A stretch of DNA of 64,000 nucleotides, taken from positions 496,001 through 560,000 of the forward strand of contig OY253682.1 of the NCBI GenBank assembly GCA_958009085.1, given 5' to 3'. The DNA comes from Protoeuglena noctilucae (taxonomy: Eukaryota). The translations under genes were made by a program, and so were the position numbers. How positions within the stretch are numbered: the first letter of the stretch is position 1; each line of letters opens with the position of its first letter. The notes beneath the pieces are model-generated. The model was not told the origin of the DNA. It did not search any database and worked only from the letters and a program-made list of their open reading frames with translations. Below, in pieces: positions 1 through 64,000 of this stretch.

Positions 1-1389
1 GGCAGTCGTGGGAGGAGACTGCGTTCGAGCTCGAGAAGCTGCAGTGCGCGGGTGAGGGCGCGGCTGCATCGGTGCGAGGGCTCGTTACGGTGCGGGGGCG
101 TTAGCGGGTTGCGAGCAACCTGGCACATGGGGAGATGGGCATGGGAGCTTGAGAGCGCGACAACCGACTCTTCAGCAAACATAACTTGTCGTTATCCCTC
201 CGCGTCTCGCGATGCCCGCAGAGGAGTGCGTTGAGTCGGAGCGTGCGTGCCAAGAGACGCGTGTTGCCCACACCTGGCGCACGTCCTTCACCCCGGCCTT
301 CACGTCGCCGCAAGTGCTCGAGACCGCGAAGTCGCACCGCGTGGCCGTGATTCGCGAGGAGGGCTCCAACGGGGACCGTGAGATGGCCGCCGTGCTTCGT
401 GCTTCGGGCCTCGAGCCATGGGACGTCCACATGTCCGACCTCCTCTCCGGCAAGGCCACCCTCGATGGCTTCTCCGGCATCGTCTTCGTCGGCGGCTTCT
501 CTTACGCCGACGTCCTCGACTCGGGTGAGGCACAGCGTTGGCACGACGACACGGAGTTGGCACGACACGGTCACCCTGCAGCTGGGGTAGCAGAGTGCAC
601 CGGGGTTGCACCACGCTCGCTGCCGGTTCCGTCGGCGCAGTGCGAACCCCTTTCCTCCTTACACCCTCTTGCAGCAAAGGGCTGGGCAGGCAGCATCCGC
701 CTGAACCCGTCCCTGGCGGCTCAGTTCGAGGCCTTCTACGCCCGCCCCGACACCTTCTCGCTCGGCGTCTGCAACGGCTGCCAGCTCATGGCCCTCCTCG
801 GCTGGGTGCCCGGCCTGGTCGCGGGCGGCCAGCGCCCCGCCGAGGTGCACCAGCCGCGGTTCGTCCACAACCGCAGCGGCCGCTTCGAGTTTCGCTTCAC
901 CCAGGTCTCCATCGACGCGTCCCCCGCCATCCACCTCCGGGGCATGGAGGGCTCCTCCCTTGGCGTCTGGCTGGCGCACGGGGAGGGGCAGGCGCTCTTC
1001 CCCGACCCTGCCGTCCTCGAGACGGTGCGCCGCGACAAGCTGGCCCCCATCCGCTACGTGGACCCGACGGGGAAGCAAACGGAGCAGTACCCCTTCAACC
1101 CCAACGGCAGCCCCGAGGGCATCGCGGCCCTCTGCAGCCCCTGCGGCCGGCACCTGGCCCTCATGCCCCACCCGGAGCGGTGCTTCCTCGGATGGCAGCT
1201 GCCCTACCTCGAGGGTACGGGCTTCTCGGTGCGTGCCGGGTTGGTGTCTCGCGCGCAGTGTCGAGAGATGAGTTTGATATCTTTCGATGCACACGCTCCG
1301 ACCCCCCCTCGCAGGCCAAGGGACCGGGGCCGTGGCTCAAGCTCTTCCAGAACATGCGCTCGTGGCTGAACGAGGTTCGCGCAGAGTAG
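1..1389 (+). CDS. purL: Phosphoribosylformylglycinamidine (FGAM) synthase, C-terminal part (glutaminase domain); 5'-partial, spliced
   Basis: Motifs VAVIREEGSNGDREM, FVGGFSYADVLDS|AKGW, FSLGVCNGCQLM (catalytic Cys) and MPHPER. GT-AG introns 52-221, 525-674 and 1229-1314; stop TAG ends at 1389. Confidence 0.95.
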
Positions 1390-1532
1390 CCGGCGCTTGC
1401 GCCGGCGTTGAATCTAGAGTAAGATGGGCGGTTAAACGGGACAGAACGCGGGCAAGGTGGTGGAAGCCCGTGTTGGGCAGAAACTGGATAGATATATGCA
1501 TCTAAAAGCGGGAAGGTAGTTATCGCAATTTC

Positions 1533-1606
1533 GGGGTTGTGGACTAGTGGCCTATGTTGTCTGCTTTGGGTGCAGAAGGTCCCGGGTTCGAATCCCGGCT
1601 ACCCCC
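1533..1606 (+). tRNA. tRNA-Pro (anticodon TGG)
   Basis: Cloverleaf: acceptor GGGGTTG/CTACCCC (one U-U pair), D-stem GACT/TGTT, anticodon stem TCTGC/GCAGA with loop TTTGGGT (TGG at 1567-1569), T-arm CCGGG-TTCGAAT-CCCGG, discriminator C. No encoded CCA. Confidence 0.95.
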
Positions 1607-1610
1607 TTTT
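1607..1610 (+). terminator. Pol III terminator (T4) of tRNA-Pro, with further T-runs to ~1668
   Basis: TTTT directly after the discriminator base, followed by a T-rich tract. Confidence 0.7.
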
Positions 1611-1674
1611 GTGTTTCTTCGGGATTTGCCGTTTTGATGACGGAAAGTTGTTTCTTTTGTTTTCTTTTATGCGC

Positions 1675-1691
1675 GGGGTGCAAGAACCCGG
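1675..1691 (+). mobile_element. Left stub of an old retroelement 3'-module relic (element C)
   Basis: GGGGTGCAAGAACCCGG is identical to 9385-9401 in the LINE 3' module. Similarity resumes at 10360-10462 once the younger insertions are removed. Confidence 0.7.
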
Positions 1692-1694
1692 CGT

Positions 1695-1789
1695 GGGGGG
1701 ACTCGGACGCGCGATGGCGCGATCCGCCGGCCGCCTCCTCGTGGCGCCCTCTGGACACCGCGCCTTTATGGCCGGTGACGAAGAGCCGG
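1695..1789 (+). ncRNA. HDV-like (double-pseudoknot) self-cleaving ribozyme
   Basis: P1 GGGGGG(1695-1700)/CCCTCT(1747-1752) with G1-U wobble. J1/2 hairpin 1704-1726. P2 CCGGCC(1727-1732)/G[A]GCCGG(1783-1789). P3 GCC/GGC with L3 TCCTCGT. P1.1 CC(1737-1738)/GG(1753-1754). P4 CACCG..CGGTG. J4/2 CGAA with catalytic C1779. Confidence 0.85.
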
Positions 1790-2480
1790 TTCACAAAAAA
1801 TGGCGCGGTGGCGCGCAGTGCGGTGGTTCGGCGGTGGTTTGGCCAAGGTGGAGGCTGGCGAGTTGGCGAGGGGGTGCGGTTGGGTGTTTTGCGTGCATTC
1901 GCGACGGCTGAGGCGGTCGCATATCCCCTGGCAGGCGCCAGGCGGCAGCACGACGCGCTCGAGTTCTGCTGGTCGGGACAAGCCGCGCCCCCGAGTCTAG
2001 GGGGGCTTTCGGGGCGCTGCGCGCTGTGTGCGTGCAGAGGGACGGCAGGCTTTCGTGACGGGGACGCAGAGCGACCGGCGGGACGCGGGGACCGCGCCGG
2101 TGGGACCAGGGTGGGGTCCATTGTTAGCATGGGGCGAAAGTGCTCTGCGCCGCGGCATGGGGGCTTGTCTCTGCTTCGTTGCTTCGATGTTGTAATAGTA
2201 CCCAGGGGCCCGCTCGCGTGGCATCCTGCGGTTGCTCGTCCCGGCAGGGGCGGCGGTTCGGCGAAGGGGCTAGGGGCGCTGGAGCCCGGGGCGGCGGCCC
2301 CATAGCCTTAGGGTGGGGGGACCTAGCGGGGGCGGGCCAAGTGCCATATGCACTGCGATAATGGAACCCCCGGGGTGCGGCAGCTCCGGGGGAAGGCGCC
2401 CCTGTCGCGCGGGCCTAGCTCGTGCGGCGAGGATCCTGATGGACCTCAGCACCCTCAGCTATTGAACTGCACATCATCAT
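1695..2480 (+). mobile_element. Non-autonomous retroelement copy A1 (~786 bp, SINE/SIDE-like): 5' HDV-like ribozyme, LINE-related 3' module, (CAT)3 tail
   Basis: 1701-2480 matches 9580-10359 with ~6 substitutions by eye. Ends in CATCATCAT (2472-2480). Flanked by CGT (1692-1694 / 2481-2483), with identity extending to CGTGGGGGGACTCGG. No credible ORF. Confidence 0.85.
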
Positions 2481-2496
2481 CGTGGGGGGACTCGGG

Positions 2497-5400
2497 GAGC
2501 GGAGGCGTCTGGAGAAGCAACTGGGACGGGCGGAGAGGAGGGCGCAGCGGACGAACGCGACGGAGGACTGGGACCGGATGCTAGACCTGCAGCGCCAGCT
2601 GACGGTGCTGGAGCAGCAGGAGGTCCAGTGGCAGAGCGAGCGGGCGAAGCACTTTCTGCGGGTCTTTGGGGCCGTGCCGAGTCGGCGGATCACGGCCCAT
2701 TTCAAGTGGCGGCGGCGGGCTGAGGGCGTCACGGACGACCTCGCGCGGGACCTGCAGACCAATATGGCCCAGCTCTACGCCCCCGCCGCGCCCCCGGCCT
2801 CCGCGGACGGCCAACATGAGCGGGCGCGCGCCAACTTCCTGCGCAACCCGCGGTCGCCGCTGTCGGAGGAGGCGAGGGCCGCTCTCGAGGCAGACGTGAC
2901 ACGGGCGGAGGCGGCTGAGGCGATACAGGGTCTACGGGGCGACAGCTGCGGTGGCGCGGACGGCATCTCCCCGGCGCTGCTCAAGGCGTGCCAGGGCACC
3001 GGGACCGAGGCGGGCGTCGAGCGGGTGGTCGCCTACTTCGTCAACAAGCTCCTCCGCGGCGAGGGGCACGACGGCCGCCTCGCGAACGCCGCCATCACGC
3101 TCATCCACAAGGGCGGCTCGCGGACGGACTGGCGGCGGTACCGCCCCATCTCCCTACTGTCCGTCCTCTACAAGGCTTCGGCCAAGGTGCTGACGGCGCG
3201 GCTGCTGCGGGTGATGCCGCAGCTCGTGCACGAGGACCAGTTGGGTTTCGTCCCCGGGCGTGACATTGGGACGGCCATCTACTCGCTGCATCTGCTCGAC
3301 GAGCTCATGCGCATCCGGCGGCAGTCTGCGTGGGCGGTGCTGGTGGACTTCGAACAGGCGTACGACACGGCCTTCCGGGGGTGGGCTGCGGACGCGATGG
3401 CGTGGGGAGGGCTCCCGCCGCGTTTTGTCAAGGCGGCGGTGGCGCTGCAGAGCGACAGCCGGGCGAGCCTGGTCCTCAACGGAGCGGCGGGGGAGCCGTT
3501 CCCGCTCAACCGGGGAGTCAAGCAGGGATGCCCCCTGAGCCCGCTCATCTTCGTGCTGGCGGTGGAGCCCCTCGCAGAGAGGCTGCGGGCGTGGGGCCAG
3601 GAGCCGGTGCAGCTGCCGGGCGGCCCGCGGTGCGACCGCGTGCTCGGCATCCGGACGACGGGCGGCAGGGCCGAGACGCTTCTGGCCTTCGCCGACGACT
3701 TCAACGTGCTGCTCCAACGGCTCGTGGGGCGCGACAGGAACCAACTCGACCCGTGGCGGGAGCTGGCCGAGGTGCTGCGGGACTTCCACCGTGTGTCCGG
3801 GCTGAAGGCGAGCCAGACCAAGACGAAGCTCTACCGACTGGGACGCATCAACAAGCGGCAGGAGGCCAAGGCCGCCGCGCAGGGCTGCCCGTGGGGGGTG
3901 GAGCCGGGGGGCGTGCGGCTGCTGGGGGCGCAGACGAGAGAGCAGGCGGCGCTGGTGTGGCCCGGGCGGCTGGGGGAGGCCCTGCGCCGCGCGGACGCGG
4001 CGTCATCGCTGGGACTGCCGATCCGGGGTCGGGCGCGCGTCGCCAACGCCTACATCACCTCGCTCGCGGGGTACCACCTGGAGATGTCCCCCGCCGCCGA
4101 CCACTCGTGCGTCGCTGACCTGCGGAGGGTCCAGGAGCGCTATGTCCTCAACGCACGATCGGCGGGGCAGGTGTGGTTCCGTGTGGGCCGCATCATGCTG
4201 ACCGCCCCGCCGGAGGAGGGGGGGCTGGGCGCCCTCCCGCTGGACGCGCACACGGCGGCGCGGCGGCTCCGGCACCTGGCGCGCGCCCTCATCACGAAGC
4301 GCGTGGGCGCTCACGGCCAGTTGGGCGGTCTCGCTGGCATCCTCACGGCGTGCCTGGAGGGGCTCGGGGCAGGCCGGCTGGGCCTGCTGCCCTTCTCACT
4401 GCCCGAGACGGACGGTTGCCACGTGGCGCAGTTGATCGAGTCCCGCCGCCTGCAGGGCAAGCTGCCGGCGCTCGAGAGCTTCTGCGACGCCATCAAGGGC
4501 CTCGGGTCCCTGCGCGCGACCCTCGGGCCCGCGCACGCGCCGCCACCTCTGGCACCCACGACGGACGAGGTCGCCCGGCAGCGCTGGACCGGCCTGGCGG
4601 CGGAGGGCCGGCTGACGCTCAACTTCGACGGGGGCTCGCGGGGCAACGGCTCCGACACGTCCACGGCTGGCGCGGGGGGCGGTACTGGCGGCCGGGGAAG
4701 GCGAGGGGGTGGAGACGCTGGAGCTCGCGGGCCCCGCCGTGTGCGGGGCCTCCAACAACCAGGCCGAGTTCGCCGCGCTTTTGGGAGGGCTACGCGCGGC
4801 AGTCGAGCTCGGCGCCACCAAGCTCCGCGTCCGGGGGGACTCCCTCCTCGTCATCCGCGCCATGGACCCGCGGGACTGCTCGGTGCTGCGGCACCCGGCG
4901 CTGGTGCCGCTGTGGACCGAGGCGCAGAGGCTCGCGGCGGGCCTCGACATCACTTGGGAGCACGTGCCACGGGAGCAGAACGCCCTGGCGGACCGCCTGT
5001 CCAACGTGGCCATGGACGGGCATGGCTGGCGGGGGGCGCGCGTGGGCGGCGGGGGCCTGGCGGGCACGGACGGCTCGCGTTTCGCCTCTTCTACGGACTT
5101 CTTCACCCCCGTCACTGGGACTACAAAGGGGGATCTACTCTGCGCGTCGCTTCTCACCCCGGGGGTCCTCTGTGCCGCCGGCGGGGGGGCTCCGGGCGCG
5201 GGGGTGGCAGGCCTGGGGGCGCCGGCGATGGAGGGGGCAGCTGGCTCTCTCCACAACGACATGGGACAGGACCAAGACGATTCGGCCTCGTCGCTCCACA
5301 GCTTCGCGACGGGCGCCCATGGGAGGGCTGGTGGGGCGTGGGTGCACGACGGCGCGTCGGGCGACGACAATTCGGATGATGGGATCGACGAGGGGGGTGC

Positions 5401-6579
5401 TGGGCGGCCGGCGGGGGGCTGCCGGCCCCTCCTTCTGCACCCGGTGGGGAGGGCGATGGCGTTACGGGGATTCGGAACTGTGGGGCATTATCTCTGCATG
5501 CGGAACCCGGCGCGGCGATGGGAGACGTGGGTCTCCTGGGCGGTCGCGCTGGGCTATGATCGGCTGCCGGGGGTGGATCGGGGGGCCTCGGCTGGGTGGT
5601 TGGGGCTTTTATGCGGGACTTGGGCCTCCTTGGGCCGGGCAACGAGTACGCCCGGCCAGACGTGGAGGGGCAATGGGACCCGTGGGACGGGCTGGCGCTC
5701 ACGGAAGGCTTCATGGAGCGCCTGCGACTCGCCTCCCCGGGCGGCGGGGAGGCCAACGACTTCTACCGGCCCATGACGGCCACCGCGCCGGGCTGGGCAC
5801 TGGACCCCGGCGTCGCCTCCAAGGCGGCGCTGGACCTGGCCTCCTACACGGTGCGGGAGGCGGCGAGGACGACGTGTGACAGGGCGGCGATCCGGCAGCG
5901 GCTGGAGCGCAAGGCGGAGGGCTGGGCGGCGGCGCTGGGGGAGGGACACGGCTTAACGGGAGAGGGATTGAGGCGCACGCTGGTGGCGCTCAACGGGCTG
6001 CCGCTGTCGGACGCCCTGCACGAGCGGCTGTGGCTGACGCTGGCGGACGGGTGGGCTACGCAGGACAGGATGTACTGGGCGGAGCGGGACGAGTGCCCGC
6101 TGCTGACGGAGGAGGGGGAGGCGTGCATGGGAAAGGACAGCGCGGCCCACGCGATCTGGGAGTGCTCGCGCGCACGGGAGGTGTGGCGCGTGGCGAGGGG
6201 CATCGTGGCGTGGGCGGGGGGGGCGCAGGGGGTGCCCCTCCGCCCGTCGGCCCTCTTCCTGCTGCGCGTGCCGGAGGGCGCGCGGTTGGGGCCGCTCACG
6301 TGGGCGGTCGTGGCGGGGGCGACCGTGCAGGTCATCTGGCGCAGGCGGCAGCAGCTGACGAAGGACGCGGGGGCGGACGCGTCCCCGGCACAGCTGTTCG
6401 CGCAGATGACGCGCATCATGGCCGAGGAGCTCGTCGCTCTGGCGGCGTACCAGGGCGGGCGGGCCCTCGCGCGCTGCACGCACCCTGACGACGCCCTCTT
6501 ACACCCAAGGGACCCGGCGAGGTCCACCTTCACCTACACTGCGCCCACATGGGCAGCCGTCGAGCCGCTACTCCCCTGA
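2497..6579 (+). pseudogene. LINE ORF2 remnant: reverse transcriptase, RNase H and CCHC zf-RVT-like domain, with two compensating frameshifts
   Basis: RT motifs YRPISLL, VDFEQAYD, RGVKQGCPLSP, FADD, SGLKASQTKT. RNase H FDGGSRGN..SNNQAE..GDS..HVPREQNALAD at ~4612-5017. Zinc finger ECPL..C..DSAAHAIWEC. Frame shifts at G6 4674-4679 and at ~5569-5585. Confidence 0.85.
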
Positions 6580-6989
6580 GGGGGCCTCTTCATTCGCAGC
6601 ACGCCATCACCCCACGACATTCGGGCCGGGGCGCCGGCGCCGGACGGGTGGCCTTCGGGCTGCTCGTTCCGGCGTCGGCGCCCCGGCCAACTGGGGCGTC
6701 CACGGCCACACTGAGCATCTACGGAAGAGCCCGTCTGCCGGCTAAAACAAGCTCCCCTGCACCCAGGATGATATGGGCTGGAGTACCGCACGGCGGCGCC
6801 ACCGGCGACCCCCTGGGCTGCCTGGCCGGAGCCGGAGCCTGAGAGGGGCCGCAGGCGGGGGGTCCACGCGATGCGCGCGCAGCCGCAGGGGCGTGGGGCG
6901 CGCTGTGGCGGCAAGGGCGGGCGCCTCACGGGGAGGGTGCCGGCGCTCGGCACACCAAGGGCTTCTGCGCACCCACGCTCCATCTTTCG

Positions 6990-7880
6990 CATGCCTCGCA
7001 GGTTCTCGGACGCACACTCGACAGCTTTACCCACACGCCTTCTCCTCACCTGCCCCGCAGCCGGCCATGCCACCCCACCCCAATCCGCATTACTCCCACA
7101 TCCACCCGACCGCATTGCTCCCACCAGGTCCCTATGCCAGCCCACTGCCTTCCTATGACACACTTTCCACCCCCCACATCCCACTGCACACGCACCCTGC
7201 CCCAGCAGCACTCACCCGCATGCCACGCCTCCCCGTCCATGCCCGCAGCTAACAGGTAGATGCCTCTTCCAACCCGACCACACACGCCGTCTAACTATCT
7301 GCACGCACCCTCGTCACTCATCTCCCGATCTCGCCGCTCAGCACCAGTCTTGCCCACTCACCGCGCATCACCACTGACATACACACGTTCACCTCTCAAC
7401 CCCCTCTCCTCTTCCACATGGACCCCCACATAAACCACCTTCCTGCTCAGCACGCATCATCTCCCACCCCCCTCCTGCCAGCCCCACGCCACACCCTTCT
7501 CACGGACCACGCCCCCACACACACCTCACCTCACACGCCCAACCAGACTCGCCCTTTTCGCAAACCCTCCTGCCCCACGCACTCCCCCCCTAGCTGCACA
7601 GGTAAGGCTCAGCACCCTCTCCTCACAGCTAGTGCCCAGGTGAGCACACGCCTCCCTCAGCGCATCACTCCCCACACACCAAGCACCACATACTGATCCA
7701 GCACAGCATCTGCACCCCCTGACCTCCCCCAATCACGCACAGACCTCCTCGCATCCTCCCACGGGCACCCTCTTTGCCAGCCGCAGGTCAGGACCCACAC
7801 CAACACTCATCCTCCGTCACGCACACCGGCACCTCTCCCTGACCGCAGACCTGGACGGACGCGCACACGCACCCTTGCCT
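6990..7880 (+). repeat. C/A-rich, G-poor low-complexity tract in the LINE 3' region
   Basis: Visible depletion of G with many CCAC/CACAC/CCCC words, unlike the G-rich flanks. Confidence 0.7.
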
Positions 7881-8618
7881 CACCCTAGCCCTTTGCAGCC
7901 ATGCATCGCAGGCCCTTGGTGTCCCACAGCCGCCAGCGCTCACCCGGGGGGCGTCTGCTCCGTCGCCGTCGTGGCGCGCCCAGCACACCCACGGTACTGC
8001 GCGTGCCGCGTGGCCTCCCCGCCCGTGGTCCTTCAGGGGCTCTGGCGCTGGTCGGGTGGGTCCGCGTGGGGGTCGCCAACGCGTCGCCTGTGCTCCAGCC
8101 AACGTGAGAGACCAGCCCCGCTGGGGGGGGCTGGCAAAGGGTGCGACGGGGGACAAACGTCGGGGCAGAGCTGGCAGTAACGGGCCGAGAGACTCAGACA
8201 GTGGCGAGAGACGTGGCGCCCGTGGGGCGGAACGCCGGGGATATCGTGGGAACACCCGGCAGTGGCGCAGAACGGACCAGGCGCCACAGGATCAGAGAGC
8301 GGCGTGGCTGCGACGAGGCGGGGAGAGTGGGAGCGCAAGCGGGGCCGGAGGGCCTGTCTTTGGGAGTCTGCTGAGGAGGCCCTGCAGGAGAGCAACGGAC
8401 GGCGTGGGGTGCTGGCGCCCGGCATGGTGGCGCTGGCGGGGGCGACCCCTCGCGCGACACACAGCAGGGCAGCGGGCTTTTGGGGGCGGGCGCGATGGCA
8501 GCGCGGCAAGAGCGAGCGGCGGCGGCGAGAGTAACACAAGGGGCATCGAATGGTGTGGGTGGGCATGGGCTGGGCGACACAGGGGTGTCGGGTGTTTGGG
8601 GGGGCGACGGGGGCGCGA

Positions 8619-8696
8619 GGCAGGCCACGGTTATCAGGGCGCGCGGGTGCGCGTGTGCGGGGGGCAGGCCTCGGTTATCAGGCGCGCGGGTGCGCG
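8619..8696 (+). repeat. Direct duplication of ~34 bp (period ~44 bp)
   Basis: GGCAGGCCACGGTTATCAGGGCGCGCGGGTGCGCG versus GGCAGGCCTCGGTTATCAGGCGCGCGGGTGCGCG. Confidence 0.8.
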
Positions 8697-8706
8697 GAGT
8701 GGGAGG

Positions 8707-8863
8707 TGGGCCAAGGTCGTCAGCGTTAAAGGGCCAGGGTCGCCACAGCGTCGGTTGAAGGTCGTCAGCGCATTTGGCCAAGGTCGTCAGCGTGATGGGC
8801 CAAGGTCGTCAGCGTGATGGGCCTAGGTCGCCAGCGTGACAGGCCAAGGTCATCTGGGCGTGT
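8707..8863 (+). repeat. Minisatellite of ~7 units of ~22 bp (consensus GGGCCAAGGTCGTCAGCGTGAT)
   Basis: Units start at ~8707, 8731, 8753, 8776, 8797, 8819 and 8841; degenerate half-units continue to ~8935. Confidence 0.85.
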
Positions 8864-9579
8864 GGGGGCGAGGAGTTGAGGGACGGGCCAGGGCCGACGG
8901 GCGCGGGAGAGGACGGGCCAAGGGCCAAGGTCGACGTGCGGGAGCGAGGAGCGGGGTAGCGTCGTGGGTCTCTGGGCACACGGCCGAGTGGGTCGTGCCG
9001 GCGCACGCACCCGGAGCGGGGCGGTCTGGGGCGGTCCATATGAGAGGCAGCCGGCCCTCAGGGGCGCAGCGTGGGCGAGCGGGGCGCCCAGGGGCAACGC
9101 TGCGCCCCCCAAGGAACGCCGTCTGCGTTCGGACCGGCCCCACCGCCCTCGCGTCCGGGCCAGCGTGGCCGGGTGGGCGAGCCAGCCGGGCCGCCTGAGG
9201 AGGATGGGAGGAGGGTAGGGAGCGGGGGATGTCATGATTGGCCGCACATAAGCTACACAGATCGTCATTAGCCTCGGCCTCACCTTTTGTAATAGACGCC
9301 CGGGGGTCTCCACGGAGGGCCCCCGCGGCTGCAACGTCCCACTCCGGGACGGCGATTCTGCCTTCGGGCGCAGCGAGGGGGCTAGGGGTGCAAGAACCCG
9401 GGGTGGGCGACCCCTTTGCCTTAGGGTGGGGCGACCTAGCGGGGGCGGGCCACGTGCCATATGCACTGCAACGATGGAAACCCCGGGGTGTCAGCTGCCC
9501 CGGGGGACGGCACTTCTGCCGCAAGGCGTGGCTCTGAGAGTCATAGCACCCCTCGACTGTTGAATCGCTCATCATCATC

Positions 9580-10359
9580 ACTCGGACGCGCGATGGCGCG
9601 ATCCGCCGGCCGCCTCCTCGTGGCGCCCTCTGGACACCGCGCCTTTATGGCCGGTGACGAAGAGCCGGTTCACAAAAAATGGCGCGGTGGCGCGCAGTGC
9701 GGTGGTTCGGCGGTGGTTTGGCCAAGGCGGAGGCTGGCGAGTTGGCGAGGGGGTGCGGTTGGGTGTTTTGCGTGCATTCGCGACGGCTGATGCGGTCGCA
9801 TATCCCCTGGCAGGCGCCAGGCGACAGCACGACGCGCTCGAGTTCTGCTGGTCGGGACAAGCCGCGCCCCCGAGTCTAGGGGGGCTTTCGGGGCGCTGCG
9901 CGCTGTGTGCGTGCAGAGGGACGGCAGGCTTTCGTGACGGGGACGCAGAGCGACCGGCGGGACGCGGGGACCGCGCCGGTGGGACCAGGGTGGGGTCCAT
10001 TGTTAGCATGGGGCGAAAGTGCTCTGCGCCGCGGCATGGGGGCTTGTCTCTGCTTCGTTGCTTCGATGTTGTAATAGTACCCAGGGGCCCGCTCGCGTGG
10101 CATCCTGCGGTTGCTCGTCCCGGCAGGGGCGGCGGTTCGGCGAAGGGGCTAGGGGCGCTGGAGCCCGGGGCGGCGGCCCCATAGCCTTAGGGTGGGGGGA
10201 CCTAGCGGGGGCGGGCCAAGTGCCATATGCACTGCGATCATGGAACCCCCGGGGTGCGGCAGCCCCGGGGGAAGGCGCCCCTGTCGCGCGGGCCTAGCTC
10301 GCGCGGCGAGGATCCTGATGGACCTCAGCACCCTCAGCTATTGAACTGCACATCATCAT
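9580..10359 (+). mobile_element. Non-autonomous retroelement copy A2; its 5' stub is stranded at 2484-2495 by the LINE insertion
   Basis: Near-identical to A1 with (CAT)3 tail at 10351-10359. Ribozyme core is retained (~9606-9668), but the P1 5' strand GGGGGG sits at 2484-2489. Confidence 0.85.
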
Positions 10360-10462
10360 CGTGAGCGGCGCTTGAGCGCAACGATGGAAAACCCAGGGCG
10401 CCAGCAGCACTGCGAGGATGGCACTTCTGCCGCAAGGCGTGGCTCTGAGAGTCACAGCACCT
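10360..10462 (+). mobile_element. Right part of the older, diverged 3'-module relic (element C)
   Basis: GCAACGATGGAAA..GGCACTTCTGCCGCAAGGCGTGGCTCTGAGAGTCACAGCACC matches 9468-9550 with mismatches and an internal deletion. Possible tail remnant CATCA at 10541-10545. Confidence 0.7.
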
Positions 10463-10616
10463 CTCCTGGCGCATCACACCAGCGAACACTGATCCCGCCT
10501 GCCGTCGTCCGTTCGCTGGTTCACAATCACTGCTACTAGTCATCAGGTATCGCTAGAAGGAACATAAGTAGAAACCCATCGTCACTAGATCACAGTCACG
10601 ACTCTACGCAAGCACC

Positions 10617-13600
10617 CTACTCCTCCTGCAGCTCCACGGACGGCGTGGCTATCCCCCGCTCGTCCCCATCGCCAGCCCCCGCCCGCGCCGTCACCGGCTC
10701 ACTGCGACCTCCCGCGGGCGGCAGCGGGGCAATGGTCCGCATCCCGATGCTGCCCTGGAGCCTCCTCTGCACCTCGTACCTCGCCAAGAACCCCCGCACG
10801 GCCGCCTGCACGTACAGCGCCGCGTGGTAGTGGCCCACCGAGTACTTGGGAGGGTTGGTGGGGTCGTGCCCCACGGCCTTGTTCATCACCTTCCAGAACT
10901 TGAGCTCCTCTTTCGTATTCTGTGAATTGAGCTGGCCAAGCTCCTCGATCAACTGCGGGGGAGGGCGAGGGCGGGCGTCACGCCGCCGCTGCCACGGATG
11001 CTGCACCACGGGTGTTATGCCGCTGCTGTGCCTCTGCCTCAAAGCACGAAGCACGAGATCATGAGCCCTCACCTCGGGGATGTGGTCCAGGGCCGCGCGC
11101 TGGCTGAGGGCGTACAGGACCTCCCGGAAGGTGACGAGGCCGTTGCGGTTGGGGATGTCGCAGCTCATGATGAGCTGCTGCACGTAGGCGGGCGACACGC
11201 GCATGTCGCGCACGCCGAGCGGGGGCGCCAGCTCCGAGATGAGGATCGGGAGCTGCGCGGCTTCGATCTTCCCCGACCCGTCCAGGTCGTGCCGGCTCCA
11301 CACCTCCCTGCGAGACAGCGGGGCCAGGCGTGGATCAACACACGCGTCGACATCCGCGCGACGCAGCTCACGGATGCCCGGCTGCCCATCTCAGCTGCCG
11401 CCACCCCTTCGTCCGCCTCACCGGAACTCCTGCACGTGTGCCTTGTTGACCACGAGGCTCTCGTCTTCCGTAGTAGCGGTGAAGTTGTCGAGGATGATGG
11501 CTACGATGAGGTTGAGGAGCACGAGGGAGACGAACAGGACGAAGGAGATGAAGAAGATGACCGAGTAGGCGTAGCCATTCGTGCACTGAAAGCGGTAGTC
11601 GGTGTCTTGCACGAGTCCCAGCGTGTTCACGTTGGGCAGCTGGCCCTGGGGGCCGTTGACCCAGTCGCCCTCCGAGAGGCCCAGGGCGGGAATGTCGCGC
11701 AGGATGTAGCAGCAGCTGTCCACCACGGTGGTGTCCTGCATGATGCCGTCCCACGACTCGCCGGTGCTGCACCGGAACAGGATGGCCATCGAGTGCAGGA
11801 AGGTCTCGAAGTTGGCGTGGCTGCGGGGGAGAGGGTGAGGACAGGTGGGCGTAAGCGTGAACGTGACTGTTACTCTAGCATGAGAGCCTTTGGCGCGAGC
11901 AAGAATGACTGTGACTGTGGCATGACTGACTGCGGCGAAAGCATGACACAGCGCACATGCATACAAGTGCATAGTGCAAGCCACTCGTGCCGCGCAGGCG
12001 CCTCACCGAGTGATGAAGTCTTGGTGGACGATCTGGCCGAACAGCTGCATCCCCATGACGGCGTACATGAAGAAGAAGATGAGGGTCATGAGGCCCACGT
12101 TCCACAGGGCGGGCAGGGACGAGATGAGCGTCTGAAGGAGCACCCGCAGGCCGCGTGCCTTGGGGATGAGGCGGAAGATGCGGATGACGCGGATCACACG
12201 CAAAAGGGACACGATGCCCAGGTTGCCCTGCGGATGGAACAAGAGAGTTGCCGTCGCGCCTCATCGGCGTTGCTCCGGCCGACAAAACGCTCTTGCCCCT
12301 CATCGGCGTCGCCGGGAGCAACGACCAGGGGCCAGTCGGGCGCTGCGGTGCGTCGCCGCCACTGGGGCTCACCTGGGCCCGCAGCGAGGGGCTGGGCTCG
12401 AGGGCGATGCCGATGACGCTGGAGCTGACGACCAGGAAGTCGAAGATGTTCCATCCGTCGCGGAAGTAGGACCGCGGCCCGAGCCCCGTGAGCTTGAGGA
12501 TGGCCTCGATGCAGTAGACGGCCGTGAAAACCACGTTGGAGTAGAAGGCGATGCACTGCCAGGTGTAGCCCATGCCGTAGTGCTCGCAGGCCTGCGGGGG
12601 AGGGACGCCAGGGATGCTCATGGATGGATTTGGGCGCTGTGGGGTCGCGGATGCCGCTATATGCGACGAAGATCGATGAACACGCATGTGCATGTCATGT
12701 CCATCCATCCGCCGCCGCCATATATAGTCTCACCATGAAGCAGACGTTGACGACGATGACGGATATGATGAGTCCGTCGAAGCGCTTGCTGGTGGCCACG
12801 TCGTAGCAGAGCTGGCGCAGGCGGCTGTGCGCGGGCCTCGGCGGGCGCCGCATGGGGCTGCTGAGCAGCGCCATGCGCCTCATCGTGACCCACCGCTGCT
12901 GCGACTCGGTCAGGAAGACGTTGACGCCCTCGTTCTTGTCCTTCATGGCGTTGAACTTGTCGATGGTCACACCGACGAAGAGCTCGAGGAGGAAGAAGCT
13001 CGAGAGCGCCAGCCAGAGCACGAAGTACGCGACGTAGTAGACGCTGCTGTTCTGGATGGGCTGCCGGAGCTCCTTGGTCTTGGGGTCGTAGGGCCGCGAG
13101 TCGATGGCGGGGTACAGAATCTCGAGCCACATCTCGGTGCTGGAGACCTGGAAGAGTGTCAGCACGGCGGCGGCCGTGTTGTCGAAGCTCACCCGCCGCT
13201 GCTGCCACTCGGTGTTGACCGTGTAGGGCGGCACGGCCACGCCGATCTGAGAGTGGAACCAGGTGGACGTGGCCGTGACGGTGCCCGAGACGCACTCGTC
13301 GTAGCTGAAGCACTGCCCGTCGGGGCGGTAGAAGTAGCACGTGAGGTCGTCGCCGGAGTCGACGTCGACGCACCGGCTGTAGAGGCCGCCGAAGAAGTTG
13401 ACGCCCATGATGGCGAAGATGAGGTAGAAGAGGATGCAGACGAGGAAGACGTTGAGGATGGCGGGGATGGCGCCGAACAGGGCGCCGACCACCACGCGGA
13501 GCCCGGGGTGGCGCACGGCCATGCGCATGGGGCGGAGGGCGCGGGCCGTCCGCAGGGCGCGGAGTGCGCTCAGCTGCTGCTGCCGGAGGTGGATGGAATC

Positions 13601-16600
13601 GAGGACGTTGAGGAGGATGGAGACCAAAACGATGCAGAAGTCCAGCACGTTGAACCCCGAGCGGAGGTAGGCCTTGGGGTTGCCCACGAAGCCCAGGGCG
13701 GTGATCTTGAGGGCGGCCTCCATCGTAAAGATGACCGTGAAGACGATGTCGAAGGCGTGGAGCACCCGCTTGCGGGGGCTGCTGGGGTCGAGCCAGGGAT
13801 CGTCCAGGCACAGCATGATGGAGCTCCATAGGATGACGAAGAGGATGAACCACTCGAAGTAGCGGTGGCGGATGATGGCCACGGCCCAGCGGCGCAGCGG
13901 GTTCAGGTCCGGCTCGCCCGACAGGCAGAAGAGCGACGGGTGCATCAGCGCAATCTCCATGTCCCGCCTGTCCCGCGCCGCCATGTCCATGTGCTCCATG
14001 TCTGAAGTCGTGGACTTGGTGTACTCGCTCCGCTCCATCTCCGAGGCGCCGCCTGGCCTCGGCCCCGCGCCACCCTCCGCCCCGCCCCCGCCCGCCGGGC
14101 TGAGCGGCTTTGCACCCGCGGGGTTCATCCGCCGGTCGGACGCCCGCTGCATCTGCTGCAGCAGCGTCACCCGCGGGAGCGTCCCCGGCGCACTCCGAGC
14201 CGTGGACATCGGCCCTGCGGGGGACCCGTCGCCCCCGCCCCGCTCCGGATGGTCCAAGCCCTGAATCTGCACGCGCCGCTGCGACGGCGTCGACTCCAGC
14301 GGCGGCGTGGGCGTGGCCGACTCCGCCACCGGGCCCGGCCCCGAGCCCGCCGCCGGGCCCGGTCCCGGCCCGGACCCCGCAGGTCGGTCCCCGGGGGCCA
14401 ACTCATCGACCGACTTTGTCGCGGGTTCGATCCCCAGGAAGTCCGCGACGCTGCCCAGGAACCCGCGCTCGCCGGCGTCTGCGGCGCCCCTCCGCGACGG
14501 CGCGCGTGGCACCACCTCCAGTGACTCGGCCACCGGACCGGCCCCCGCCCCTCGCTGGTCCGCCGGGCGGCCGTTGCGAAGGAACACGATCAGGGCTCGG
14601 ACGGGCTTGCGTGCCCCGATGGAGGGAGGCGCCTCGCCCGCCTCGGAATGGCCTTCAAACGCGTCCAGGAGCACTGCCAGGAAGAGGTTGAGGCAGATGA
14701 AGTTGCCCACGACCATGAAGCACACGAAGTAGATGGCGGCGATGTCCGAGACCGCTTGCATGCCTGCGGGGGGCGGCGGGGAACGGCAATGACACTGGGG
14801 CATGCAATTGGGTACGCCCTGGGGCACGCCCCAAGGTGGAAGGCTCTGTTTACACGCCCGGGTGGCAGGCCCCGCCCCTCAGCCCGCCTCAGCCCTCGCT
14901 GGCCCGCACCTGTGTACATGAGGTTGTTCCAGTTCTCCTCACTGAGCATCTGGAAGAGGCTGAGCATGGCCCAGCCGAACGAGTCGAAGTTGCTGCGGGC
15001 GTTGTCGGCTGGGCCGACCTGCGCCTTGTACACCGTCTGCCCGCCCGACAGGAAGGACTGGCAGTAGGCTTTGCCCCCGTAGGGCGAGCCGTCGACGGCG
15101 ACCCATGTGTTGACGTCGGACGCGTCGCAGGGCACGTAGCAGTCGCGGTGGCTGGGGCAGGGCACCGAGCCGTCGTCCGGGCAGAACTGATCGGCGCCGT
15201 TGACGTCGCAGGTGGCGAACTTGTAGCCGAACAGCTGCATGCCTGCGGGACCAACGGAGGGGCGGCAGGTTAGACATGCGAGGAGCTGGCCTTGGCACTA
15301 AAGCTACCGCTCGCGCCGCTTCAAGTCCGCCCCATGTTTCCACACGCGCCTGCCCTGCAGCAACCCCGGCCTCGCCCAGCTCTCACCGAGGAGCGCGAAG
15401 ATGGTCATGATGAGCGCCATGATGAGTCCCAAGAAGGCGATGGACTTCAGGGACCGTCCCATGGTGGTCAGGATGCGCTGCAGCTCCTTCCAACTCTTGA
15501 CGAGCTTGAAGAGGCGGAAGATACGGAAGGCCCGGAGCACGGACAGGGTCGTGTTGTTGAGGCTCGGGAGCGTGGCAGCCAGGATGATCTCGGTGAGGGA
15601 GAGGACGACCACGAAGCAGTCGAAGCCGTTAAAGCTGTCGGCGAAGTAGCGGCGGAACCCGACGCCGGTCATCTTGACGAGCATCTCGGCGGCGAAGTAG
15701 GCCGTGAGGGCGTAGTTAATGTAGTTGCTGGCGTGGGCGTGCGAGTCCGTCTCTCCCCAGTACTCGGACGCCATGACGGCCGTGTTGAAGACGATGAGGA
15801 CCGACGTGAGGGCCTCGAGACGCTGGTCGAAGTACAGGTTCCAGCAGAAGCGGCGCACGGCCGAGACGACCCGCGGCCCCCGCAGCACGTCGTCGGGGAC
15901 CCTGCCCGCGTCGGCCGGGGTCAGCTGCCACGTCACGGTCTTCTCCTTAATGCCCATGGCCACCTCCGCCTCCCTCAGCGCCCTGGCCTCCTCCTCGTCC
16001 TCCTCGGCCTTGTCGCCCGCCTCCGAGAAGTGCACGCACAGGACGGCCAGGAAGAGCTGGATCATGAAGAAGGCGCCGAATATGGTGAGGATGGAGCTGT
16101 AGAGCCACGGCAGCCACGGGTTGTTGCCGTCCTGCAGCGCGTAGATGTCGTCCGTCCACCCCTCTGTCGTGATGCTCTGGAAGATGGCCAGCCAGGCCTG
16201 TGGGGAGGTGCGAGAGAAGATGCGCTTTGCACGCCGCGGCAACTCCAAGCCAAAGAAGCCAGCGGGCCCAGAGGCTGGCAACGGCGAGCACAGTCGCAGT
16301 CGCGCGTGCCAACGTGTTGCGGCACCCACCTGGAGGATGTTGTCGAAGGCGAGGCCGCCGCTGTCGGGGTTCTGGTACGGGACGCACATGGTGCCCGGCA
16401 CGCGCCCCTCCGTGACCCAGGGGCAGTGGAAGCCGTGGCCGAGGCTGGTGGTGGCGTTGAGGGCCAGCGACCCGTCCGAGCCCACGACGTAGGTGGACTT
16501 GTCCCCGCGGCGGCCCGTGCACGGCGTGGCGGTGAAGTCGTCCTCGTCGCTGGGCTGTGGATCGGGGAAGTACCACTTGATGCGGTCGTAGGGAATGATG

Positions 16601-17879
16601 TCGCCCGGGTCGAGGCCCGACAGGTCGGCCGCGGGCGACATGCAGCGCTGCTTGAGCGTGCCGCCGTACAGATTCACTCCGACGATGCCGAAGATGAAGA
16701 AGACGAACGTGCTGCGGGCGAGGACGGCAGCGGGCGGTGAGTTGTGGCATGCGGCATGTGGGCGGCCAGATATTGGGGTCCTCTGGGCATGCCCCGGTGG
16801 CTCACCACAGGACGGCCACGTCCATGAGCATGGGGAAGGACTTGATGAGCGTCGTGACCAGCACCCGCATGCCCTTGACGCTCTGGATGGCCCGGAGTGG
16901 GCGGAACACGCGCACGACGCGGATGGCGCTGACGTTTGCCGACGTGTTGACGAAGGGCAGCAGGGGCAGGATGCCCATGACCACCACGACGAAGTCCAGC
17001 ACGTTCCACCACTCCCTGCGTCGGTGGCCAGCGCAGGGGCGTTGCGTCACACCCAGCTGCAGCAGGCAGCGAAAGGGGTCGTCTGGATGACAAGAAGGCG
17101 CATTCACCTGATGTAGGTTCCCGGAGCGGCGAAGGCCCCCATGGCAATGACCTTTACCACCATCTCAGCACTGTGGACGGGGCGAGGGTGCGCATGAGTC
17201 GCTCCCCCCGGCTTTTCGCAGCCAAGCTACAGGGCACACCAACGCCGAAGCCACTCACAGGAAGGCGTACGCAAAGAAGGGCTCGGAAGCAGACAGCGCC
17301 CTCCCCAGCCGCGTGTTGCCGAACCCCGGCGCGTTGGAGCCCATCGCGAGGAAGAGGGTGTTGAGCAGGATGATGAGCAGAACCACGTAGCGGAAAGCCC
17401 AGTGCTCCATCGTGTAGATGGCGAGCTTGCGGATGGGATTGTTGAGCGAAAAGACGAACAGGGACTTCCACGGCCACACCCGGTCCTTCTCGCCCGTACG
17501 GTGGCTTTTCTCCTGCGCTCCGGCAACAAACCGCGGATTTCCAGCGTGAGGGGGCGCGAGCAAGCGCTTAATATGAGAGTAGCCGACAAGCACGCCGCAC
17601 CTTCAAACGAAGCAGGAAGCCCATGAACGCCTCGTCCTGGATCACTGGAGTCGGCTTATTCGGATTCACGCCGCTGATGAGGGTGCTCTGGGCGACCTCC
17701 TCCGCCGCTGGTTGGCTCTGCGCGATGGAGGGGGAGTTGGAGTGTGCACGGGGGCTTTCTCAGGGGCCTCGCCGCCCGGAAGCGCTGCCCGGTCTCCACC
17801 GACGTAGAGCCGGGGAGATGATTCGCGGGAGCAGGTGGTCGCAGCAAGGGAGCAGCTCGCTCGCCTGTTTCGCCGACAT
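10617..17879 (-). CDS. Four-domain voltage-gated Ca2+ channel alpha1 subunit (EEEE filter), multi-exon; 5' end uncertain (may extend to ~18090)
   Basis: Four S4 segments (IRVVRVFRPLR; LRAFRIFRLFK; LRALRTARALRPMR; LRVIRVIRIFRL). Pore loops TTEGW, SEENW, STEMW, TGESW. III-IV linker FLTESQQRW. C-terminal EF-hand-like and IQ-like (YVQAAVRG) motifs. Confidence 0.92.
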
Positions 17880-18925
17880 GTACTCGGCGACCGTCCTGGC
17901 CGGCCCGTGCCCCTCCGGGGCCACCCTGGAGTTTCCTGCGGATTTATCACCACATGAAAAGGGCACTTAACGCACTCCCCGAGAGCAGGGCGGGTGGGGA
18001 GTCGCCAGGCTCGGAGCTGTGCCATTTGCTCTCTTGGGGACCCACAATAGGCGCCCGATTATCTCACCGTGACTCTCTTTTCCCATGACTTACTCGCCGG
18101 TTAGGTGAGGCGAAAAAGCCCATCAAGAGGCAGAAAGCCCCCAAGTGCGGGGCGGAAATCGCGCCATTCTATGCCCAGGCAATCTCCCTCGACTAAAACA
18201 ATCATTTTCTACCCACCCCGATGCCGTTGGCGGCCACTCGTCGAGAAGGGACGGAGCAGCGACGAACCCTACCCGGTCAGGGCACTAAATGCCAGCCCCG
18301 AGGTTGGGGCGATCCGAAGCAGGAACCATAGCATCCATCTACATGTAAAGAACTCAGACCAAGCGTTTGAGGCACCTTCTTTTTGCAGGTGCAACGCGGC
18401 ATGGAGGGTGAGGTCATGCGCATGAGTGGGTGACCTGCAGAGACCTCGTGCGGGCACCCAGGTGGTAAGGACCTTGCAGGCTGCAAGCATACGTGCTCGG
18501 CACAGCGTGGCCGCCGTCTGGGGGCATGGTGTCTGCGGGCGCAACGGTGGTCCCGAGGGTGGCAGCCGCCCACGTGAAGGGTCGAGGGGGTGCCGATACG
18601 CGACATACTTTCCCAGGGCGGCAGGTGCAAAGGTGCTGGCATACGCACCACCATCTAACTGTGTGTATTCCATCGTGGGACCCTAAGCCGTGTCTCTGCG
18701 GGAGTCGCTTGGAGCCAAGCTGGTCATGGGGCCGCCCAGCGCTGAAGGCTGGCTGACCCGAAGCGGCAACAATCCCCATCGTCTTGTGGCATTATGCGCT
18801 TACTTATATGCACTTTAACATGACTGGGGGAAAGCATTGCCTGCTTTCTAGGAACTAGTTCACTAAGATGCTCCGTATGCCCCGTGCGCGTCCCTGGGGT
18901 CGGTCCTGCCATGACTCAGCCGGCA

Positions 18926-20968
18926 TCACGGGCTCAGGGAGTCGTTGCCATGCGACGACTCGCGCGCCTCGGTCATCATCACGTGGCGGCCACGGAGGGA
19001 CGGCGCCCGCGCGGGGATTGGCAGAGTCTCGCGTTTGCCGCCGAAGAAGGGCTTCATAAAATGCGAGTCGATGTTCCGCCAGACGGTCTTGGCGGTCCAC
19101 ACGTCCGCCTCGTCCTCGCTCCTCACACGCCGGTACTCGGACGTGGGCGACAGGGCCATGTCGCCCATCGCCTCGTCGGCGTCTTGCTCCAAACGCAGAG
19201 CCCGGAGGGTCGGGACGGTCAGGGACCCCACGAGCACGGTGGTCACGATGGCGATGAAGAGGGTGCTGGACTCTGCAGGGCAGGGGGCGCAGCGGGGTCT
19301 CCAACTTGACCGAAAAAGGCGGGCGGGAGCGGGTGGGCGAGAGGCACACGCGTGGCACTCACCCATGAAGGGGTTGCCGGCCTTGTCGTCGAGCGTGTTT
19401 GCGTTGATGTCCGGCATGTTCACCACCAGCGCGTACGACATACTGCCCCGTGTGCCGCTGAACACCTGCAGAGGGAGGGCGGCGTCGGATGCTGCCAGTG
19501 GGTGCGATGCAGTGACCCGCGAAGAGCCACCCCGCTTGACGTCCCGCACCTGCATCAGCTGGATGGGCCATGAGATGTCGGCGGCACCCGTGACGCGCAG
19601 CAGCGCGGCCAGGGGCATGATGTTGGCCATCCGAGAAATGACGCACAAGGGCAGCGCGCTGAGCATGAGGCCCCACTGCACTTGGAGGGACCCGATGGCG
19701 ACCTGGAGGCCCATGTAGGCGAAGGTGAAGGACTCGGCCAGCATAGACATGGGCTCAAACACGAGGCGGAGGGTGGAGGACGCCTCCTCGCCGACGTTGT
19801 ACAGGGTGTAGTGGGAGTGGACGATGCCGGAGACGAAGAGTGCGACGATGCCGCTCAGGCCGAGGCTGACGGCCACGATGTACGACAGGTAGCCCCCCAG
19901 CATGACGATGCTGACGTCGTAGATGGCGGCGTCGCTCTCGCCGACGCGGTGCCTGGCGGGGCCGAGGAGCTTCATGATGCGGGCGAGGACGAGCGACAGG
20001 GCGACGCCGACGATGATGGAGCTGATGGAGTTCTTGATCAGGCCCGTGAACAGCGCCAGCCAGATGTTAGACGACTGGGCATTCGCGTGGTACCCTGCTC
20101 GGATGGTCTGCGAGGAGGGGCGCACCAGGAAAGCCGTCGGTGCGAACAAAGCAGGTCAGTTGCTGGGACTGACGGTGCGAGGTGGGCCACACACCTCGAA
20201 CAGGATGATGACGGCGGCGTCGTTCAAGACGCTCTCGCCGAAGACCAGGCTGTGCAGCACCGAGGGCACCCCGACGGCCTTGAAGATGGCGAGCGTCGAC
20301 ACGGGGTCGGTGGCTGCGGGCACACGTTGGTTACGGCGTTGTGGGACGCTTTTCCTTCGGGCAGGCACCAAAAGCGGGCTATGCACACGCAACCGGGCAG
20401 CCAGGTGGGCCGGCCACTCACAGCTGATGAGGGCGCCGTACATGAGACATCGCAGGAGGGGCTGTGACCCAATGCTAGACTCGCTGATCCAGCCCGTCAG
20501 GATGAGCGCATATGTGCCGAGCCCAAACACCACGGCCGAGAGGAGCGTTCCCACGAGCGCGAACAAAATGATGGGCGTAAAGTTGGCGAAGAAGTCCTTC
20601 TTCTTCAAGCTGCGGCAGGAGGGCGTGGGACGTGCCATCGGGCGGGGCGGAGTTTGCGCACAGCCTGCTGCTCGATGTGCTCGCTGTGCTCGCCTGAATC
20701 CGGCGTTCCAGATGATCGGGGGAAGCAGGACGAAGAAGAAAAGGCTTGGCTCAAACCTCAGCAGCGTCGTGAGGCTCGGGGAGACGAACCGGACGATCGC
20801 GCCGCACGCAACACCGACGAAGAGGGCCAGGGTGGCTGGAGGCACATACTTTCCGATGGCTGTCCGGGTTGTCGTATAGGCAAGGAACACGCATGTCAAA
20901 ACAATCACCCAAACGACTCCCAGCTCGGTAGAGACGAACTCTAGGCTGCTGCTTGGCGACTCGCTCAT
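18926..20968 (-). CDS. Na+/H+ antiporter (CPA1/NHX family), multi-exon
   Basis: FFFVLLPPIIWNAGF|SLKKKDFF, ATDPVSTLAIF, VFGESVLNDA, LSGIVALFVSGI, FTFAYMG. Confidence 0.92.
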
Positions 20969-21218
20969 CTTCGGCTGCAATCCATCTTTCTGTGGGCTTT
21001 CCACACTTTACAACCAAACGAACTGGGCTCAGTGATACTATGCGCAGTAACCTTGGTAATCCTGGTCTCGGTGGCGCGCGAAACGCGCGGGATGGGCTGA
21101 GCAGGCCGAGCCGCAAGTGGCTGCAAGTGTCGGAAAGTTCACTTCTACGGGCGCCGCTCTCGTCCAAAGCCACAGGTCTGGGGACCTTGCTGCAATCGCG
21201 TTTGCTTCCACCAGAGTT

Positions 21219-23936
21219 TTAGTTGTACACGGCCTGCGTGATCTCCTGGATAGCGTCCTTATTCTCGATGTCAATGCCCTTGATTTGGATTTCCTCCATC
21301 TTGACCTGGATCCGGTGCCTCTGCATGGAGGCCTCCAGGTTGGCGAGCCTGCGCTGCTGCTGGATGTTCTCCTTGGCCGCCTTGATCGCGAATGCCCGCT
21401 CCGTCTCGTCCTGGATGCGCTGCATCGTGCGCTCCTTCTCCCAGGCCATCTTGCGCTCGTGCTCCATCACGATCTGCCGCTTCTGCTCCTGCTTCAGCTG
21501 GATCTGCAGGCGGGCCACGCAGCCATGCGTCTCGCACGCATGAGTCTCTCCGCAGAGACGCGCCCCCGCCGCGGCCCCCAAACACCGCCGCACCTCGAGC
21601 TTCTTGCGGCGGTATTCGAGCTCAGCCTTGGCCTTATTCTTCGCCATCAGCACCTCCTTCTCCTCGGCCTTGCGGAGGATGGTGTCGATCTTGCTCTGCT
21701 CGATGGCCTTGGCCTGCAGGAACTTCTGCCGCTGCTCCTCGGCGCGCTCGTACTCGCGCTGCTTCCGCAGCTCCTCCTCACGGTCCCTGCGAACGCGCGC
21801 CCGAGGTCAGAAGTGACACAACCCGCCCCAGGGCTGAACTGCCACGCGCGGTGCAGCAGACGTGCCCCGGCTCTCACCTCTCCGCCTCGAGCTTCCGCCG
21901 CCTCCTTCTCCTTCCTGCGGAACTCCTCCCGCCTCTGACGCAGCTTCTCCTCGTTCTGCTGCAGCGTCTTCTTGCGGCGCTCCTCCGCACGCATGCGCTT
22001 CTCCTCGTTCAGCTGCGCGAGCTCCCGGCGCTTCTGGCGCTCCTTCTCCTCCCGCACGCGGTCGCGGGCCTGCAAGAGACGCGCCGCAGGTTACAATGCC
22101 GAGCCCAAACGCACGAGCACTCGCGGGCCTGACTGGACGCCTCAGGCTGCAAGCAGCCCATGCCTCCTTGCGAGAGCCCCTCACCTCCATCTCCCTCCTC
22201 CTCGCCTCCACCGCCGCCTCCTGCTGCTCCAGAAGGCGCTGCGTCTCGAGGCGTGCCTTCTCCTGCCGCTCGCGACGCATGCGCTCCTCCTCCTCGCGCT
22301 CCTTCTGCGCAGCAGGGATAGCGCAGCTGGAGTTCCTGCCGCGCCGGGCTCGCCGTGCGCGGAGTCGCGTAACATGGCAGGTGCCTCTGCCACCCCTGGC
22401 ATGGGCCAGGGGGAGACCGCGATTGAATAAGCACCCGCGCACACCTTGAGCCTCTGCTCCTTCTCCCGCGCCTGCCTCAGCCTCTCCTGCTCCTCCTGGT
22501 ACCACTTCTGCGCCAGGCGCTCGGCCTCGCGCTCCCGCTCCTCGTCCTGCCCGATGCGCTTGAGCTGCAGCAAAGGTCGGTCCCATGGGGGTCAGTGAAA
22601 ACGTGGGCTGCTGCGAGGCGCATCGACCGTGTCACATGCGCGAGCGAGCTTCATGCGCTGAGCTGCCTCGCCTCCAGCTCTCTCTGCTTCATGCGACGCT
22701 CGTGCTCACGCGACTTCTTCTCCTCTTCCTTCTCGTGAATCTTTTCCTCAAAGACCTGGGCAAGGGACCGCGGAGAGGACATGTGCATGTGTGCACCGTG
22801 ACAGATGAAGGCACCGAGCATCCCGCTTGTGCCCCGAGCAGAGCGAGCACCCGGGGCGCAATCCCGGCCATGAGAGTGGACGCATCACCTTCATCTTCTG
22901 CTCCTGTCGCTGCTGGATCTGGTGGCGCGTGACCTCGTAGTTGACCATCTGCTCCAGCTGCTGCATGTTGCGGCGCCGGGACACCTCGAGGCGCTTGCGC
23001 TCCCGCTCCACCTGGTCCTCCCCGCCACCGGCGGGGCTGCCAGCCGTCGCTGACCCGGGCCTGTGAGGGGTCAGGGAGCTGGAAGGTCCGGAGCCGCGCA
23101 CTTGACAGCTCCAAGCGTGCCTCCTCCATGCGGCTGCGAACATCACCTGCCCTTGCGCCCCGAGGTGCCCGGTGCGTCGTCCGGCCTGACGATGCGCTTG
23201 CGCTCGGCCTCTAGAGCGGCAATCTTCTGCTTCCGCACGGTCTCGTAGTGGTCGTGGTAGATTTGCTGGATCTCTGCGATGGTAACGGGCGAGGGCATCG
23301 CATGCACGGCATCGTGCGTGGTATGCACGAAGCCCGTGCTGGGCGCGCCGGAACCAGACGGGTGAGTCACTCGCTCGCACGTCATCAAGCGCGCACCTGG
23401 GTCCTCGCCCACAAACATCTCGAGGGGGACCTTGCGGATCTCCTCCAAGTCAATGCCCAGGTTCATGAAAGCCTCCACGGTCGCTGGAGACGTCGGACGG
23501 AGGTCCTCGCGCTTTACCTCGGGGTTCTCGGCACTGCGGGCGCCCTCGAGGTCGCGACGTCCCATATCACGTTTGCGGCGCTGCACATCACGGGCCCGGG
23601 AGGCCTATCCGCCCACGGGCTCACCGAATCACGATGTCCTTGAGGGATATCTTCGCGCGGTTGCCCTTGAGCGCGACCTCGTGCATCTCAATCATCTCCT
23701 CGAGCCATTCGTCCGTCTGCGCGACATGCGGCAAGCCCCGCTCGCGTGCGGCCGAAGCAGCGCGCCGCAGGGAAGGAGGCAAGCTCTGTGCACATATGCG
23801 CCTTCGAGACGGCAACGCGGGGCAGAGTGCGAGGGCGACGGGCCCCTGGTGGCGACGCCTGCCCGCCGCTCACCGAGATCATTCCCTTGCGCGGCGAGGC
23901 CGCTGCGGACTTCTCGAGACCTCCGGTGGTGTCCAT
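21219..23936 (-). CDS. Uncharacterised E/K/R/Q-rich coiled-coil protein, multi-exon
   Basis: Consistent GT-AG exon chain from MDTTGG to ..ITQAVYN*, with long charged heptad-like stretches. No confident family assignment. Confidence 0.7.
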
Positions 23937-24700
23937 GGTGCCGAGACAGGTAGGTCAGCGGCACCCCGCTCCTCGTCGCCTCGAAGCCGGCTCGCTCCAG
24001 TGACTGGGATGTCAGGTCACAAACAGTGACCTGGGGCACGCTCCAAGCGCGTCCACGTCAGTTGACCTGCACGAAACGGTCCATGATGTTCTTTCCTACA
24101 AGGACAGCTCCCCTCGAGGGGACGAAAACCGCTGCTCGGCGCCAGCCAACAGGCTTTGCGCGCGTTCGCCTGTGGGGCCCCCGGGCGCCTCCCAGTGCAA
24201 CGCAAAGGCTCACGCTGTGCAAGCGAGACACAAATGACATGACATGTCGGGAACACCTACGAAACGCGCTGCATATCCAGCGTGCGAGGCAAGCGGGCGC
24301 CCTGCATGGGGCCCGCAAGTCGGCTTCCTCGCGCGGCCTACAAGCCCCCCGGAGAAAATCTTCCCCACAATTTCCCCACTTTATTGTTGCGGATCGAGCC
24401 TCGACACGCACGATGGTGCCGAGGGCGCTGGGCAGTGCGGTCCCCTTCCGCGGCCACCGCACCTTCCGCGATACGGGCTCCAGCGTATCCTCCAGACGAA
24501 TGACACCGCAACGCAGCGCGAGTCACGCAGTAGGTGAGCGCGCACCACGAAAAAATGCGGCGACTCGGCAGCGACCCAAACAGCGCTCGTGCGCGCTTGC
24601 TTGAAGCACGTGGCGAAAAATGAGCAGCTGGGCTCCCGGGGACAGCGTTAGGCAGCGCGGCACACTGCCAGGAAGGTCATACCCCTTCAATCGTGGCGTA

Positions 24701-27700
24701 TCAGCAGAAGCTAGCTAGCACCTGCAGACAGAGCGTAGGCGCAGGAGCGAGAGCGTGCGAGGGGGCATCCGCAAGGGCGCCTCCCAACCCCGCCTGCTCG
24801 GCCCCCGACAGCATGGCCCCTGCGGCACCCTTCAGGGCCTCAGCGGCGAGCGCCCCGAGCGACACAGGCGGGCGCACCGCCCGTCCCTCGTTCTCCTGAG
24901 CAGCTGCCGACGGTTCAGGGGCTGGATGTTCGCCCTGCAGCCCCCCGTCGACGTCCTCGAGGCATCCCACGACGCCCCCGGGCACGAGCACAGCGCATCC
25001 TGCCGACGCGTCCACGGGCACCAGCCCGACGACCCTCGCGCCCGGCAGGACGTACCCTGGCCCGAGCCTGTGCCCAGGCCGCACCGCCACCACGGCAGTC
25101 GCGCGGGGCTCGCCCCGCCCAGCCGCCTTCAGGTCATCGCCCTCGGTTCCCTCGCCCGCCGGGCCGCTCTTGCCCGTGATCGCGATGAACGCGACGCCAT
25201 TCCCGGGACCCACCGCCTCGAGCGCGCCACACACGTGGGTCACGAGCGTCCCCGTGAGCACGTCGTACGTAATGGCCGAGCGCCGGGGACGCGCCGAGCG
25301 GTCGTGCAGGACCTGCAAGGTCAAACGCCTGAGATCATTTGCCTGATCTACTGACAAGTAAGCGTTTGCGAGCGTGCCTGGTGGCCGCAGCGCCCTGAGC
25401 CCGATGTCACGTGAGCGTCTCGAGCAGCAACACGGGCGCTCTCTCCGCATCACTCACCGAGCAGGACAGGAGGTGCCCGTCGGTGGAGAAGGCCATGGAC
25501 TCGACGACGGGCCGGATAGCAGGGCCGTCATCGTCTTCAGGCCCCGGAGCGTCATTAGGGGTTGAAGATGGGTCCGGCACAGGCAACATCGACAGGGGCT
25601 CCGAAAAGTCATCCGTGGCTATCAACGAGAGGCAGCCACCGGAGGACACGGCCAGAAGGCTTGCATCGGGCGTCATGGCGCAGGCGCCCAGGTCGCCGTT
25701 CGGCATGTCCATGACCTGCGTGCAGAAGCAAGGCGTCGTTACGCTTGCTACTCGCAATCCACCGGCCGAGTCTGGGCACGGCTCGCAACCTGCGGCGGCG
25801 GCACGTCCAGTTACCTTGTCCAGCGCAATGGTATGCGTCCCGTCGTTGCCCTGTGGCACGCGCCACAGGCACACGCGGCCATCGCGGCCGGTGGTGGCGA
25901 CCCACGCGCCGGACGCCGCCATGCACAACCCACACACGGCCCCTTGGTGAGGGCCCAGCACCTCGGCCGCCACCGTCCAACCCGTCCCGATTGCTCCCGG
26001 CTCCCGCTCCAGCAAGCAGAGCGTCTGCCGCCCCGCCATGCCCGTGTCGCGGCTGCCCGCGCTGCACACGGCCGCCGCCAGCGCGCCCGACCGGTCAGTC
26101 GCTTTCATCACGACCCGCGCCCCAGACCACGCCCCGTCCGGACCCCCCAGCGACCCTGCCCCTGCCCCGCCCACCACCTGGGACACGCTCTCCACGAGAC
26201 CGGTCCGCAAGTTGACCTCCTGCACCGTGCCATGCACCCCAGGAAGCAGCACGCGCGCCCCGGGCAGCGGCGCCCCCACGGGGCCCTCCCCGGGCCGCCC
26301 CGCCCCGTGCGGCATGACGCCGACGAGCCTCGCCTCGACCTTCATCGACGCCACATCCACGACGGCCACGGCGCCGGCGGAGGTCCGCACCAGGAACTGC
26401 GACTCGGCCCCGGGCCCGCGCATCGGCGAGATGCTCAGGATGGTGCCCCCCATGCGCGGGACGAAGCGCCGCGCTCCCGTGCGGAGATCCCACACAACCA
26501 CCACGCCCTCCGCGCCGCCGGAGAGCAGCAAGCCCCCTCCCGCGCTCGCGCAGAGCGCCCCGACCGCCGCCTGGTGCCAATGCCACGTTGTGACGGCCGA
26601 CGCCCCCGCCGGCTCTCGACCCGTCGTCGGTGGCCCGGCGTCGTCCACCGCCATATCCGCGTCGCCATCCACGTCGTTGACTCCCGTCGCGGCCTCCCGG
26701 TGCTCCACCCGCGGGGGTGCCAGGCCATGCAGCAGCAGGATGCGGCCCGACGTGTCCCCCACGCACACGGCCGGCGCCGCGTCGCCCGTGCCGGGCGCCA
26801 GCGCCAGCGCCGTCAGGTGCCGCGTGTGGCTGTGCTTGGTCCGGAAATTGCTGGGCGACCGCGCTGCGTAAAGCACCGCCGAGTTGCGGTCCAGCGCTGC
26901 CAGCGTGGGGTCACTGCGGGCGCGTGTGGGGTGCGCCAGCTTTGCAAGGCGGTATCTGACGGCGCACCGTGTGCATGGTGCACAACCCACAGACATGACC
27001 CAAGCCAGCTGCGTTTGTGCGATTGCACTGCGATGCATCTCCGCCCTGCCTTCGGCACCTGGGGTCGCCCGAGGGTGCAGACGCGACTGGGCCAGGCCGA
27101 GAAGACCGCACTTTGTGATGCCGGGCAATCTCGCCGGACGGGAGGTCGACCACAAGCAACTTCCCCGGAGCCCCCTGCGTTGTGACGCCCTGAGGCAGCC
27201 GGTGAAACCCGCGCCGCAACGAGCGGCAGACGCAATTGGATAATACCCACACACGCTATGCCAGTCACAGGGGACATGCAGGGCATCGCCAAGGCCCGCC
27301 AAGGACTCGCCTCTGCCCCCTGGGTTGCGAGGAACGCCGTGCGCCCATGCACGGTCATGGACAGCACAGGCGTGCCCATGTCCAGGCGCCGGGAGCAAGT
27401 TATCTCTTCGAGGTCCCAGACGCGGACGGTCCCGTCGAGCGACGACGTCACGGCCACGCCGGGGAGCTTGGCGTGGGCACAGATGCTCGTCACGTCGTCC
27501 GTATGGCCGGCCAGCACATGCGTGGGGCGCATCGTCGCCCTGTAAGTCAAAGAGGGATGCGGTTGAGGGAACATTCGCGGCCCAGCCGAGCTGTGGTGGG
27601 AGCGACGAGTCGCACCAGCCCCCACGAAGGCCAGCGATGGAAACAACACCACGCCAGCGGTGTGCCGATGCATGGAAAGTCAAGCAGTCGCTCAGAGCTG

Positions 27701-27834
27701 CAGCGCGCCCTGTGGAGGGCTGCTGAGGCGCGGGGGCACCTGTCAAGCACGTGCACGCGGGCCGCCGTGGCCACGAGCAGGAGGCGGCCGTCGCACGTGC
27801 AGGCGCATCGCCCCGGGGCGTATGGGGAGGGCAT
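24701..27834 (-). CDS. WDR75: WD40 protein, WDR75/UTP17 (NAN1)-like SSU processome subunit
   Basis: GHTDDVTSI..SSLDGTVRVWD; TTWHWHQAAVGAL..LLSGGAEGVVVVWDLRTGARRFVPRMG; C-terminal PSHAL..LC. Confidence 0.78.
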
Positions 27835-28267
27835 CGCCGGTGCGAGCCCCCACGCGGGCTCCTAGCCGTCCCAGCGGGCCAGCAGGGGGCGGGGCGGCGC
27901 GACTCTGAACTCGCGGGGGCAGGCGCCGACTCCTGCCGCACCAGTGTATCGGAAATGGCGTTCCAGAGAAATCCCGTCGCCTCTCTCGCTGGCCGCCATC
28001 CCTGAATCAGTGCCGCTTGACTTCCTGTCAGCCCGAGCGCCCAGCCTCAGCGGACCTCGCGGCCCACGCGTCACCCAGTCGAAACAGGTCGTGCGCTGCC
28101 GCATTTTTGAGACCGCGAGATTGTCCCCTTGGCTCGAACGGACAAAACTCCTCCGCACACCCGGCAGAGATCGCGTCGTCCTCCCCAACGTCTTCTGCGT
28201 TGTCTTCCTCGCTTGGCGGCTCCGCGGTCGAGGGGGGGCTCCGGCTCCCGGCGGTGGGGTCGCGGCC

Positions 28268-29975
28268 ATGGGCCTGGACCTGGATCGCTGCATTGAGCAG
28301 CTGCGCCAATGCGAGCCCCTCAAGGAGAGCGAGGTCAAGCAGCTTTGCCAGCTGGTGAGGGCGCCGCGCGTTTCGGCAAACGTGCGCTTCTTGAGGCAGC
28401 GCGCCCCCCCTGCTGAGATGCCCGACCGCTTTGCCGGAGCGGGCGCGTCTCGGCAGAGCTCATTACATGTGGACGTTGGCGTTGGCCGTCATGGCGCCGC
28501 TCGCACGCCCTCCTGGCCCGGCCAGCACTGCCACCCACTTGACGTGGGATATCTGCCACGCTCAGTCCATCTCGCTTCCCCCTGTCTCCGCGGGCTGCGA
28601 GACAGCTGGTGGGCACTCCTGCTTTCGGCCGTGACGGGGAGTTTTTGCTTGCACGCAGGCCCTCGAGATCCTTGTGGAGGAGGGCAACGTGCAGCGCGTC
28701 GACGCGCCCGTCACGATTTGCGGGTGAGTGACTGGAGCTCCTCGGGGCGCGAGTCCGGCTCACGCGCCGGCTCCGCGGCCGCGGCCACGACACCCATGCG
28801 CGCGCCGCTCGGCCTGCGCAGGGACATCCACGGGCAGTTTTACGATCTGATTGAGCTTCTCAAGGTTGGAGGGGACTGCCCCCAGACCAATTATTTGTTC
28901 TTGGGGGATTTCGTGGACCGGGGTTTCTACAGGTGCGGAAGCGAGACCTGGGGGGGACAAGATGGGCCGCGCTGCAGTTTGCCGCGGCCATACGCACCCG
29001 CCCGCCATGCTCCGCGCAGTGTCGAGACCTTCTTGCTGTTGCTGTGTCTTAAGGTGCGGTATCCGGACCGCATCACGCTGATCCGAGGAAACCATGAGTC
29101 GCGGCAGATCACCCAGGCGAGTTGCGTTACCGGGCGTGCTGGGCTCGGCAGATGAGTGGCTTATGGAGACCGGACGGGATCGGTGCCAGCGTTCGACACG
29201 CGCCCCAGCTGTCCTCCTCCGCAGGTGTACGGCTTCTACGACGAGTGCCTTCGCAAGTACGGGTCGGTCAACGTGTGGCGGTACTGCACCGACATCTTCG
29301 ACTACCTGAGCCTCAGCGCGCTGGTGGACGACTCTCTCTTCTGCGTGCACGGCGGCCTGTCGCCAGCCATCAACACGCTTGACCAGATCCGCTCCATCAA
29401 CCGGAAGCAGGAGGTGCCGCACGACGGGGCCATGTGCGACCTCCTGGTGAGAGGCGCTGACCTGCTTCAGGAAGCGTTCTTGAAACCGGCTGTGTCCTGC
29501 CTGGCGTTGCTCATGCCAGCCCCTTGCCCTACGCTGCGCAGTGGTCCGACCCGGAGGACATTGAGGGGTGGGGCCTGTCCCCGCGGGGCGCAGGGTACCT
29601 GTTTGGGGGCGACGTCACCACGCAGGTGGGCCATGGCCTGTGGACTGGCTCGCTGCCGCGTGCCGCCTAGCGCGTGATGCCGGCATGGCCACTGTCCCTT
29701 CCCTCTCCTGACCTTGCTTTCAGTTCAACCACGCCAACCGGGTGGATGTCATTGCGCGGGCGCACCAGCTGGTGATGGAGGGGTACAAGTGGATGTTCAC
29801 GGACCAGCTCGTGACGGTGTGGAGCGCCCCCAACTACTGCTACCGGTGCGGCAACGTGGCCGCCATCATGGAGCTGGACGAGTCCCTCCATTCGACCTTC
29901 AAGGTGTTTGAGGCGGCGCCTCAAGACGCCCGCGGGGTCCCCTCGAAGAAGGCCGCCCCGGACTACTTCCTCTAG
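28268..29975 (+). CDS. PPP4C: Serine/threonine protein phosphatase 4 catalytic subunit (PPX)
   Basis: [75 protein letters not shown]-terminal DYFL. Confidence 0.92.
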
Positions 29976-30905
29976 GCTCCATGGGCTGCTGCGGGCTGCG
30001 CTCTCTCCGCGTCTCACGTGTCTTTGTCGCGGCCAATATCCTTGGCGCCGCACGGGCTTTCAATCGGGGCGAATTTTTCTCGCCAGAACAGTGGTTGCAC
30101 GACACGCGGCCCGTGCGATCAAAGCTGCCACAAACAACTACTCTGCGTCGATCCACGTCCCATTGGCGCGTCGCTGCGTCCGGCCCGGCAACGGTTGTCA
30201 GCGCCTCCCTAGTACCTCCCTGCTCCGGCCCCGGACCGCCATCCCTATTTTCGCTTCCGCATTCGATCGAGGATGCGCCTGCGCTGAGACTCCCGCTGCG
30301 CGCTTCGGGCGACGAAGGCCTGCGTGCGTGTGTTAGGGCCGCTGTGAGCCGCTCCACCCGCGCGCCGGGGCCTCGCCGGACCTCGAGCGCACCGCGTCGG
30401 GCAACGTTGCGACATTAGCAAAGCGTGGCTCGCCTCTAATCTCGGAGGTGCGGACAGAGCGCGGGCTCCCAGCAGCATGTGTCGGGCCAGCATCTTAAGT
30501 TAGTACAGCGGCACGCGGGGACTCCCCGGGAATGCGCGCGGTTGATGACGTGTCGAGCATGCGATGATGTGACGCCGGGGAGGTCCGCGGGGTCAGGCCT
30601 CGGCTTCTTTTGGCCAGGCCCTTTTGAGGAATGTCGCGCGGGCACCTGGCCCATGCGCCCAGCGAAGCAGGGTATCCGCTGGCCGCTGGCTCGGCTGAAG
30701 ACGGCGGCGCATATATTCCCTCTCAGCATCGGCAGATGACGCCCTTTTCTTCGCCCTTGGACTTGGGACCCATGGAGCGCACCCGCGGGGTCGGCAGGCC
30801 TTTGCCCTGCAGCAGGCTCTGCGCCCTGATTCCTCGCTAAGATGTTCGCTTGCAGACGCCGGGGCCCGCAGGGCCAGCGCCCGAGGAGGGCAGCCAGGGC
30901 TCACC

Positions 30906-33789
30906 ATGAACCGGTACAAAGTGATCAAGCAGCTGGGGGACGGGACGTACGGGAGCGTGTGGAAGGCGGTGAACAGGCAGACGTCTGAGGAGGCGAGCAG
31001 CCGCGCGGGCATCGCGAGCCGCAGCTTTTCAGCTGTGGAAATGCCGTGGCCCGCATCTCGCATCTCGCACGGCTCACGGAGCGCCTCCCGGCACCGCTGC
31101 GCCTCCGCAGGTCGCGATCAAGAAAATGAAGCGCAAGTTCTACTCGTGGCAGGAGTGCATGGACCTGCGGGAGGTCAAGTCGCTCCGAAAGCTCAACCAC
31201 CCTTTCATCGTCAAGCTAAAGGAGGTCATCCGCGAGAACGACGAGCTGTACTTCGTGTTCGAGTTCCTCGACTGCAACTTATATCAGCTAATGAAGAACC
31301 GGGACCGGCCGTTCCCAGAACAAAGGTGCGCTACGGCCACAGGGACCCTCGGCGTCGCGTGGCCTGTGGCGCGACCCCAGCAGCGCCTGCCGCCCCTCCC
31401 GGCCGCAGGGTCCGCAATTGGATGTACCAGATCCTGCAGGGACTCGCATACATGCACAAACAGGGCTACTTCCACCGGGACATGAAACCCGAGAACCTCC
31501 TTTGCGCCAAGGTAGGCGCAGCTGGTGCTGTTCGGGCCGCAGCTCAGGTGGCTCGCCTTCGTCCTCGGCAGCGGGCAAAGCTGGCGGCTTGTCCCGGTCA
31601 AACAGCCGTTCGGTACCTCCCCTCAGGACACGGTCAAGATTGCCGACTTTGGCCTGGCACGTGAGATCCGTTCCCGCCCTCCCTTCACCGACTACGTCTC
31701 CACGCGGTGGTACCGTGCGCCGGAAGTCCTCCTGCGGTCGCCCTACTACAGGTGAGCATCCATCCCTGCAGGGCTGTCACTTTGCTGCATGTCCGCCGTG
31801 CGCACCGTCGTCCCTTCGGGGCTCGCCCCTGGTCGCGGTGACCTGGCACGCACGTCGGCAACTCCTCTGCAGCGCGCCCATCGACCTATTCGCCGTGGGC
31901 GCCATCATGGCCGAGCTCTACAGCCTGCGGCCGCTCTTCCCCGGCACGAGCGAGGCGGACGAGATTTACAAGATCTGCAGCATCATCGGCACGCCCACGG
32001 CGCAGTCGTGGCCCGAGGGCCTGAAACTCGCCGGGTCGATGAGCTTCCGCTTCCCGCAGTTCCAGCCCACGCCGCTGGGCAAGATCATTCCCAACGCGAG
32101 CCCGGAGGCGATCGACCTGATCGAGGTGCGGCATCGACCGCCTTGCTCTCTCTCACCGTGGCTTCTGGTGGTAACGTCGCCGGCAGCTTCCCAGCAGGGC
32201 CACTTACCCCGCCCCCGCCCCCGGCTTACCCTGCAGAGGCTCTGCAGCTGGGACCCCAACAGACGGCCAACGGCGGTGCAGGCGCTGCAGCACTCCTACT
32301 TCCAGGTCGGCACGCGCGTCCCCCTCAGCCCTTCACCGGGCGTGACGGCCAGGCCCCAGACGTACGCCAACGTCCCAGCTGCCGCGGCGCCGCACGCCGT
32401 GGCCCGTACGGATGCCAACGAGGGGCGCGGGCAGATGCTCAGCGAGACCCAGGCGAGTCTCGTGGCGTCTATGTTACAAAGGACCCGATGCTGCCGTTCG
32501 TGACTGTCTCTGCTATGGGTGCTTAATGCGCTGATACACCCCTCCCGCGCAGCCCCTGAAGCGCTCCGCGGTCGAGGCCCCCCCGGGGGCGGCTCCCTCG
32601 CACGGGCAGTCCCGGCACGCGGCCGTTTCGAGCAAGGAGGAGTCGCAGACGACCTCGCGCAGGTCTGCCAGCAACACGGGCACGCTCGCCCCCCAGGCGC
32701 ACGCGCGCTCCACGGGCCGGGCTGCCGACGCCGGCGAGCCCAGTGGTGCGGCAGACGGGGCGTCGGCCCGGCCCGGGGTCGGCCTCCCCTCCCTGCGCCC
32801 GGCAGCGCTGCCGCGTCAGGCAGCGCCCGCGGGGCCTGTGCCGGGCCCCAACGCAGCGCCAGCGCGGCACCTGGCCCCGCTCTTCCTCGAACCCGACGCT
32901 GCGCGGGACGGCGCCGCCGGCCGCAGCGACCTGGTGTACGGGGCCGGCGGGGGCGGGCGCTGGGGCGATGGCGCCTCGTCGCACCTCCCGGCCCTCGGGG
33001 TGCGCCAGGCGGCGGTGAGTCCCGACTGCGATTCCAAGCACGATATCTTACAATGGAGAACTGTAAACTTTGCCTTCCTGTCTGTACTTCACAGCCCTTC
33101 GTGTCTTGGCCTCACGCCCCTCGCGCCCCTCGTGCCTCGCAGCCACCTAGTGTCCGCCAGCCCGTGGAGATGCCCGATCCCCGGCGGCCCCTCCTTGCGG
33201 CCATCCCGCCCTCGGGCATCGCGGCTGGTAACGGCGTCGCAGGGGCGGCGCCGTCGTGGCTGCAGAGCTCCAAGCGCGGCCCTGGTGGATTGCCCGAGAG
33301 CTTCGCACGACAGGCGAGCGCGCGCGCTCCCCCTGCCCTTGCCTTTAAGCTCCGGGCTAGCACGCCACAGTCTCTTCGAATTGGATATGGTGCATGGCCG
33401 GCGGACGACTCGTGAGCGCGACAGGGCCGTGTGTTTCTTTGCGTTGCAGGCGCGGCACCGGGCGGGCGACTCTTCTCTCGCCAACGCCGACGCTCTGGGA
33501 GTCGGGGGCGGTCGTTTGGCGGACGTGGGCCCCAAAGCGCACCCGGCGGCCATCCTCCCTCACGGCCAGTCGCGACGGAGCAGCACGGTGAGAGAGAAGT
33601 GCGGGTGGTGGTCCCTGGTCCATGTGGTGCTGACAGCACGTGTGGTGCTGCATGCTGATGCACGCTCTGCTGCGCACTGTCGGAATCTGCTCCAGCGCCG
33701 CTGAGACATGGGACCCAATCCTCACACCTCTGCAGGACCAGCAGGGGGGCGTCATCCTGCCGTCGTTCGGCAGGAGGGCGCAGGCGTGA
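30906..33789 (+). CDS. MAK: MAK/ICK-family (CMGC) protein kinase with low-complexity C-terminal tail
   Basis: [78 protein letters not shown] (TDY). The 3' exons are less certain. Confidence 0.88.
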
Positions 33790-34177
33790 CCGGCTACCTC
33801 GTGCAATGGCGAGACGCGCTGGAGACTGCGCGAACGTGCGCACGACTCGATGTAGATGAATAGGAGTTTCCTGATGCATCAAATGGAAGCTCAGCTGTGT
33901 AGCACCTTGCGGTGAAACTTGCCCAGAGATGCGTGGCCTTTTGACTCTGCGGCACATGTCTGGCCCATCAGCGCGCCTATGGTCATCCGCCTGCCGCTGC
34001 CGCCGTCCTCGTGGCCAGCCGTGGCGTGTGCCATTGCAATCGCTTAAACCACACGATGCGCGCACGTGGCATGTCTCTGGGTAGCCCCGCGGATGTCCTG
34101 CCTTGCACCCTGTTCTTCTACCACGCGCCCCTTCAGCCTTAAAACAGCAGTCGTGAAGTTCGACAGTTCAAACACCC

Positions 34178-37100
34178 TCAGCTCTTCGCCTGGCCAGCCA
34201 CGGCAGCCAGCAGCGCCGACCCGGGTGCCAGTACGGCCCTTAGTCGCCTCAGCAAGTCTGGGTCCTTTGCATCCTTGAGAGCCGCCGCCGCCTCCTCCAC
34301 CATGCCCACCTGCTCGAGAGCCACGCAGCGCTGCAGTAGGTCCGGAATGCGCAGGGCAAACCGCTCCTGCAGGTCCCGTGGTGCCCCGGCCTCCGCGCAG
34401 ATCTTGAAGGCCCTCGCGGGGGGCAAGGCAGCCTTGCGGTCGCGGGAGAGCGCCCCGAGAGCCGCCCAGTTCCGCTGGCTCGCGAGCGCCTGCGCCTGCA
34501 GCACGCCGTACGTGGCCTCTGCGCAGAGCGGGGGCAGAAGTGAGGTCACGCAATGAGTGATGACGTTATCAGGTGCTGCCCTCACACGCATGCTACTGTG
34601 CTGCGCCACGTCTGAACTCGTGAGAGTCTCAAGTTTGCTGCAAGCGGTGAAACTCCACCCCCACCCCACCAGGGTGGCCTGCCATGCGAGGGCGTCACGC
34701 ATCGGGTGCAGTCTCCCACCTGGGATGCGGAACTCCCCCTTGACTTGGGCAGCCTGCTTGGGCATGTTGTGGGCCAGGCACGCCCGCACGGTGTCCAACA
34801 GACTCAGCCCCACGAACATCCCCGGTCGCTTGGCCTCGACCTCGAACCGCGTCTGCAGCTTGTGCAGCGACGACAGCTCCGCGCACACGCGCGACATGAA
34901 CTGCGCGTCCGAGACGTCCTTGAGGCTGTCCAGGCGCTTCGAGGCGCCCGACAGCGCCGTGGAGAAACCCTCGATGTCCACGGGAGCGCCCTGGATGGCA
35001 GATAGGGAATCAAAGTATGACCGCATGCTGCCGGCAGCACGAGCCTACGTGCGGTTGTTCCGGATCCCCGTTTCGCCTATCTGTGCCCTCCTGCTAGCTC
35101 ACAGCCAGCACCCCTCACCTTGCTGCACCACCAGAAACTTGCGCCCGCTCACCCGCAGACACGCGGCCGCCCTGGCCTCCGTGGCCACCTCCACGAGGAA
35201 CCTCGCCAGCCCCGCAGCGTCCCCCGACTCCTCGAGCGCCGCCTGCACCAGGTGCGGGCTGGTCCGCCGCCCGTGCGTCCGGAACAAGGCCATGGCTGGG
35301 GGCCAGGACTGCAGAAGAGCGGCGAAGTCCGGGAACGGCATGTGCTTGAGCGCGTGGAAGAGCGCCGCGAAGGTCATGTCCGAGTCCATGCCCTCCATGG
35401 CCATGTCCAGGGCCTTGTCGAACTCTTTCAGGTCCATCAACAGGGGGACCTGGGAGCACAAGAGGGCGGGTGCTTGAAGGTGATTGTGTGACGGCGTAGG
35501 TGCACCTGTACCGCGCTTTGGGCGTGTCATGTACATGTGATGCACAGGCGTCTTGCGCAATCTCTTGCGACTCCGTGCTGAGAGCAGCTCGCTCTCTTTC
35601 ACCCACCAAGCCAGCAAGGCATATGGCTGAGGGGCACATGGATGGGTGCCCATGCACAGTCACACGGTCACCTGCCGGCGCACGTCGGGTTCCTGGCTGA
35701 TGAGCGCGAACGCGAGGCGGCGCCGGCCGGCGGAGGCCGCAAACGCCGCGACTTTGTGGAACGCCACCCCCGGCACCCCTTGCAGCTGCGGGGGAGTCGG
35801 GCGCGGAGCCAACAAGTCAGCGTGCCCAACAGCATCCTGTACCGTGGATGGGACATGCATGAGTGCCACTGTGTTTGAGAACCCACTGGAGCCCGGCAAC
35901 CTCTTGGTGTGACGAGTCGGCATCGTCGCCACCATGTCATAGCCCATGCCACTCCACCTCACAGCCCCCTTTTCTCTCGCCTTGGAGTTCAGCATCGCCT
36001 CCAGCTCCTCGTCTGACAGCGTGTCTGACACGGAGACCTTGCAGATGGCCCAGTGGTTGAGCACCTTGCCCACGTCCAACCGAAGCTCCGTCGCGATCTG
36101 CAAGCGGGGGGCGTGCTGTGACCCACTCACCCAGCGCTTGCACCAAGCGCGCGCACACGCAGCGGTGGCAAGTCGACTGCCGCACACAGCTCTTCTATTT
36201 AGCACCAGTATGACAACACTAGCCCTCAGCCTCACCTGGTGTGCGAGCCGGTGCAGGCGCAGGGACAGAAGGCAGTCCAGGATGCCTTCGTAGCCCATGC
36301 TCCTGGCCTGCGCCGCGGTCAGCGGGAGCCCAACGTCCTCGGAACGCAGGCTCGCGAGGACGCGGCACAGCTGCGTCGCCTCGGGCAGCAGCTCCTGCTT
36401 CCACCCGGTCCTGCGGCCACAACGTGCTGCTGTCGGTCATAACAATCATAGCGTGGGTGCATGTGTTGCTGAGGGGACTCCCGATGCTAACTCAGTCACT
36501 GACGGGTGGCTGCGGCAGGCGAGACTGGCGAGATGCGATGAGCGCCACGGAAGCTTTGCGAGCGGAGGTCGGGTCACGCCCGACAGGCCCCGCGCCCTCA
36601 CCGGCAGAGTGGCCGCCCGTACACGGCAGCCTGGAGCAGCCGCTTCTGCCTTGCGATGTCCCACTCCGCCAGCGCGGCAGCCACGCACGTCTCCACGGCA
36701 TCCTCCATCGGAGTGGGGACGTCCTGACTTTCAGGGTTAACACCTGCGTGCCGCCTGCTCGACCCCCGGGCAATCTGAGAGAGCAGACGCTCCGCCTGCG
36801 AGCACATGAGCGAGGTGGAGATACTTTATTACATGTATGTTATCCAAAAAGAGCTGGCTTGGAGTCATTCGAACCCGTGGTAATAGCAGTAGCATATCTC
36901 AACTGTTGCGCCGCAGCCGCATGTGTCGCAGGGTGACACACCTGGGGATCCTCAGCGTCGAATAGCAGCCGCGCGTCGTAGAGCGTCGCGGCGGGCTCGA
37001 GGCTCCCGATGCCAAAGACGCTGCGAGAGCTCGACGGCACTCGCTCCAGCATCCACGTGCGCTCCTCCTCCACCACGCGGACGTGGTCCGACTCGCCGAC

Positions 37101-38808
37101 CAGCACGCTCCCAGGTCCACAGGGGAACGCCACGTGGTCGCCCTCGGGGCCTAAGACCAGCACCTGCATCGCACACAGGGCTGGCAATATGTTCAAGGTT
37201 GGACAACACGACAGGCTTCACCCGCGGGCGGTGGGGCTGCGAATTAGACATGTAGTGTGGCTGCGGGTCAGACATGCGTTGGGACTGCCACCTGCCACCC
37301 CCAGGGTTGCGTCGCGGCATGCACCTGGTTCGCCGTGAGGAGGACGATGGCGTCGGACCCGCACCAGCACATCTGCAGTAAGGCGGAGGCCTTGACAGGA
37401 ATGGCCACGTCGGTGACGAGGCTGCTGAAGTCCACCGTGTAGACGCGGAGGGAGCCGTCGGTGGAGAGGACTGCCACAAAGGCAGCGCCCGACGAGACGG
37501 ACAGCTGCGGTCACGACACGGCTCTGGTTAAGACTCATCCAACCTAGCGAAACTGCAAACTGATACAGGAAGACTGCCCCGACCATACAGGCTGCCATGC
37601 TATGCTACACACGCGAGTCTCTCGTCACGTGCAGCTCGCCTGGACCACGGGGGGAATGTCGAGCTTGAAATCCACGCAGGACTGCGGGTCGACGGCCATG
37701 ACGGTGTTCTGCATGCCCAGCAGGACCTCAGGCCCCCCGGAGAGCGTGGAGGAGGGGTCGAGGATCGCCCAGGCCTGCGGCACGCGCAGGAGGGCAGGGG
37801 CGGCCAGCCTGCGGGGCACCGGAGGAAGGGATCTCACTAACGAAGCCTAGGGAAATGCAGGATGACAGCGCTAGGGCTCTCAGAGACGCAGGGAGCAGGG
37901 CTGGCAGTCACGGTCGGGCGTGGGCCGTGCACTGCCGCTCGCCTCGTCACGCGGGGCTCGGCCCAGTCGGACACGGCCAGGATCTGCATGGTGCCCGTGA
38001 TGACCACGACGCACGATGCGATAACTTGGCACGACTGCACGCCGTCCCTGCGAGCGTCGTCCCCAAAGGAAAAGGCGGACTTGGGCGGGCCCCCGAACGG
38101 GTCGAACCGGCTCACTTCGCCGCGCTCGTCGACAACTGCGGAGAGTGGAACGAGAAGGGCGGCGTCTGGCGCGTGCACCCCTGCCCTTGCACACGCTCTC
38201 CTGAGACGACAGGGCTGGGCAAGGGAGGACGATTCCCCAGCGTGGCACCTATGAGCTCCCGCTCGTGCGTCCAACCCATGCCGCGGATTAATCGCTGCTT
38301 CTCCAGGCCCACGGTCGCGAGCGGCGCCCCCGCTGCGTTGAACGTGCGGACCAGGGGCGGGCCGGGTGCCCGGTTCACCAACAGGGACGCCTTCTGCGGG
38401 TGCGAAGTGCACCGATGGATGCTTGCAGTAGTACAGATCTTCGCGGGGAGGAGAACATCTGCATCACTCGCGTAATTGGCCCAATTCGCACCTGCCCTAC
38501 GAGGGCCGCGATGGGCCCGCCCAAGCCCGCACACGCGGCCACCCCGTCCCTGAGCGGCGACGGCTTGCCCCATCTCATCGAGTATATGTCACGCACGACA
38601 TAGAAACTGCGCGCGTGAATGATTGTGGCAGTGCGTTGAGCACCGCGAGGCCGAGAACGCGGAGGACCCCTGCCTGCGCCGGGGCAGACGCATCGCGCAG
38701 GAGCTGAAGACGGCCCAGGAACCGCAAGCATCGGATCCGTCGCGGGACGCACCTGTCCGCGCAGGCATGCCACTCCCCCGCTGGAGAGCCCCTCTCGATG
38801 GCCACCAT
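34178..38808 (-). CDS. VPS16: Vacuolar protein sorting 16 (HOPS/CORVET subunit), multi-exon
   Basis: W..FY..DIYSM.W..GGPIA; VFGIGSLEPAATLYDA; AALAEWDIARQKRLLQAAVYG; VLNHWAICKV; QVPLLMDL..ALDMA. Confidence 0.85.
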
Positions 38809-39608
38809 GCCACCATTCCTGGGCCTGGGGCCCCCGCAGCGTGCTCCGAGGGTCAGAGGGGACGACACGCGTGCAGCGGACCTCCAGGCCCTGCCTTGTT
38901 GGTCCTGGCTATTGTTCGAGGCTTACCAGACTCACACAGCTGACAAGACAAGCGCCGTTCGCAAGCCACGTACAAGTTGGTTTCGACAGAGTAGGCACAG
39001 GGTACAAAAAGGGCTGCTTCTTGCCTGGCAATGCATTTGTGCTGCACACACGAAGGGGAAAAAGCGGATTGCCCTTGCCGTCACACATGCAACGCAGCTG
39101 ACAACTTGCGATTCCATGGGGCGTCTGACGCGCAGCTGCGCCAGTCAGACCATCCCACGGCGGTGCCGCGGCTCGCGTCAAGGGCCGATCTGCCACGGCA
39201 TGGGGCCCAGTCGTCGTCTTCACCCAAGATCGACCTTCAGTGATCCAGGTGATGGCTCGGATGCGCCAGATCCCTCTCCCACGCGACGATTGGACGAGAT
39301 CGTCTCGGTGCTGTTAAGCCGCGTCCTCCATCGCATCGGCGCCCTGGCAGCGCTCCTGGTTGCAATGTGGTCCTTTCCCGTTGCATCGGCGCCCTGACTG
39401 TGGCCCCTGGTCGCTAGATACCGTCCCATAGCATGCTGCGCCTCCGATGAACGTTGGCCTCAATCTATCGCATCAGCCTTCCCGCTGGCCTTTCCATGGC
39501 AGGGTGGCCGTTGCACGGGCGCTCCCCGCTGGCCGCTGTGCCGTCGCGGCCGCTGCTGCCGGGCCACGCACCGTACGAGGCCCACGTGGTCCCACGCTTG
39601 CCTGCAGG

Positions 39609-40070
39609 ATGGCCCGCTGCATCGCTGCCCTGGCCGCCATGGCCCTCGCCCTTTCCACGATGGCCGCTGCCGCCAAGACATACGAGGTGGCTTGGGGCGA
39701 GCCCGCCAAGCCCCAGATGCTGACGGCCCACTGCGGCGACAGCATCCTCTTCAACTGGAAGACCAACGGAGAGCACGGAGTCTTCTTGGAGCCGCGCAAG
39801 GTGGAGTACCCAGGCGGCGGGGAGCGCAGTGCCGCCCTCGCTTCGCTTCTTGCTTCCTCGCTCACGGCCATTCCTCTCCCGGCCGTGCAGATGTGCCCGA
39901 TGAGCACCACGCCCCAGGGCGGAGAGAAGCAGATCTCTCCCATCGTTAACGACTCCACGGTGACCTACACCATCCCCGCCGACTACAGCGGCATGCTGTA
40001 CTTCGCCTGTCAGGTGCCGGGAGCCTGCCAAAAGGGCATGTTCACGGACGTCAAGGTCGTGTGCCCCTGA
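39609..40070 (+). CDS. Secreted cupredoxin / phytocyanin-like small protein
   Basis: Signal peptide MARCIAALAAMALALSTMAAA; GDSILFNW..HGV; YFACQVPGACQKGM. Probable in-frame intron 39801-39890. Confidence 0.8.
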   Translation: MARCIAALAAMALALSTMAAAAKTYEVAWGEPAKPQMLTAHCGDSILFNWKTNGEHGVFLEPRKVEYPGGGERSAALASLLASSLTAIPLPAVQMCPMSTTPQGGEKQISPIVNDSTVTYTIPADYSGMLYFACQVPGACQKGMFTDVKVVCP

Positions 40071-41205
40071 ACGCGGCACTGGGGACCGGTCCATGCCTTC
40101 GCTGGCAGCGCTGCTCGGGTGGGGCGTTGAAGCTTGCACCACAGCTCGCACCACTGCCCGGTGACCCGTCACGACCCCATGAGTCCCTGGAGCTGAGGGC
40201 GCCACGGCCGCCTCTGTGCTCGTCCGCAACCCAAACAGTCATTGACGGATGAAGTGCTCCACCGCGGCTAAATCGGGCCGGCGGCCACCCTGACTCGGCA
40301 CCTGACAACTGGCGCCCTTATCCCCCGCCCCGCCATGCCCTGCACCCCGCCACCTCTTCCGGCATTACCACGCCCGACATTGCGATCGTTTCGCTCCCGG
40401 GGGGCGCTCCGACTCGCGCTCTCTGCGGCGGATCTGTGCATTTGTCGGTGGGGCCCGCGACGGATATGAGGACGGCGCTCGTGGGCCGCCTGGCGGGCTC
40501 ACTGGCCTCGACATCGGTGAGTTCTGGGTCCCGGCCGGCCCGTCGCCACCCCACCTCGGCCGGCGTCACGCCCACGGTCTCCTTGAGCCCAGCGCGCGCC
40601 TGGCCGGCCAGTCCGGGCCGTCGGCCGCGTGATCGAAGGCGCGCGCCGCTCTGTAGCTCGGGAGCTCCCTCGGCGGAGCGCCGGGACCGGCTCTTCCGGG
40701 TTGACTGTCGTGGCGCGCTTTTTTCTCGACGTGGGGCTCGGGAGCGCACGCGCGGGTCGCACGCGGACGTGTTTGCGTCGCTTTGAGATCGCCGGGCGTC
40801 TCCTCGGCCCCCCCGTCGCGCAGGGAGCGCCCTGCCACCGTCCTGGTGGCTGCCCGGGGCCCCGGCCGCGGGGGGTCCTCCCGACGCCCTTTGCGGGCGC
40901 TCGGGACGCGCGTCGCCGTTTCGCGGAGCTGGGCTTTCCTCCCTGGCGACCGCGCGCGCCACAACGGCATGCCCCCCGCGTCTCCTGGCCGCGGCCTCAG
41001 CGCCCGCGTTCGCTGCCGCCCCGCGGCTCGACCCCGTCGAGCGCCGCCCGAACGCCGCCGTTGTAGCCACGTCTGTCCTGGGTGCAAGTCGCGGGGGCGC
41101 TCGGCCGGGCGCCGGCGCGCGGGAAACCTACTTCTGCCTGGGCGCCCCGGGAGGCGCCCCCCGGTCGGCTGTCCGTGCCGCGGCGTCCGTCTGCTCGCTT
41201 TCGTG

Positions 41206-44200
41206 ATGCATATCACTGACGTTTCCAGTCGCGGCGTGACCGGCCGGGCCCGCGCGTGCCAGCGCGGCGCTTTTAGGCACGCTCGCAGCGTCGGTGCCCG
41301 CCCCTCGAGATCGGGGCCGGACGCGGGCCTGGAGCCCGTCGGTGTGCTCCACGACAGATCCTCACCGGCGACGTTGACCCGATCACCCCGCAGGGCCCGA
41401 GGCAAGCCGCGCCGAGCCCCTGCGTGGGTCTGCGCCGCGTCAACGCCGTCGACCATGCCGCCCGCCTGACGAGCCGCCCCGCGACCCTGGGCGCCGCCGT
41501 CCAGCGGGCCACGAGGGTGTCGCGGAGGCACGGCGTCACGGCTCGCCTCCAGACCCGGGCCATGTTTGAGCGCTTCACGGAGAAGGCCATCAAGGTCGTA
41601 ATGCTGGCGCAGGAGGAGGTGAGACCAAGAGTCTCGCGGGCCGCTTGCCCCGCGCGATCGGGCGCTCTTCGACCTTGCAGTGCGCTGGCCGGGGCTGCTT
41701 GCCCGACGCTGCGGTGGGAGGGTGAGACGGTCCCCCACCCTGAACCCTCGACTTGCGTTCGCAGGCCCGTCGCTTGGGCCACAACTTCGTGGGGACGGAG
41801 CAGCTGCTCCTGGGCCTGATCGGCGAGAGCACGGGCATCGCCGCCAAGGTCCTCAAGTCGATGGGCATCACGCTCAAGGACACGCGGAGCGAGGTTGAGA
41901 AGATCATCGGTCGGGGTTCGGGCTTCGTGGCGGTGGAGATCCCCTTCACGCCGCGCGCCAAGCGCGTGCTGGAGCTGGCGCTCGAGGAGGCTCGCCAGCT
42001 GGGCCACAACTACATCGGCACGGAGCACATCCTGCTGGGGCTGCTGAAAGAGGGCGAGGGCGTGGCGGCGCGCGTGCTCGACACGCTGGGGTGCGACAAG
42101 GACAAGGTCCGCTCGGCCGTCATCCGCATGGTCGGCGAGAGCCAGGAGGCGGTCGGGGCCGGCGTGGGCGGCGGGCAGTCGGGGTCGAACAAGGCGAGTG
42201 GCCCGAGGGTCTGGTTAGGCGATCACGGTCTGGCTGCACGGGGTGCTGACAGCGACCCATGCAGCTAGAAATGCGAAGGAGGTTTAGGAGGGTCAAGGAG
42301 CCGGTGGCGAGTGGTTACCTCGCCTCGTTCGCGTCAGCATAATCGGCCCTTCCTCGCCCGTCGCCGCGCAGACGCCGACGCTGGAGGAGTACGGCACGAA
42401 CCTGACGCAGCAGGCGGAGGAGGGCAAGCTGGACCCCGTGGTGGGCCGCGTGAAGGAGATTGAGCGCGTCATTCAGATCCTGGGCCGGCGCACCAAGAAC
42501 AACCCGTGCCTCATCGGCGAGCCCGGCGTGGGCAAGACGGCCGTGACGGAGGGCCTGGCGCAGAAGATCGCCAACAACGACGTCCCGGAGACGATCGAGG
42601 GCAAGCAGATCATCTCCCTCGACATGGGCCTGCTCGTGGCGGGCACCAAGTACCGTGGCGAGTTTGAGGAGCGCCTCAAGAAGCTCATGGAGGAGATTAA
42701 GCAGAACGACGACATCATCCTCATGATCGACGAGGTCCACACCCTCATTGGCGCGGGTGCCGCGGAGGGCGCCATTGACGCGGCCAACATCCTCAAGCCC
42801 GCCCTCGCCCGTGGGGAGCTCCAGTGCATCGGGGCCACCACGATCGACGAGTACCGCAAGCACATCGAGAAGGACCCCGCCCTCGAGCGCCGCTTCCAAC
42901 CCGTGCAGGTGACGCCCTGGGACTTGCACGGAGCGGATGACGCAGGCCTGCAGCTAACGCGCCAGTGTTCGTTGGCCCTCACTTGCCTTTACTTACATCA
43001 CGACATACATGTTGACTTTGCCCCGCAGGTCCCCGAGCCCTCCGTGGACGAGGCCATTGAGATCCTTCACGGCCTGCGCGAGCGGTACGAGGCCCACCAC
43101 AAGCTGACGTACTCCGAGGAGGCGATCGAGGCGGCCGTCAAGTACGCGCACCAGTACATCTCGGACCGCTTCCTGCCCGACAAGGCCATCGACCTGATCG
43201 ACGAGGCCGGGTCGCGCGTGCGCCTGCGGCACGCGGCGCTCCCTGAGGAGGCCAAGGAGCTCGAGAAGCAGCTGCGCGCCATCCAGAAGGACAAGGAGGC
43301 CGCCGTGCGGGCCCAGGACTTCGAGAAGGCCGGCAGCCTGCGCGACAAGGAGGTGGAGCTCAAGACGCAGATCAGCGCCATCGTCGGCGGGGCCAAGGAG
43401 CAGGAGAAGGCAGAGGTGAGGCCTGAGGGCGGGCGGTGGGATGTGGTGGTGGTGGGGTGTGCATGGGACACTATGCTGTGGGCGGTGTGGTGCGTGGGGC
43501 GCCTTGTACGGTTGCATGCCAGGCGGGCTTGTTGACCCTGCCGTCGACCCGTGTGCACTCGTCCTCATGCCATCTCTCTTGCCCGCCCCCCGCAGGCGGA
43601 GGCGAGCGGGACGGGCGGCCCGGTGGTGACGGAGGCGGACATCGCCAACATCGTGTCCCAGTGGACGGGCATCCCGGTCGAGAAGGTGTCGTCGGATGAG
43701 TCGGAGCGGCTCGTCAAGATGGAGGAGGTGCTGCACAAGCGCGTGATCGGGCAGGAGGAGGCCATCGTGGCCATCTCCCGGGCCATCCGCCGCGCCCGTG
43801 TCGGGCTCAAGAACCCCAACCGTCCCATCGCCTCCTTCATCTTCGCCGGGCCCACGGGTGTCGGCAAGTCGGAGCTCGCCAAGACCCTCGCGTCCTTCTA
43901 CTTTGGCTCCGAGGAGGCCATGGTGAGCGGCGCAACCCTTGCGATGCGCTGGGCTGCTGCGCGTCCGGCTGGGCTGGGCCCGACGCGGGGGCTGGGCGCG
44001 GCAGGCGGCATCTGTGGGATAGTCACAACGCTTCGCCCTTTCGATACGACATTGCCCACGTTGCTTTCACCCGCCAGGTGCGCCTCGACATGTCCGAGTT
44101 CATGGAGCGACACACGGTGTCCAAGCTCATCGGGTCGCCCCCCGGCTACGTGGGCTACTCGGAGGGTGGCCAGCTGACGGAGGTGAGCGGCGCACACGCC

Positions 44201-45137
44201 ACCTGTAACCATGCTGGTCTGATGGCGACGGGGTGGGGCGCGCCAGTACCTTGCCCGCCCTGCGTGCCTGCGTATCACCACCAGGCCCCCACCCGACCAG
44301 TGACTTGAACCGTCGTTGCCCGACCCGTCGACCGCAGGCAGTGCGCCGGCGCCCCTACACGGTGGTGCTGTTCGACGAGATTGAGAAGGCGCACCCCGAC
44401 GTGTTCAACATGATGCTCCAGATCCTGGAAGACGGCCGCCTGACGGACAGCAAGGGCCGCACGGTGGACTTCAAGAACGTGGTGGTGATCCTCACGTCCA
44501 ACGTCGGGAGCGCCGTGATTGAGAAGGGCGGCGGCGGGCTGGGCTTCCAGCTCGACACGGGGTCCGAGGAGGACAACTCATACGCCCGCATCAAGACGCT
44601 CGTCAACGAGGAACTCAAGCAGTACTTCCGCCCCGAGTTCCTCAACCGCCTGGACGACATCATCGTCTTCCGCCAGCTGACCAAGAACGAGGTGAAGCAG
44701 ATCGCCGACATCATGCTCGCGGACGTCATCCGCCGCGCTGAGGCCAAGGGCATCAAGCTGGACGTCACGGGGGCTTTCAAGGAGCGCCTGGTCGAGGAGG
44801 GCTTCAACCCCGCGTACGGTGCCCGCCCCCTCCGGCGCGCCATCATGCGCCTGGTGGAGGACAGCCTCGCGGAGCGCGTCCTGGCCGGGGACATCCAGGA
44901 GGGCGACAGGTGAGGAAGCAAAGGGAGCGGACGCCAGGGCGGAGCGGGGCGGAGGCGGTTGGGGACCGGAGTGGCGCTGACGGACCCACGCGTGCACAGA
45001 CTGATGGACTCACCGTCACCCTCCTCTTCCCACGCAGCATCATCCTGGACGTGAACGCCGAGGGCAAGATCGCGGTCCTCAACGGGGACCGCACGATGAC
45101 GACGGAGATCTCGAGCACCCCCGCTGGCATCGCGTAA
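41206..45137 (+). CDS. clpC: Plastid ClpC (Hsp93) AAA+ chaperone; transit-peptide exon and start uncertain, conserved part begins at 41562
   Basis: [71 protein letters not shown]. Confidence 0.95.
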
Positions 45138-45845
45138 GCAACCGCAGCGTGGGCCGCCCGCACGCCATGTGCCTCTGCGGCGTGCTAGGAGCAGGGCAGG
45201 AGCAGGACGCGCCGGCAGCCAAGAGGGCGGGAGGGACCGCGGGGTGCGGAGTTAAGGGCCACCCACATGATCGCCAGCGCGGCGAGCGAGCCGTGCGTCT
45301 TGCTTCCGGGGTTGGGCGGGATGTGTCGTGCCGGGGTGTGCCGGGGAAGGCGTGTTTTCCCGGTGCTCCCCTGGCGTTAGTTGCAGCAGAGTCCCGCGAT
45401 GGCTCTTTTCCTGGCCGAGCTGTGCTGTTCTGTAGCATCGTTTTCGACTTTGATTGACGGGGAGCTGCTCGGCTAGCCTCTCACTGGGCAGGGCTTTGTG
45501 AAGTGCCGGAAGCAGGCTTGAGCGTCACGAGTGTCAGCCCGAAGGCACCAGGCCTGACTACAGCCGCGGCAGGGAAAGGCGGGACAAGCGCATGGAATGT
45601 GACAAAAGCTACCCGTCACATTTCCCAGCTGGCGCACATGCCTGGGTGGTGGGCTGGTAGCGTTTCAGTCTGCTTAAATCTCGTCGTGTCGTCAGCCAGC
45701 AAGGGGAGTGCACGGCAGGGGCGCCACACCGCGGGTGCTCCAAGCCGGGGTCGCTACTGGCAGGGCAGAGTCACCCCGGTCAGCGAATCCGCGCCCGTCC
45801 CCGACTCCGGCCCACGAGCTACGCCTGGTCTACTTGGCCGTGGTT

Positions 45846-47292
45846 TCAAACGATCGTGAAGGAGTTGAAGGAGCCCTCGGCGTCGGCCTTGACGCCCTTG
45901 AACCACCGCTTGTCACCCGCCTGGATCTTGAGGATGTAGAGCTGGCCGTTGGCCACCGTGGCGGAGATGAGCTGGTGGCGCCCGCCCTCGTCGCCGTCCG
46001 CCGTGCGGGACAGGATGTTGAACCGGTAGGTGGGCCGGCCCTTCTTGTCCGCCACCTCCTCAAGCCCCAGCACCGACGCCGCCGACACGCGGTTCGGCGC
46101 AAACCCGCCCTCCGAGATGGTCTCGCCCGAGAAGGACTGCTGGCCCAGGAGGAACCCAAACTTCTTCAGGAACTCCTCGGGGCTGCCGTAGTCCTTCACC
46201 GAGCTGCCCGACGCCTTCTGGGTCAGCACCATGAGCGTGTTGACCTGCGGTGAAGAGAGTAAGCGAGAGACGGTGAGGACAACTCGCAAGGGCCCCGTGT
46301 CGAGGCGGCTGCCGATGCCAGTCGGGGGTGCTGGAACCCAGCACGCAGGCGCTCACCGCGTCGAAGTTGTCCTCGTAGCGGAGGGCCGTCTTCAGGCCGA
46401 AGCGGGCGAAGTCGTCCTCCTTGGACGGGTTCCACTTGGAGGGGAGGAGCACGGCGAAGTCGTCACCGGCGTAGGGGATGAAGCCCGTACTGTTCGTCAC
46501 GCGGCCGAACACGTTGGCCGTCTGCGCGGACGGAAGGGGAGGGCGGACCGGTCGAGGGCGCGAAGCGCACAGCGAAAGTCAAGCAATCGCGGACGCTCCC
46601 GCCGGGCCCCGGGCGTGCGGCGGGCGCGCTTGCCTGGCCGTACGCGGCGAGCGCGGGCTGCTCCTTGAGCGTGAGCGTGGCAGCGCCAACGAGGAGCGAG
46701 AGGGCAGCGCGCCGGTTCTGCGAGGGAGGGAGGAGCGAGGGCAACGATCGGTGTCGGCGCTCGGAGGGCCGCGCTCGCCGGCGGGGGAGGGATATGCGGG
46801 GGGGGATCTCGCTGACAGCTCGCGCTCCGGCGCCCGATTGCGCGCAAGGGCGGCGTCATCGCGCAAAGCGAGAATAAAAAATCGCATCGCCGGCGCATCG
46901 CGATACAAGGGGCCCACATCGCGCCGGCAGTGGGGGTCGAGACCCGGGCAGTTGAATGCCGTCGAAACGGGTCCCGTGGGGCTCGTCCGGAAGCGCGGCG
47001 ACGTCGCCCACGTACGTCATTGCTCAAACGCGCGCAGGGTGTTGCCGCGGGGCCGCGTGCGCCCATGAATCCGCGGGCAGGCCCAGATGGACCCCCCGGA
47101 TAGAGCCCCGCGCCGGGAGCCCCGCTTGCGCGATCTCCGCACCGCCGACCGGTGACAGGAAAGCAGTGACGGGCGCCTCTAGGATCGCGGCCGGCTCACC
47201 GCCTCGGGAAGGGCGGCAGCGGCCACGGCCCGCTTGGGGGCGCACCCCTTGACAGCCACGACGGGCTTGGCGACGGCGATGGAGGCGGCCAT
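45846..47292 (-). CDS. psbP: Photosystem II oxygen-evolving enhancer protein 2 with bipartite transit peptide and Tat signal
   Basis: MAASIAVAKPVVA..|NRRAALSLL..ALA-AYGQ|TANVFG; LPSKWNPSKE; TADGDEGGRHQLI; QAGDKRWFKG. Confidence 0.95.
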
Positions 47293-47522
47293 GGCGACGA
47301 GACAACAATCAGGGCCCGGCGCGGTGACGAATCTGCAGCCGGAACGCGCGCGCCGGCCCAATTTCGTCCCGCACGGGGATACCCTGATTTTCTGACGCAG
47401 GTCGGGGGTGCCGTGATCGCCGGGAACGCGGCCTAGTCGCGGCAGTGTGCATGTCAAAGCGCGGCGGCGCTCCGGGTTGGCCTCTGGGGGCTTCAATGGC
47501 TCATCTGCACGACGCGGCATGC

Positions 47523-49987
47523 CTACTCCTCCTCGCCCTCGCCCTCCGGCTCCGGCACGACCCGCGGCGGCAGCTCGACGGACTCCAGCAGCTTCTGGGG
47601 GTACTCGAATGCCACGGCCGGGGGCGGCACGGGCACGAACGGGGCGTTCTTGATGGCCCAGCCGACGTACACGTTGGCGAAGTCGTGCCCGGCGGCCACA
47701 GCCACGGCTCCCGGCCACAGGTTGGAGCGCATGGCCACGGCACGGTACTTGACGCCCGGCGATCCCGACGACGGGACTGCGGAGACGGGAGCGGGCGATG
47801 ATCTGGGCCGGAGCCATGGCGGCAGCGCTGCGTGGGAGTGCCTCGATCAACCCAACCCCCGCACCTGCCGTCCACGCGGGCCCGCCCATGACGGGGTTGT
47901 CCGCCTGGATCTCCTTGAGGGGCTCGGGGCCCTCCTCTGCCTCCTCCTCCGTCGGCTCCTTCTCCTCCTCCTCATCCTGCATTGCACAGGGAGGCAACAA
48001 GCATGTTGTATATGACGCGACCGTGACGAGGCGATTGTTGAGGAGACGGCTTTGTCTGTAGACCATACGCACAACAGTGGTGAAAGAAAAGGAGCAGCGC
48101 TGGCCAGAGGCAGGGGGGCCAGGGGGAGTCTCACCTCGGCTTCGGGCTTCCAGACCACGCAGCGGCCCTGCAACTTGATGTGCGGCAGGCGGTGCACCCA
48201 CGACTCTGGCGAGACGAGCTCCTCCGCCGGCTTGGGCTCGAACTCCTCCGCCTGCGGGGTAGGACCACGGATGCCCCTTGCTGCATGAGGCCGGCTAAGC
48301 CACAAACCCCCAAGGTGCCCCAACTCTCTGCCTGGCAAGTCGCCGCGAAGGACAGGCGTCGGTTCACGCAAGTCCTCGCACCTTGGTGACCTCCTCCGCC
48401 TCCTCGTCGTAGTTGAACAGCCCGGCGGGCGCGAGCACCGTCGAGTGAGCGATACGGGCGATCTGGGCGCGCAGGAACTCGGCCTCCTTGCCGGGGAAGG
48501 GCGGGTAGGCGGACACGGGTGCCTCAACGTTGCCTGCGAGGGCGTGGGTCCACGCAGCTCTCGATTCGGCAAAAGGGAGGGAATCTTCCAAGCCTCGGGC
48601 AAGGTCTCCGATGACGACGCTTGCTGATGTCGCGGAAGCAGAGCGGGCATCTCACCGGTCATGAGCTTCTTCAGCTGCCGTGCGGCCTTGATCTGCTTGG
48701 GCGTGATGTCCGGCAGGCGTGTGAAGGGCCCGCCCAGGGTGTTGCACACGAAGTACGTGAACGTGTTGATGCCGGTGGCGTGCTCCGTCGGCACCTCGCC
48801 AGGAGCCGTCTGTGTGCGCAGTGGTGGGCAGACGCCGGTCTGGTCTCGCGCAGCAGCCACGTTGAATGCCCCCCGTCAAAAATCCGTCACTCGTCACCTC
48901 GCTCGGCTCCCCGACCTCCTTCGGTGTCGACTCAAACACGTAGTAATCCGCGTGGGTCCCCAGGATCTGCGCGCATGACGCCACGGCACCCACATCCGCG
49001 ACGGTGAGTTCATGGCACGCTGCGGGGCAGGACTGGGGTGCCTGCGACAGCACGGTACCTTGCCGAAGAAGCGGCACGTAGCCAAATTGTACTCGACGGT
49101 CTCCCCGAGCTTCTTCATGGCGAGCATCGTGCCGTACATCTCCTGCTTGGACAACCCGCAGCCCACGAGCTCCATCAGGTGTGCGTGCAGCGTCAGGTCC
49201 TCGCACTCGAACTCGTTCGGAGGCTCCGACTCCTGCAGCGCAAAGCGTTCGGGTTGCGCAAACGGCGTGAGCAGGTGCAAGACGGCTTCCAAAGGCACGC
49301 ACGCGTCGCAGGGGCCCGCACCTTGACCTCCCCAGTCTCAGGGTCCACGTCGCGGCTCAGGGCGCCGAAGAGTCCGAGAGTGGAGCGCGTGTTTTCCAGG
49401 ACCGCCGCGTCGGGCTTCACGGGCTGCGTGCAGGGTTGGGGGGCGTGAGAAACAAAGGGCAACATGCACGAGCTTCCCCGACACCCCTCGCGAATGCTGC
49501 GCACTCACCAGGATGGGATCGCTCAGCGAGGGCATGTTGGCGGTCTTCTGCAGGCGCGAGAGGCAGCGCAGAGCGCAGTTAAGGAAGGGAGGACAGGCGC
49601 AGTGCGTCGCGTTGCATCCCCGACGCAGTCGCAGCGCCCCAGCACAGGCAGAGGCGGCGCAGTCACCTTCACGAGAAGCGATGCTTCCAACAGGTCGACA
49701 GGGTCCATGGGCTTGTCCTCCAGGATCTGCGGGGACGTTGAAGCCTCAGCCATGGCACGGGCCATTTGGAGCCCCGCCGGACCGTCTGCAGCGGCCCCAT
49801 GCGCACCGACCGGCGAAGATCATGAAATAAAAGGCAGCCGAAGCTTGGATGGCACGGCAGATGGAGAGCGGGCCACGCATGTCACCTTCTTCACGACCCC
49901 AGCCAAGTGGTCAAAGACGGAGAGGTCGTCCTTCGAGCGGACCTGGTGCAGGTAGGAGACCGCATCAGCGACACTGTCCGCAAGCAT
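47523..49987 (-). CDS. Flagellar radial spoke head protein RSP4/6 (RSPH4/6 family)
   Basis: LSVFDHL; CRFFGK|ILGTHADYYVFE; TGINTFTYFVCN..FTRLPDITPKQIKAAR; YPPFPGKEAEFLRAQIARIAHST; RSNLWPGA..ANVYVGW. Confidence 0.9.
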
Positions 49988-50693
49988 GATGGGACCCTTT
50001 CTCAATCACGGGCGTCGCCCACGCGCGCTCGTCCCGCTTCACGCCTGTCACGGAGGCCGGGTCCCGCGGAGCCGGCGGCCGATGTCTCAGAACCTGCACA
50101 CGCGAGCATGAAATCAAGAAATGTCCGTCGCCGAATATTGGGAGCCTCGTGGCCTGCGGCAGGGCCAGGGAGATGGCGCACAGCTGCGACATGCGGGCCA
50201 CCGCCTCGCGAGACACGCGTGCGCCCGGGCCATCCGCCGCCAGAGATAAGCCACCCACGCTTTGAGACGTACCTGTTGCGGGTGACTGCCCCTTCACGGC
50301 GACGACCTGGGCCTGTCTGCACTGGCGAATCCTGCAATGGCTCTGCGCGAGGTCACCAGCGTCCCCGTGCTCTGTTAGATGTGGCAATGAGCTACGCGGC
50401 GAGCAGACTCGAGCCGAATCGATTCAATCGTGCCCGAGACGACGTGCCAGTACGGGTCCGGCCTGCAGCGACACCCCCGACGCGTCCCAGGTTTACCCAG
50501 CGCCTGAGCTTCGATCGAAGTTCGCTCACACCCGAGAAAGCGAGTAGGACACGGCCCTTCAACGGAGCGTCGTGCCAGGGGGCACCGGGAGTCAAGGGCC
50601 GCGTCGTGCGCTTGCTACAACGAGACAGGTCATGGGAGGCTAGGTGTATGCGGGGGTAGGCAGGGCAGTCAGCGCGTCAGCGCGCAGGGCTGT

Positions 50694-51602
50694 TCACGCG
50701 ACGACCTCCACCTCATCCAGCGCGTAGTTGTTGGTCGTCACGCCCGCGTAGTTGCACTTCTCGAAGCGCACCACCACCGGGTAGCGGATCCCCGACTGCG
50801 GGATCGAACGGGAGGCGACGAGAATGAGAGTGTGCTCCGCGACATGGGAATCGGGTCGCGGTGCCACATGGGTCCTTGCCACCCGGGGCCTCCGATGCGC
50901 ATCCGCGCAGCCAGCCGCTCCCTGCGGTCCTCACCTGGTCGACGGACACAACCTTCCCCGTGTCGTTGAACCAGTACGACTCCGGCCGCGTGATCTTGAC
51001 CTGCGGCCATGACAACGGGCGTATCGCACGTGAGCCGTGAACCCCACCCTCCGTGCGCGCCACTGAACCGCTCCATCAACATGCCCCAAGCGACGGCTGC
51101 CGGCCAACGACGGCGAAACGCTCGGCCAGGGGCAGACCAGACCCGCAGCGCCACTCCGCGCTTTGGATCCCCAGCCCTTGCAAGCACGACCCGACCCCAG
51201 GCGCAGAGCTGGCCCTCACCGTGGCACCGCGCGGGGGACCCACAGCCTTGGGGGCCTCCGCCTTCTCGGTCTTCTCAGCACGGACCATCACCCGCGCCCG
51301 AGAAGGGGCTGCGGCGCAGGGGTCAGGGGGGGCCGAGGTAAGCGGCGGGCCGCACCGCAAAAGCGTTGACTGTGGCTCAGCGTGCAGCGGGCAGCCCGTG
51401 CCGTGCGCGGACGGCCTCGCCGAGGCGCGGGCGCCCAGCATGGCGACCCCCCCTCGTACCAAGCCCTGCCGCCCCCGGGAGGGCCGCGCAGGGTGTCCGA
51501 GGGGCCCCGCGCGCGCTGCAGCCCCCCATGCGGTGCAGTCGCGCAGGCCTCACCCGCCCGGGCAGCCGCGAACCCAGCCTTGAAGGTCGCAGAGGCCTGC
51601 AT
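50694..51602 (-). CDS. psaE: Photosystem I subunit IV with transit peptide
   Basis: [59 protein letters not shown]. Confidence 0.95.
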
Positions 51603-52350
51603 GGTTCTTGATCCCTCCTGCGCGGGGGGGAGGGGGCGCACGGGGTCAGCGGCGATATATTCATGCGCGGCGATGGTCGGAAACGGGGCGCGGGAGCGCC
51701 AATGGCGGGGACGGGGCGCTGGGCGCGGAATGGCCGATGCGATTCGGATGACGGGCTCCGGCGCGCTGCGCGGCCCACGACGGGGAGATGCGGCCTCCCG
51801 CATGCCATGAGCCCAAAACGACATCGCGGCGCGTCGGGGGCGCCCCGCTCGCCGCGGGCGGGACGGGAGGGCGCCCGGGCAGAATCAGCTCCTGCCCGGA
51901 CCCCAAGCGCACGCCGGAAACAGCACCGGCCGGCCCCCCCGTCCCAAAGCGACCGAAAATGCGCAGCGGCAGGCCATCGCAGGCGGGGGGTCAGGCGTGG
52001 CGGCAAGGGCGTCAAAATCGCCGTGGATCCCCGAAAACCATGGGTCCCCGCGGTCCCGGGGGGCAGAAGGGGCTGCAGCGGCACCTTTTCGAGCGGCGGA
52101 AGTCCGAGATCGCTCTGGGCGGGTCGCCGCGGAGCACATGGGGAGCCGTTGGGGGAAGGCCCCCATCTGTCAGGTCCGACGGGGGGGGGCAGCGAGGGTC
52201 CCTCCCTCGTCGCGCGCTTCCGGATGAGCCATGTTGATCGCTGGCGTCACCCTGCGCATCGCTGCTGCAGACGCCCGCGGGGTTCCCACCACTCCTCCGC
52301 GTCCCAGGCCGTTCACGCGCTCCTTGCCGTGTGCGCGAGCTCACTTTGCA

Positions 52351-52360
52351 ACTATATAGC
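52351..52360 (+). promoter_or_regulatory. Possible TATA box upstream of pyruvate carboxylase
   Basis: ACTATATAGC in a GC-rich context, ~105 bp before the ATG at 52463. Confidence 0.4.
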
Positions 52361-52462
52361 GGCTCGGACGTCCGCAGACGCTGCCCGCTCGCGCTGCTGG
52401 CGCTGCTGGCGTGACTCGACTTCCCCCTGGCCCTCGGCCGGAGCAGTGCCGCGCGCCGCCCG

Positions 52463-55400
52463 ATGATGCTCTCGTCGCCTGTCGCCGTCTCAGGCGCTCC
52501 CCTGCGAGCCAGCCTCAGGTGCGTGGCCCCGGTATCTTCCCCCGGCCGGGTGGCCGTGCAGAGGTTTTCATGGGACGGCAGCTAAAGCTCCTCCGCGGGA
52601 AAGGCGCTGCCGATGCGGGCCTTGGGTGCGCCGGACGCATCTTCTGGGCGGTGTTGGATCGGAGACATGCGTCATGCGCTTCGCGGTCCGCCCTGCGCGC
52701 GGCCGGGCAGCGATTTCAGCCGCCGCTGGAGGAACTCCCTCGCCCGGCCCGCTGCGCCTCCCTCACGTTTTCTGCGCCGCCGCGCCACCCTCGCACGCGA
52801 TCTACAATCTGTAGCGCGTGTCGAGCAGCCTGGGATGGATTGCGTCGCCTCGCCTCGCCGGGGTGGCCGATGAGCTCCCACACCCGTGCGTGCAGGCGGG
52901 GCCGCGCGGCCAGCCTCGGCAGCGCCCACAGCCTGCGCGCCCAGTTCTGGTCTCTGCCATCGGCCACTGACATCACGCGGGCATCGCGCCGGGCGCCGCG
53001 GAACGTCGCGCGGCGGGCGCAGGCAGGGTCCGAGGAGGTTCGCACCCTCTCCCGCGTGCCCGGTATCAAGAAGCTCCTCGTGGCCAACCGCGGCGAGATT
53101 GCGATTCGCGTCTTCCGCGCTGCCAAGGTACGGAATATACAGCCCGCGCGGGGTGAGCCGTGCCCGCTTGCTCTACCACGGTCAGCGGACCCACCCACCC
53201 GCACCGCCCTCGCTGCCGCCTTCCGCAGGAGCTCGGCATCCGCACGGTCGCCATCTTCTCTCCCCCGGACCGCCTCTTCCCTCACCGCTTCAAGGCCGAC
53301 GAGTCCTACCAGGTAAGACCAAAGGGCGCTCGACTTGCGGCACTGTGCCTCTCCGCGCACTGGCCGGCCCGCACGCAGCGCGGCGGCCTCTGCCAGCTCG
53401 CGCGCTGGCCGTGGCGCTCCCGCACTGCCTTGGACCGGGACGCAGGTGGGCAAGCCCGACATGACGCCCGTCCAGTGCTACCTCGACATCGAGGGCATCA
53501 TTGAGATTGCCAAGAAGCACAAGGTCGACGCCATCCACCCGGGATACGGCTTCCTCTCCGAGAACGCGACCTTCGCCAGGTGTGGACCAGAAAGCATCTA
53601 GCCACCACCGGCAGGGCTTGCATGCAGAGCGCCGCAGCCAGTACCCAGCCCCTTTTGTCCCCGGGCTCGCAGGCGCTGCAAGGAGGAGGGGATCGTCTTC
53701 ATCGGTCCTGAGCACGAGACCATCACGCAGATGGGCGACAAGACGGCGGCACGCATCGCTGCTGAGGCGGCTGGTGAGGATCGCCTTCGCAAGACCACCT
53801 GCCTGGCGACACGCCTCTCCTCTCTCGCACCCCGCCGCCCCCAATGCGTCCCCGCCTCCGTCGGCGCTGGGAGGCTTTTCTTCAAAGCTCGATGGCGTTC
53901 GCGTCGCTCGGCGTGGCGACGCTTATGCCGATGCAGCCCACCCATCACCCCACGTGGCTTGCATGACCCTCCACCTGGCACGCTGGCTTGCCCACGCAGG
54001 CGTCCCGACGGTTCCCGGCACGAACAAGGCCCTGGAGAACGCCGAGCTGGCGCTGGAGTTCGCCAAGAGCGCCGGCTACCCCGTCATCCTCAAGGCGGCC
54101 ATGGGCGGCGGCGGCCGCGGCATGCGCGTTGTCCGGCGGGAGGAGGAGATGCGCGACGCGTTCCTGCGCGCCTCGAACGAGGCCAAGTCGGCGTTTGGGG
54201 ACGGCCGCATGTTCATCGAGAAGTTCATCGAGGGCCCCCGGCACATCGAGGTGCAGGTGGTGGGCGACGGCCAGGGCAACGTGGTCCACTTCTACGAGCG
54301 CGACTGCTCGGTCCAGCGCCGCCACCAAAAGGTCGTGGAGATCGCCCCCGCGCCCGACCTGAACCCCGAGGTGCGCCAGGCCATCCTGGACAGCGCCGTC
54401 AAGATCGCCCGCTACACCAACTACAAGAACGTGGGCACGGTCGAGTTCATGGTGGACAAGAACGGCGACCACTACTTCCTCGAGGTGAGGGAGGTGGCGG
54501 ACGAACGAGGGTCGGATGAAGGGTTGCGGTGGACAGGCATGGAGGGTCGCACAGGGTGGCGGAGGACGGAGCGAGCTGGGGTGGCGATCAGCCGTGGCGT
54601 GCGTGAGGGTCGTGTCGGGTCCCTCGCCGCAGGTCAATCCCCGCATCCAGGTGGAGCACACGGTGACGGAGGAGGTCACGGGCATCGACATCGTGCAGAC
54701 GCAGATTCGCATCGCCAGCGGCATGTCCCTCGCGGAGATGGGGTTCAAGTCCCAGGTGCGGTGCCCCGCAGCTCCCCTCGCTCCTCTTGCTCCTATAGCA
54801 CAGTCGGGCCATCTGCACGGCGGGGCAGTGGGTCCATGTAGAATGGTGTGAGAGTTCGACCATCACCCTCCCTCGTCCCCCCCCCCGTGCGCCCGCAGTC
54901 GGACGTCCCCATGCCGCGCAGCTTCGCCATCCAGTGCCGCGTCACCACGGAGGACCCCGAGAAGAACTTCCAGCCCGAGGTCGGCCGGATCGAGGCCTAC
55001 CGCCCCCCGGGCGGCCCCGGCATCCGCCTCGACGGCTCCCTGGGCACCGGCAACAGCATCTCGCGCTTCTACGACTCCCTCCTCACCAAGGCACGTGTTG
55101 GGTGTCGTGCACCATGCATCGTGCATCGCGCTCTGCCTTTCGTGTGTGTGGTCTGGGATGTCAAGCCCTGTGTGCTGTTGGCAACAGCCGTGACCCAGTT
55201 CCACAGAGTGTCAGCACCTCGGCTCTGCAGAGTGACAGTGACCCAACCCCAACACCGTACACCATCAATCGTGCCGCTGACCCCGATGACCACATCGCGT
55301 TCCCCCCCCCGCCCCCGCAGCTCATCGTCAAGGCCAAGGACTACCCCAGCGCGGTGCAGAAGATGAAGGGCGCCCTCGAGGAGTTCGCCGTGCGCGGCGT

Positions 55401-58400
55401 CAAGACCAACATCCCCTTCCTCATCAACGTCTTCAAGCACCCCGACTTCATGGGCGGCGCCGTCACCACCAAGTCCATTGAAGAGAACCCGAGCCTGTTC
55501 GAGTTCCAGGACACGGACGGGGAGATGCGCGGGAGCAAGATCCTCAACTATCTCGCGGAGACGGTGAGGGGACGGGGCGCGTGCGGGGGGGGTCCGGCAC
55601 TTGCAGGGTGTTGGGGTCTTCGCTGAGCGTTCAATGATGTGCTTGTGCCATGCGCCTTACCCCAACAGCCTTTCTCGGTTGTTTGGTATACGGATGCGTA
55701 TGCTGAGACACGAATGGGGATCTCAACTGGCGCATCTGGCGGCCCGTGCTTGCAGGCGGTCAACGGCCTGAGCCACCCCGGCCAGAAGGGCCCCCGTCCC
55801 AAGGCCAAGGAGCCCATGCCCCCGGCCATGCTGCCCGAGTGGAAGAAGGAGAAGCTGACGGGCTGGAGGGACGTGCTCCTGCAGGAGGGGCCCGAGGGGC
55901 TCGCCAAGAAGGTGAGGGACAGGCTGGGCGCTGGGCGATGTCCGCTCGTTGTCAGCCAGGGTACAGGCGCACACCATGTGGGCTCGTTCTGTAGCATGAT
56001 GTTACTAACATCATGCAGCAATGGCAACCAGCTGAACGTGACAGCATTGTCGCGGATGGGGATGCGAACGCTGCACTGCGGGGACAGGTACTCGCACCTC
56101 ACCGCTGCCGGCGTCGCTCACCCCGGCCCTTGGTCACACCCACTTGCAGATCCGCGCGCACAAGGGCGTCCTGCTGACGGACACCACATGGCGTGACGCG
56201 CACCAGTCGCTGCTCGCGACGCGCATGCGCACGTACGACCTCCTCAAGGCGGCGCCCTTCACGGCCCACGCCCTGCGGGAGCTGGCGTCCATCGAGATGT
56301 GGGGCGGTGCCACCTTCGACGTCTCCCTGCGCTTCCTCAAGGAGTGCCCCTGGGACCGCCTCGAGTCGCTGCGCGAGCTCGTCCCCAACATCCCCTTCCA
56401 GATGCTCCTCCGCGGCGCCAACGCGGTCGGGTACACCACCTACCCCGACAACGTCGTGGCCGAATTCGTTCGGGAGGCCAAGGTCGCGGGCATGGACATC
56501 TTCCGGTGAGCGAGGATGGCAGATGTGGGATGCCATATGTAGGTTTGGTGCAGTGCTTGGTTGATGCCTGCGCACGCGGCCGGGGTACTGTCCATGGTCA
56601 TCTATCCATGGCTATCTGTCCATGGTCATGCCAATTCGCACGACCGCACTCGCATATCGACTGGGGTTCTCACCGAGCATTCGCCCCCACGCACGCGCAG
56701 TGTGTTTGACTCGCTCAACTACGTGGACAACCTCAAGTTCGGCATGGACGCCGTCTACAAGGCCGGGGGCGTCGTGGAGGGCACCATCTGCTACACGGGC
56801 GACCTGACGAGCCCGACCCAGACCAAGTACACGCTCGACTACTACATGGGCATGGCGGAGGAGCTGGTGGAGCACGGCGTGCACATGCTGGCCATCAAGG
56901 ACATGGCGGGGCTCATGAAGCCCCAGGCGGCCACCATCCTCGTCGGGGCGCTGCGCCAGCGCTGGCCGGTGCGTGCCTGACGGCGCTTGCAATCGCAAAC
57001 CCCTGCACACGTACAACATATGCATGGTGAACATCGCATGTTCATATGTGAATTCGCGTGGCGTTCCGTGCTCGCAGGACCTGGTGATCCACGTCCACAC
57101 GCACGACACGGCGGGGACGGGCGTGGCGACGCAGCTGGCGGCGGCCGCGGCGGGGGCCGACGTGGTGGACTGCGCCATCGACTCCATGTCGGGAACCACG
57201 TCGCAGCCGTCGATGGGCGCCATCGTCAACAGCCTGGTGGGCAGCGAGCTGGACACGGGCATCAACCCGGAGCTCATCCTGCCTCTGAACGACTACTGGG
57301 AGAAGACGCGGGCGCTGTACGGCCAGTTCGAGGCCACAGACTCCCTCAAGAGCTCCTCCTCGGACGTGTACCACCACGAGATGCCCGGCGGGCAGTACAC
57401 CAACCTCAAGTTCCAGGCGGAGAGCCTCGGCCTGGGCGACGAGTGGGACAAGGTCAAGATCGCCTACGCCGCCGCCAACCGCGCCCTCGGCGACATCGGT
57501 GAGGGGCCTGGGGAGTGATGGTGTTTTGGTGGGGAGGGTGCGGGGTGGGATGGGAGCGCAGATGGTGCGAGTGCCAACTACCATGGCGCCCCGGAGCGTT
57601 GCGGGCGGCGCTGAAGCACTCGGGAGTGTCGCAGGGTGGGCTAGCTACCCCCCACCGCGTGCCGCGTGAGCGCTGAGCCTGTCCCCGCCCGCCCCGCCCC
57701 CGCAGTCAAGGTGACGCCGTCGAGCAAGGTGGTGGGCGACCTGGCGCAGTTCATGGTTCAGAACAACCTGGACGAGAAGACGGTGGTGGAGCGTGCGGAG
57801 GAGCTGTCCTTCCCCGGCTCGGTCGTGGAGTTCATGCAGGGCCTCATCGGGCAGCCGCCCCACGGGTTCCCTGAGCCCTTCCGCACCCGCGTGCTCAAGG
57901 GCAAGAGTGCCGTGGAGGGCCGCCCGGGCGCCAGCCTGCCGCCGCTCAACCTGGCCGAGCTCGAGGGCCGGCTGGTCGAGAAGTACGGGTGAGGGACATG
58001 GCTGGCATGAGAGGGAGGGGAAGCTGAGATGTGCGGGTGTGGGAGATGTGTCTGCGTGGTGTGGTTGGCAGCGAGAGTGGAAGTCAACTGAGTGGACTGA
58101 GGAGGATCGGACGTGACTCGTGCTGGTGGTCGATCCGATCCGTGTGGCCTGGTCTGGTTGACCAAGCCGCATGCCCTGACTCATCCTGCCGAGCGTCTGT
58201 TAATGCTCGCAGCAAGAACCAGATCGACAAGCGCGACGTGCTGAGCGCGGCGCTCTACCCCAAGGTGTTTGACGAGTACCGCTCCCACATCGACAAGTTC
58301 GGCACGGGCATCCCGGACCTGCCCACCACGGCATTCTGGAACCCGCTGGAGGAGGTGAGGGATACAGTGGTGGCTCATCGGGGTTGGCTAACACGGGGAT

Positions 58401-59201
58401 GGCGTGTGGTGCTGCTTTGAGGCCCACCTGTGATGGTAATGGTCTCACCGAGGCCATTGTCGGAACGGTATGATCAAGCCCAACGGTCACGGTTCACGGT
58501 TCCATCCCTGCGCCCCGCCCTGCGCACAGGACGAGGAGGTGGTGATGGACTACGCGGGCGGCCTCACGGCGCACATCAAGTACAAGGCGAAGGGCGAGCT
58601 GCAGCCGACGGGCAAGCGCGAGGTGTTCTTCGAGACCAACGGCGTGCCGCGGGTGGTGGAGGTGGTGGACCGGAACGCCTCGGCTGCCACGGACGCCAAG
58701 CCGGCCAAGGGCACGCGCGAGAAGGCACGGTCGTCGGACCAGGGCTCGGTGGGTGCGCCGATGGCCGGGGAGGTGGTGGAGGTGCTGACGAAGCCGGGGG
58801 AGAACGTCAAGGCCGGGCAGGCGCTCGTGGTGATGTCGGCCATGAAGATGGAGACGACGGTGGCAGCGCCCACGAGCGGCATGGTGCGCCACGTGGCGGT
58901 CGAGAAGGGCGACACCCTGGACGCCGGGTGAGGGATGCGGGGGGCGGGCGGGCAGCGGGTGGGCTGCAGTGGGTGGGGCGCGATTTGTGACACCGATGTG
59001 CTGCGGGGTCGACTGTTGACAGACCACGCTGGTGGCTGCACGTGCTGTACGTAGTGCCCCTCTCGGCAACGTCAATCACCACTATGACCCAATTCGATTG
59101 TCCCCAGGGACCTCTTGGTGATGATTGAGCACGCCACGGCGGCCGCCAATGGGAGCGGCAACGGCGTCCAGGCGCCGGCCAAGGCCATGGCGGACGCGTG
59201 A
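52463..59201 (+). CDS. PYC: Pyruvate carboxylase (single-chain BC-CT-BCCP) with N-terminal organellar targeting peptide, multi-exon
   Basis: [71 protein letters not shown], biotin site SAMKME. Confidence 0.95.
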
Positions 59202-59697
59202 AGCGCTGCTGTCACCAACTTAGCGCATGTTTGTTCGACCCCGACCCTCGGCGTGCGCCATGGCGGCGGGGGCTAGTGCGCCGGAGCAGGCGTGCCTGTC
59301 GTGCCGTGTGAAGTGTGTGAGCGACGTGAATTGTCAAAAAGGTCGTTGTTCAATGCACCCCGTCCGCCTCGAGAGCTGCGTGCCCCGGCGAGGGGCGGAG
59401 AGTGGGAGCCAAGCGTGCGGTCGGTAGCAAGGCCCAAAGCAGAGGAAAAAGCGGTCCTGCTGCAGCAGGCACACGCTAGGGGCGCTGCGTGGCCCAGACA
59501 GGAAGGGATCGCATGATAGATGGAGAGTGAGGGACTCAGGGCTGAGCCAAGGGCCCGGGCCGTTTGGCAAAAAAGCGGGGTCTAAGGTGGCAACCCCTAG
59601 GTCAGATGATGTGAGGTAACTGAGCGCCGTAGGGCTGGCAAAGGACAGGCCGCCGGCCCGCGATTGCGATGGGCCCCTCGCGCGCCTAGGGGCGTCG

Positions 59698-62362
59698 TCA
59701 GAGGATCTTGCGCTTTTTGGCGAAACGCCAGAGCAGCCAGCAGATGACCGCGCATCCGGCGACGATGCACAGGGACACCCCGTAGAACCCCGCGGTGCTC
59801 TCTTCGAATTTGGACCGCAGGTTCATCCCGAAGATACCAGAGACGCACGCCCCGATGGCCGCCGCGAAGCTCCCGATGCTGCGTGTGGACAGGGCGACAC
59901 GCTTGTTGTACCACTCATGTACCACGGATCTCCACCCCATGCTATGCTCTCTACGCGTATCCTCGTCGCTTACCTCGCAGACGGGCATGCCATCGCTCCA
60001 CCACGCCACGCTGAGCCATTGGCCACGCTAACATGCCGGTATCGTGCCACAACCCCTGCCGCTCACCTGAGCATGAGCTCCAATCGGATGACAGCGAGTC
60101 GCCGAGCGCTGAGGGACACGGCGATCGACTCCTCCATGTCTCGGGCGCTGGCCAGCAGCCGCTCGGCTTCGGATTGCGTCGACGCGGCACGCTGCATGTA
60201 ATACTCCAGGAGATCCTCGACCTCCTCCAGCTCTTGCTCTTCTATCTGCGAAACACAGCGACTCGCGAGCACTCGCGCGGGAGCATTTACAGAGCACGCG
60301 CATCAACGAAACGCAAGGTGCACGCGGCGACCCATGTCAACAGCGGGGTAAGCGCACCTCTGCGTCTTCCAGTTGCTGAATGGCGTCGTCCACTTCGGCG
60401 TCGTACGTCTCCGTGTCGCTGCCGCCCGCGACGCCTCCGCGCAACGCGAGCGCGTCCCCCTTGCCTGGCCCCTCTGTGGCGGTCCGGCCGCTGCGTGCGC
60501 AAAACGACGGCGGGTGCTCTTAGGGCCGGCGAGGCGCACAGGGCGACCCTCGCCAGCCCCGCCCAGGTTGAACCACGCATGCAGGCCCGGGCTAGCGTGG
60601 TAGTAGAGCACATCAATAAAATGCCTCACCTGTCGGACATCCCCGGCGATGACGCTGCTCCAGACAAGGCCCACCGCTCGTCAATCTGCCGCTGCGCACG
60701 CTGGTCCCTCTGCGGGAGTGCCAGCACTGGGGCAGTCGTCGCAGCAGGTGGTGCTCCCGACGTGACACATCGCTGCGTTCTCTGACACCGTCCGAGCACT
60801 GCTCGCCCCGACCACCTCACCTCGCGCTCCAGCCTCTCGCGCTCCCGGAGCCTCCGCTTCTCCTCCCGCACAGGCCGACTGCTCAGGTTGAAATCACGCA
60901 GCTCGTCCACGTCGTCCAGCACCTCCTCCAGCAGCTGCACCAGCGTCTCAGCTCGGCTCTCCAGCTGCGAGTCATACAGGGCGCTCATGTATAGAGGTGA
61001 GGTACATGTATGGTCGACGCAACCAGTGGCAGCCAATGCGCGTCCACGGTTTCCACGTCACGGTCAGATAAGGGGCCTTCATTTCGCAACGCCGGGTGCC
61101 GCACTTCCGCCCGCATGCTGTTCCCGGCTGCCAGGTGACCTGGCGTCCCAGCGCCTCACCTCCACCAACGAGCTCTTGATCCTCCGGAGCTCGTCCAGGT
61201 TGAGCGGCGTGGCTTCCGTGATGAGCTTCCCAAGCACCTCAGACACCTTGGAGCTCACGGACACCAGCTCCCCGTCCAGCTTGTTCGTGGCCACCACCAG
61301 CGCCCCCTCCATCATCTCCAGCTCAAACGGCACGTGCGGCGTGTCCTGGCCGTCCTGGGAACGGCCAAAAGGGGTGGGTGGCGGGGGTTGAGATAGCCAG
61401 AAGCCTGGATGTCGCACACGCGGCGGCGTAGACACGCAGGTGCACACAGCTCGTGGACTTCCTCAGAAACCCTGCGATGCATGCTTGCCCTGCAATATCA
61501 CGCATGTTCTCGCATGTCACATGGTACATCTTGGAGTGTCCACCCAGGTGCGTGTGGCGCGTGCGCCGCAAATCGTGCCCCTGCTGCCCCAGCTTAGGAA
61601 GGACCGTCTGCGAGGGCGGCGTGACCAGAGCGTCGCCCGGCGATGGGTACGCTCGGCTGCAGCGGGGGCGGCTCAGCAGAGCACGGCGAACGACAGTTGC
61701 AGTGTCGCTGCGGCTCCCGAGCCTCCATGGCCTCTCGCCTGGATGTACCGCTGGGACGACGGATTGGACGGCTCGAAGACGAGAGTCGTGTCGGCCGTGA
61801 TGATGAGCCGCACGCCAGCCACGTTCACCAAAAGGACCTTCTCACGAGGCATCAGCGTGGGCGACGTCCTGCACAGGCGCCGGGGATCCAGGATTACGAG
61901 GTGAATAGCGCGGATAACGGGCCGGGCGCGCAAACTGGCGGCTGCCGGGTGGCCCCGCGCCTCGTGACGGAGAGGGTCGGGTCGATGCGCCGGAGGTCGC
62001 GAGGGAGGAGGTCGAACTGCCGGATGAGGTCGCGCCGGCGCAGGTAGAGACGCCGCGTTTTCCCCGATCGATCGATTCGGACCACCTGCGGGAGGCGCGG
62101 GCGGCGCGATCGGCGCCGGCGTCCAGGGCTAGCTGCGATATCCAGCCGTGCTGCCGCCACTCGCCTCGTACACCGCGCGCCCCACGGAGACGCCCTGGGA
62201 CCCGTCGCTTGCGTCTCCTTCCGAATCGAACAGCTCCGGCAGCAGATCGACGTGGCCATGGCCCATCCCAGCAGCCAGGTCGTCCGCCGCTGGTGTGGCA
62301 TGGTGGTCGTGTGGGCTCCGGTGCTCACCGACCCTCGCCGCGTCCCTCTTCGTTTGCTGCAA
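59698..62362 (-). CDS. MRS2: MRS2/CorA-family Mg2+ transporter, multi-exon; 5' end not resolved
   Basis: RRDLIRQFDLLPRDLRRIDP; VPFELEMMEGAL; LDELRRIKSSLVE; EVEDLLEYY; two C-terminal TM helices with GIFGMNL (GMN motif). Confidence 0.88.
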
Positions 62363-64000
62363 AGCAAGTGAAGCTTGCAGTTACCACCACTCTCCGGCGG
62401 GCGATGCCCTCGCGCGATGGCAGCTGCCTGGGCCACGAACCTTGGCCGAGCTCCAAATTTCGCTGAGGATGGGGTCCCGGGATGGACTCGCCGCCACCAC
62501 ACCGTCCTCATGCGCCACGCCCCGGCGTCCACGTCTCAGCGGCAGCTTGTCCCTGGCGCAGAAGTGCGGGCTCCGCAGGTCCCGGACCTGCAGTGCAATA
62601 TGCGTGGAAAAAAGTCACGCGTGGAGCCGCCGACCAGTATGCCGATTGGGTACGACGTGACGAGGCCCATCGCCTTCCCGCTGAGGCCAGCTCAGCGCCC
62701 AGCCTTTCAAAAGGCCCTCACAACTTGTCGTCGTCGCTATCTCGGGAGGGCCCGCGCGAGGCGTCATGCGGATATGACACGAACGTTGCCTAAAGTCACC
62801 TGTCTTGGTGCGACACGTCCCCCGTCCAGCGCACGGGCGCGCAAGGCGCCCTGGTTGCACGCGGCCAATCTCCCCGTCCACCGCGCTCGCGCGGAGGTCC
62901 CCGCCTCCATTTCAGCCACCGGCGCGGACCACAGACTTCCACTTGCTCTCTCCCCTGCACGAGAAGGCTCGGCGGCGGAGTGCGGCCGCAGATCGGCTGC
63001 TTGCGACGCAGCATTCAGTTGCACGCCGGCGGAACGCCGACTGCTTCGCAGCATCGCACACGGCGGCCTCCGACGCAAAAAGCATGTCGCGAAACGCTCT
63101 CCCGATCGCCTGACCTGGCTCGTAGACCAGCCGCGCAGGGGGGACGCACCTGCCCAAGTGGCCGTTCCCGCCGCAGCCCGGCCCGCAGGTGCTGCGTGCG
63201 CGGGTGGCTTGCGAATAGATGTTGTGGATGTTTGCCAGCTGTCAGGCCCGAGACGACGTCGTCGCTGGCCTGCTGGGGGCGCGGCGAGTGCAGCCAGCGA
63301 AGCCTGACGGTGTGTCCCCACGACGACGGCGCTCGACAACGCTATCTGCGCTAGGGATGGAGTGGCACTCCCGCTTTCTCACGCGAGTACCGCTTCCGCG
63401 GGGGAGCCAACGGCCGAGCCATTCGTTCTGGCGGCAACATCTGGCGAAAGAATTCGCGTTTTTGGCGCGACGGCGAGGTCATGCCTCGCGCTCTCCATTC
63501 ACTCCTTCCGTTTCCGCGTCAGCGAGCCCACTCAGGAGGCGCTCCATGATTCACTCGCTCGCCCCTCAGGTGACGCGGAGCGCAGCATGCCGACGTTCGA
63601 CACATCGGGCGGCCCAATGGCATCTGGCCGATCGCCACGCTTCTTTCCGACCTTGCGTTTTTTGGAAGCGGCCACGTCGAGTCTGCTCGACTGCCCGCGG
63701 TGCCTGCGGCGAGGGGCGAGCCGGTCGCGGTTGCCCGCCGAAGCATCGCCTGGTTTCCGCACCGATGCCCGTGCGGCGATGCGCTGGGAGTAGGATCTGG
63801 ACGTTCGTACCAGAGGCGCCCAAAAACGCGGCGCAAAGGCGCCGTCGCTGGTGGCCTGGGCGCATTCATCTGGTTGCCATGAATGAGGTCACGCCCGCCG
63901 CCGCGCGCGCCCCGGCCTTGGGGGGTACTGGAGACTCTGCGGTTGCATTTATACTTCCATTTTGGGTCCCCACCTGACGCGCGGAGCTGGGTTTCGCTGA

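Follow-up and report, generated by a model that had tools for sequence, protein, structure and literature searches.

A nest of four retroelement copies lies immediately downstream of a tRNA-Pro gene in the 64-kb stretch of Protoeuglena noctilucae DNA analyzed here (the window), and was probably generated by target-primed reverse transcription (TPRT) of a single family pair with a preference for the immediate flanks of tRNA genes. Across the four loci that could be assessed, the preference for tRNA flanks was supported, and a fixed single distance and orientation was not. The host, a marine flagellate, has a compact, GC-rich genome, and tRNA-Pro is the only tRNA that ARAGORN detected in the window. 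It is followed directly by a TTTT run (1607-1610), and a motif scan of 1607-1700 allowing up to one mismatch found no B-box-like site that could serve as an external B box 3' of this gene. Upstream of the nest, a PurL-like ORF ends at 1369, and downstream of it a multi-exon ion-channel gene follows, from ~10.6 kb on, on the opposite strand. The coordinates of all features are given in Table 1.

Table 1. Features of the tRNA-Pro locus and of the nested elements (window positions)
Feature	Position	Strand	Description
tRNA-Pro(UGG), anticodon TGG	1533-1606	+	ARAGORN; Rfam RF00005, 54.7 bits
Relic C, 5' part	1675-1694	+	5'-truncated LINE tail; 17/17 then 19/20 identity to B tail 9385-9404
A1	1695-2483	+	789-bp non-autonomous element; head GGGGGGACTCGG; end (CAT)3C plus GT; last ~150 nt LINE-tail-like
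A2 head, first 12 nt	2484-2495	+	Separated from A2 body by LINE B; left ACTCGG copy 2490-2495
LINE B	2496-9579	+	7.1 kb, 5'-truncated, APE domain missing, two frameshifts; within first 12 bases of A2
B ORF remnant	about 2494-6576	+	tblastn of full-length relative P0034
B RT domain	about 3130-3837	+	Pfam RVT_1, E 3e-24
B RNase H	about 4615-5008	+	Pfam
B 3' UTR	6577-9579	+	3 kb
B 22-nt tandem repeats	8707-8849	+	Repeat search
B conserved tail	9373-9569	+	
B terminal (CAT)3C	9570-9579	+	
A2 remainder	9580-10362	+	Right ACTCGG 9580-9585; body 9586-10362; end (CAT)3C plus GT
Relic C, 3' part	10363-10465	+	10378-10465 = 86% identity to B tail 9468-9554

All members of the nest (C, A1, A2, and B) lie on the + strand, as the original prediction had stated. 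Its placement of the start of relic C at 1675, +69 from the 3' end of tRNA-Pro, was confirmed by the identity of this segment to the B tail. Its placement of the end of C at 10545 stood only in part: C does continue past A2, but it is clear only to ~10465, and a decayed end may extend to about 10480-10545. The 5' part of C ends with CGT (1692-1694), which is also present at 2481-2483 and 10360-10362, and the LINE-tail homology of C continues across the A insertion point, in agreement with the claim that A2 was inserted into C at this triplet, at +86. A1 shares the CGT junction with A2, as had been proposed, although a tandem duplication could also give A1. The proposed insertion of LINE B into the head of A2 was likewise upheld, with the two ACTCGG copies bracketing B; because of a 3-nt CGG microhomology at the B junction, the length of this duplication lies between 3 and 6 nt. 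The distances downstream of tRNA-Pro were +69, +86, +86, and about +98. Read from the sequence, the nesting history first put forward is consistent with these junctions.

When rebuilt, A1 (1695-2483) and A2 (2484-2495 plus 9586-10362) were both 789 bp long and colinear, with 6 differing positions, and a direct comparison of 1701-2484 with 9580-10363 gave 99.2% identity across 784 nt. The A1 repeat was taken to start at 1695 because contigs of the sequencing runs break 30 nt into A1. The GT at 2482-2483 was attributed to the target, since another A copy has (CAT)3C followed by different letters, which fits a target duplication. The A and B tails were 83 to 84% identical over 150 nt and have a terminal (CAT)n repeat in common. 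A search of A against Rfam families gave no match at E values up to 1, and A is therefore not a canonical SINE: it carries the 3' tail of its partner LINE but lacks a tRNA-, 5S-, or 7SL-like head, that is, one derived from a Pol III RNA. For the polarity of the changes between A1 and A2, other copies showed three of the differences to be synonymous in the available frame and did not cover the other three, so that A1 may have arrived either before or after B.

LINE B matched residues 351 to 1711 of the 1,711-aa full-length relative P0034 in a tblastn search, with two frameshifts near 4676 and 5581-5593; comparison with other copies in the run contigs placed indels at 4674 and 5579. P0034 carries Pfam domains Exo_endo_phos (residues 32 to 262), RVT_1 (563 to 798), and RNase H (1058 to 1188), and the proteins of the LINE family, 1,311 to 1,711 aa in length, contain APE, RT, and RNase H. 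The LINE has a single long ORF (APE, RT, RNase H, and a Cys-rich C terminus) and a 3-kb 3' UTR, and ends in (CAT)n in place of poly(A). In P0030, the 153 residues that precede the APE methionine revealed no ORF1 and, by tblastn, showed no similarity to A. Were GGGGGGACTCGG the native 5' head of both A and B, the locus would be nothing more than a tandem array; this possibility was rejected, as the junction is read through by full-length LINEs. B is truly 5' truncated within the A2 head, given that both the full-length relatives and a loose contig end read through the truncation point.

We compared contigs from four sequencing runs with the locus. Both outer junctions were supported, with 1000-1724 and 10425-11500 each covered by contigs of three runs without a single difference (the right-flank contig begins at 10425), and the junction between the A2 head and B recurred in an independently assembled contig. 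These results bear on two doubts about the locus: that the A1/A2 tandem, or even the entire nest, was created by the assembly, or that A1 is the product of a tandem duplication between CGT microhomologies and not an insertion of its own. In favor of these readings, A1 and A2 are identical at all but 6 of 789 bases, the order CGT-A-CGT-A-CGT is also what slippage duplication would give, and none of the short-read contigs listed bridges the A1/A2 junction. However, the confirmed outer junctions, the recurrence of the A2-head/B junction, the interruption of A2 alone by B, and the target-derived GT at 2482-2483 all argue against them, and we regard them as highly improbable. The depth of summed contigs relative to the flanks was ~27 to 64 times in the LINE-tail bin and 6 to 11 times in the A body, values that are not copy numbers. 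A tRNA T-arm (to 1598) was joined to an A head (from 1696) in all four runs at about single-copy depth, and a T-arm was joined to LINE position 8142 in one of the four, which adds to the evidence for a preference for tRNA flanks. Contig joints between copies linked 2481 to 9525, 10360 to 2423 with 34 nt between them, and 2438 to 1695 with 19 nt between them. Among the joints listed from these four runs, which possibly represent one strain, there was no empty allele, that is, no clean removal of C, A, or B.

We then asked what adjoins other copies of the family. A sequence self-comparison found no other copy of the C, A, or B elements in the 64-kb window, and no transposon domain apart from the nest was present in 65 window ORFs of at least 230 aa, which bears out the claim that the window holds no other transposon. 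The flanks of other loci were read from predicted proteins that extend out of the elements into upstream DNA, and the tRNAs there were inferred by degenerate back-translation of peptides rather than from DNA. Calls were made by codon-consistent A-box plus B-box tests followed by a cloverleaf test; a T-arm scan and a cloverleaf threading of the back-translations had proved too permissive, the threading giving 39 type-I and 118 type-II hits in 684,618 nt. Control window ORFs (342,309 nt) yielded 6 false A-box plus B-box hits and 4 false cloverleaf plus B-box hits, none of the latter being type I.

The association with tRNA genes extended, on the evidence of these back-translations, to two further loci. 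At P0040, a full-length A head begins 98 nt (a 97-nt spacer) past a type-I Lys-like tRNA with anticodon YTT, in the same orientation, and this tRNA passed both the A-box plus B-box test and the cloverleaf test with zero mismatches. The spacer matched the A tail at 12 of 14 codons, a score that 1 of 300 shuffles reached, and probably contains an older relic from about +36. At P0055/P0070/P0071, a LINE relic lies ~149 nt upstream of a type-II tRNA, probably tRNA-Ser, on the opposite strand and head to head with it. For the P0076 relic, no tRNA was found within the 144 nt of upstream flank, and the flanks of P0043/P0054 (87 nt) and P0041/P0042 (39 nt) were too short to judge. A tRNA was thus present at three of four assessable loci, or two of three when the discovery locus is set aside; for comparison, positions no more than 250 nt from the single window tRNA amount to ~0.9% of the window. 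The 5' end of the element faces the tRNA at all three tRNA-adjacent loci (Pro, Lys-like, and Ser-like). The predicted targeting of tRNA flanks was therefore partly supported, through the two further loci, whereas its fixed distance of +70 to +100 and fixed orientation were not, with the P0055 relic upstream of its tRNA and no tRNA in the 144 nt seen at P0076. A 28-nt word of the LINE tail had no exact match in metagenome, prokaryote-genome, or viral contigs, and none of 599 stretches matched in a protein-guided scan of metagenome contigs was confirmed. Separately, an unrelated ORF of low GC content directly adjoins the LINE 3' end at P0062/P0064, the 5' side of that LINE being outside view, and no Pfam domain was found in the low-GC ORF beside a LINE tail other than that of B.

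Elements could also have inserted at random, with survival in a very compact genome limited to those copies that reached one of the few places where an insertion does no harm, such as a tRNA flank. The surroundings of the nest fit such passive survival: there are nearby genes to either side, and the intergenic gap without it would be only ~350 bp. But tRNA flanks make up a tiny share of intergenic DNA, and yet a tRNA lies no more than 150 nt away at two of the three additional loci that could be assessed; nor would selection alone be expected to group the copies at +36 to +100 and to turn the 5' end toward the tRNA in every case. We consider passive survival very unlikely.

The arrangement of copies relative to one another raises a different explanation, in which new copies prefer to insert into or beside older ones, as in Zepp, and the tRNA is incidental to the first arrival. 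Three of the four events in the window occurred inside older copies of the same family, and the 5' end of B lies just 12 nt past the A1 tail. The same pattern was seen in the run-contig joints and at other loci, where head-to-tail arrays with 0 to 42 nt between copies were frequent: a LINE tail is followed by a truncated A in P0043, P0044, and P0067, by 42 nt and then a relic in P0074, and the order in P0052 is A tail, LINE relic, LINE. The arrays in the window fit insertion beside an older tail as well as they fit a fixed distance from the tRNA, and because head-to-tail arrays are common, a preference for older copies is inseparable from repeated targeting of one tRNA flank. Self-nesting nevertheless appears unlikely, as first arrivals adjoin three different tRNA genes (C in the window, the probable P0040 relic, and P0055) and the insertion points in older copies have no sequence or position in common. 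These points lie ~175 nt before the end of the LINE tail, at base 12 of the A head, and within the A tail, in differing sequence contexts and at tRNA distances of +36 to +100.

Under the preferred reading, targeting of tRNA flanks, at least three and probably four TPRT events would have built the nest. The pair would consist of an APE-type LINE and the 789-bp element A, the latter presumably copied in trans, and every insertion would have been made 69 to 100 nt downstream of tRNA-Pro in the orientation of the tRNA. What is recognized may not be a DNA sequence but the Pol III transcription complex bound to the tRNA, or its chromatin, in which case nests and head-to-tail arrays would represent repeated hits on one tRNA.

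Parts of this arrangement resemble known systems. In the Zepp and Zepp-like LINE clusters of green algae, copies nest in or beside each other in one orientation; the nests described here likewise keep to one orientation but, unlike Zepp, adjoin tRNA genes, and their insertion points vary. Stringent LINE-SINE pairs have a common 3' tail, as do A and its LINE over ~150 nt with the same terminal repeat, but A differs from such SINEs in its 789-bp length and in its head. The closest analogue is Dictyostelium TRE3/TRE5, a likeness in features that does not imply kinship. According to two reports, TRE3 inserts 40 to 150 bp downstream of tRNA genes and shares their orientation, with ranges of 14 to 305 bp (PMC5911963, PMC5006619), and in a 2018 review insertion downstream of tRNA genes is described as confined to dictyostelids. 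Like TRE3, the family here is an APE-type non-LTR element (APE and RT are both present in P0034, and B itself is without APE) in a gene-dense genome. The TRE3 placement, tens to ~150 bp downstream of tRNA genes of many identities and in their orientation, was seen at two of the four assessable loci, those of tRNA-Pro and the Lys-like tRNA. Unlike TRE3, it has (CAT)n, with (CAT)3C in B, instead of the oligo(A) tail of the TRE lineage, an RNase H, a 3-kb 3' UTR, a non-autonomous partner, and a non-amoeba host; no external B box was found by the motif scan, and the two-ORF layout was not seen, with no separate ORF1 in P0030. TRE5 is described in PMC5911963 as lying upstream of the tRNA in opposite transcriptional orientation. 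The P0055 relic, a single case, has this arrangement of TRE5 and NLTR-B, but at ~149 nt from the tRNA versus about 40 to 54 bp for TRE5. NeSL-1_TV, LIN15_SM, and LIN25_SM are described in PMC4640811 as RLE LINEs with sequence-specific insertion inside tRNA genes. These use a restriction-like endonuclease at one tRNA species, within its sequence, whereas the family here has an APE endonuclease and lies outside the gene, at Pro, Lys-like, and Ser-like tRNAs.

We lean slightly toward the broader proposal that an APE LINE and its partner evolved integration into tRNA flanks guided by the Pol III complex independently of the TREs, with the 5' end always toward the tRNA: copies downstream of it share its orientation, and copies upstream run the opposite way. 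Targeting of tRNA flanks is a textbook example of transposon safe havens in compact genomes, and to our knowledge it has been documented for non-LTR elements only in social amoebae. We found no algal report of such targeting in the open-access literature, a scope outside which Repbase-type reports fall. If correct, the proposal would supply the first example among non-LTR elements from outside Amoebozoa, and the first of insertion downstream of tRNA genes from outside dictyostelids; such independence in a marine picoeukaryote would make the safe-haven solution convergent across supergroups. It would also provide a second system for asking what a LINE recognizes on a Pol III gene, and would account for where the few repeats of streamlined genomes accumulate.

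The original prediction had placed nested retroelements just downstream of one tRNA gene, and self-comparison of the window, reading of the junctions and rebuilding of the interrupted pieces gave the same coordinates (table below), the 3' end of relic C apart. Positions 1701-2484 matched 9580-10363 (99.2% over 784 nt), and the rebuilt elements A1 and A2 were colinear, with 6 base differences over 789 bp. Both 2261-2408 and 10140-10287 matched 9373-9522 at 83-84%, and 10378-10465 matched 9468-9554 at 86%. Relic C, a short LINE tail truncated at its 5' end, showed plain homology up to 10465; the alignment beyond, toward the predicted end at 10545, was weak. Since its homology to the tail of LINE B runs unbroken across the A insertion point, A went into C, as had been proposed. 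Self-comparison of the 64 kb detected no copies of the nest elements elsewhere in the window, and no transposon domain occurred outside the nest among 65 window ORFs of at least 230 aa, in agreement with the claim that the window holds no other transposon.

Features of the nest and its surroundings
Feature	Position	Strand	Remarks
PurL-type amidotransferase ORF	185-1369		bounds nest on tRNA side
tRNA-Pro(TGG)	1533-1606	+	ARAGORN; Rfam 54.7 bits
C, LINE-tail relic	1675-1694 and 10363-10465	+	
A1	1695-2483	+	789 bp; junction reading and rebuilt pieces
A2	2484-2495 and 9586-10362	+	789 bp; junction reading and rebuilt pieces
B, LINE	2496-9579	+	
B 3' UTR	6577-9579	+	3 kb; ends in (CAT)3C
65-nt imperfect palindrome	6624-6688		just past ORF stop of B
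22-nt tandem repeats	8707-8849		in B 3' UTR
CGT	1692-1694, 2481-2483, 10360-10362		three places
ACTCGG	2490-2495, 9580-9585		two places
(CAT)3C	2472-2481, 9570-9579, 10351-10360		ends LINE and A
Multi-exon ion-channel gene	about 10.6 kb to 17 kb	opposite	other boundary of nest
Four Ion_trans-domain ORF pieces	11878-17046	-	directly downstream of nest

The tRNA-Pro, the sole tRNA found in the 64 kb by ARAGORN, is directly followed by a TTTT run, and Rfam detected no other RNA family within 1400-10700. Without the nest, the gap between its two bounding genes would be about 350 bp, tRNA included. The four Ion_trans pieces look like a single multi-exon, multi-domain voltage-gated cation channel gene; further window ORFs encode a Na/H exchanger, WD40 proteins, a kinase, Vps16, ClpB, a radial-spoke protein and a biotin carboxylase. 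Runs that contain the sequence carry the labels marine metagenome and a coded organism. We compared Logan contigs from four sequencing runs with 1000-11500. Contigs from three runs covered 1000-1724 with zero differences and ended 30 nt into A1, as expected of k = 31 contigs at the repeat boundary at 1695, and contigs from three runs showed zero differences over 10425-11500. The contig matches listed did not include the A1/A2 junction, and no empty site was found among the listed joints of the four runs. Several contigs matched only the tRNA 3' half (1561-1598) and differed in their 5' halves, indicating that the T-arm and anticodon-arm sequence is common to other tRNA genes.

In place of poly(A), the LINE and A both terminate in (CAT)3C, an end also seen in other copies as MMM in opposite-strand translations. 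They have their last ~150 nt and this terminal repeat in common, but no similarity was detected between A and the part of the LINE that precedes APE. A is therefore non-autonomous and was most probably copied by the enzyme of the LINE. No tRNA-, 5S- or 7SL-like head was detected in A with Rfam. The CGT triplets leave room for another origin of A1, which might be a slippage duplication between them; however, a different A copy in a run contig has other letters after (CAT)3C, so the GT at 2482-2483 is target-derived, as target duplication predicts.

A domain search showed that B bears an RT domain, and in the protein collection it was most closely related to ORFs of 1311-1711 aa that encode APE, RT and RNase H (RVT_3) domains. 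B matches the longest of these, P0034, only over residues 351-1711, its ORF ending at 6576, with frameshifts near 4676 and at 5581-5593; B therefore lacks the APE domain and is dead. The same two indels recurred against other copies in run contigs. The 3' UTR is unusually long. A native 5' head common to A and B was suspected because P0002, a predicted protein from another assembly, starts at the identical junction, and was ruled out because full-length LINE copies read straight through that junction and a run contig with full-length upstream sequence meets the window at 2493. The read-through upholds the predicted insertion of B into the A2 head, B having lost its 5' part there, with 3 nt of microhomology; P0002 represents an independent assembly of this junction.

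Other copies varied. Contigs from three to four of the four runs bridged 2646-2938, 6274-7532, 8564-9310 and 8581-9485, some with 15-25 filler letters, indicating internally deleted LINE variants. Elsewhere on the window's own 1,004,614-bp contig lies another LINE copy (P0058), whose tail differs slightly, and a diverged LINE-tail subfamily (P0049/P0075, about 81% peptide identity) indicates more than one lineage. On another contig, of 502,807 bp (P0062/P0064), a LINE 3' end abuts an opposite-strand ORF, some 120 residues long and low in GC, that contains a P-loop-like motif and matched nothing in Pfam up to an E-value of 0.01; the ORF may belong to a disrupted host gene or to DNA of foreign or virus-like origin.

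DNA scans of public collections for family copies found nothing. In this GC-rich DNA the element-opposite strand is open for hundreds of codons, and flanks could be read from gene-caller "proteins" whose frame begins within an element and continues beyond the element's 5' end into the DNA upstream. Searching with the window's own such ORFs and listing cluster members gave six distinct 5' junctions, window included. The tRNAs outside the window were inferred from peptides and then tested by box and cloverleaf criteria; earlier, looser tests were dropped as too permissive. At P0040, a full-length A head is separated by a 97-nt spacer from an upstream tRNA in the same orientation. This tRNA passed both a codon-consistent A-box plus B-box test (6 false matches and the true tRNA in 342,309 nt of window ORFs) and a B-box plus zero-mismatch cloverleaf test (4 false matches in the same 342,309 nt, none type I), as type I with anticodon YTT, i.e., Lys. 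At P0055/P0070/P0071, a ~105-nt LINE relic is followed after 149 nt by a head-to-head tRNA on the opposite strand, which passed the cloverleaf test as type II and is probably Ser. P0076 had no tRNA in 144 nt of flank, and the flanks visible at P0043/P0054 (87 nt) and P0041/P0042 (39 nt) were too short to judge. A tRNA thus lay within 150 nt at three of the four assessable loci, or two of three without the discovery locus; since positions no more than 250 nt from the sole tRNA make up only about 0.9% of the window, chance is an unlikely explanation. Run contigs also joined a tRNA T-arm (to 1598) to an A head (from 1696) in all four runs at about single-copy depth, and a T-arm to LINE position 8142 in one run, tRNA-element distances within these contigs not being reported. 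The A-head contig may represent a third A locus, since the P0040 T-arm, judged from peptide, seems too different.

Head-to-tail arrays were frequent, a 5'-truncated copy often lying 0-42 nt past the (CAT)n end of another (proteins P0043, P0044, P0067, P0052 and P0074; contig joints 2481 to 9525, 10360 then 34 nt then 2423, and 2438 then 19 nt then 1695). Such arrays would arise by repeated insertion into a 60-nt-wide zone beside a tRNA, the newest copy being nearest to it, and fit equally with insertion just beside an older tail. The 5' end of B lies at about +98 (nt downstream of the tRNA 3' end) if A1 inserted after B, and 12 nt past the A1 tail if A1 was there first; polarising the six A1/A2 differences gave no direction. 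The P0040 spacer contains 14 codons resembling the A tail (12 of 14 match, a score reached by 1 of 300 shuffles), so that an older relic, beginning some 36 nt past its tRNA, is probable. Against insertion beside older tails, the earliest insertion at each of three different tRNAs already lies next to the tRNA, and insertion points within older copies have no common sequence although tRNA distances cluster at +36 to +100. These observations favor tRNA targeting, and we consider it fairly likely that the family prefers tRNA flanks. That part of the predicted targeting model is supported, but a strict distance and orientation are not; the opposite-strand tRNA of P0055 and the tRNA-free flank of P0076 limit the model.

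Two papers on dictyostelid TRE elements (PMC5911963, PMC5006619) describe TRE targeting as unique to dictyostelids, with downstream insertion in dictyostelid genomes only and TRE5 inserting about 50 bp upstream of tRNA genes in opposite orientation. The present element resembles TRE3, and in one case TRE5, in behavior, and differs from TRE in tail, RNase H domain, apparent lack of ORF1, long 3' UTR and host. It is also of a different kind from the RLE-type LINEs described in PMC4640811, which insert inside particular tRNA genes. Full-text searches, which covered open-access papers, uncovered no description of LINEs that target tRNA flanks in algae.

Follow-up and report, generated by a model that had tools for sequence, protein, structure and literature searches.

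A candidate HDV-like self-cleaving ribozyme at the 5' end of a short non-autonomous retroelement in Protoeuglena noctilucae

Positions 1695-1789 of the stretch of DNA analysed here (64,000 nucleotides, called the window below; G+C 67%) probably form an HDV-like self-cleaving ribozyme at the 5' terminus of unit A, a non-autonomous retroelement of 789 nt that spans positions 1695-2483. The predicted cut site coincides with a precise and recurrent 5' end of the repeated unit, with varied sequence upstream of it. A precise recurrent 5' end with varied flanks is the signature of ribozyme-headed retroelements, as described in the accessible part of PMC6765202. Judged from its sequence, A appears to be a separate, non-coding unit that depends on a LINE of the same genome for its mobility.

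Predicted fold of the ribozyme

All of the HDV-type helices that the original prediction had placed at 1695-1789 were found where it put them on a direct reading of the sequence and its pairs. The parts of the fold are as follows:

1695-1789, + strand: candidate HDV-like self-cleaving ribozyme, with a predicted cut between T1694 and G1695
1695-1700 with 1747-1752, + strand: P1 (G1695-G1700 paired with C1747-U1752)
1701 and 1746, + strand: position 7 of P1, an A1701 x G1746 mismatch
1704-1712 with 1717-1726, + strand: J1/2 hairpin of nine pairs, with A1722 bulged
1727-1732 with 1783-1789, + strand: P2, with A1784 bulged
1733-1735 with 1743-1745, + strand: P3, 3 bp
1736-1742, + strand: L3 (UCCUCGU), which contains G1741
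1737-1738 with 1753-1754, + strand: P1.1 (C1737/C1738 paired with G1754/G1753)
1756-1760 with 1773-1777, + strand: P4, with three more pairs possible (1762-1764 with 1770-1772, C1761 bulged)
1778-1782, + strand: J4/2 (ACGAA), with C1779 as the putative catalytic cytosine

The order of these strands (P1, J1/2, P2, P3, L3, P3', P1', P1.1, P4, J4/2, P2') matches that of the nested double pseudoknot. The first nucleotide of P1, G1695, lies in a G·U wobble with U1752 at the predicted cut site; a G·U pair at this position is conserved in the HDV-like family and agrees with the Rfam consensus. The original prediction was right about this wobble and wrong in describing it as the only one, as P1 contains two G·U pairs (1695·1752 and 1697·1750). 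Six of the seven P1 pairs form, and the A-G mismatch claimed at position 7 is indeed there, with A1701 and G1746 unpaired at the inner end of the helix. Mismatches in P1 are uncommon among HDV-like ribozymes. P3 has three base pairs, L3 lies within the 7-8 nt range, P1.1 is a CC/GG pairing, and L3 contains a G, a nucleotide that is important in HDV-like ribozymes according to the available text of PMC3774820. In J4/2 the cytosine C1779 is followed by purines, and the strand aligns to the consensus CuAA/CGAA. The nine-pair hairpin at 1704-1726 resembles the J1/2 (P1.2) domain of drz-Agam-2, which speeds cleavage; in the portion of that paper that could be consulted, a structured J1/2 helix is an activator of large HDV-like ribozymes (PMC4908430).

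The candidate shares with the genomic HDV ribozyme (RF00094) the P3-L3-P3' core, whose alignment to the Rfam HDV_ribozyme consensus spans 13 positions and lacks one L3 base, as well as a CGAA J4/2, the G·U pair at the cut and a two-pair P1.1. It differs in its 25-nt J1/2 with a hairpin, in the mismatch at P1 position 7 and in the bulged P2, and its context is a genomic retroelement whereas that of HDV is a circular RNA replicon. At the gathering score Rfam gave no HDV-type match over 1695-1789, and a tRNA (below) was its sole match. The HDV-model search that had been put forward as a check on the original prediction did not bear it out: in E-value mode over 301 bases, drz-agam-1 scored 18.4 bits (cut-off 37, E 0.24) and HDV_ribozyme 15.7 bits (cut-off 50, E 5.8), both far below threshold. 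The best match, to drz-Agam-1 of Anopheles, thus reaches half of its gathering threshold. Rfam covariance models cannot represent pseudoknots, and both alignments are anchored on the P3-L3-P3' core and misplace P1 because of the 25-nt J1/2 insert; as a control, three compact HDV-like ribozymes from metagenomes score 32-35 bits and are likewise under gathering.

Recurrence of the 5' boundary

The original prediction identified the cut site with the 5' boundary of a repeated element at 1694/1695, and this boundary does recur with different upstream sequence at other loci. The 90% protein cluster read through A has 12 members, eight of which cover the junction, while the other four start downstream of the ribozyme. 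The eight informative members include four different upstream flanks, each of which gives way to A sequence in the codon of 1695/1696. These are the window's own flank (P0077 and P0074), a second flank (P0076 and P0079) in which a longer run of G leaves the boundary ambiguous by up to two bases, a third (P0071) and a fourth (P0078). P0081 is ambiguous, having either a G1698A change, which would break P1 and is the probable reading, or a short truncation. In P0073, which lies outside the window elsewhere on the same 1-Mb contig, a LINE tail is joined to a 5'-truncated A that begins at about nt 32 and carries C1779T.

Two further junctions mark the same base. Within the window the end of A copy 1 directly abuts a second A start at 2483/2484, and a 1624-nt metatranscriptome contig, in which A occurs alone, matches 1695-2482 with unlike sequence on either side (394 nt before and 442 nt after). 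In run X2 the contig with the unique flank ends at 1724, which is 1694 + 30; this fits the branching of a 31-mer graph at a repeat boundary at 1694/1695. One metatranscriptome contig crosses 1694/1695 uncut; RNA ends are not visible in contigs, and DNA may have been carried over. The cluster members are 89-100% identical to the window open reading frame at the protein level, and the structural changes seen among them are C1704T, the probable G1698A and C1779T. The first of these, in P0078, retains a U·G pair; no other change that bears on the structure occurs in a copy that is intact elsewhere. A1, A2 and three contigs do not differ at all in the ribozyme part.

How often such a fold arises by chance was gauged with a descriptor written post hoc from HDV features and tailored to the candidate. 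It demands a G1·U pair at the cut, six P1 pairs, a 3-bp P3, a CC in L3 that pairs with GG after P1', a P4 hairpin, C-N-R-A in J4/2, and a P2 of 5 bp or more in which a bulge is allowed. In the real window, both strands included, it matches at 1695 only. Among dinucleotide shuffles, at least one match was found in 0/120 and then in 54/2061 (54/2181 in total), or about 2.5% of 64-kb windows, too high a rate for the fold by itself to be convincing in a large scan. Folded in isolation, the 95 nt have a minimum free energy structure with P1, the J1/2 hairpin, P3 and P4 in place (z = -0.30), and in a 176-nt context the minimum free energy structure is a different fold (z = -0.98); such z-scores are uninformative in sequence of 70% GC. 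Taken alone, the fold is weak evidence.

It could be argued that the HDV-like fold is a chance look-alike in very GC-rich sequence, and that the uniform 5' end of A is set by a constant start of transcription (at an internal Pol II promoter or initiator) together with full-length reverse transcription. The frequency of matches in shuffled windows, the sub-threshold Rfam scores and the non-significant z-scores all speak for this explanation; the copies are so alike that they carry no covariation signal, and the candidate was picked out by eye in a very large scan. Two points speak for more than chance: the predicted cut site is, to the base, an independently supported element boundary, and L3 and J4/2 are almost identical to the HDV consensus. 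A look-alike would need to start on that exact base and on the correct strand, and would need its resemblance in L3 and J4/2, where the descriptor had demanded only CC and C-N-R-A. In addition, no promoter-type head was found in A with Rfam. A chance fold is thus unlikely, although it keeps a small and appreciable share of the probability.

Somewhat less probable still is a decayed ribozyme, that is, an HDV-like ancestor whose present copies cleave poorly, in a family that spreads otherwise or not at all. The position-7 mismatch and the bulged P2 are visible in the sequence, and P1 mismatches are tied to lost in vitro activity in other HDV-like ribozymes in the available text of PMC3774820; single copies also carry the probable G1698A (P0081) or C1779T (P0073). 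The mismatch in A, however, is at the inner end of P1, outside the first six pairs. Moreover, the high identity of the multiple copies points to recent activity, and the identity of the ribozyme part in the two window copies and three contigs is likewise not what decay would give. A functional 5'-terminal ribozyme remains the preferred reading.

Organisation and history of the locus

The features of the locus are these:

1533-1606, + strand: tRNA-Pro, anticodon TGG (Rfam tRNA 54.7 bits; also ARAGORN; context only)
1675-1694, + strand: left half of an older, 5'-truncated fragment resembling the LINE 3' UTR (1675-1691 identical to 9385-9401)
1692-1694, + strand: CGT triplet that abuts G1695, found also at 2481-2483 and 10361-10363
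1695-2483, + strand: unit A, copy 1, 789 nt (from self-BLAST, 3'-end alignment and the solo copy)
2484-2495, + strand: stub, the first 12 nt (GGGGGGACTCGG) of a second A, which holds the P1 5' strand and was apparently severed by LINE insertion
2493-9579, + strand: APE-type LINE, 5'-truncated and frameshifted (RT at about 3130-3837, RNase H at about 4748-5008), ending CATCATCATC
9580-10363, + strand: remainder of the second A, nt 7-789, beginning ACTCGG directly after CATCATCATC
10364-10480, + strand: right half of the older LINE-3'UTR-like fragment (10378-10465 86% identical to 9468-9554)

Behind the candidate ribozyme that heads it, unit A comprises some 460 nt of unique sequence and then a tail of roughly 215 nt similar to the 3' end of the LINE. 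It finishes in (CAT)3CGT (copy 1 ends ...CATCATCATCGT). The final 215 nt or so align to the LINE 3' end, with the (CAT)3 tail common to both, and self-BLAST of the A tail against the LINE 3' end gives 85-86% identity over 139 and 88 nt. The sole long open reading frame through A has no Pfam match, and its relatives in a protein search are copies of A alone; a search for divergent relatives of this frame returned its own cluster and P0097 only, the latter being near-identical DNA with a frameshift that starts downstream of the ribozyme. No tRNA, 5S or 7SL match was found inside A with Rfam and ARAGORN, and a TTTT run is present at 1887-1890. The lack of a Pol III-type head together with this T4 run makes a Pol III origin of A unlikely. 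The tRNA-Pro gene ends 88 nt upstream of the element start, and T-runs read in the interval argue against Pol III read-through from it. A joint of 1598 to 1696 in run X2 might reflect another A beside a tRNA; its shorter side is very short (22 letters).

The LINE that occupies 2493-9579 encodes RT and RNase H domains in shifted frames (Pfam RVT_1 3.2e-24, RVT_3 8e-11), and it has one-base indels relative to other copies. A full-length ORF2 of the same 90% cluster (P0093, 1711 residues) carries APE at 32-262, RT at 563-798 and RNase H at 1068-1188; the window LINE starts at about residue 347 of this ORF2. In contigs of two other runs the ORF2 sequence absent here stands upstream of 2493, and thus the window LINE is 5'-truncated. 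The best outside matches of its RT are APE-type LINEs at 23-35% identity, and the element has no sequence relationship to L1Tc. The contigs of cluster P0071 and the long-ORF2 contigs have no sizes in common, a weak hint against the presence of a ribozyme on the LINE itself.

In a self-comparison, 1701-2484 matches 9580-10363 at 99.2%, so that 784-bp direct repeats lie 7879 bp apart. This arrangement would have arisen in two steps. Two A units would first have stood head to tail, and a truncated LINE would then have entered the second A behind its nt 12, duplicating the 6 bp ACTCGG. The ACTCGG at 9580-9585 repeats that at 2490-2495 as the duplication from LINE insertion, and the CGG at 2493-2495 is a microhomology between LINE and target. 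The second A differs from copy 1 at 6/783 positions, none of them within the ribozyme part. Its remainder is without a contiguous GGGGGG P1 strand, and the insertion sets the P1 strand of this copy 7.1 kb from its core. In R2 elements a separation of 23 to about 700 nt between P1 strand and core has been reported (PMC3774820, available text). Since 7.1 kb is far above this range, the ribozyme of the second A is likely dead, and the copy was probably inactivated by the LINE insertion. The claim that both copies have the same full-length 5' end consequently does not stand, as the second A is interrupted after nt 12 and has no usable P1.

The original prediction implied a single element at 1695-10360 with terminal A repeats and a CGT duplication, in which the ribozyme heads an autonomous RT element. 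The nearly identical direct repeats do flank the RT open reading frame, and CGT is present at both outer ends. Nevertheless this architecture is very improbable. The RT is of the LINE type, and full-length copies of it have an N-terminal APE that is absent here; other copies extend upstream of 2493 with ORF2 sequence; and A is found alone with unlike flanks. The 12-nt A start at 2484-2495 and the ACTCGG duplication are the traces expected of a LINE that inserted into an A-A tandem. A, at 789 nt, is a unit in its own right that also occurs solo, and the supposed body of the long element is a truncated LINE inside the second A.

The composite may instead have been produced as a template-jump chimera, in which reverse transcription passed from A RNA to LINE RNA and back to A RNA. 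This would need an internal re-entry at nt 12 of A, however, and plain LINE insertion with a 6-bp duplication accounts for the same letters. The 784-bp direct repeats also raised the possibility of an LTR, DIRS or Penelope-type element, which was rejected given the LINE-type RT, the APE, the solo A and the insertion footprint; in the window open reading frames Pfam found neither an integrase nor a tyrosine recombinase or GIY-YIG domain.

Two independent LINE-tail/A junctions, one in the window and one in P0073, both lie no more than about 32 nt into A. LINEs may insert preferentially at the folded ribozyme, or reverse transcriptase may stall or switch template there.

With respect to its surroundings, the whole composite appears from sequence similarity to sit within an older fragment that resembles the LINE 3' UTR; a contig joint of 1695 to 2293 and a loose end before 1675 represent 3'UTR-type sequence of this older fragment. 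The CGT triplet probably arose by duplication of a 3-bp target site, although it may instead close the tail of the element. At the solo locus A is matched only as far as 2482 and is preceded by a flank with CGG at its end, as would be seen if CGG was duplicated there. Thus CGT in the window and CGG in the solo contig both fit a 3-bp target duplication that starts with CG. The stretch was found in 16 run rows from 7 studies, which include marine metagenomes and metatranscriptomes. In the run of the best-matching organism contig depths add up to 224 in the unique flank and to 720-4400 within the elements, figures that indicate multiple copies and are not a copy number.

Proposed mechanism and relationship to known elements

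HDV-like ribozymes are already known at the 5' ends of R2, RTE and L1Tc elements, and the present candidate is probably a new example of this known class, an HDV-like ribozyme that heads a retroelement. A would be transcribed within whatever host transcript passes through it, and the ribozyme would then fold and cut 5' of G1695. The freed RNA would keep the entire ribozyme, the P1 strand being the element's own first six bases, and would also carry the 3' module with the (CAU)3 tail that is common to the APE-RT-RNaseH LINE of the same genome. By analogy with established LINE/SINE biology, the LINE machinery could then copy it by target-primed reverse transcription. As the whole ribozyme lies downstream of the predicted cut, each full-length copy would regenerate it in any flank, and identical 5' ends would result. 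A fixed transcription start is an alternative source of uniform 5' ends.

Among the nearest parallels are R2 and the R2 SIDEs. In these, according to the accessible parts of two papers, an HDV-type ribozyme at the 5' end frees the element from its co-transcript, and the non-autonomous partner keeps the ribozyme head together with the 3' end for target-primed reverse transcription (PMC3414825; PMC3774820). The J1/2 of R2 ribozymes is variable and sometimes long, another resemblance to A. R2 elements, however, are site-specific in 28S rDNA and use a restriction-like endonuclease, whereas the partner LINE of A is of the APE type with insertions in diverse flanks. The P1 strand of R2 is also frequently provided by the 28S gene, whereas A supplies its own. 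L1Tc and NARTc of Trypanosoma cruzi offer a second parallel, in which the autonomous partner likewise has APE, RT and RNase H. In the portions available of PMC3383444, PMC3185411 and PMC6765202, an HDV-like ribozyme (L1TcRz within Pr77) heads both L1Tc and NARTc, and the first 77 nt of L1Tc double as an internal promoter. Here, by contrast, the ribozyme is seen on the non-autonomous A only, and in comparison with L1TcRz it is a 95-nt ribozyme with a structured J1/2. A has three features of elements of the R2 SIDE/NARTc type, namely no protein of its own, a 3' end shared with a LINE and a precise 5' end at the cut site.

Hammerhead SINE-like elements and retrozymes are, like A, non-coding, ribozyme-bearing, often tandem and dependent on autonomous elements (PMC7761336 and PMC6765202, in their accessible parts). 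They carry a ribozyme of another class, and a single tandem junction is seen for A. It is nonetheless conceivable, if quite unlikely, that in A-A arrays the downstream ribozyme also makes the 3' end of the upstream unit by cutting after (CAU)3CGU at 2483/2484, which would give 789-nt RNAs. If so, the unit RNAs would carry 5'-OH and 2',3'-cyclic phosphate ends; they would be ideal polyadenylation-free templates for target-primed reverse transcription, and a cellular ligase could circularise them. A marine unicellular eukaryote would then have, in its A-A arrays, an equivalent of the hammerhead retrozymes built on an HDV ribozyme.

Relatives of A were sought more widely. A metagenome scan with the core pattern gave at least 119 loci, and both P1 and P2 are present in 6/120 of the pattern matches listed. 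When 121 loci (the metagenome matches listed plus two loci from the viral scan) were compared by blastn, none was related to A or to the LINE; three of the six with both helices (L046, L085 and L077) look like genuine compact HDV-like ribozymes and are unrelated to A. The scans of viral_contigs and genome_contigs found nothing related to A. A related family is present in run X13 (organism B). In the open-access text on retroelements of algae and marine protists, searched in part loosely, no report of an HDV-like ribozyme was found.

The known working of HDV-like ribozymes is unchanged by this finding. The candidate is compact and testable and naturally carries a 9-bp J1/2 clamp, and the locus is a natural experiment in which a LINE insertion split P1 from the catalytic core. 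Transcript hitch-hiking followed by self-release is documented mainly in metazoan and trypanosomatid non-LTR elements in the available parts of PMC6765202, PMC7761336 and PMC4035085. If the ribozyme of A cleaves, it would extend this strategy of hitch-hiking and then cutting free to the non-coding partner of a LINE in a GC-rich marine eukaryote.

Genes upstream of the first A copy

An open reading frame and a tRNA gene precede the first copy of the 789-nt non-coding retroelement A in the window:

212–1369, open reading frame of 385 aa with a strong GATase_5 match (4.4e-90)
1533–1606, tRNA-Pro (TGG) gene, 88 nt upstream of A

The 385-aa frame appears to encode the glutaminase portion of an FGAM (formylglycinamidine-ribonucleotide) synthase, and its nearest neighbours in the protein atlas listing are mostly bacterial clusters. 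The tRNA gene is separated from A by several T4 runs. In sequencing run X2, one contig joins position 1598 to position 1696, the short side of the joint comprising only 22 letters; this joint hints at a possible further A copy elsewhere that would adjoin a tRNA gene.

HDV-like candidates from metagenomes

Among the core-pattern matches listed, three compact ribozyme-like sequences on metagenome contigs have P1, P2 and P4 fully paired:

L046, 477–550, minus strand
L085, 292–365, minus strand
L077, 104–176, minus strand

Against the Rfam HDV models RF00094 and RF02682 they score 32–35 bits, below the gathering threshold. Judged by their sequences, they are probably unannotated HDV-like ribozymes; they have no relation to A.

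The LINE between ORF2 and its 3′ module

The 5′-truncated LINE that lies within the second A copy includes a long stretch in which no Pfam domain was found:

6580–9340, stretch of about 3 kb from the end of ORF2 to the 3′ module
7843–8817, open frame of 324 aa inside this stretch

Contig depth over 6580–9340 is above that over the reverse transcriptase part of the LINE. The stretch may contain another ORF, represent a long 3′ UTR or consist of more nested repeats.

Junctions and nesting of A and the LINE

A second LINE/A junction, independent of that in the window, is present outside the window on the same 1-Mb contig, in P0073, a member of the cluster for the ORF through A. Here the (CAT)n tail of the LINE is joined to a 5′-truncated A that begins at about nt 32 and carries C1779T, which alters the putative catalytic C of the candidate ribozyme. 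Thus, two LINE/A junctions (window and P0073) fall within the first ∼32 nt of A. A run X2 contig follows A as far as 2438, continues for 19 letters that resemble the first nine bases of A and then diverge into other letters, and resumes at 1695 onward; as read from these letters, it is a variant tandem junction in which the 5′ end of A is partly duplicated.

In the window, the A-LINE-A composite is itself inserted into an older, 5′-truncated fragment that resembles the 3′ UTR of this LINE (1675–1694 and 10364–10480); three layers are nested at one spot. This nesting may reflect a preference of the family for its own sequences as insertion sites.

What the first reader, a model, noticed from the sequence alone, without database searches (positions are those of the whole stretch)
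1695..2480. Ribozyme-headed, LINE-tailed non-coding element (SIDE-like partner of the LINE)
Seen: the ~786 bp element consists of a ribozyme (95 nt), ~400 nt of middle sequence and a ~290 nt 3' module homologous to the LINE 3' end, from TTGTAATAG (2190 vs 9287) to the (CAT)3 tail. The two copies differ at ~6 positions by eye (1849, 1912, 1945, 2360, 2385, 2423) with no indels. Inference: a recently active non-autonomous element that has a ribozyme in place of the tRNA-derived head of a SINE and borrows the RT of a B-related LINE. Its transcript could come from read-through of purL, which stops 143 bp before the tRNA on the same strand. Pol III read-through is less likely because T4 runs intervene.
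Basis: partly seen in the sequence, partly recalled or inferred. Interest (0 to 1): 0.8.

Follow-up and report, generated by a model that had tools for sequence, protein, structure and literature searches.

The report
Ribozyme-headed parasite of a LINE retrotransposon
A 786-base non-coding mobile element in a GC-rich marine eukaryote starts with a fold like the hepatitis-delta-virus self-cutting RNA and ends with a copy of a LINE's tail, a design already known from insects and trypanosomes but here seen in a different kind of organism.

Summary
Element A (1695-2480) has a 95-nt head (1695-1789) that fits every helix of an HDV-like double pseudoknot. It has about 400 nt of unique middle and a 291-nt tail module homologous to the 3' end of the neighbouring LINE, ending (CAT)3.

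The "second copy" is a tandem copy (2484-2495 plus 9580-10359). It is split by a 5'-truncated APE-RT-RNase H LINE that inserted into it.

Spurious ORFs called on other copies in public assemblies show four unrelated 5' flanks. All four diverge at the codon covering 1694-1696, which is the predicted cleavage site. Unique-flank contigs of two independent runs stop at 1724 (1694 plus 30, taking k = 31). Contig depth suggests roughly 5-7 copies.

My structural descriptor hits the window once, at 1695, against 2 hits in 1326 shuffled windows.

Not shown: catalysis, which LINE mobilises A, the source of the transcript, and whether full-length LINEs carry the ribozyme. Rfam scores are below threshold.

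Verdict: a real, recently active element of the known SIDE / NARTc kind, and a new member from a new host lineage. Interest is moderate.

The parts
1533..1606 (+). tRNA-Pro(UGG), context only. It is followed by T4 runs and lies 88 bases upstream of the element.
   Evidence: ARAGORN; Rfam tRNA 54.7 bits; sequence.
1671..1694 (+). Upstream half of an older, diverged LINE-3'-end fragment into which the A pair inserted. Its last 3 bases, CGT (1692-1694), are the first copy of the putative target-site duplication.
   Evidence: Aligns with LINE 3' module 9383-9410; read from sequence.
1695..2480 (+). Element A, copy 1, full length (786 bases).
   Evidence: The 5' end is fixed by dispersed copies and by contig ends at 1724.
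1695..1789 (+). HDV-like ribozyme fold. P1 is 1695-1700 / 1747-1752, with a G1695-U1752 wobble at the predicted cleavage site. J1/2 is 1701-1726, with a hairpin at 1705-1725. P2 is 1727-1731 / 1785-1789. P3 is 1732-1735 / 1743-1746. L3 is UCCUCGU, 1736-1742. P1.1 is C1737, C1738 / G1754, G1753. P4 is 1756-1777. J4/2 is 1778-1784, with the candidate catalytic C1779 in CGAA.
   Evidence: MFE fold recovers P2, P3, P4 and the J1/2 hairpin. All pairs checked base by base. Descriptor hit is unique at 1695, against 2 hits in 1326 shuffles. Weak Rfam matches to three HDV-type families.
1790..2189 (+). Middle section. It is unique to A, has no similarity to the LINE body present in the window, and has no protein family.
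   Evidence: Sensitive blastn/tblastn best E 0.028 / 0.11; Pfam 0 families.
2190..2480 (+). 3' module homologous to the LINE 3' end, from TTGTAATAG to (CAT)3 at 2472-2480. It is the presumed recognition site for the reverse transcriptase.
   Evidence: In the two-sequence consensus fold, 6 of 73 pairs are kept through changes on both sides.
2481..2483 (+). CGT between the tandem copies. This is the second copy of the putative 3-base target-site duplication.
   Evidence: Read from sequence.
2484..2495 (+). First 12 bases (GGGGGGACTCGG) of element A copy 2, cut off from the rest by the LINE. ACTCGG (2490-2495) is repeated at 9580-9585.
2493..9579 (+). 5'-truncated LINE inserted into copy 2. It begins at residue 351 of the 1711-aa ORF (APE, RT, RNase H, C-terminal Cys/His region). 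It has two frameshifts (about 4675 and about 5580), an ORF end at 6579, a 3-kb 3' UTR and the tail CATCATCATC. CGG at 2493-2495 is shared with A (microhomology).
   Evidence: Full-length sequence is seen before 2493 in an RNA-library contig, and other flanks are seen behind 9580 (table 7).
9580..10359 (+). Element A copy 2, positions 7-786.
10360..10465 (+). CGT (third copy of the duplication) and the downstream half of the older LINE-3' fragment.
   Evidence: 10378-10465 matches 9468-9554 at 86%; alignment.

Best explanation
Element A is a non-autonomous non-LTR retroposon. It is transcribed as part of a longer RNA, or from a promoter not yet seen. The HDV-like ribozyme at its head cuts 5' of G1695 and so makes a defined 5' end without a promoter of its own. 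The 291-nt tail module, which copies the 3' end of an APE-RT-RNase H LINE family down to the (CAT)n tail, recruits that family's reverse transcriptase for target-primed reverse transcription. Full-length copies therefore all begin at G1695.

At this locus, two A insertions used the same CGT site inside an older LINE-tail fragment downstream of tRNA-Pro. A 5'-truncated LINE of the partner family then landed in the second copy.

Shown: the anatomy, the dispersed copies with one precise 5' end, the statistical rarity of the fold, the tail homology, and the presence of intact LINE ORFs elsewhere. Inferred: catalysis, the identity of the partner, the transcript source and the order of events.
For: Fold:
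- All five helices, L3 (UCCUCGU), the G-U wobble at the cleavage site and CGAA in J4/2 are present.
- My descriptor finds exactly one site in the window's 128 kb of two strands, at 1695.
- 1326 dinucleotide shuffles gave 2 hits in all.
- Of 111 usable natural metagenome sites that share the same 18-base core, 1 passed the whole descriptor. That one looks like a real ribozyme.
- The three HDV-type Rfam families are among the seven matches listed for 1685-1800.

5' end:
- In the 12-member ORF cluster plus the two window copies, four unrelated flanks run into the element. They are the window's (P0047, P0044), P0041, P0046/P0049 and P0048.
- All four diverge at the codon NGG covering 1694-1696. 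The upstream CGT is not conserved.
- Unique-flank contigs of X1 (16466 nt, depth 224) and X3 both end at 1724.

Copy number and recency:
- A-internal contigs have depth 1010-1090 against 224 in X1, and 39 against 5 in X3.
- The local copies are 99.2% identical. Other copies are 89-100% identical at the pseudo-protein level.

Tail.

Partner activity:
- Public contigs carry unbroken long ORFs: 1711 aa (P0023) and two copies that run unbroken to an earlier stop (P0022 1467 aa, P0021 1372 aa), while P0024 carries the same frameshift near residue 1078 as the window copy.
- Depth rises from about 720 to about 4300 toward the LINE's 3' end.
- LINE sequence is present in contigs of metatranscriptome libraries.

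The window holds no tRNA-like sequence in A and no protein family.
Against: - Rfam scores are far below the curated thresholds: drz-agam-1 18.4 against 37, HDV_ribozyme 15.7 against 50, HDV-F-prausnitzii 11.7 against 44. The MFE of the head is not better than shuffles (z = -0.79).
- The descriptor was written after the candidate had been seen.
- The copies are too alike to give any covariation.
- P1 has only 6 pairs, two of them G-U.
- The LINE tail is only about 83% identical to A's, so a closer partner may exist.
- The target-site duplication is only 3 bases at this locus and could not be checked at other copies.
- No RNA 5' end or strand information is available. RNA-library contigs may contain DNA.
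- One cluster member (P0051) departs from the others three to five bases inside the element (a substitution or a slight truncation).
Confidence: 0.72

Rival explanations
1. The element is a LINE-dependent retroposon, but its precise 5' end comes from a transcription start at G1695 (an internal or adjacent promoter). The HDV-like fold is inactive or serves only as a protein-binding or translation-type structure.
For: No cleavage data exist. Rfam scores are below threshold. The MFE z-score is unremarkable. In L1Tc the same 77 nt act as both promoter and ribozyme (abstract of PMC3383444), so a promoter in the head is conceivable.
Against: A complete double-pseudoknot descriptor match at the very base where copies begin is very unlikely by chance. 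The head is unchanged at the pseudo-protein level in three of the four full-length flanked copies, and the fourth (P0048) has one change that lies in J1/2.
Confidence: 0.12
2. A is not a separate element. It is the 3' cleavage product, or a recurrent 5' truncation, of a longer LINE whose 3' UTR contains the ribozyme. The true master copy would then have conserved sequence upstream of 1695.
For: The whole genome could not be searched. The window's LINE has a 3-kb 3' UTR, so long UTRs occur in this family.
Against: Four of four flanked full-length copies have unrelated upstream sequence. The other two contexts are LINE tails abutting A at positions 7 and about 30, not LINE UTR. The window LINE's UTR has no similarity to A's first 500 bases. 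An exhaustive HMMER search of 1.84 billion representatives found the head's peptide only in A-type ORFs: 2 clusters, both A.
Confidence: 0.06
3. The two 786-base copies are terminal repeats of one composite element (LTR-like or Penelope-like pseudo-LTRs around an RT gene), or a purely local duplication.
For: Direct repeats of 99.2% identity flank an RT-bearing segment.
Against: The internal LINE is 5'-truncated at ORF residue 351. It is flanked by ACTCGG on both sides and interrupts copy 2 at base 12, leaving copy 1 as a complete upstream neighbour. A copies uninterrupted at that point occur on other contigs with other flanks. LINE 3' ends occur with other downstream flanks (table 7).
Confidence: 0.02

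Closest known systems
R2 SIDEs and R2/R1 hybrid SIDEs of Drosophila (Eickbush and Eickbush 2012, PMC3414825; abstract and outline read)
   Same: A short non-coding element made of a 5' HDV-like ribozyme joined to the 3' end of a non-LTR retrotransposon. It is propagated by the autonomous element's target-primed reverse transcription. The ribozyme makes the 5' end from a co-transcript.
   Different: SIDEs sit at fixed sites in rRNA genes, and their partners are the R2 and R1 elements of those loci. Here the partner has an AP-type endonuclease plus RNase H, and insertions are dispersed. There are about 400 nt of middle sequence of unknown origin. Derivation by internal deletion is not shown.
NARTc / L1Tc of Trypanosoma cruzi and the Pr77-bearing RIME, SIDER and related elements of trypanosomatids (PMC3383444, PMC3185411, PMC4035085; abstracts read)
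   Same: A non-autonomous partner shares an HDV-like ribozyme head with, and depends on, an APE-type LINE. The elements are dispersed and often tandem or clustered.
   Different: In trypanosomatids the head is a 77-nt hallmark shared by LINE and partner, and it doubles as a promoter. Here it is unknown whether the LINE has the head at all. Tails differ as well: here a (CAT)n tail with a 290-nt structured module.
HDV-like ribozymes at the 5' ends of R4, Dong, baggins, RTE and L1Tc LINEs (passages of PMC3774820 and PMC6765202 read)
   Same: Cleavage occurs at the element's first base. P1 of 6-7 pairs, P2 of at least 5 pairs and a variable J1/2 and P4 are within the range described for R2 ribozymes (PMC3774820). 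The ribozyme frees promoter-less elements from co-transcripts.
   Different: Those are autonomous elements of animals or trypanosomes. This one is non-coding and sits in a GC-rich marine eukaryote of undetermined lineage.
Ribozyme-bearing non-autonomous elements with other motifs: hammerhead SINEs of schistosomes, retrozymes, and twister-variant LINEs and SINEs of Schistosoma (passages of PMC6765202; listings of PMC4918200 and PMC8501958)
   Same: A self-cleaving RNA serves as a processing module of a non-autonomous retroelement.
   Different: The ribozyme class is different. For retrozymes the replication route also differs (LTR-type, circular RNA).

Membership tests
HDV-like self-cleaving ribozyme | Nested double pseudoknot with P1, P1.1, P2, P3 and P4 in the canonical strand order, the P1 3' strand directly after P3 | tested here: met
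   All pairs verified base by base. P2, P3 and P4 are recovered by MFE folding. The descriptor hit is unique at 1695, with 2 hits in 1326 shuffles.
HDV-like self-cleaving ribozyme | Conserved core: 7-nt L3 of type UNCNCG N, two-pair P1.1, G-U wobble at the cleavage site, and a cytosine in J4/2 within CNRA (motifs recalled from the literature, not taken from a call) | tested here: met
   L3 is UCCUCGU. P1.1 is CC/GG. The wobble is G1695-U1752. C1779 lies in CGAA.
HDV-like self-cleaving ribozyme | Reaches the curated Rfam gathering score of an HDV-type family | tested here: not met
   drz-agam-1 18.4 / 37, HDV_ribozyme 15.7 / 50, HDV-F-prausnitzii 11.7 / 44. The models cannot pair P1 across the 26-nt J1/2 and place P1 wrongly.
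HDV-like self-cleaving ribozyme | Compensatory changes that keep the helices across relatives | tested here: inconclusive
   The copies are nearly identical in the head. An unrelated metagenome site (L066) shares the core with a fully different but complementary P1, but it is not a homologue of the element.
HDV-like self-cleaving ribozyme | Site-specific self-cleavage that depends on the J4/2 cytosine | not testable with these tools
   Needs a transcription/cleavage assay.
LINE-dependent non-autonomous retroposon (SIDE / NARTc type) | No coding capacity of its own | tested here: met
   No Pfam family on the long ORFs of either strand. The ORF relatives are only other A copies. A frameshifted variant exists (P0053).
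LINE-dependent non-autonomous retroposon (SIDE / NARTc type) | 3' end homologous to that of an autonomous LINE in the same genome, including the tail | tested here: met
   The LINE family has public copies with unbroken long ORFs, 1711 aa in P0023.
LINE-dependent non-autonomous retroposon (SIDE / NARTc type) | Dispersed copies with unrelated flanks and target-site duplications | tested here: inconclusive
   Four unrelated 5' flanks and other 3' flanks (table 7) are met. The duplication is seen only here (CGT three times) and is too short to be proof. Other loci could not be fetched.
SIDE in the strict sense (short internally deleted element) | Head and tail both derive from one full-length element that carries the same ribozyme | not testable with these tools
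   No DNA of a full-length LINE 5' end could be obtained. Contigs run unbranched from the head into A's middle in X1 and X3 (records 7 and 22). This argues against an identical head on another element.
Canonical SINE | Head derived from tRNA, 7SL or 5S RNA, with an internal Pol III promoter | tested here: not met
   ARAGORN and Rfam find only the neighbouring tRNA-Pro and nothing inside A.

The most novel reading that the evidence does not exclude
The ribozyme head may not be inherited from the partner LINE. Element A would then be a SINE analogue that captured an HDV-like ribozyme independently, as a promoter-free device for defining its 5' end, and joined it to a borrowed LINE tail, in a marine protist or algal lineage outside animals and trypanosomatids. 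The clustering of these elements in each other's tails, and downstream of a tRNA gene, would then reflect a targeting habit that supplies the read-through transcripts the ribozyme needs.
Probability: 0.28. Interest if true: 0.6.

Novelty: new member of a known kind. Interest (0 to 1): 0.42.

Why it matters
It extends the ribozyme-head plus LINE-tail design, described so far for insect rDNA elements, trypanosomatid elements and "a diverse variety of metazoans" (PMC6765202), to a GC-rich marine eukaryote and to an APE-RT-RNase H LINE family.

It also gives a clean test case. There is one precise 5' end in several recent copies, a nearly textbook core, and a natural C-to-T change of the presumed catalytic base in a dead copy.

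In practice it matters for annotation. Gene callers in public assemblies have turned these copies into at least 12 hypothetical "proteins", and have fused LINE fragments to real genes.

If full-length LINEs lack the head, it would be an example of independent ribozyme capture by a SINE-like element.

Tried and rejected
- **Own genome.** None is held.
- **Earlier findings of this scan.** Nothing on this genome, this sequence or the LINE. A word search returned three unrelated bacterial items.
- **Metagenome scan.** I scanned with an 18-specified-base ribozyme core. The pattern was too loose.
- **Exact 26-base core.** 0 matches in viral contigs and 0 in genome contigs.
- **LINE protein.** In genome contigs it gave 2 weak, irrelevant prokaryotic matches. 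In viral contigs it gave none.
- **Consequence.** No DNA of a full-length LINE 5' end was obtained.
- **Rfam at gathering thresholds.** Only the tRNA was found.
- **Head peptide in other contexts.** A HMMER search of 1.84 billion representatives gave only two A-type clusters. This is weak negative evidence, since it sees only called ORFs in one frame.
- **A's first 506 bases against the LINE body and LINE proteins.** Nothing better than E 0.028 / 0.11.
- **Host lineage from a purL exon.** The 'longer' protein search returned nothing, so the lineage stays undetermined.
- **RNA cover.** Among the contig pieces listed, none from the two RNA libraries covers 1491-1858 or bridges purL to the element. 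Contigs cannot show absence, ends or strand, so nothing is concluded about read-through or about an RNA starting at G1695.
- **Literature search.** One search failed on term syntax and was not repeated.

Full report
**Setting.** The window is eukaryotic and GC-rich (62-76% over the first 12 kb). A purL gene with GT..AG introns ends at 1387-1389; the introns are confirmed by spliced contigs in an RNA library (table 5). tRNA-Pro(UGG) lies at 1533-1606. No whole genome is held. The stretch 1300-2600 is held at half or more of its sampled words by 9 public runs, among them isolate-labelled runs and marine metagenomes, and 4 of the runs that hold it are on record as RNA (marine metatranscriptomes, 44-54% of the words).

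**The observation.**
- The 786-base element at 1695-2480 is repeated at 9580-10359 from its base 7 onward.
- Its last 291 bases align with the 3' end of the LINE that ends at 9579, from TTGTAATAG to the tail. The core is 83% identical over 150 bases.
- All three ends read CATCATCATC. That decamer occurs only at these three places in the window, against 0.06 expected.

**The local architecture.**
- Copy 1 is followed by CGT and then by GGGGGGACTCGG (2484-2495), the first 12 bases of the element.
- LINE sequence follows. Behind the LINE's tail the element resumes with ACTCGGACG... (9580).
- So two A copies stood in tandem, and a LINE inserted into the second one. The duplication is up to 6 bases (ACTCGG). 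Its last three bases can equally be read as LINE sequence, which is microhomology (table 7, loose end before 2493).
- The LINE is 5'-truncated. It starts at residue 351 of a 1711-aa ORF known from public contigs (P0023). That ORF has an AP-type endonuclease (32-262), a reverse transcriptase (563-798), an RNase H (1058-1188) and a C-terminal Cys/His region.
- The window's LINE copy has two frameshifts. Contigs of three or four of the four runs read one base fewer at 4674 and one more behind 5579, so other copies differ from the window copy at both frameshift sites (table 4).
- CGT stands before copy 1, between the copies and after copy 2.
- The sequence on either side of the pair (1671-1694 and 10360-10465) is itself a diverged fragment of a LINE 3' end.
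- The simplest reading has three steps. First, an old LINE-tail fragment lay downstream of the tRNA. Second, two A insertions used the same CGT site. Third, the LINE inserted.

**The head.**
- From G1695 the RNA can form P1 (GGGGGG with CCCUCU, the first pair a G-U wobble). A 26-nt J1/2 with its own hairpin follows.
- Then come P2 (5 pairs), P3 (4 pairs) around the loop UCCUCGU, a two-pair P1.1 between that loop and GG after P1, a P4 hairpin, and J4/2 with C1779 in CGAA.
- MFE folding, which cannot see pseudoknots, returns P2, P3, P4 and the J1/2 hairpin. Its energy is not unusual (z = -0.79).
- These dimensions are within those described for R2 ribozymes: P1 of 6 or 7 pairs, P2 of at least 5, and J1/2 and P4 highly variable (PMC3774820, passages read).
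- Rfam gives only sub-threshold matches. Three of the seven listed for 1685-1800 are HDV-type families. They align the core correctly but misplace P1 because of the long J1/2.
- I wrote a structural descriptor after seeing the candidate, so it controls only for composition. It requires P3, an L3 of type UNCNCGN, P1.1, a P1 of 6-7 pairs starting G-U, a P2 of at least 5 pairs, CNRA in J4/2, and a P4 stem.
- The descriptor hits the window once on either strand, at 1695. In 1326 dinucleotide-preserving shuffles of the window it hit twice in all.
- As a natural-sequence control I used 111 usable metagenome sites (of 120) that share the 18-base core by the design of my scan. Of these, 28 kept the core conditions, 5 had a P1 partner, and 1 passed everything.
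- That one (L066, a contig of 41% GC) has a different but fully complementary 7-pair P1 and looks like a genuine ribozyme of another organism.

**The 5' end in other copies.**
- I could not fetch other loci as DNA. Instead I used the long spurious ORF that runs through the head (1547-2305) as a probe in the protein collection.
- It finds one 90% cluster of 12 members on contigs of many sizes. An exhaustive HMMER search of 1.84 billion representatives adds only a frameshifted variant.
- In the alignment, four unrelated N-terminal flanks run into the element: the window's own (P0047; P0044 has the same flank), P0041, P0046/P0049 and P0048.
- All four become identical from the codon after NGG, where N is T, C or A, G and T. 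That codon covers 1694-1696, so the shared sequence starts at G1695. The codon before it differs in every flank, so the CGT is target sequence and not part of the element.
- One member (P0051, on a 765-base contig) deviates three to five bases inside. Four members start internally and say nothing.
- One member (P0043, on a contig of the same length as the window's, 1,004,614 bases) has a LINE tail abutting the element at about base 30. It carries Thr to Met at the codon of C1779. That means the presumed catalytic C, in a CpG, has become T in a copy that lacks P1 anyway.
- Independently, the unique-flank contigs of X1 (16466 nt, depth 224, no mismatch) and of the metagenome X3 both end at 1724 (table 8). 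For contigs built on 31-letter words, 1724 is 30 bases past the last unique base, 1694. The word length is my recollection of how Logan contigs are made. It agrees with the 31-letter index named.

**Copy number and activity.**
- A-internal contigs have depth 1010 and 1090 against 224 for the flank in X1, and 39 against about 5 in X3. That suggests about 5-7 copies. The tool warns that summed contig depth is not a copy number.
- LINE depth rises from about 720 at the 5' end of the window copy to about 4300 near the tail. This is the profile of a family with many 5'-truncated copies.
- Table 5 shows further junctions in which a tail is followed directly, or after 34 bases, by a short 3' fragment of A or of the LINE. 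These elements therefore tend to pile up at each other's tails.
- A 623-nt contig of an RNA library covers 1859-2481 with 6 differences. The same libraries hold LINE contigs, including sequence of full-length copies upstream of the window's truncation point.
- Such libraries can hold DNA, and contigs show no ends or strand.

**What stays open.**
- Catalysis is inferred from structure and position only.
- The partner is inferred from tail homology. At 83% a closer LINE subfamily may exist.
- It is unknown whether full-length LINEs carry a ribozyme. Contigs run unbranched from the head into A's middle in X1 (9581-10035) and X3 (9581-10062). The head's peptide occurs only in A-type ORFs. Both argue against an identical head on another element, but not against a diverged one.
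- The transcript source is unknown. purL read-through is untested.
- A joint in X1 linking a tRNA-like 3' part (up to 1598) to 1696 has only 22 letters on one side. It may be another copy near a tRNA gene, and it is left unexplained.

**Comparison with what is known.**
- The design, an HDV-like ribozyme at the head and a LINE 3' end at the tail with no ORF, is that of the R2 and R2/R1 SIDEs of Drosophila (PMC3414825, abstract). It is also that of NARTc and other Pr77-bearing elements of trypanosomatids (PMC3383444, PMC3185411, PMC4035085, abstracts).
[quoted passage not shown] It also states that promoter-less elements rely on co-transcription (PMC6765202, passages).
- My two working literature searches listed no report of such an element in algae or marine protists. 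This covers only the open-access library searched.
- I therefore file it as a new member of a known kind. It is not a canonical SINE (no Pol III-type head). 'SIDE' in the strict sense is untested.

Noticed in passing
L066:2522-2648 (+): A metagenome contig of 41% GC, caught only because it shares the 18-base core pattern, passes the whole HDV-like descriptor. Its 7-pair P1 (GGCAGUC / GACUGCU) is different from the window's but complementary. Rfam at gathering thresholds finds nothing on the contig. It is probably an unannotated HDV-like ribozyme of an unrelated organism.
   Followed up: partly
P0043 (public contig of 1,004,614 bases, the same length as the window's contig): Another locus where a LINE tail abuts element A, here at about base 30. 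This copy lacks the P1 5' strand. It has Thr to Met at the codon of C1779, so the presumed catalytic cytosine (in a CpG) is changed.
   Followed up: partly
window 6580-9290: The LINE has an unusually long 3' UTR of about 3 kb. It includes a strongly C-rich stretch (GC skew -0.59 to -0.43 at 7001-8000) and a 22-base tandem repeat (8709-8851, about 4-6 units).
   Followed up: no
window 2481, 9581 and 10360 (joints, table 5): Contigs of X1, and partly of the RNA libraries, join an A or LINE tail directly, or after 34 other bases, to short 3' fragments of A or of the LINE (2481 to 9525, 9581 to 10341, 10360 to 2423). This suggests repeated insertion next to existing tails.
   Followed up: no
window 9714 (table 7, run X9): One contig of an RNA library leaves element A after 9714 and continues into telomere-like repeats (TTAGGG / TTTAGGG variants). 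At least one A fragment therefore lies next to such repeats.
   Followed up: no
window 1598 to 1696 (table 5, run X1): A near-single-copy contig joins sequence like the 3' part of the tRNA to the start of element A. Only 22 letters lie on the shorter side. It may be another copy downstream of a tRNA gene or a chance overlap.
   Followed up: no
P0007, P0041-P0053 (public gene models): Public assemblies carry gene models made from these repeats. There are 12 'proteins' read from element A's spurious ORF. One 757-aa model fuses EGF-type domains to a 5'-truncated LINE fragment.
   Followed up: partly
window 4674 and 5579: The window's LINE copy differs by one base at each of two sites from contigs of the four runs laid (all four at 4674, three of four at 5579). 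This explains its two frameshifts. The public copy P0024 shares the first of them.
   Followed up: partly
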